From a virus (Duplodnaviria > Caudoviricetes), in IMG/VR virus record IMGVR_UViG_3300042333_000092, positions 1 to 25,043 of that record: DNA of 25,043 nucleotides; one strand, 5' to 3'. The notes beneath the pieces were generated by a model that was not told the origin of the DNA, made no database searches, and was given only the letters and a program-made list of their open reading frames with translations. Position numbers and translations under genes: made by a program. Each line of letters begins with the position of its first letter. Position 1 is the first letter of the stretch. Positions 1 through 25,043 of the stretch are shown one piece after another.

Positions 1-133
1 TTGCAGGACTTGGTGTTAGGTCATTTGAATCTAGTGGTAATGCACCGCAGCCAATAGAAATGTGTGTTGCATATGCTGGAGTTTGTCCCAGCAAAAACTT
101 TGAAATAATCTCTTTACCTTTATCAGTTATCAT
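1..133 (-). CDS. Tail/baseplate-associated structural protein, N-terminal 44 codons (runs off the window; missing from the ORF track)
   Basis: ATG at 133-131 overlaps the upstream TGA (ATGA). The frame is open to the edge: MITDKGKEIISKFLLGQTPAYATHISIGCGALPLDSNDLTPSPA. The 'ITxxG...hxhGxG' start resembles N-termini of phage tail-fibre/collar-type proteins. Confidence 0.7.
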   Translation of the reverse strand, partial: MITDKGKEIISKFLLGQTPAYATHISIGCGALPLDSNDLTPSPA

Positions 134-783
134 AGCTCAATCCTCGTTAGTGTACCGCTTAAAGAAATTTCTACATCTATATTTTCTTCTGATCTAATTA
201 TATCAACTTCAACTACTAAATTTCCGTCATCATTAAAAAATGGCTCATATATTCCTCTTGACAACAAATCAATGCTAAATTTAGAAAATTCATCATCTGA
301 AAGAATGTCTAAAGCAATTAGATTATTTGGATTAAATCTTCTCCTTAGTCTTGATAGATTAGCGATTGGGTTATAGTTAACGCTAATACCATCAATAAGA
401 TCATATCTTGAAAGGTTTATCAACTCTGTACCGCCTAATTCTTCAAAAAATCTCTCTACGATATAATCTCCAGAAGTATCTATATTTGGATCAAGAACGA
501 TGTCTGGTTGAGCTTGTTTTATTCCACTAGGGGCTCTATAGGATGGAGTAGATATCCATGTGTTTAAAGGAGTAGCAGGAGGGGGAGGAGGTGGTGGGGG
601 AGTTCCGTTGCCACCAGAACCGTTGCCACCAGAACCAGCAGGGGTATCTCCGGGAGGAATTGCACCGGGGGTTATACCAATGTTATTGAAATCCATTTGA
701 GAAATGGCATTCCAGTCGATACCTGCCAAGGAACTGTAATCAGTATTAAAAAAATCTGGGGAAAAGCCTGTCCATTCAGCCAT
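130..783 (-). CDS. Hypothetical tail-region protein with Gly/Pro low-complexity linker
   Basis: 217-aa ORF with SD-like AGGTGA at 794-789. Contains a GSGGNGSGGNGT-P8 linker before a globular-looking C-terminal part; lies directly after the tail-tip gene. Confidence 0.75.
   Translation of the reverse strand: MAEWTGFSPDFFNTDYSSLAGIDWNAISQMDFNNIGITPGAIPPGDTPAGSGGNGSGGNGTPPPPPPPPATPLNTWISTPSYRAPSGIKQAQPDIVLDPNIDTSGDYIVERFFEELGGTELINLSRYDLIDGISVNYNPIANLSRLRRRFNPNNLIALDILSDDEFSKFSIDLLSRGIYEPFFNDDGNLVVEVDIIRSEENIDVEISLSGTLTRIEL
605..636. repeat. 15-bp tandem repeat (ccgttgccaccagaa x2) encoding SGGNG x2
   Basis: Exact copies at 605-619 and 620-634 plus a partial cc; adjacent to eight Pro codons at 577-600. 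Confidence 0.9.
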
Positions 784-800
784 TTATATCACCTAACATA

Positions 801-3800
801 TTACACCTCCACCAAGTATAGCGTAGTTGAAAGACCAGATGAGTCTTTTTTGTATTCCATATTATATATGACAAATCTAGTATCATCTGGAGAGATTATG
901 CTTATCCCATCGCCCTGTAAATCTTTATAGTTTATTGTAACAATATCTCCAAGTTGCAGATTTGTTGTTCCAAAGGTGTTAATTCCCACAGCTTTTTTAG
1001 GTACTGAAACATTATCAATAATCCAACCAAAAACATTTTCTGCAACATCTGTACTTTGAATATAGGGGCTATCTATTGGTGAAAATTGATTAACACCATA
1101 CTTCATCCTGCTATTTTTTATTTTATTATATTCTTCAAGAGTTCTAAAGGGATTATTTATGGTGGACGAAGTACCTATTTCTGTATCCAATAATATTGAC
1201 TTTTTCTTAAAATAATCATCAACTGTTAGCGTATAAGTTGTGTCTTGAGTAAAAGCAATTCCTTGGATTCTTAAATAGTTACCAGATGTATCATCCAGGT
1301 TTAAATTGAAATCCGTACAGTTAAATATTAAAAAGTCTGCTCCATATGATCCAGCATAAAAACCAGACGATGCGTAACCCTTTACTCTGTTCATAGTTTT
1401 CATCAGTTTTGCATAGAGTGCTGGATACGCCCTATCATACTTAATATTAAAATATGCCAGTTCTCTAAGAATAGTTCCAAACTCCTCAAAATATATTTTA
1501 TATTGTGGAGACTCTGCGCTACTAATTCCAGATAAGTATGTTTTTTGAATAAGACCACTTATTGCATACTTCCTTAGTGATTCGCTAGCATCTATTTGGT
1601 CGTCCCCAAAGATTTGTGCAATTCCAGTATCTACCGTAAAATTTGTATTCTGTGAATAATTGTTTGCTAGGGCATAGACGTTCTCAAACATACACCTAGA
1701 AGAACCTCTTACAAATAAAGCTAAATTGTTATATTCTGGCAGTGGATCAGTGTCATCCACTGTTGCTATCTGCTTTCCGTTAAAATAAAGAAAGAACCTT
1801 CTTGAAGATCCAATGTTTATGGATTCTGCTGCAAGGTCATAAACAGATGTAGAATCTTCTCCAGCTAATCTATTTTGACCAACAAAGTCTCCGCTATCAA
1901 CATTTATCTGAGCAAGACCGCTCCAAAGCTTATAAGGAATGGCTTTTGGATTTATCAATTTTATTGTTCCGTCTAGAGATGTTTTTTCTATATTTGCAGA
2001 AGTATATGAAACTTTAACAGTTGAATTTGAAATATCGGTGATTCTATATTTTCCATCTGGAATAGTATTGCTAGCATCAATATAAACATCCTCCCCGACA
2101 AGGAATTTATTTTTTGTAACATCTGGGTCAGACTGTCCTTCAAAAAATAGCGTTAGCACGTTAGAGCTAATTGAATATGATGAAAATTTATTGAGTTTAT
2201 CATCAGAAAGAGTTTTATAAAAATACATATTTGCAATATTTACATCTTCTGCAATAGCTTGAGTTGCTATACCTCCACTTGATGACGTAGTGGTTAGAGA
2301 AACATAGTCTGCAGTACCCCCTGTTGCAGTCCCCCCTGATGCAACAGTTGAGTCGATTGTAAACGACCATCCAGAATTTAATCGGGTAAAAGTTTTTATT
2401 ATTGCATTATTAATATTAAAGAGTGCATTACTTGTTCCCGATATATTAATCTTATCCCCAACGTCCACATAGCTTCCCCTTGTATTTCCTGGATTGATAA
2501 TATATCTAATTGTCGTTCCAGTAGAGCTTGCAGAAATTATAGAAAAAGTTGTTTGTGTTGGAGTTGGTATTATATACTTAAATGATTTTTTATCTGAGTT
2601 AATTTCAGATACAACATAGTCTCCATTTAAAGGTGTGCTTGTGTTTTGTGGTTTATCTGTATCTGTTAGGCCAGAGATAAGAACTTGCTGACCGACCCTG
2701 AAAGATATCTGATCTTTTGTATATACAGTAACTGTGTTTGATGTGCAGGATGGATTTGGAGTGCTAAGTATATTTGCCACAACAGAGCCAGAATTATTAT
2801 CAGAAGCGTACCCTCCTATATTATCTGCCGTCAATGCAACTATTTCATAAAAGTACCCATTATTTGTTTCTTTGTTTAGGTTAAACCCTAAACCTCCAGA
2901 CCCACCATAAATTTTTATTTCTTGGTCTGGTGAATTCGGACCTAGGGTTGGAGACTCGTCAGATCCTTCAAAAATAGGATATCCTCCTACAGGAGTTTGA
3001 GACTTATTTGTTCCAGATTCTATCTTTCCTACAATTCTAAGCCTTGTTCCAAAATGCTTATAAGGTATTGATTCTCCATTTTGATCAATAAAATCTTTAT
3101 AAACATAAGAGATAAAAGATGATGGTTCTATTTTTTTATCTGTAAATCCTGGTCCATTAAAGACAAGAGCGGATGTCTGTATTGTTCCTGGACCAGTTGT
3201 TTTATAATAATTTATCTCTTCTTCTGTTGCATACTTTTCAGCAAGAAAATTTTTGATAATTCCATTTCTTGTGGAGGATTGAGAGAATTTATCAGAATCT
3301 ACATAGGGGGAATCTTGAATTTTTCCAGAAACTCCCTTTCCCATTGTAGTTGGATAGACTATAGATGAACTTGTAGTAAAAAGATATTTTGAGGAGTCCA
3401 TGATACATCCACGAACTGTTGAGTTGTTTGTCCAATAATCATCATTTATTAATCCAGCGGAATGATTGCTTATGGGTGTTCCAAATTGTCCTCTACCGTG
3501 CTCTTTAATCTGTCCGTTTTTTAAATTCACAACGTCATCAATAATTTCATATTCTGGCTTTGTGTATATCCTAACATTTCCAGTCGGATACATTTTTCCA
3601 TTAAAGGTAAGGCTACTCATATAATCTTGATATTGTTGATTGTCAGTTATCCATATTGGTCCAGATTGACCAGAAACTGTATATTGTACTGCATCAAATT
3701 TTATGACTTCTCCATTAGCATAGAAGTATCCAGCAAAAGATGGAATCCAATAAACATTCTCTCCTGCATCAATAATGTTATTGTAAATAGTGTTGTTTAA

Positions 3801-6350
3801 AACATATGGTATCTCATCAGTAAGGTCTGTGTTTAGCGGAACGGCTCCCAGGGTATACCCACTGTTTTGAGAACCAAGTTGGTTTATTGTTTTTGTTGAT
3901 TCTCTTCCTTGAACCTCCCAAAGCAGCACTGGCTTATAGATGTATTGCTTATAGTTGTCGAGCTTTTGTGCCGTTTTAGTTGAGCCTATGCTTCTTTGAA
4001 TATATCTAACAGTATAGTTTATTTGACCGTCATTATATATTTTTTTATCAATAGAGGAAAGGTTAATTATGTTTGGGAGATTGTCTTCTTCCACTTGTCC
4101 ATAAAGTGTAGAGTCTGTTCCTCTTTCCTTATTATCTTTTGGCAATAAATATTCTTTTGACATTACAATAAAATTATTATACTCATCAAAAAACATAGCA
4201 GATTGTGTTGCTACTGCAAGCTTTTCTAGAACGGTGGCAACATTTTGATCTGGCTCTACAAAGAAAAATGGAATGATTGCTTCTGTGTATCCTTTAATTC
4301 TTCTAAATGTATAATTAGAAAATCCACAATAATCTAGCAGAACAGTTATTGCCCAACTTAATGAAACATCCGTTAACAGTAGTTCTGGGGCTGGCATAGA
4401 TTCCAGGAAAAAGAACATGTCTCTCAAGCTCACACTCACGGTAGATCCAGCACCAGTTACTTGTGGGAAAGATTCACTATACATTGTCTTGACTGGAATA
4501 AAATAGTCTATTCCATCTACGTTCCTGGTAATATCATAAAATAAAAACTTAACTGGCATATTCAAATAATCTGCAAGGATACTTCCTTGATTTGTATCAA
4601 AATCAAAAATATTATTTTGGTTAAAAGAAAAGTCTGTATCAAAAATTTCTATATCCCCCGTTGAAGCAAAAAGTCCTCCAACAGGAACAGAACTATTTCC
4701 TAGGTCAGACATTGTTTTTGTTACAGAAAAAGAAGATGTGGACTCTGTAAGATCAACTACAAGCCTTGGAGATAATTCTATTAAATCAAAAGTACAGTTA
4801 TTTTTATTCATTGTTTCAACAACAACTCTTAATCCAAGAACCCATTCAAATTCTCTAAACTGATCTAAACCATTGATATCTGTAAAGTAGTCTGGATTTG
4901 CTGCTTGTGTCACAAATTTGCTATTATAGTTTATTGTCTCATTTGATACTTGCCACGAATAATTTGGAACAAATGTTTCAGCATCTTCTTTATCGTTTGT
5001 AACATAGATGTGAAATGTTCCAAGCTCATGCTCTTCTTCTTTTACTAGATAAGCATATCCTACTGGAGCGAATTCAGGAAGGAGTGTTTCGCTGGTAATA
5101 GTATCAGCAAATATAAAAATATCTTGATATTCTTGTGGAATTTGTAGTCCATAGGATACCTCTACACACCCATCAAACCCAATTATAGGACTATCATCAA
5201 CACGAACAGATGTTTCATCAAATTGAATTATACTTTCCCATGTATCATCTTGGTTTAATTTTTCTATTCTCCAGATGGTTGGTGTTGTTTTATTTGCATC
5301 ACCATAAAGAGGGTCGGGCAAAGATTTATTATTATATCTAAGGTTTCCTAGATCAACATCTCCCACGTTTGTTTGCATTTTAACAACAATTTTATTTGTT
5401 GGTACTTGATCTTTATAAACAATAAATGGAGCAGCATCTTCAATATAAAACCTATTATCTTGAGAAAAAGATATTCCTCGATCTACCTGCCTTAAAACCT
5501 GTGAAACAACGGTATCTGGTCTTGGTGTTGGCATTCCATATTCTGATCTATAAGATGTCCAATATTTAAATATGTCATCTTTGTGTGACATATAATATCT
5601 TGGCCTATTAACAATATAGTATTGATTTGTTTTTTCTTCCTGTTTTTCAGTAACTTTATCAATTGGTGATGGATTTGTAATAAATTGAGAAGGTTTGAAA
5701 AATGGTTCATTTGATATTTGAGTTACAGTTCCTGATGCAACAGCCGAAGCAACTGTTCCAGTAGATACATAGCTTACGGTAGTGTTTGTGTTGGTAATTG
5801 GATCAAATCCAACATTAGATACTGAATGTGTTCCATTAAAGTTTGCATCTGATATGCTAACAAATATTTGATCTCCTATAGTTAATAAATGAGAGCCAAT
5901 TGTTAGTGTTGCAACACCACCAGTTTTAACTTTGTTGGTAACTGTATACCTGACTGGCAATTGATTTACTTCATCAACCCCAAGATATAGTGGTTTATTA
6001 ATTCCAGACCTAGGTCTATGTGGCTTTGTGCAATCTTCTAATGAATAAAGAAGTTTCATTTTTTCTTTTGGGGATATAAAGATGGTAGGCTGATCGTTAT
6101 CATCAAAACCACTATCGATTGCAATATCTGAATCTGTGGCTCCCGTATAATAGTTACCAATATCTGCTGGATCATATGTCATTGGAATAAGGAAGTATTG
6201 AGATGCAGAGTATGTTGGTCTATACCTATAATTTCCCAATCGAGCAATGTTTCCTGGTTGATTCATATTCCATTCAGCATAAACTGCTGCTTCAACCTGT
6301 ATAGTGTCTGATGTTTTTAAGTGATTTTCTAATTCTTCCGACTGAAACAT
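801..6350 (-). CDS. Tail tip / baseplate hub protein (Tal/gpJ-like) with inserted beta modules and a probable lectin-like domain
   Basis: 1849 aa, directly after the Dit-like gene (TAA then ATG). Hub-like segments: 'VPVGGLFASTGDIEIFD', 'VLEKLAVATQSAMFFDEYNNF', and C-terminal 'IDSPYIQS...LQLGDIVTI...FVIYNMEY'. Confidence 0.75.
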   Translation of the reverse strand: MFQSEELENHLKTSDTIQVEAAVYAEWNMNQPGNIARLGNYRYRPTYSASQYFLIPMTYDPADIGNYYTGATDSDIAIDSGFDDNDQPTIFISPKEKMKLLYSLEDCTKPHRPRSGINKPLYLGVDEVNQLPVRYTVTNKVKTGGVATLTIGSHLLTIGDQIFVSISDANFNGTHSVSNVGFDPITNTNTTVSYVSTGTVASAVASGTVTQISNEPFFKPSQFITNPSPIDKVTEKQEEKTNQYYIVNRPRYYMSHKDDIFKYWTSYRSEYGMPTPRPDTVVSQVLRQVDRGISFSQDNRFYIEDAAPFIVYKDQVPTNKIVVKMQTNVGDVDLGNLRYNNKSLPDPLYGDANKTTPTIWRIEKLNQDDTWESIIQFDETSVRVDDSPIIGFDGCVEVSYGLQIPQEYQDIFIFADTITSETLLPEFAPVGYAYLVKEEEHELGTFHIYVTNDKEDAETFVPNYSWQVSNETINYNSKFVTQAANPDYFTDINGLDQFREFEWVLGLRVVVETMNKNNCTFDLIELSPRLVVDLTESTSSFSVTKTMSDLGNSSVPVGGLFASTGDIEIFDTDFSFNQNNIFDFDTNQGSILADYLNMPVKFLFYDITRNVDGIDYFIPVKTMYSESFPQVTGAGSTVSVSLRDMFFFLESMPAPELLLTDVSLSWAITVLLDYCGFSNYTFRRIKGYTEAIIPFFFVEPDQNVATVLEKLAVATQSAMFFDEYNNFIVMSKEYLLPKDNKERGTDSTLYGQVEEDNLPNIINLSSIDKKIYNDGQINYTVRYIQRSIGSTKTAQKLDNYKQYIYKPVLLWEVQGRESTKTINQLGSQNSGYTLGAVPLNTDLTDEIPYVLNNTIYNNIIDAGENVYWIPSFAGYFYANGEVIKFDAVQYTVSGQSGPIWITDNQQYQDYMSSLTFNGKMYPTGNVRIYTKPEYEIIDDVVNLKNGQIKEHGRGQFGTPISNHSAGLINDDYWTNNSTVRGCIMDSSKYLFTTSSSIVYPTTMGKGVSGKIQDSPYVDSDKFSQSSTRNGIIKNFLAEKYATEEEINYYKTTGPGTIQTSALVFNGPGFTDKKIEPSSFISYVYKDFIDQNGESIPYKHFGTRLRIVGKIESGTNKSQTPVGGYPIFEGSDESPTLGPNSPDQEIKIYGGSGGLGFNLNKETNNGYFYEIVALTADNIGGYASDNNSGSVVANILSTPNPSCTSNTVTVYTKDQISFRVGQQVLISGLTDTDKPQNTSTPLNGDYVVSEINSDKKSFKYIIPTPTQTTFSIISASSTGTTIRYIINPGNTRGSYVDVGDKINISGTSNALFNINNAIIKTFTRLNSGWSFTIDSTVASGGTATGGTADYVSLTTTSSSGGIATQAIAEDVNIANMYFYKTLSDDKLNKFSSYSISSNVLTLFFEGQSDPDVTKNKFLVGEDVYIDASNTIPDGKYRITDISNSTVKVSYTSANIEKTSLDGTIKLINPKAIPYKLWSGLAQINVDSGDFVGQNRLAGEDSTSVYDLAAESINIGSSRRFFLYFNGKQIATVDDTDPLPEYNNLALFVRGSSRCMFENVYALANNYSQNTNFTVDTGIAQIFGDDQIDASESLRKYAISGLIQKTYLSGISSAESPQYKIYFEEFGTILRELAYFNIKYDRAYPALYAKLMKTMNRVKGYASSGFYAGSYGADFLIFNCTDFNLNLDDTSGNYLRIQGIAFTQDTTYTLTVDDYFKKKSILLDTEIGTSSTINNPFRTLEEYNKIKNSRMKYGVNQFSPIDSPYIQSTDVAENVFGWIIDNVSVPKKAVGINTFGTTNLQLGDIVTINYKDLQGDGISIISPDDTRFVIYNMEYKKDSSGLSTTLYLVEV

Positions 6351-6983
6351 TTAAACCTCTTCCAGAGAAAGACTTATATTCCAGAAGTCAAATCCTGTTG
6401 CTGTTCCACCACTCGACCAAGCCCCACTTCTTTTCTCAATACTATAATCAAAAGAAGAAATATACATCTTTAAAACTTGATTATATCCACTCAATCTATT
6501 ATAGTTTTCTGATCCATCTATCCTAAACTTATCGTATGCTAGGAATACATAGAATGGTCCTGGATGATCTTCATACCAAGATAGGATGTCTACTCCGCCT
6601 GCTCCACCATCAACAGTATACATCGAGTAGGGATCTGAGCTATCGTCTATTTGTCCGTTCTCTGGATCAAAAGTAACATATTTAGAATATGCTCTAGAAG
6701 GTATTCTGTTCCAAGATGTAGATAGGTTTAACTTATCAGCAGTCCAGTAGGATCTCATGTTTCCATTAATCATTCTTTGACGCTGTTCTATTCTTTGGGC
6801 AGACATAGATATTTCCGCACGATTTCCATCTGTAAGAATAATAAAGTCCTCCCCTTCGTTACCTGTAGGAACATACTTGCCCGACTCAAGGGTTCCAGGA
6901 TTATCTGACAAAAGTATTGCTTGTGGCCTTGTTGCTCCAGCAAGGTAGGATCTTCTTCCAGCCATGTATGCGCTAGTAGCCAC
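6351..6983 (-). CDS. Distal tail (Dit-like) protein
   Basis: Sits between tape measure and tail tip; 'RMINGNMRSY' early and 'WNISLSLEEV' C-terminus fit Dit/gpM-like proteins. I prefer the GTG at 6983 (AAGGAG, 5-nt spacer) over the track's 6989, which overlaps that SD. Overlaps the tape measure stop by 11 bp. Confidence 0.7.
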   Translation of the reverse strand: MATSAYMAGRRSYLAGATRPQAILLSDNPGTLESGKYVPTGNEGEDFIILTDGNRAEISMSAQRIEQRQRMINGNMRSYWTADKLNLSTSWNRIPSRAYSKYVTFDPENGQIDDSSDPYSMYTVDGGAGGVDILSWYEDHPGPFYVFLAYDKFRIDGSENYNRLSGYNQVLKMYISSFDYSIEKRSGAWSSGGTATGFDFWNISLSLEEV

Positions 6984-9900
6984 GACCACTCCTTATCTGT
7001 GTACCCTGCATTTGTTTAATTTTCATGATAGTCTTGTTTGCAATTTCATCGGCGGAAGCATTAGAACCACTTACATTAACACTGACGCTATAGTTATTAT
7101 ACATGGGTGCGACAATGTTTGCACCACTTTGTGCAGATCCACTAACTTTTGTTTCGGGGTCTGCTGAAGTATTGAATTTTGGCATAAAGAAAGATCCTTG
7201 ATTTATCTTGCTAAGCATAGGAATACCATACTTATCCACCATAGACTTTTTAATTACAAACTCTCCTGGAGTAAGCATTGCCGACACAGAGTCTCTTGAT
7301 CCTTGTCCTAGTATAGAACCTCCACCACTGTATTTCTTTATCATCCCGCCAGAGTTTGCAAACACAGGTCTTCCTCCAATGAATTCCCAACTTGAATCGT
7401 CTGCAGCTTCTGCAGGTAAAGTCCCTATGTTTGGAGTAGTCATTCCTGTTACAGATAACGCTTTTAGTGCTGCTTCATAAACTGCTAAGTAAGATCCTGC
7501 AACCCCTGCAAGTGCTATGTCTAAATTCTTTGCTGGTGTTATTGAAGCTTCTATTTCGCCAGCTTTTCTTTCCCATTCTGCTCTTGTAACCCCTGCAAGA
7601 GCAAGCTCTCTAATAGCATATGCTTCATTTTCACGATGATAATCCAAGGTTCTTTGAAGTGCTAGGTTTTTATTGTTAAGCGGCTCTATCATGTCTTCAT
7701 TTATTATGTATATTTGATTTGTCAGGTCTCTTACAAGAAGATTATTTGCATAAATCTTATCCTCTTCTATACGAAGAAGCAAGCTTGTTTGATAAGACTG
7801 TTCTTTAATGTCTGCAATTTGTTGCTCAGCTTGTTCTCTTGTCAACCCCCCAGAAGTTCTTAGTCCAGCAACTTGATTTTCCATTCCTTCTTGCAAACCT
7901 TGTCTTGCTTGTTCTGCAGCAAATTGTGTGCTTGTAGCTCTCATTTCTTGCGCGGCAGCTGTAGCAGCATAGATATCTCCAGAACTTAAAGCTTGTGAAA
8001 GACCAAGTTGTTGTTTTTGTTGATTAACAATATAATCATTAATTGCTGCTACCTTGTCTAAGGCTTCAATTCTCTTGTCATGCGCTTTACGAATTTCATC
8101 TTCTTGCTTAGACATTGATTCTAGATCTTTAGATATTCCCTCTGAAACTCTATTTCTTAGCTCATCTTGTCTTTTGACATCATCCATCCCTTGTTGAATT
8201 AAATCATTCGTTCTTTGGTAATCGCTAATTTCTTCTTGTTTTTTATCTATCTTGTCTTGTTCTTGAGTAATAATTCTTTGATTTAAAACAACTTGTCTTT
8301 CCATTTCTTCAACAGTTGCTCCATTAGCTTCTTTAAATTTATCTGCTAATTCATTTACTTTTTTACGTTCTAGTTCATCGTATGCTTCTTCAATTATTTG
8401 CTTGGCTTCATCAAACTTTTCTAAATCTGGTTTTAATTCAACAGTTAGTTCTATTTTTGCATCTGACTGCAAAGCTGATTTAAGTTCATTCCACTTATCT
8501 TTGTTTTTCTTTATTGGGAATTTAGCAATTATCTCTACATCTTCTTCACTTTCAAGAATTTTGTCTATTTCCTCTTTAGTAAAGCTTCCGTCTTTTTCTA
8601 AACGAGTTCGGGCTGTTGCTTTATACCCTTCTCTTTCTTGTCTTGATGTAGCTTCATCTACTCTTTGACCTGCTTTTGATACAGTAGAAGCTTTATCAAG
8701 TCTAGTCAACCCTGACCTACCACCCAAAGCTTTCATTATTCTTTTGGCATTTTTTCCTCCTAAACTAAGAAGATCTGCAATCAAGCTTTCAGATAAATTC
8801 ATTTCTCTAAGTTGATCTGACACACCACCATCAAAACTTAGTTCTTTAAGAAAGTTGTTAAAATCTTTTTTAGACTTTAGTATTTTTTTGGTTAAAGTTT
8901 TGGCTGTTCCATATAGTTTGAGAGAAGCGTTAAGTGCTGATATCATTTCTTGAAGAGCACTCTTTTGTTTTTCTGCTGCACCTCCTCCACCAGTATCCTC
9001 AGTATCATCTGTGGTATCTTCCGTTGCTGCCGTTCCACCACTTAAAAATGGAGCAACGGAAAGAAGAGACTGAGGAACCACTTGGGTTCGATTAATTACT
9101 TCTCCATCAACAACAACCGATTGAGTAAATGTTTTTTCCCCTGCTTTTGCTGCTTTCATTGCGAGTGGATTGCTAAGAAGTGCTATGGCAAGGTCGTCTC
9201 CCTTTAAACTTAGCAAAACCATTATATCAATTGGCTTTAGTCCGTCTGGAAATGCTGAATTTAATGCGTTTGCTATTCCTTCTGATGTACTTGCACTTTT
9301 TCCAAAAACGCTTGCAATAATCTTTGGAACTATCTTTGGCTTTAGATCTCCTAAAGAGTCTACCGCTTCTTTACCAAATTCTTCTAATTTTTTTGCTCCC
9401 TTACTTATCTTTTCTGGAAGGTCATCTATCTCTACCCCAGCCTTAACTAAAGTTGTAACAAGTTTTTCACCATCAAGTGGGACTCTTCCAAAAATATCTG
9501 GGTCTAATTTTATCTTATTTATTTTTTCAATAGAACTGATAATAAGTTCTGGTGTTAGGTTTTTATTTTTCATTACTATTTCTAAGTTTATGTCTTTATA
9601 TTTTCCAAGTTTTGCTACAATATCTCCAAACTTAAGGATATCTTCTTTACTTGACAGAATTTTTTTACCAAAGTCAACATCTATAAACTCTCCAAGCCTT
9701 GTAAAGACTTGTAGGCTATCTGTTCCCATTTTTTTAAGTTCCGTATCTTGCTTTAAAAGATTTGATGCTAGTTTTTCTGGAGACGTTCCACCAAGACCTC
9801 CAACTCCAGCGATGCCACCACCCATTCTGCTTGATATGTAATCTGAAATATTTTCTTTATTAAAGAAAAAATCTAATCCTCCAAGTGCATCCATAGTTCC

Positions 9901-12900
9901 GTCAGTCATAGCTTGAACGGCCTTTTCTGCCATATCTGTATAAGATGCTTCAATGTCTTGTAATCTTTGAGAAACATTTTCTGGAGTAAGTCCAGATAAG
10001 GTTTTTGTAAGAACCTGTTCTACATAGTTCCGTTCATTTTCTCCCAAACCTTCAAAAGTTTTATCTTCTCCAAAAAACTGCTTTGCTAAAGCATCTGGAT
10101 TAAAAGCTTCTGATACTCTGGATATAGTATCTTCTGAGAATCCAGCAAAAGATAGTTGATTTCCAAGAGCTTGACTCATTGCTCCTGAATCTGCTCCTAA
10201 AGAATATATCTCTCCTATGTAGTTAGCTGCATCCTCCTGTAATCCATTTAGCTCTGATAGTCTTTTAGCATATTCTTCATACTTGATGATTCCGTTTGAT
10301 CTTTCTTCCTCAAGGACTGCTTCAGCCGTTGTAAGATTCTGAATTGTTTGCAGAGCAAATCCAAGTCCTTCTGCAGCAACTGCAACCTTTTCTATTGACT
10401 CGGCTTGACCACCAACAACATCTATAGCAGTATTAAAAACGTTAATAGTTCTAAGAATGTTGCTAAAATATCCAGAGATCCCTCCGCCACTTTCTTTCGT
10501 TTCTTTTTCAATTTTCCTGTTTGTTGCGCCGAATCTGCCTCCCTCAAGATTAATCTTGGACAGGTCAACTTCTGGGGCACTTTTCATTCTGGTTTCCTCT
10601 AAATCAATAAGCGTTTTAGATCCTTGGCCAAATACTTGATTTGCAAAATCTCTTGCAATGCTAGAATTAAGAAGAGCATCTCCTGTTGCTTCTGCAATAG
10701 CCATCCCAAATGCTTTTGCCTTATCTTCTTCTAATCCACTTGCTACGGCTTGTGTAAGAAGAGTTGAAACTTTTTGATATCTTTCTTCTGATGTTGCATT
10801 ACGCAAATCTTCAATAAATTTACTCCCACCTTCAGATTCAAAATATGAACCAAATTGACCCATAGCTTCTCTATCTTCATCGCTAAATCTAAACAATCTA
10901 TCTTTAGCGTCAGGGGCTTTAAATCCAGTTGCTTCTTCGATAATCTTCATGCCATTAGCAACGCCGCCAATGTTTGCACCAAGGTTTGCTGCTTCTTTTG
11001 CTGTATCGTCTAATTGCTTTCTTAAATAAATAAATCCACCGACTAAAGCTGTGGTAGCAATAATGGCTAGCCCCATTGGATTTGTCAACATAGGAAGAAT
11101 CATTTGTAGACCCATCAGTCCCATAGTTACTGGCATGATTTTTTGTGCCATTTCTCCAACACTGCCTCCAGCAAAAGATGCTGCCATAGATAGCCCCATG
11201 AGGCCCATCATGGCGGTGTTTCCTGATCCAGCTAGCCTTTGTCCTCTATTCGTTCCAGTATTTTCGTTAAAGCCTCCCTTCAAGAATCCTTTGCCTCCTT
11301 GTACAAGTGAAGCGCCAGCAGCCCTAACGAGGCTTCCGACAGACTTAATGCTATCTGCAAGAATTACTCCAGCGCCCTTGACTGCCCCAACCATACCCTT
11401 TGCAGCATCTGTCAAGCTAGCTTTAAGTTTTGGTCCTTCAGTTTTTAAGATTCCCCCAATTCTTGTTATTTCATTTTTTGCCAATAACAACGCGGCACCA
11501 ATGTTTACCTTTACGGTATCAAAAATAAACTTTCCACCATTAGCAATGAATGTTTTTGCAGTTACGAAAGCTTTTTTAATTTCACTAGCCCCAACAACAA
11601 GAGCTGCCCTAACGTTAACAGCTATTGTGTCTTTAATAAAATTAGCACCAGTTATCAAAGAAGATCTAACATAGTTAAAGCCATCCTTAATAATTCCTGG
11701 CCCTAATGCTATTGCTGCCTTGGCATTAAAAATTATTGTATCGTATGCAAACTTTCCTGCTGCAGCAACTTGTTTTCCAGCATTAGATATTGATGCAACA
11801 AGTTTTGAGCTTGCTGCCCACACTTTGTCTGGGGTAAGTGCTTTAATAAATGTCTTGACATCTCTTGCAAGTAACGCATTGTAGGCAGTTATTCCAGTTG
11901 CTTTTGCAGACAAGGCTGCTGAGACTGCCTTATCTCTTGCTGCTCCATACATTTCTCCAGCACGTACTTTTGCTGATCCCAAAGCAGATGCAACCTTGTC
12001 TGGAGTTAAGGCTCTTAGGGCTGTCCTTGGATCTTTCATTGCAAGAGCCTGACCTGCAACTTGAATAGAGTTTGCAAGTTTTGCTCCTGCTGCAGACAAC
12101 TTTTGTCCAGCAGAAGAAAGCTTCTTGCTAACTACCTCTGCTGCTCCCTTAACCTTACTATCAATAAACTTTGCTCCATCAACAAGTTTTCCGTATGCTA
12201 CCTTTGAAGCATTAATTATTGGTTTGGTCGCTGCAGTAAATGCTTGAGCAACCTTGTCTGGGGTCATTGCCCTCATCGCTCCACGCAAGTCTCCATCCTT
12301 AAGAAGAATTTTTGCAAGCCTTGCGCTATCTGTAACACTCTTAGCTGCTTGAGTAAGTTGAGCCTTTACATTTGTTGCGGCTTTAGTTATTTGCTCTGAG
12401 ATTGTTTTTACTTGTGCTGCTGCCGCGTCTGGAACATAAGACCTTGCAGCCCCTCTCATAGATCCTTCTCTTAGTGAGGATGCTGCTTGGGCATTGCTTG
12501 CAGAAAATCTTTCTCTCATCTTTGCAAACTTTTCTGATATTCCTCTTAAAGACTCTTTTCCTCTATTTATTGCATCTTGACCACGATAAAATGCTTGGTT
12601 TTTTGCTCTCATTAGATTCTGTGGAAGATTAGTTTTAAAATCATTAAACCTTCTTTGTAAATCTGCTGCTTTATTTTTCATTGTTTCTGGAAGTTTTTTA
12701 ATTGAATCAAGGGCAATTATTGTTCTTATTGCGGCATTTTCATAAGCACTCTTTACTTTTGCTGGTAATGATTTAATTGAGTCCATAGCAACAGAAGTTC
12801 TAAGTGCCGCCATCTCAAAAGCACTTTTTACTTTTGTAGTAAAAGCACTTACGGCACCCTTTAAGATTACTGGTATCTTTTTTATATCGTTTACAAAAAG

Positions 12901-15900
12901 TGCTGCAGCCAATTTAACATTTCCAACTACCGTATCTCTTAGAAACTTAAATGCATCTACGATTGGCTTTACGTATGGTCCAGAAATTTGCCTAAGAATT
13001 CCTCCAAGAATTTGCATAGGCTCTTTAAGATTTCTTAAAAGTTCTTTTCCAAGCTGAGGCAATATTCTAAAGATGTTTCCCATTTCTTTAAATATTCCTC
13101 TAGTGTCTTGTTTGAGAGTGTTGCCGCTTGTTTTTATTTCTGCCCTTGCGCCAATAATTTGATCTTTTATCATTTTTGCTTGTTTTGCTGCAGCAGACTG
13201 TGGCCTTGGTTCTTCTGCAGGCATTGTCTTTCCTCCACCAATTGGGGGTAACGGTGGAAGGGCTCCACCAGAAAGAATTGCTGCCTTTACTGATGCTGCA
13301 AAAGAGTTTCCAACTACCTTTCCTGCTGCTGATGCCCTGGTAGTATTTTTCTTAGTACCAGTTTCAATACCGTCTACATACTGCTTCATTGTATTTTCAG
13401 CAACCTTAGAAGGACTAGATATACCAAGTGCCGAATCCCCTCCAGCTCTTAGAGCAGATGCAGTTGCTGCTGCTCCAGATCTCACTGCAGCAATAACTTT
13501 CGGAGCAGTTGTAGATGCACCTGGTCTTGAAGCCATTTGATCTGCTGCACTAAGGGGAATTGCTTTTGGAGAAGATAGGTGACCAAAGTGCATTGGACCA
13601 GAAATGCCTGCTTTTTGACCAGCCCACTCTGAGAGACCTCTCCCAAATCCTTTATATCCAATCCCAAGCCTGTCTCTTGTAGTTGGATTTTCCATAGAAC
13701 GTAAGGACCTTACTCCCATTAGGGAGGCTCTTCCTAGTGGGTCTGCGTGACCAGCCCCCGTTCTATTTAGTGTTGTTATTGGTGCAGTGTATCCAGGTGC
13801 CCCCATAAACTGCATTGCGGAAGTTCTTAGTGGCCCACTCAAGACTCTTCGTCCTGTAGCAGTCTCTTGTGCCTTTATTGCAGCTGCAGTTGTTTTTGCT
13901 GCTCTTAATCTGGCCTGCTCTAATTGTTGTTCGTTTAAGGTTGCTTTTCCAGTTGCCTTAATTGTTTGGTCAACTTCTGCTTGAAAATTATTATAAAATT
14001 GATTCATTACTGGGGTCAGTCTTTTGTATGCGGCCTCTGCAACAGCAACTTCTTGAGCTGTTTTTTTAGCAAACCCTCTTGCAAATCCCGCAGCTAATCC
14101 AGATCCCAATTGTTCTGCGGATGGGGCCGAGGTTGCTAATTTTGAAAGATTGGCGGAGGCGGTCATAGGAACTACTTGGTTTGTATATCCAGTAATGCCA
14201 CTATTAAACCCTGGTAAAGTTCCTGCATTCATTGCAGCAATAATTGAGGAATATTTTTGTGTTGCTTCTTTTGTTACAACAGACTCTCCTGGAGTAAGAA
14301 GTGCTGGTATGGTGTCTTCATTACCCATTCCAGGAACTTTTGTAACTCCCTTGCTGTATCCGCGAGCAACGACTCCCCTAGTCTGTGGACCAGTTACTAT
14401 AGATCTACCAGCTTTACCCCTAGGACTAGCTGCACCCATCATCATGGGGGCTGACATAACTGTTGCACTTAAAGCTTTTGAATAATTACCAAGCATTCCA
14501 ACAAGGCTATCTAATGCTTTTCTTTGACCCAGGAATTTTCCTGTAAGATTATCAGTTGACCTGCTTAGTGCATCTGCTGCCCCTCTTGCTTCATGCTCTT
14601 CTGCTGTCAAGTGCTGGAATGCACTAGAGTCTCCTTTTAGTCGAGCAAAAAACTTTCTTGTAGTTTGAGTTAATTTCACTATATTTGCAATACCATTTGC
14701 AAGCAAACCTATTGTCATAAGGATAATAGGACCTATTCCTGCAACGACCGCAATACCTATGGTTATAGCTTTTTTAATTCCATCTGGTAAGTCATTAAAA
14801 GCATTTGCTATTTTTGCAACAAAATCAATTACTGGCATTATTGCCTTCATAAATGTTTCGCCAATTGGAGCAATGGATACCTTTAGTCTTTCCATTGCTG
14901 CTGCAAATTTGGTGCTGGTAGCTTCTTCAATCTTAGAAAGTTCTTTTTCTGAAACAGAGGCCAAATCTTCTACAGACATGCTGGTTAGTTCAAGAGTTCT
15001 TTTTGCCTGACTACCATCTCTAACTAGGTTCTTGAATAATGCCCCCAACCTTGCATACTGATAAGTTCCAAAAACCTTTTGCAAAACTTGTTGTTGTTCA
15101 AAGTCTCCAAGTGTGGCAAGAGCAGTTCCAAAATCATCAAGGGTAGCCATAAGGTCTCCCTTATTTTTTTGAGTAATAGCATCAATGCTTATTCCATACT
15201 TACCCATTTCTTCTCTAGCTGCCTTAGTTGGATTAATTAATCTTCCAAGACCTGACTTAATGGCGTTTGCTCCTTGTTCTGCAGTAACGCCTCCCTCTCT
15301 CATAGCAGTCATCATTACAGCAAGATCTTTTATATCTCCACCAAGTCCCTTGACAACAGGGGCCACTCTAGGAATAGCGGCAGCCATATCTTGCATAGTA
15401 AGGATTGTTTCGTTTTCTGTGACGTTAAGAAAATCAATTGTAGATGTTAAATCTTCATTGGAAACACCAAATGCGGTTTGTAGAGCAATGGTTGCGCCAA
15501 GTGCTTCATCATATTCCATCAACCCAAGGGTTGCCAATCTTATAGTTTGTTCCGTAGCCGCACTTAGGCTTTCTCCCTGTGCTCCAGTAGCAGCTACCTT
15601 TGCTGCAAGCTCTATCGTGCTAGAAAGACTTTTACCATACTTTGTATATTCCATACCAAGATCTTTTACTGCCTCAAGATTTCTTTCCATTTCAGCAGTT
15701 GTAGTTGACAGATTTCCATAAACTCTTTTAAAAGAAATTGATGATTGATCTATCTCTTTAAATGTTTTTGCTGCAACAGTACCCAGCATTGCTAAGGGTA
15801 GAGTGAATCCCACCATAAGCTGACGACCAGCCCACTGAGTATTTTTACCCCAGTTAAGAAGCTTTGTTGATCCTAAATCAATCATTCTATTCATTAATAC

Positions 15901-16392
15901 TTGTCTTTGTGTTGCCATTGCAGAAGCTGAGGCCATATTGTTTAAGTGATTTGGAGTAAGGGCCATAGCTTGAGAAGCACCCGTGGCTGTTTTTCCTAGA
16001 GCAACATACTGAGTTTGCATTCTTCGAACATTTTGTTCGGCAACGCGAGACATCATATCGAATTCTCGTTTAAATACTCTACTCATTCCTGGAAGCTGAG
16101 ATGCAGCGTATCTGGAATATTGACCAAGAGATAGCCTTCCTTTGTCTATTGACTCAGAGAATCTATCTGTCGCAGTAGTCATTGGAATTATTTGAGCATT
16201 CCACATCCTACTTGCATTAGCACTATTCATAAGTGCTTTATTCAATGCTGATTGTTGTGCTAAGGCTCCGGCACTTGATGCTGCCATACCTTGGTTTGTT
16301 GCAGCCACTTGAGCTTGCAATGATTTTAATTGAGCAAGCGCCTGCGACGTATTAACAATTACATTAATATTAGCATTTGCTGAAGTCGCCAT
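6973..16392 (-). CDS. Tape measure protein, unusually long (3139 aa)
   Basis: Follows the chaperone genes; SD AGGTGA at 16408-16403. TP901-like core in the first ~500 aa ('GVTAEQGANAIKSGLGRL'), hydrophobic segments, Ala/Lys-rich amphipathic repeats, late coiled coil, and terminal 'DSVSAMLTPGEFV...YNNYSVSVNVSG'. Confidence 0.93.
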   Translation of the reverse strand: MATSANANINVIVNTSQALAQLKSLQAQVAATNQGMAASSAGALAQQSALNKALMNSANASRMWNAQIIPMTTATDRFSESIDKGRLSLGQYSRYAASQLPGMSRVFKREFDMMSRVAEQNVRRMQTQYVALGKTATGASQAMALTPNHLNNMASASAMATQRQVLMNRMIDLGSTKLLNWGKNTQWAGRQLMVGFTLPLAMLGTVAAKTFKEIDQSSISFKRVYGNLSTTTAEMERNLEAVKDLGMEYTKYGKSLSSTIELAAKVAATGAQGESLSAATEQTIRLATLGLMEYDEALGATIALQTAFGVSNEDLTSTIDFLNVTENETILTMQDMAAAIPRVAPVVKGLGGDIKDLAVMMTAMREGGVTAEQGANAIKSGLGRLINPTKAAREEMGKYGISIDAITQKNKGDLMATLDDFGTALATLGDFEQQQVLQKVFGTYQYARLGALFKNLVRDGSQAKRTLELTSMSVEDLASVSEKELSKIEEATSTKFAAAMERLKVSIAPIGETFMKAIMPVIDFVAKIANAFNDLPDGIKKAITIGIAVVAGIGPIILMTIGLLANGIANIVKLTQTTRKFFARLKGDSSAFQHLTAEEHEARGAADALSRSTDNLTGKFLGQRKALDSLVGMLGNYSKALSATVMSAPMMMGAASPRGKAGRSIVTGPQTRGVVARGYSKGVTKVPGMGNEDTIPALLTPGESVVTKEATQKYSSIIAAMNAGTLPGFNSGITGYTNQVVPMTASANLSKLATSAPSAEQLGSGLAAGFARGFAKKTAQEVAVAEAAYKRLTPVMNQFYNNFQAEVDQTIKATGKATLNEQQLEQARLRAAKTTAAAIKAQETATGRRVLSGPLRTSAMQFMGAPGYTAPITTLNRTGAGHADPLGRASLMGVRSLRSMENPTTRDRLGIGYKGFGRGLSEWAGQKAGISGPMHFGHLSSPKAIPLSAADQMASRPGASTTAPKVIAAVRSGAAATASALRAGGDSALGISSPSKVAENTMKQYVDGIETGTKKNTTRASAAGKVVGNSFAASVKAAILSGGALPPLPPIGGGKTMPAEEPRPQSAAAKQAKMIKDQIIGARAEIKTSGNTLKQDTRGIFKEMGNIFRILPQLGKELLRNLKEPMQILGGILRQISGPYVKPIVDAFKFLRDTVVGNVKLAAALFVNDIKKIPVILKGAVSAFTTKVKSAFEMAALRTSVAMDSIKSLPAKVKSAYENAAIRTIIALDSIKKLPETMKNKAADLQRRFNDFKTNLPQNLMRAKNQAFYRGQDAINRGKESLRGISEKFAKMRERFSASNAQAASSLREGSMRGAARSYVPDAAAAQVKTISEQITKAATNVKAQLTQAAKSVTDSARLAKILLKDGDLRGAMRAMTPDKVAQAFTAATKPIINASKVAYGKLVDGAKFIDSKVKGAAEVVSKKLSSAGQKLSAAGAKLANSIQVAGQALAMKDPRTALRALTPDKVASALGSAKVRAGEMYGAARDKAVSAALSAKATGITAYNALLARDVKTFIKALTPDKVWAASSKLVASISNAGKQVAAAGKFAYDTIIFNAKAAIALGPGIIKDGFNYVRSSLITGANFIKDTIAVNVRAALVVGASEIKKAFVTAKTFIANGGKFIFDTVKVNIGAALLLAKNEITRIGGILKTEGPKLKASLTDAAKGMVGAVKGAGVILADSIKSVGSLVRAAGASLVQGGKGFLKGGFNENTGTNRGQRLAGSGNTAMMGLMGLSMAASFAGGSVGEMAQKIMPVTMGLMGLQMILPMLTNPMGLAIIATTALVGGFIYLRKQLDDTAKEAANLGANIGGVANGMKIIEEATGFKAPDAKDRLFRFSDEDREAMGQFGSYFESEGGSKFIEDLRNATSEERYQKVSTLLTQAVASGLEEDKAKAFGMAIAEATGDALLNSSIARDFANQVFGQGSKTLIDLEETRMKSAPEVDLSKINLEGGRFGATNRKIEKETKESGGGISGYFSNILRTINVFNTAIDVVGGQAESIEKVAVAAEGLGFALQTIQNLTTAEAVLEEERSNGIIKYEEYAKRLSELNGLQEDAANYIGEIYSLGADSGAMSQALGNQLSFAGFSEDTISRVSEAFNPDALAKQFFGEDKTFEGLGENERNYVEQVLTKTLSGLTPENVSQRLQDIEASYTDMAEKAVQAMTDGTMDALGGLDFFFNKENISDYISSRMGGGIAGVGGLGGTSPEKLASNLLKQDTELKKMGTDSLQVFTRLGEFIDVDFGKKILSSKEDILKFGDIVAKLGKYKDINLEIVMKNKNLTPELIISSIEKINKIKLDPDIFGRVPLDGEKLVTTLVKAGVEIDDLPEKISKGAKKLEEFGKEAVDSLGDLKPKIVPKIIASVFGKSASTSEGIANALNSAFPDGLKPIDIMVLLSLKGDDLAIALLSNPLAMKAAKAGEKTFTQSVVVDGEVINRTQVVPQSLLSVAPFLSGGTAATEDTTDDTEDTGGGGAAEKQKSALQEMISALNASLKLYGTAKTLTKKILKSKKDFNNFLKELSFDGGVSDQLREMNLSESLIADLLSLGGKNAKRIMKALGGRSGLTRLDKASTVSKAGQRVDEATSRQEREGYKATARTRLEKDGSFTKEEIDKILESEEDVEIIAKFPIKKNKDKWNELKSALQSDAKIELTVELKPDLEKFDEAKQIIEEAYDELERKKVNELADKFKEANGATVEEMERQVVLNQRIITQEQDKIDKKQEEISDYQRTNDLIQQGMDDVKRQDELRNRVSEGISKDLESMSKQEDEIRKAHDKRIEALDKVAAINDYIVNQQKQQLGLSQALSSGDIYAATAAAQEMRATSTQFAAEQARQGLQEGMENQVAGLRTSGGLTREQAEQQIADIKEQSYQTSLLLRIEEDKIYANNLLVRDLTNQIYIINEDMIEPLNNKNLALQRTLDYHRENEAYAIRELALAGVTRAEWERKAGEIEASITPAKNLDIALAGVAGSYLAVYEAALKALSVTGMTTPNIGTLPAEAADDSSWEFIGGRPVFANSGGMIKKYSGGGSILGQGSRDSVSAMLTPGEFVIKKSMVDKYGIPMLSKINQGSFFMPKFNTSADPETKVSGSAQSGANIVAPMYNNYSVSVNVSGSNASADEIANKTIMKIKQMQGTQIRSGRGY

Positions 16393-16414
16393 TTTTAAAT
16401 ATTCACCTTATTAA

Positions 16415-16423
16415 ATTATACCA
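16415..16423 (-). promoter_or_regulatory. Extended -10 promoter TGGTATAAT upstream of the tape measure gene
   Basis: Perfect TGnTATAAT in a 60-bp intergenic gap, followed by an SD and ATG. Confidence 0.7.
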
Positions 16424-16452
16424 TTAGGCACATCTTTTTTCATATAGTTTTC

Positions 16453-17162
16453 TTATGAAAATGGGTTTTTCGGATTGTTGTCTTTTCCTTTTCCTGCAGA
16501 GTATTCTAACCCTTTTCCAATTCCAAAACCAGCTTTTGATGCATTATGTCCTTGCAAAGAAGTTATGTCACTAGAATCTTTAGAATTCCCCCCGCTAAAA
16601 ACTCTTGATTTCATATCTTCCCATTCTTTTTGACCACGATCTTTTCCATTTTCACCATCAAGATCTACTCCTTGTATTGCTGCAAAAAACTTCTTTTCTT
16701 GATAGTCGTCATCTCTTTTTGCTGTTAATATTGCAGTGAGTTCTGGCATGGAAAGATTACTTTCTAATTCTTCATAATCTTTCCAAATACCCAAAAGGAA
16801 TACTTCAGATTCTAGTTTTGCGAGGTCTAACTCTTTCCAAGAGTCGCCGTCGTCAGAACGTTTCCCTCTGCATCCAGTTTAATTCCTGCTGCTGCTTCGA
16901 TTACCTTATACACACTGGGAAGGTCAATATTATCTTCTAGTTCTTCACGATTTTCAGCATACTTTTCATTATATTGCTTCATAGCAATCTGTACGCAATC
17001 CATCAAGAGATCCATAGACTGATCGTTGCTTTCTGCAACATCTGTAATTCCCTCAAACTTTTTCATAAATTCTCTTAGAAGTGAAATCTTTAGTGGACGC
17101 ATCTTTACTTTAGTTCCATCCATCATTTCGATTTCTGATGAGTCATAAACTGTTGTTGCCAT
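16453..17162 (-). CDS. Tail assembly chaperone, long form (gpGT-like, about 236 aa) made by -1 ribosomal frameshift
   Basis: Slippery heptamer G GGA AAC at 16866-16860 in the chaperone frame. The -1 frame is open (RSDDGDSWKELDLAKLESEVFLLGIWKDY...) and is the frame of the 16453..16794 ORF. Confidence 0.88.
16827..17162 (-). CDS. Tail assembly chaperone, short form (gpG-like)
   Basis: 111-aa acidic, helical-looking protein between the major tail and tape measure genes; purine-rich GAAGGGA upstream of ATG. Confidence 0.88.
   Translation of the reverse strand: MATTVYDSSEIEMMDGTKVKMRPLKISLLREFMKKFEGITDVAESNDQSMDLLMDCVQIAMKQYNEKYAENREELEDNIDLPSVYKVIEAAAGIKLDAEGNVLTTATLGKS
16860..16866 (-). promoter_or_regulatory. 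Programmed -1 frameshift site GGGAAAC
   Basis: Canonical X XXY YYZ phase (codons 100-101 are GGA AAC), ten codons before the TAG. Confidence 0.88.
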
Positions 17163-17195
17163 TTTGCACGTTCCCTTCGGTTAGTTTGTGAGAAT

Positions 17196-17204
17196 ATTAT
17201 ATCA
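17196..17204 (-). promoter_or_regulatory. Extended -10 promoter TGATATAAT upstream of the chaperone gene
   Basis: Perfect TGnTATAAT, intergenic, directly downstream of a hairpin. Confidence 0.7.
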
Positions 17205-17205
17205 T

Positions 17206-17244
17206 GACTAGACCCCCCGTGCAATGCACTGGGGGGCCATAGCC
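17206..17244 (-). terminator. GC-rich hairpin after the major tail gene (terminator or mRNA stabiliser)
   Basis: GGCCCCCC-A-GTGC-ATT-GCAC-GGGGGGTC, extendable by GGCTA/TAGTC. No poly-U tail. Confidence 0.65.
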
Positions 17245-17262
17245 TATTCAATTATTTTTTTA

Positions 17263-17943
17263 TCAGGTTGTGCTATTGATAGTTCTATCAACAATTTTTC
17301 CATATGATCCATTGTTTGCAGGAAGCAAACGGAATGAAACTTCGAACATCGAAGCCTCGTCACGCTTGGCTGATACCGTTACGTTGTCAATTGACAAAGC
17401 ACGGTAAGCAACATAAATGCGCTCAATGTAAGCATCTGGATCGCAATCGCCAGTTCCTGGACCAACTGCAACAAGACCTCTTTCTACTGGACATTCTCCA
17501 ATAGCACCAGAAGTTAGCTCAAGGCTTGAAGCCTGAGAAATTGTTCCTGTGTCCATTGGTGTATCCAATGTGACGCTGCCATTGTAGTCTGTACTTGGTG
17601 CTGCAATTGCAACAAGAAGGTTTTCGAGTGTTGCTTCAGCAAATGCTGTTGCAAGATTCACCTGCATACCTTGCTTGTAAAGCTTTGCAACGTCAAGAAG
17701 TTGATCTACCTGAACCTCACCAAAATCTGGTTGGAATTGTAGTTCAAGACCGTTTGTGGTGTAACCAATGTTACGAACAAGAGCCTGACCCTCAGCTGAA
17801 TCGGTAAGGGTATCTAGATAAGAATCGTCCTCAACAAAGTCTGGGAAGACTACTGTATCTGGATCGAATTCTCCTGCCGTTGAAACGAACATGGCTGCGG
17901 CACCAACAATAATGTTTTTTGAATCTCCGCGTGTATATGCCAT
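17263..17943 (-). CDS. Major tail tube protein
   Basis: 226 aa; 'NIIVGAA', 'IGYTTNGLELQFQP...VQVDQ', 'AEATLENL', 'FEVSFRLLP' fit siphophage tube proteins. SD GAGAGGT; synteny. Confidence 0.88.
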   Translation of the reverse strand: MAYTRGDSKNIIVGAAAMFVSTAGEFDPDTVVFPDFVEDDSYLDTLTDSAEGQALVRNIGYTTNGLELQFQPDFGEVQVDQLLDVAKLYKQGMQVNLATAFAEATLENLLVAIAAPSTDYNGSVTLDTPMDTGTISQASSLELTSGAIGECPVERGLVAVGPGTGDCDPDAYIERIYVAYRALSIDNVTVSAKRDEASMFEVSFRLLPANNGSYGKIVDRTINSTT

Positions 17944-18006
17944 AATTTTTTACCTCTCTTTCCATATATTATTTTTTTATATATGGGTGGTGTTTCCTCA
18001 ATATAG

Positions 18007-18012
18007 ATTATA
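18007..18012 (-). promoter_or_regulatory. -10 hexamer TATAAT upstream of the major tail gene
   Basis: TGCTGTATAAT in the intergenic gap; the TG is not at the canonical extended position. Predicts a start near 18000. Confidence 0.5.
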
Positions 18013-18022
18013 CAGCATTTTT

Positions 18023-18556
18023 TTACAGATAATCTTCCAGGGAGTTAGTATAGTGATATTCCATATCAATTATAAACTCAGAAACATAATAAGGTCTTAT
18101 GCTAAAATCTCTTAAATTTTCTGTTTCTGTTGCCAAAGATGATGCAACTTGATAAACTCTAAGCTTGTGAAAGAATATGGGATGTATATCCTTGCCGCCA
18201 TGGTCTCTTATCCACTTGTTTATATCTTTTCCTGCATCATCTGATCTGTCCAGGATAGTCTGAATTGCAGATCCCCAGATAAAAGTATCTCTTTCTTTTG
18301 CTTTTAGGTTATACCTGATTTCTTCACATTTTATAGGATAAAAAGAATCCTTCATTTTGGTAAACATCCTGTCATAAATAATATAACTTTTGTTTTCCCA
18401 GCTTTTCTTTCCTGAAGATGCATCTCCCAATGGGAAAATTGGTATTGTTTGTCCATAGTTCTTGCTTTCAGACAAGGATGGCTGAATAGCTTTCATAGTA
18501 TCCCAAAGATACTTATTAACAATTGCTGGAGCTACCACCAAATCTTCAAGACTCAT
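18023..18556 (-). CDS. Tail terminator / tail completion protein
   Basis: 177 aa, immediately before the major tail gene; ATGA overlap with the upstream gene; 'YIIYDR' and terminal beta strand pattern. Function mainly from synteny. Confidence 0.6.
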   Translation of the reverse strand: MSLEDLVVAPAIVNKYLWDTMKAIQPSLSESKNYGQTIPIFPLGDASSGKKSWENKSYIIYDRMFTKMKDSFYPIKCEEIRYNLKAKERDTFIWGSAIQTILDRSDDAGKDINKWIRDHGGKDIHPIFFHKLRVYQVASSLATETENLRDFSIRPYYVSEFIIDMEYHYTNSLEDYL

Positions 18557-19227
18557 ACAATCGCCTCCCTATTATAACTAAAGTACTTTCTTCCAGCTAT
18601 AACTCCAACAGACTTTCCAGACTTTGCTCCTTGAGAAAACATAGCTGAAAATTCTTTTGGATTCCTTAATTTTTTCATAAGTGGCTCAAGTATTGAAAAA
18701 ACAAAATAAGAATTAAAAAACTCTTCTATTGCTCCTCCAAAACTTCCAGCAACTTGATCTCCTCCTGGATGAGCCACATAGATAGATTTTGTTGTAAAAA
18801 CCGTTTCGTCTCCATCTTGAAAAACAAGAACTGGAGAGTTCTTTGGAGAGATGGTTACGCTAATGGCGTTTTCCATAATCTCTGCTTTATTAGAAAATAC
18901 TTGTCCCGATTCTGAAGCTGGCTGATTGGACAAAACAAATTTTCCGTTAAGAAGAATAGATGTGTTTGTTGCATTAACATTTATCTTAAATAACCTTGAT
19001 GACCGATCCCCCGTTTTTTTCCATTCATACACATGATGAAGCATTTCTGGATTAGATCTTGCTTTAGAATCTATATACATGCCCAAAGCTTCAGCAGTAT
19101 ATCCTCCAAGAACCCTGTTAAATTCCAACCTATTTAAATTTATTCCTTGAATAAATCCTTCTGTGTATTGAACGGTATTCTTAAAAACTTTTTTAAAGTC
19201 ATTTGACTCTAGCTTGACAGTTATCAT
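18553..19227 (-). CDS. Neck / tail-completion protein (HK97 gp10-like position)
   Basis: 224-aa basic protein; 'ISPKNSPVLVF...VAHPG' motif as seen in gp10-like neck proteins; ATGA overlaps at both ends. Confidence 0.6.
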   Translation of the reverse strand: MITVKLESNDFKKVFKNTVQYTEGFIQGINLNRLEFNRVLGGYTAEALGMYIDSKARSNPEMLHHVYEWKKTGDRSSRLFKINVNATNTSILLNGKFVLSNQPASESGQVFSNKAEIMENAISVTISPKNSPVLVFQDGDETVFTTKSIYVAHPGGDQVAGSFGGAIEEFFNSYFVFSILEPLMKKLRNPKEFSAMFSQGAKSGKSVGVIAGRKYFSYNREAIV

Positions 19228-19658
19228 TTTTTCAAATCCTGTCTATCTGACCTGTTAAAGAAAATCTTATAGTACTCTATTTCATTCCAAGGATTAACAT
19301 AAGGCTCGACAGAGAGTATTTCATATATTACAGACTTTCCTTCTTCTTCAACGTATAAACTTGTATTTGTTCTTTTATCTTTTATATCAGTAATGATTAT
19401 ATTAGTTATAGGATAATATAAACCTTCTAAAGATACTCTAGGATCTTTTTTGGTTCTTCCAATTAACTTATCTTCATACTCAAAAAACTTACCACCTTTT
19501 ATTCCATCTCTTTCTACCGCCCCTAAAATTTCTGCATACCCCAAAAGGGTTTGATCAAGGCTCCAAGTTTTTTGTTCTATTCCAAGATCATCTTGAGACT
19601 CAGTAGAATAATAAATATCCATACTCATAGACATCAAGTGATCATAGCAGGAGTCCAT
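19224..19658 (-). CDS. Head closure / stopper protein (SPP1 gp16-like position)
   Basis: 144 aa, beta-rich; 'QDDLGIEQKTW' and 'YEILSVEP' pattern; TAATG overlap with the adaptor gene. Confidence 0.65.
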   Translation of the reverse strand: MDSCYDHLMSMSMDIYYSTESQDDLGIEQKTWSLDQTLLGYAEILGAVERDGIKGGKFFEYEDKLIGRTKKDPRVSLEGLYYPITNIIITDIKDKRTNTSLYVEEEGKSVIYEILSVEPYVNPWNEIEYYKIFFNRSDRQDLKK

Positions 19659-20614
19659 TATAGTACTCCAAGGCGGTATATGGGTATTGAGTAATTTTGC
19701 AAAATTCTATCTACTAAAAGATTTCCAGTTCCTCTTAAAGAAAGGTCACTATACTTTACCCTAAATTGATCTGTTTGATATTCTGTAACATATTTTTGGA
19801 TATAAGAAAGCCTTCCACATTTCATATCATCCATGAGCATTCTTGCTGCATCTTTAATATCTTGTGGAACTACGGGCCATCCAAAATCTCCATAAACTGT
19901 ATAATCCCAATCTCTTGGAAATATAGAAGGTCCTTTTATTTCTGTTAAAGCTAAAATTTGATCGTAGTCATCTCCATAAAGCATAAAAGAATCAGATGCC
20001 CCAACTGGGATGCTTACAGTCTTAGACTGTTGCCTATTATAACTACCGTCAACGCCTATGGTCATTGCAGTTTTATCTGGACTTAACATATAGGAATACT
20101 GTCCTGTAATTGGAGTAACTCTATCATAAACTTTTACATTGTTTTCATAGACAGCATTTATCTTGTTTGTTCTCTTAGATAGAGGTAGATAGTCTGCTCC
20201 AAGACCTGTGGTTTCTATTTCCCCGCGAGTATAGTAAAATCCTCCCACCATAGTGTCTATAATTTGTCTTGCAGTTCTTTCTAGATTAAGATACTCTTCA
20301 CTGTCACATCCAGGATCACCCAATAGCAATGGATTAATATACGGTCTGTAAATATACAGATTATCCATAACAACGGTTTCATCTGGTTCATCTTCTACAT
20401 CAAGGCTATAAATATAAAGAGAGTAGGTTTCATCATATTTTTCAAATGTTGTCGGAAGCTCATACGAAACAACACCATTTGAGTCTGATGTGAGTGTAAT
20501 TGATAGTTCTAATTCTGTATGATCGTCATAGATCTCCAGGGCATAGTCTGTGCTTGGCGTAAGGCCATCATAGGACACCGATAATGGAAAGGGTGTCTGT
20601 CTGAGTATGTTCAT
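19658..20614 (-). CDS. Head-tail adaptor/connector with an extra N-terminal beta domain
   Basis: 318 aa; 'LERTARQIIDTMVG' and 'YTVYGDFGWPVVPQDIKDAARML' match gp6/gp15-like adaptor motifs. Confidence 0.72.
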   Translation of the reverse strand: MNILRQTPFPLSVSYDGLTPSTDYALEIYDDHTELELSITLTSDSNGVVSYELPTTFEKYDETYSLYIYSLDVEDEPDETVVMDNLYIYRPYINPLLLGDPGCDSEEYLNLERTARQIIDTMVGGFYYTRGEIETTGLGADYLPLSKRTNKINAVYENNVKVYDRVTPITGQYSYMLSPDKTAMTIGVDGSYNRQQSKTVSIPVGASDSFMLYGDDYDQILALTEIKGPSIFPRDWDYTVYGDFGWPVVPQDIKDAARMLMDDMKCGRLSYIQKYVTEYQTDQFRVKYSDLSLRGTGNLLVDRILQNYSIPIYRLGVL

Positions 20615-20617
20615 TTT

Positions 20618-21085
20618 TTATAGGCCGTAATGAGTTGCTACCTCTTGAGGGGTTGTTTTACGAACACCCTTACGAGTAAGCCACATTTCGGCTGCCTCCT
20701 TCGTAACAATGTTATATCCTTTGCTAACCGTTCCTACCGAAACCCAATTCATATTCTTTTCAGAATAAAGGGCAATCTTCTCACTAGAATCTTTTTTTTC
20801 TGATGAAACATCTTTTTTATTACTAAAAGTATTTGCTGATCCCACAATAACTACATTATTTTCGTTTTGTCTTGAATTAGACATAGGGATTCTTTTTCTC
20901 ACTACAGTCTTTTCAGATCCAATAACTTGATTGTCTTCTGCCTGTTCAACAACAGAAATCTTTGCATTTGTATTTAACAATACTGACAAGATAGAACTTT
21001 TTGTTTTTGCTTGAGAAATATCGATATAATTCTCTTCAGCATATTCTTTAAGCTGAGCAACAGTCATTTTTTCAAAGTTTGACAT
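20618..21085 (-). CDS. Small protein with an N-terminal Rho-N/HeH-like motif
   Basis: 'FEKMTVAQLKEYAEENYIDISQAKTKSSILSVL' fits the Rho-N/helix-extended-helix pattern. SD AAGGAAGG. Confidence 0.7.
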   Translation of the reverse strand: MSNFEKMTVAQLKEYAEENYIDISQAKTKSSILSVLLNTNAKISVVEQAEDNQVIGSEKTVVRKRIPMSNSRQNENNVVIVGSANTFSNKKDVSSEKKDSSEKIALYSEKNMNWVSVGTVSKGYNIVTKEAAEMWLTRKGVRKTTPQEVATHYGL

Positions 21086-21106
21086 TTATGTACCTTCCTT
21101 TAGTTA

Positions 21107-21115
21107 ATTATATCA
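21107..21115 (-). promoter_or_regulatory. Extended -10 promoter TGATATAAT downstream of the capsid hairpin
   Basis: Perfect TGnTATAAT, intergenic, followed by an SD and ATG at 21085. Confidence 0.7.
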
Positions 21116-21128
21116 GAATATGCTTGAA

Positions 21129-21152
21129 GGGGACCAGCTAATGCCAGTCCCC
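21129..21152 (-). terminator. Hairpin after the major capsid gene (terminator or mRNA stabiliser)
   Basis: GGGGACTGGC-ATTA-GCTGGTCCCC: 10-bp stem whose two G-U pairs work only on the minus-strand RNA. Only TT follows. Confidence 0.7.
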
Positions 21153-21173
21153 CACAAACTTATTTAGTTGTGA

Positions 21174-22316
21174 TTAGGAAGGGTCTACTGCTGCATCAGC
21201 ATAAGCTACTGCATCAAGTTCTTCCCATGCAATTCCGAGACGAACGAATACGGTGTATTCGATTGTGTCCTTCTTTGCTTGGTATTCACGGTTGACTGTG
21301 ATGTCGCGTTGGAATCCCCATACACGGTTAGCAGGGAATGTTAGGTCAACATAGTCTGCTGGGTAGTAAGGAACTTCAAGAACATCTACACCAAGCACTC
21401 GCGTAATGTTAGCATTACCGAATGTTTGTCCTGCACCATCAAGGTATGCTTGACGGTTACGCTCTGTACCTGCAACTCTTGGATCGAATGCTGCTGCGAT
21501 TGCATCAGCAAGGGTTCCGTTGTTAGCAACGATACCAGCAAAAGCATCTGTTCCTGCGTAGAAACGCAAGTTGCTCTTGACTGCACGGTACTTACGAGGC
21601 AATGCGTAAATGATTTGCTGCATTACTTCTGGGGTCCATGCATTGTTAGACACTGTGACGACTGCTTCATGAGCGTCTCCACTTGTCTTAACCTGATTGA
21701 CAAAACCATCCATAATTCCGAGGAATGGGTCAGCTCCGCCGTCACCATTAATTGCTAGGTCTTCGATATCATTAGCAAAAGCATTCGTCATCAAACGAAC
21801 GAGATGATCCTCCAGAGCGCCACCTTCGATATTATCTTCAAGTGCCTCCGTTGAAACTTCCCAGTCAAGACGAATCTTCTTTGTGGTAAGTTCTACCTTC
21901 GAGAAGGTTGCACCTGCGTTTTCATAACTACCAAGTGCCTGTGCTGCTGCACGAATAACACGCTCGCCAACGTTGACTTTTTCGATCTCCATTGTGTTTG
22001 CTCGCATGGTTACTCTGCGACCATCCTTAGCCAGGACTGTTCCATCCCAAACATAGTCGATAAAACGACGAGCCTGTTCTGGATTCAAAAGACCTGAAAG
22101 TACTCCTGTTGGATTAACAGCGTTTGGTCCTGTCGTATCTCCATAGTTAGCGTTTGGGACGTTACCCAATACACCAGCAGCTGGATCTACAACGGAACCG
22201 ATTCCACCTGCGGCAACTGCGCCTTCACCTTGGTAAAGACCTGGTGCTGCTGCTGGTTCTGGGCTCCATCCATCAGTTTCACTGCTTGGTTGATTCTTTA
22301 AAATTTTTTCTGACAT
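21174..22316 (-). CDS. Major capsid protein (HK97 fold)
   Basis: 380 aa after the protease; 'GLLNPEQARRFID', 'FSKVELTTKKIRLDWEVSTEALEDNIEG', 'DIEDLAINGD'. Strong SD GGAGGTGA at 22330-22323. Confidence 0.93.
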   Translation of the reverse strand: MSEKILKNQPSSETDGWSPEPAAAPGLYQGEGAVAAGGIGSVVDPAAGVLGNVPNANYGDTTGPNAVNPTGVLSGLLNPEQARRFIDYVWDGTVLAKDGRRVTMRANTMEIEKVNVGERVIRAAAQALGSYENAGATFSKVELTTKKIRLDWEVSTEALEDNIEGGALEDHLVRLMTNAFANDIEDLAINGDGGADPFLGIMDGFVNQVKTSGDAHEAVVTVSNNAWTPEVMQQIIYALPRKYRAVKSNLRFYAGTDAFAGIVANNGTLADAIAAAFDPRVAGTERNRQAYLDGAGQTFGNANITRVLGVDVLEVPYYPADYVDLTFPANRVWGFQRDITVNREYQAKKDTIEYTVFVRLGIAWEELDAVAYADAAVDPS

Positions 22317-22348
22317 TGTATTTCACCTCCATTTTTCTTTTTGTATTT

Positions 22349-22942
22349 TTATGCGAATAGGTCGGACTTTGTGAGGAAACGTCCACCCCATAGTGATTTG
22401 TTCTGAGTCTTTTCAAATAGAAAGGACTCCTGCACGACCTCTCCAAGGTCGCCAGACTTGCGAAAAGCGGTGTCTTTTTCTACTGCATCCACACGCTTTC
22501 CAAACTCATTCTTTACAGAATCAACATCTTGTTTAACACCCGATACGGTCTTGTTGAGTTCTTCTACTTTCTCGTTAAGAGCCTTAATGGTGTCAGCAAG
22601 CATGTTCATTGTAGAATTCATTTGATTGGCGACTGATTTTGTTGCCTCAATGCTTTCAGCATACGCTTTAGCTAGATCCTCATCATCAGACTTCTTCATG
22701 TCGCCCTTCATTTCTTCGGAATCATCTTCCTCTTCTTCGTCATCTGCTTCTTCGTCTTCCATCTTTTCAGTTGTTTCGGTATCTTCTGCCTTCTCAACTT
22801 CTTCTGACTTCAACTCTTCTGCAGCATCTTCTTTAACTGACTTCTCCACAACTTCTTCTACAGCGGCTTCTACTGTTTCTTCAGTAAGAACTTCTGCAAC
22901 TTCTGTTGCTTCGTCAGAATTTTTGATTACTTCATTTTCCAT
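22349..22942 (-). CDS. Putative nested capsid scaffolding protein (in-frame internal start, 197 aa)
   Basis: AAGGAGGT at 22957-22950, 7-nt spacer, ATG at 22942 (codon 246), placed at the start of the acidic region. Confidence 0.7.
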   Translation of the reverse strand: MENEVIKNSDEATEVAEVLTEETVEAAVEEVVEKSVKEDAAEELKSEEVEKAEDTETTEKMEDEEADDEEEEDDSEEMKGDMKKSDDEDLAKAYAESIEATKSVANQMNSTMNMLADTIKALNEKVEELNKTVSGVKQDVDSVKNEFGKRVDAVEKDTAFRKSGDLGEVVQESFLFEKTQNKSLWGGRFLTKSDLFA

Positions 22943-23677
22943 TTTGCTTACCTCCTTTGCATCATTTTTGATAGTAGAAAGAATAGACTTTACTACTTCT
23001 GACTTTTGTGCGTCATTAGTTTCAACAAAACCAATGTTCTCCATATTCTTATCGCATCTAGGACAGTCTGATGAACTATCAGAAGATAGTTGAACTGTAT
23101 CGTCCTCTTTACACCAGAATACGCTTTCAATGAGGGCTTTTGCAAGATATCCTCCTGCATGTCCCTTTTCAACACTAATGACATTTGCATATTGATTAGC
23201 AGGATTATCAACAAGGGAAAGTTCAAACAAGTCGTATTCTTTAATAATTCTAATTGACTTATCCATTTCCTTGTTGTATACATCTTCGTAATCTTTTACA
23301 TTGCCACCGATTGAAAATCCTGTGAGTGTTTTATCAAGAACCTTTTCCCAAGTATCTTGAGCACCCTTACTTACATATGCAGAAACATAAATTCCCTTAT
23401 ACAATTCTCCAGTTGTCTGATCGTAGAATGAGTCTTCTTTAAAAGATACTAGCTTTCCTACTGCCTTTTTGTCATCATGCATTTCTCGAATGTTTCCACG
23501 GAAGCCCTCAAAAGCTTTTATGCTTGCTTCTGAAGGAACAACGTCATTCTGCCTGTCGATGTTATCCAAAGTAGCGAATCCTGACACGATTCTTCTTTCA
23601 ATGTCAACCTTAGCTATAGGCATTGATAGCCTTAAGCTGTTTCCTTCTGATTCCCAATGAGCTTTAGAAATTTCCAT
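22349..23677 (-). CDS. Prohead maturation protease (HK97 family) fused to an acidic/coiled-coil scaffold region
   Basis: 'IVSGFATLDNIDRQNDVV', 'REMH', 'TGFSIGG' and 'ELSLVDNPAN' are the HK97-type protease motifs; the C-terminal half is E/D-rich, then coiled coil. Confidence 0.9.
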   Translation of the reverse strand: MEISKAHWESEGNSLRLSMPIAKVDIERRIVSGFATLDNIDRQNDVVPSEASIKAFEGFRGNIREMHDDKKAVGKLVSFKEDSFYDQTTGELYKGIYVSAYVSKGAQDTWEKVLDKTLTGFSIGGNVKDYEDVYNKEMDKSIRIIKEYDLFELSLVDNPANQYANVISVEKGHAGGYLAKALIESVFWCKEDDTVQLSSDSSSDCPRCDKNMENIGFVETNDAQKSEVVKSILSTIKNDAKEVSKMENEVIKNSDEATEVAEVLTEETVEAAVEEVVEKSVKEDAAEELKSEEVEKAEDTETTEKMEDEEADDEEEEDDSEEMKGDMKKSDDEDLAKAYAESIEATKSVANQMNSTMNMLADTIKALNEKVEELNKTVSGVKQDVDSVKNEFGKRVDAVEKDTAFRKSGDLGEVVQESFLFEKTQNKSLWGGRFLTKSDLFA

Positions 23678-23687
23678 ATTAGTTACT

Positions 23688-23696
23688 ATTATACCA
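23688..23696 (-). promoter_or_regulatory. Extended -10 promoter TGGTATAAT upstream of the protease gene
   Basis: Perfect TGnTATAAT 10 nt before the ATG, with no SD in between. Confidence 0.7.
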
Positions 23697-23713
23697 ACTT
23701 TTTTATCAAAATG

Positions 23714-25043
23714 TTATGAAGTACGTCTTCCTTCGCCAGCAGGGTTTCTTCCAGTGGTTGTAGCAACACTATCAGATGCATTATTTGCTCTTTCTGTGTC
23801 TCTTTGTCTGTTCCCTGCAAGATCTGCACGGGCATCAGTTGCCTGTCTTGGAGTCATTTCAAAAACTTCATCTCCATCTGGACGATGAGGCATTCCAAGT
23901 TGTTCTCTCGCTTCGTTTGGAGTGATAACTTGAGTCTTGAGATATCTTTCCAGAATCTGAGATTGAGAAACTTCATCAGTAAGAGTAAGTTCCTTAAACT
24001 TAAGACTAACCAAATCTGTTTTTGTTCTTACAACCTTATTAATCATTTTTTCAATATATCGTTGTGCTGGTCTTGTTACTTGTTCCTTAAAAGTTCTATC
24101 TTGAGACAATGCTGCTGCAAGACCTCCTGCATCTACACCGCCCAACTTTGAAAGAGGAACCTGATGTGCCATCAAAATGTTGTCACGATTTTTTTGATGA
24201 TATTTATCAAAAGAAGCTTCTTGAACATTTGCTTCAATCGGAACCATTGTAAATTCAATCTTGTTTCCATCTTGATCCGCAGGAAGTGGGACGTACAGAG
24301 TTCTATGATTCTGTCCCTTAAGACCTGTTTGCAAGAATCTAAACAATCTATCCTCTGACTCACTATCAAGCTTTGCTCCCTTTACAACAACAATGTATCT
24401 TGGAACTGCTTTATTTTCAAAGTAGTCAATATTAAATTGAGCAGCAAGCTGATCTCCCTTCAAAGAAAGATAAGCAGAAAGAATATCGGGTACGCCATAA
24501 AAAGTATTCAAAGGGGAATATGCCTTTAGGTGGATAACTTCGTTTGGTCTTGGATCTTCAGTAATTGGATTTGGATTAGTTCCCCCAAAGTTACGGAAAT
24601 AAACTACTTGTCCACTGACTATTTGTGTAAACCCATCTCTAATCCTTCTGACCCTCATGGTTGTTGCAGGAATGTGTCCAAAATATCCCACTTCACCCGT
24701 AACGGTTCTTCCTACTTCTATGTAGGCATTTCCTGTTGATTCAAGATCTAAGTTTACTTTTTCCATCGTTGTAAGAAAACTGTCATCGCTGTTTAGGCTT
24801 TCTATCCACTCAATAGCCTCACCCTTGATTCTCTCAAGTCTTTTCCTGGCTTTATCCATGGCACTTTGATTTTCCATGTTTTCCATACGAATAACTACGT
24901 CTGGGGCAGTCTCAAACCTATATCCAAGACCTACCGTGTTGGCTACCTTTGCATCAATAGCAGCATGGTTAGCAAAGTTTGTATCATAAAAGCTTGCCAA
25001 TTCATAAAGATTGTAAGGAGGGGTGATGACATCAAAAACACCA
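23714..25043 (-). CDS. Portal protein (PBSX/HK97-like family), 5' end outside the window
   Basis: The frame stays open past 25000 to the edge (GVFDVITPPYNLYELASFY). Motifs 'TGNAYIEV', 'HIPATTMR', 'NEVIHLK...FYGVPD', 'YFENKAVP', 'ITPNEAREQLG'. Confidence 0.93.
   Translation of the reverse strand, partial: GVFDVITPPYNLYELASFYDTNFANHAAIDAKVANTVGLGYRFETAPDVVIRMENMENQSAMDKARKRLERIKGEAIEWIESLNSDDSFLTTMEKVNLDLESTGNAYIEVGRTVTGEVGYFGHIPATTMRVRRIRDGFTQIVSGQVVYFRNFGGTNPNPITEDPRPNEVIHLKAYSPLNTFYGVPDILSAYLSLKGDQLAAQFNIDYFENKAVPRYIVVVKGAKLDSESEDRLFRFLQTGLKGQNHRTLYVPLPADQDGNKIEFTMVPIEANVQEASFDKYHQKNRDNILMAHQVPLSKLGGVDAGGLAAALSQDRTFKEQVTRPAQRYIEKMINKVVRTKTDLVSLKFKELTLTDEVSQSQILERYLKTQVITPNEAREQLGMPHRPDGDEVFEMTPRQATDARADLAGNRQRDTERANNASDSVATTTGRNPAGEGRRTS

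What the first reader, a model, noticed from the sequence alone, without database searches (positions are those of the whole stretch)
17982..22392. Candidate RNA-RNA link between capsid and tail expression: tail mRNA 5' end is antisense to the mRNA just before the capsid gene
Seen: the minus-strand sequence starting 6 nt after the TATAAT, 5'-UGAGGAAACACCACCCAUA-3' (18000-17982), is complementary to 5'-UAUGGGGUGGACGUUUCCUCA-3' (22392-22372). The duplex is 9 bp + 6 bp + 3 bp with a 1x2 loop and a one-base bulge. The target encodes the scaffold's LWGGRFL end, 56-76 nt before the capsid ATG. The leader segment is noncoding, C-rich in an AT-rich gap, and sits at the predicted transcript start. Inference: trans or long-range pairing that coordinates the two most abundant virion proteins, for example by opening the leader hairpin or altering scaffold/capsid translation. 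I know of no description of such a link. Chance cannot be excluded without statistics.
Basis: partly seen in the sequence, partly recalled or inferred. Interest (0 to 1): 0.72.

Follow-up and report, generated by a model that had tools for sequence, protein, structure and literature searches.

The report
Phage head and tail mRNAs pair
In a widespread group of actinobacterial phages, the predicted first bases of the tail-tube message are complementary to a stretch just ahead of the capsid gene, and the match survives complete sequence change between relatives, so the two messages likely pair and probably keep head and tail production in step.

Summary
The tail-tube leader (18000-17982) pairs best with 22392-22372 of 2501 sense-strand windows. 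The match is family-wide: with the leader defined from the -10 box alone, the region before the capsid gene was the best partner in 116 of 141 distinct homologous loci. Both sides change together, up to complete turnover in Streptomyces and Rhodococcus phages. Pairing starts at the predicted +1, the target usually lies in a hairpin loop, and both genes are followed by terminator-like hairpins, which points to pairing between two separate mRNAs. Most likely the capsid mRNA shields the 5' end of the tail mRNA from decay, as hly does for prsA2 in Listeria; this step is inferred. No RNA data confirm transcription or pairing. Eight literature searches listed no description; the scan noted the same kind of link before on another genome (e1-6467812).

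The parts
18007..18012 (-). -10 box (TATAAT) of the predicted tail-tube promoter
   Evidence: Sequence; TATAAT/TATACT at the same spacing in the 78 loci that include the leader. Not listed by the consensus promoter scan, which needs a -35 match. Start site not mapped.
17982..18000 (-). 5' seed of the tail-tube mRNA; 18000-17992 is the 9-nt core, the C-rich part makes the second helix
   Evidence: GAGGRAAC present in the leader in 79 of 79 rows that include it (78 loci plus the window); pairing rises from 0.36-0.55 at positions 1-6 after the -10 box to 0.88 at position 7 and 0.97-1.0 at 9-12.
17962..17986 (-). AU-rich leader hairpin, overlapping the end of the duplex; present in close relatives, not family-wide
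   Evidence: Folds; sequences; coordinates.
17952..17957 (-). Shine-Dalgarno site of the tail-tube gene, outside the duplex
   Evidence: Sequence; duplex ends 23-84 nt before the tail start codon in 33 representatives.
17263..17943 (-). Major tail (tube) protein gene, 226 aa
   Evidence: PHROG 2175; 36-44% identical to proteins annotated major tail protein in Streptomyces and Rhodococcus phages.
17211..17238 (-). Terminator-like GC hairpin after the tail gene
   Evidence: a hairpin stronger than all sampled capsid-CDS background follows the tail stop in 31 of 33 representatives.
22372..22392 (-). Target in the last codons of the protease/scaffold ORF; core 22380-22372 (Arg-Phe-Leu codons)
   Evidence: Most synonymously conserved four-site window of 485 conserved sites in protease, capsid and tail genes; Leu435 is the only invariant-codon Leu of 37 (36 freshwater representatives).
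22358..22390 (-). Predicted hairpin (arms 22390-22381 and 22367-22358) that displays the target core in its loop
   Evidence: Core less paired than flanks in 27 of 33 representatives; loop-display score in the top 20% of nearby positions in 23 of 33; own arms pair better than permuted arms, 5 of 20000. An ungapped alifold did not recover it.
22349..23677 (-). Head maturation protease / scaffold ORF, 442 aa, with -10 box at 23693-23688 and a likely internal scaffold start (SD + ATG, 22958-22940)
   Evidence: PHROG 9427; internal SD+start near residue 206-385 listed in most representatives.
21174..22316 (-). Major capsid protein gene, 380 aa; SD at 22330-22324
   Evidence: PHROG 1623 and PHROG 10; homologs annotated major capsid protein.
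21129..21152 (-). Terminator-like GC hairpin after the capsid gene
   Evidence: stronger than all sampled capsid-CDS background in 33 of 33 representatives.

Best explanation
The tail-tube leader and the end of the protease/scaffold gene are complementary and change together across the phage group, so the two mRNAs likely pair in trans, and the capsid mRNA probably shields the 5' end of the tail mRNA from decay. Steps: (1) shown in sequence: a conserved 8-13 bp core, extendable to 10-22 bp with loops, unique in the locus. (2) Predicted: the tail gene has its own promoter and terminator, the seed is the transcript's first nucleotides, and the target is displayed in a hairpin loop of the separate protease-scaffold-capsid mRNA. 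(3) Predicted: the free 5' end binds the loop and the C-rich part invades the hairpin's 5' arm. (4) Inferred by analogy with hly-prsA2: a paired 5' end resists RNase J and other 5'-end-dependent decay, so tail mRNA survives in proportion to capsid mRNA. (5) Inferred: this keeps the two most abundant virion proteins in ratio. I put the RNA-RNA pairing at about 0.93 and this direction and mechanism at about 0.5.
For: Rank 1 in 116 of 141 loci with a pairing-blind leader call; 140 of 141 reach -15 kcal/mol once the register is curated. Cognate -21.4 versus non-cognate -11.6 kcal/mol over 34 representatives, 0 of 20000 permutations. Column f-1 holds T:A 88, C:G 32, A:T 10 of 135 rows. On the tree, 14 same-branch co-changes in register, 11 giving a Watson-Crick pair, against 0 in six slid registers (130 rows); 28 distinct 9-nt cores. 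Unrelated cores in Rhodococcus phages Francesca, Trina, NiceHouse and in L192, L283, L257. Pairing starts at position 7 after the -10 box. Seed duplex present in the two-strand minimum-energy fold in 33 of 33. Duplex does not reach the tail RBS. Terminator-like hairpins. RNase J is present in the two actinobacterial-labelled MAGs that hold homologous contigs. Precedent: PMC8722363 passages.
Against: No RNA evidence for the start site, the terminators or the duplex. Nothing tested here shows an effect on stability; it is chosen because the pairing is pinned to +1 and the translation models failed. In 29 of 33 representatives the target is inside a translated ORF 11-27 nt before the stop, so ribosomes would strip the duplex often. 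The RNA-versus-DNA strand test was inconclusive: G-U 19 versus A-C 7 in 130 rows but 4 versus 4 in 26 representatives; sense duplex better than antisense in 23 of 34. One relative, L221, lacks the pair, so it is dispensable in at least one lineage. The cognate test used segments cut around the cognate helix, which favours cognate pairs, and several rows were mis-anchored. MAG labels do not prove the host.
Confidence: 0.5

Rival explanations
1. The tail leader acts on the capsid mRNA's processing or decay: binding in the loop would mask an endonuclease site, block 5'-3' decay just before the capsid RBS, or direct a cut that separates scaffold from capsid coding regions. It may run together with the best explanation as mutual protection.
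For: The target always lies 41-98 nt before the capsid start in a loop. irvA 5' UTR protects gbpC by pairing in its coding region (cited in PMC8722363, passage seen). Extended duplex 10-22 bp.
Against: It does not need the seed to be pinned to +1, which it is. The duplex is interrupted by loops and short for RNase III (recalled). No cleavage data.
Confidence: 0.2
2. The tail leader represses capsid translation: invading the hairpin frees its 3' arm, which then pairs with the capsid SD or start codon, giving feedback from tail to head.
For: Arm-to-start pairing is strong in some lineages (L034, L036, L203, L208, L019, NiceHouse, L222, Francesca; -9 to -11 kcal/mol); predicted arm-start pairs rise from 2.8 to 4.3 on binding, up in 20 of 33.
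Against: Family-wide the RBS opening energy does not change (up in 14, down in 10 of 33; p 0.51); cognate arm:start pairs are not better than permuted (3296 of 20000); only 3 of 33 arms beat shuffles at 5%.
Confidence: 0.13
3. Pairing activates translation by opening an inhibitory structure over the capsid or the tail Shine-Dalgarno site.
For: The target is pyrimidine-rich like an anti-SD. Tail RBS opening energy falls 8.43 to 6.97 when the first 20 nt are occupied; leader occlusion exceeds shuffles clearly in L001 (this genome), L032, L208, L192, L177.
Against: Capsid side improved in only 8 of 33. Tail side barely exceeds shuffled leaders overall (20 of 33).
Confidence: 0.1
4. The match works at DNA level (inverted protein-binding or recombination sites), reflects a third fixed partner such as 16S rRNA, or is chance.
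For: On DNA the two sites are an inverted repeat; the common core resembles an SD and an anti-SD; the G-U versus A-C test is inconclusive.
Against: Cores turn over completely while staying complementary, which one protein or rRNA partner would not allow; complementarity stops at the predicted +1; no inverted arrangement in 199 of 199 loci with both genes; the core is not a general promoter motif.
Confidence: 0.04

Closest known systems
Listeria hly 3'UTR - prsA2 5' end mRNA-mRNA interaction (PMC8722363, passages seen; also one passage of review PMC8406224)
   Same: [quoted passage not shown]
   Different: Here the partner site is a hairpin loop at the end of a coding sequence or in an intercistronic gap, not a 3'UTR; it is phage-encoded, links two virion structural proteins, and shows deep compensatory turnover; no effect has been measured.
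B. subtilis RoxS - yflS (named in a PMC8722363 passage) and S. mutans irvA 5'UTR - gbpC (same paper)
   Same: 5'-end pairing that protects from RNase J1 (RoxS); an mRNA 5'UTR that pairs in another mRNA's coding region (irvA).
   Different: RoxS is a dedicated sRNA. irvA fits the opposite direction of control (rival 1). Neither is a phage morphogenesis link.
IS10 RNA-IN / RNA-OUT and plasmid antisense RNAs (recalled; also named in scan note e1-6467812)
   Same: A free 5' end initiates pairing in a hairpin loop and extends into the stem.
   Different: Those RNAs are encoded on opposite strands of one locus, are fully complementary and block an RBS; here two same-strand genes 4.4 kb apart pair imperfectly and no RBS is covered.
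Stanwilliamsviridae (Streptomyces phages such as Muntaha, Comrade, Peebs, LukeCage) and Rhodococcus phages Trina, NiceHouse, Francesca
   Same: Homologous protease, capsid and tail-tube genes in the same order, and the same complementarity.
   Different: The window is an uncultured 36-44% tail-identity relative from the freshwater branch; their GenBank features in this region list only CDSs, no RNA element.

Membership tests
Trans mRNA-mRNA 5'-end protection (hly-prsA2 type) | [quoted passage not shown] | tested here: met
   By predicted start only: paired fraction jumps at position 7 after the -10 hexamer. Start not mapped.
Trans mRNA-mRNA 5'-end protection (hly-prsA2 type) | Two separately transcribed mRNAs | tested here: inconclusive
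   Own -10 box and terminator-like hairpins after both genes; no transcript data.
Trans mRNA-mRNA 5'-end protection (hly-prsA2 type) | Protecting sequence lies in a 3'UTR | tested here: not met
   Inside the protease/scaffold ORF in 29 of 33, across or after its stop in 4 of 33, always upstream of the capsid gene.
Trans mRNA-mRNA 5'-end protection (hly-prsA2 type) | Host has a 5'-3' exoribonuclease (RNase J) | tested here: inconclusive
   TIGR00649 above cut-off in 2 of 2 MAGs holding homologous contigs; the host of this phage is not established.
Trans mRNA-mRNA 5'-end protection (hly-prsA2 type) | Measured stabilisation with compensatory rescue | not testable with these tools
   Needs half-life and RNase assays.
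Cis-encoded antisense control (IS10 RNA-IN/OUT type, recalled) | Overlapping opposite-strand transcripts with full complementarity | tested here: not met
   Same strand, 4.4 kb apart, imperfect duplex.
Cis-encoded antisense control (IS10 RNA-IN/OUT type, recalled) | 5' end nucleates in a hairpin loop | tested here: met
   Predicted folds: core in a loop in most representatives.
Cis-encoded antisense control (IS10 RNA-IN/OUT type, recalled) | Duplex covers the ribosome-binding site | tested here: not met
   Duplex ends 23-84 nt before the tail start and 41-98 nt before the capsid start.
Anti-antisense translational activation (DsrA-rpoS type, recalled) | Target strand sequesters the SD and binding frees it | tested here: not met
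   No net change in capsid RBS opening energy in 33 representatives.
Any Rfam family | Covariance-model match | tested here: not met
   0 matches at E up to 5 in 16300-25043.
Stanwilliamsviridae | Formal whole-genome family placement | not tested
   Only a 25 kb fragment is held; structural genes are homologous.

The most novel reading that the evidence does not exclude
A large group of actinobacterial siphophages counts heads against tails with a direct mRNA-mRNA handshake: the tail-tube mRNA is stable and productive only while its first bases are bound to the capsid mRNA, and the bound capsid mRNA is in turn protected or re-folded, giving a protein-free, mutually coupled ratio control of virion assembly that has been kept through complete sequence turnover.
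Probability: 0.45. Interest if true: 0.9.

Novelty: new variant of a known kind. Interest (0 to 1): 0.82.

Why it matters
How a tailed phage matches head and tail output when the two major proteins come from different transcripts is largely unaddressed (my knowledge, not from a call). Functional mRNA-mRNA pairs are rare in bacteria: PMC8722363 (2020) named only irvA-gbpC before its own case. This one has unusually strong natural covariation, is present in cultured Streptomyces and Rhodococcus phages, and can be tested directly with synonymous and compensatory mutants. It also explains why the C-terminal codons of these scaffolds are frozen.

Tried and rejected
RNA data: no RNA holder listed; the one run, X1, is marked probably DNA, holds only relatives and is kept as contigs, so its depth profile was not used. 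Capsid anti-SD model and released-arm model: no family-wide support. Tail self-occlusion: near shuffled level. G-U versus A-C asymmetry: inconclusive. Ungapped alifold of the target region: did not recover the hairpin, probably because of loop indels and register shifts. Exact inverted-repeat scan: 1752 pairs, this gapped one not among the 25 shown. Consensus promoter/terminator scan: at chance level and missed the tail promoter. Frameshift or stalling at the RFL codons: rejected as the general role because the target lies after the protease stop in NiceHouse and L222. General promoter motif: rejected, one TATAMT-N-GAGGAAAC site each in 2 of 3 genomes searched, the third having another core. 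Weaselvirus phages Peregrin and Weasels2, whose tail gene was not among the tblastn hits shown and has no leader gap, lack the WxGxFL-type core and their best partners in the fetched 8 kb are coding positions; a weak control, as only that stretch was read. Automatic -10 calling picked another box in about 14 of the 25 loci that did not rank first (judged by eye). Scan look-ups by genome and by sequence were empty. Paper supplements were not opened; none is known to bear on the claims.
Full report
Context. The window is a 25 kb phage fragment, all structural genes on the minus strand: portal, head maturation protease (22349-23677), major capsid protein (21174-22316), five head and connector region genes, major tail protein (17263-17943), chaperones and a 3139-aa ORF in the tape-measure position. 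Its tail protein matches 132 GenBank phages, 127 Streptomyces and 5 Rhodococcus, among them Stanwilliamsviridae.

Observation. The leader starts 6 nt after TATAAT. The duplex is -25.0 kcal/mol; in a scan the target is the best of 2501 sense windows (-25.5, next -21.0). One of 100 shuffled leaders did as well anywhere in the window and 3 of 1000 at this site. That alone is suggestive, not decisive.

Homologs. I collected 300 loci; 169 of 301 sequences (window included) held both sites and 141 were distinct; L001 is identical to the window here. They collapse to 33 groups at 80% and 11 at 60% protein identity, so the 141 are not independent. In the first 80 loci GAGGRAAC follows the -10 box in 79 of 79 rows that include the leader, and GTTYCCTC lies at the scaffold end in 63 rows. 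With the leader defined only as 22 nt after an automatically called -10 box, the region before the capsid start was the best partner in the locus in 116 of 141. Of the 25 others, 11 had a good duplex outranked by 1-8 windows and about 14 had another box called; after curating the register 140 of 141 have a duplex of -15 kcal/mol or better, and L221 lacks it. That last count involves choosing the best register. In three near-complete genomes the target ranked 1, 1 and 2 among 13,260-17,334 windows on both strands.

Covariation. Streptomyces BK-type phages have GAGGAAGTGCCT against GGGCGCTTCCTC, with an A-U to G-C change at the synonymous third base of Arg; Peebs and LukeCage have TGAGGAAGTG against CACTTCCTCA; Francesca and Trina have GGTAGGAT against a site across the protease stop; NiceHouse has ACCGTAAGA against TCTTACGGT in the gap. 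Metagenomic lineages add TGACGAAGGT/ACCTTCGTCA (L192), GGAAGAAAAGC/GCTTTTCTTCC (L234) and TGAAGCGTTCC/GGAACGCTTCA (L283). Over 135 rows with the protein motif (6 lacked it) the nine core columns hold 1134 Watson-Crick, 32 G-U, 13 A-C and 36 other cells; a few rows there were mis-registered. After dropping 5 such rows, separate parsimony reconstruction found 14 branches where both sides of a column changed, 11 ending in a Watson-Crick pair, against 0 of 2-7 in six slid registers. Cognate pairs average -21.4 and non-cognate -11.6 kcal/mol in 34 representatives, 0 of 20000 permutations; own target was best for 19 of 34 leaders; against the nearest representative, own pairs were better in 24 and worse in 6 (segments were cut around the cognate helix). 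The Arg-Phe-Leu window is the most synonymously conserved of 485 sites in 36 freshwater representatives, so protein constraint does not explain it.

Anatomy. Pairing is near background at positions 1-6 after the -10 hexamer, 0.88 at position 7, 0.97-1.0 at 9-12 and back to 0.42 at 17 (33 representatives): the helix starts at the expected +1 (typical spacing recalled). The target core is less paired than its flanks in 27 of 33 and usually sits in a hairpin loop, also where the sequence is unrelated; the loop-display score has a median percentile of 0.11, a moderate signal. Strong hairpins follow the capsid stop in 33 of 33 and the tail stop in 31 of 33. A transcript that starts at the tail promoter cannot contain the target, so the pairing would be in trans. 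The seed duplex is in the two-strand minimum-energy fold in 33 of 33, mean gain -13.7 kcal/mol over the separate folds. No inversion between the sites was seen in 199 loci with both genes. The G-U versus A-C test did not separate RNA from DNA; the stop of complementarity at +1 and the bulges are the arguments for RNA.

Mechanism. Folding does not support a general effect on either ribosome-binding site, although some lineages, this genome among them for the tail side, show one. The fixed features are the seed at +1, the loop display and a duplex that stays 23 nt or more from the tail start. This is the anatomy of 5'-end protection: in Listeria the hly mRNA binds the extreme 5' end of prsA2 mRNA and blocks RNase J1 (PMC8722363, passages seen; PMC8406224, one passage). 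RNase J is present in the two MAGs, labelled Aquiluna and Nanopelagicales, that hold homologous contigs, and is studied in Streptomyces venezuelae (PMC12096830, listing and three passages, which did not address this point). I therefore commit to the capsid mRNA stabilising the tail mRNA, at about even odds, with action on capsid mRNA decay or processing as first rival. Ribosome traffic through the target in 29 of 33 representatives is a difficulty for any model with a long-lived duplex.

Novelty. Rfam gave no match. Searches listed no paper describing this link; I saw only listings and abstract openings, and the library lacks most subscription journals. The scan's note e1-6467812 reports the same kind of tail-leader to capsid-upstream complementarity on another genome; I found it after my analysis, could not see its sequence, and do not count it as evidence. 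It works like a known, rare kind of control, but fails the 3'UTR feature and is not filed as a member.

Verdict. Real, conserved, compensated complementarity; RNA-RNA pairing very likely; function inferred. New variant of a known kind, interest 0.82.

Noticed in passing
window 22958-22940 (-): Strong SD plus in-frame ATG at residue 246 of the protease ORF, with a counterpart in most representatives: likely an internally started scaffold protein nested in the protease gene.
   Followed up: partly
window 23693-23675 (-): The protease gene has a -10 box about 9-10 nt before its ATG and no GGAG/GAGG in 28 of 29 representatives: a near-leaderless start, probably weak next to the internal scaffold start.
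   Followed up: partly
L221 (tail leader and protease end): Only locus of 141 without the complementarity; short AT-only leader. A natural loss worth comparing.
   Followed up: partly
window, protease codons 392 and 412-417; capsid codons 314-345: Further stretches with high synonymous conservation; the 412-417 region folds as a small hairpin in L001, L036, L081.
   Followed up: no
window 17201-17162 and 21112-21085 (-): TATAAT boxes directly behind both terminator-like hairpins, ahead of the chaperone gene and the 155-aa gene; the chaperone gene's SD region resembles the seed in this genome but did not look conserved in L035.
   Followed up: no
L036 and relatives, capsid SD: In many freshwater members the capsid SD sits in a small UCAC/GUGA hairpin.
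   Followed up: no
L086 7708-8101, L087 7389-7801; window 16453-17162: Rhodococcus relatives are annotated with a frameshifted tail chaperone, while the window has two ORFs there; scan note e1-6128067 discusses this in another genome.
   Followed up: no
L139-L142: Homologous phage contigs lie in MAGs labelled Bacteroidota and Methylococcus as well as Actinomycetota, probably mis-binned, so MAG labels are weak host evidence.
   Followed up: no
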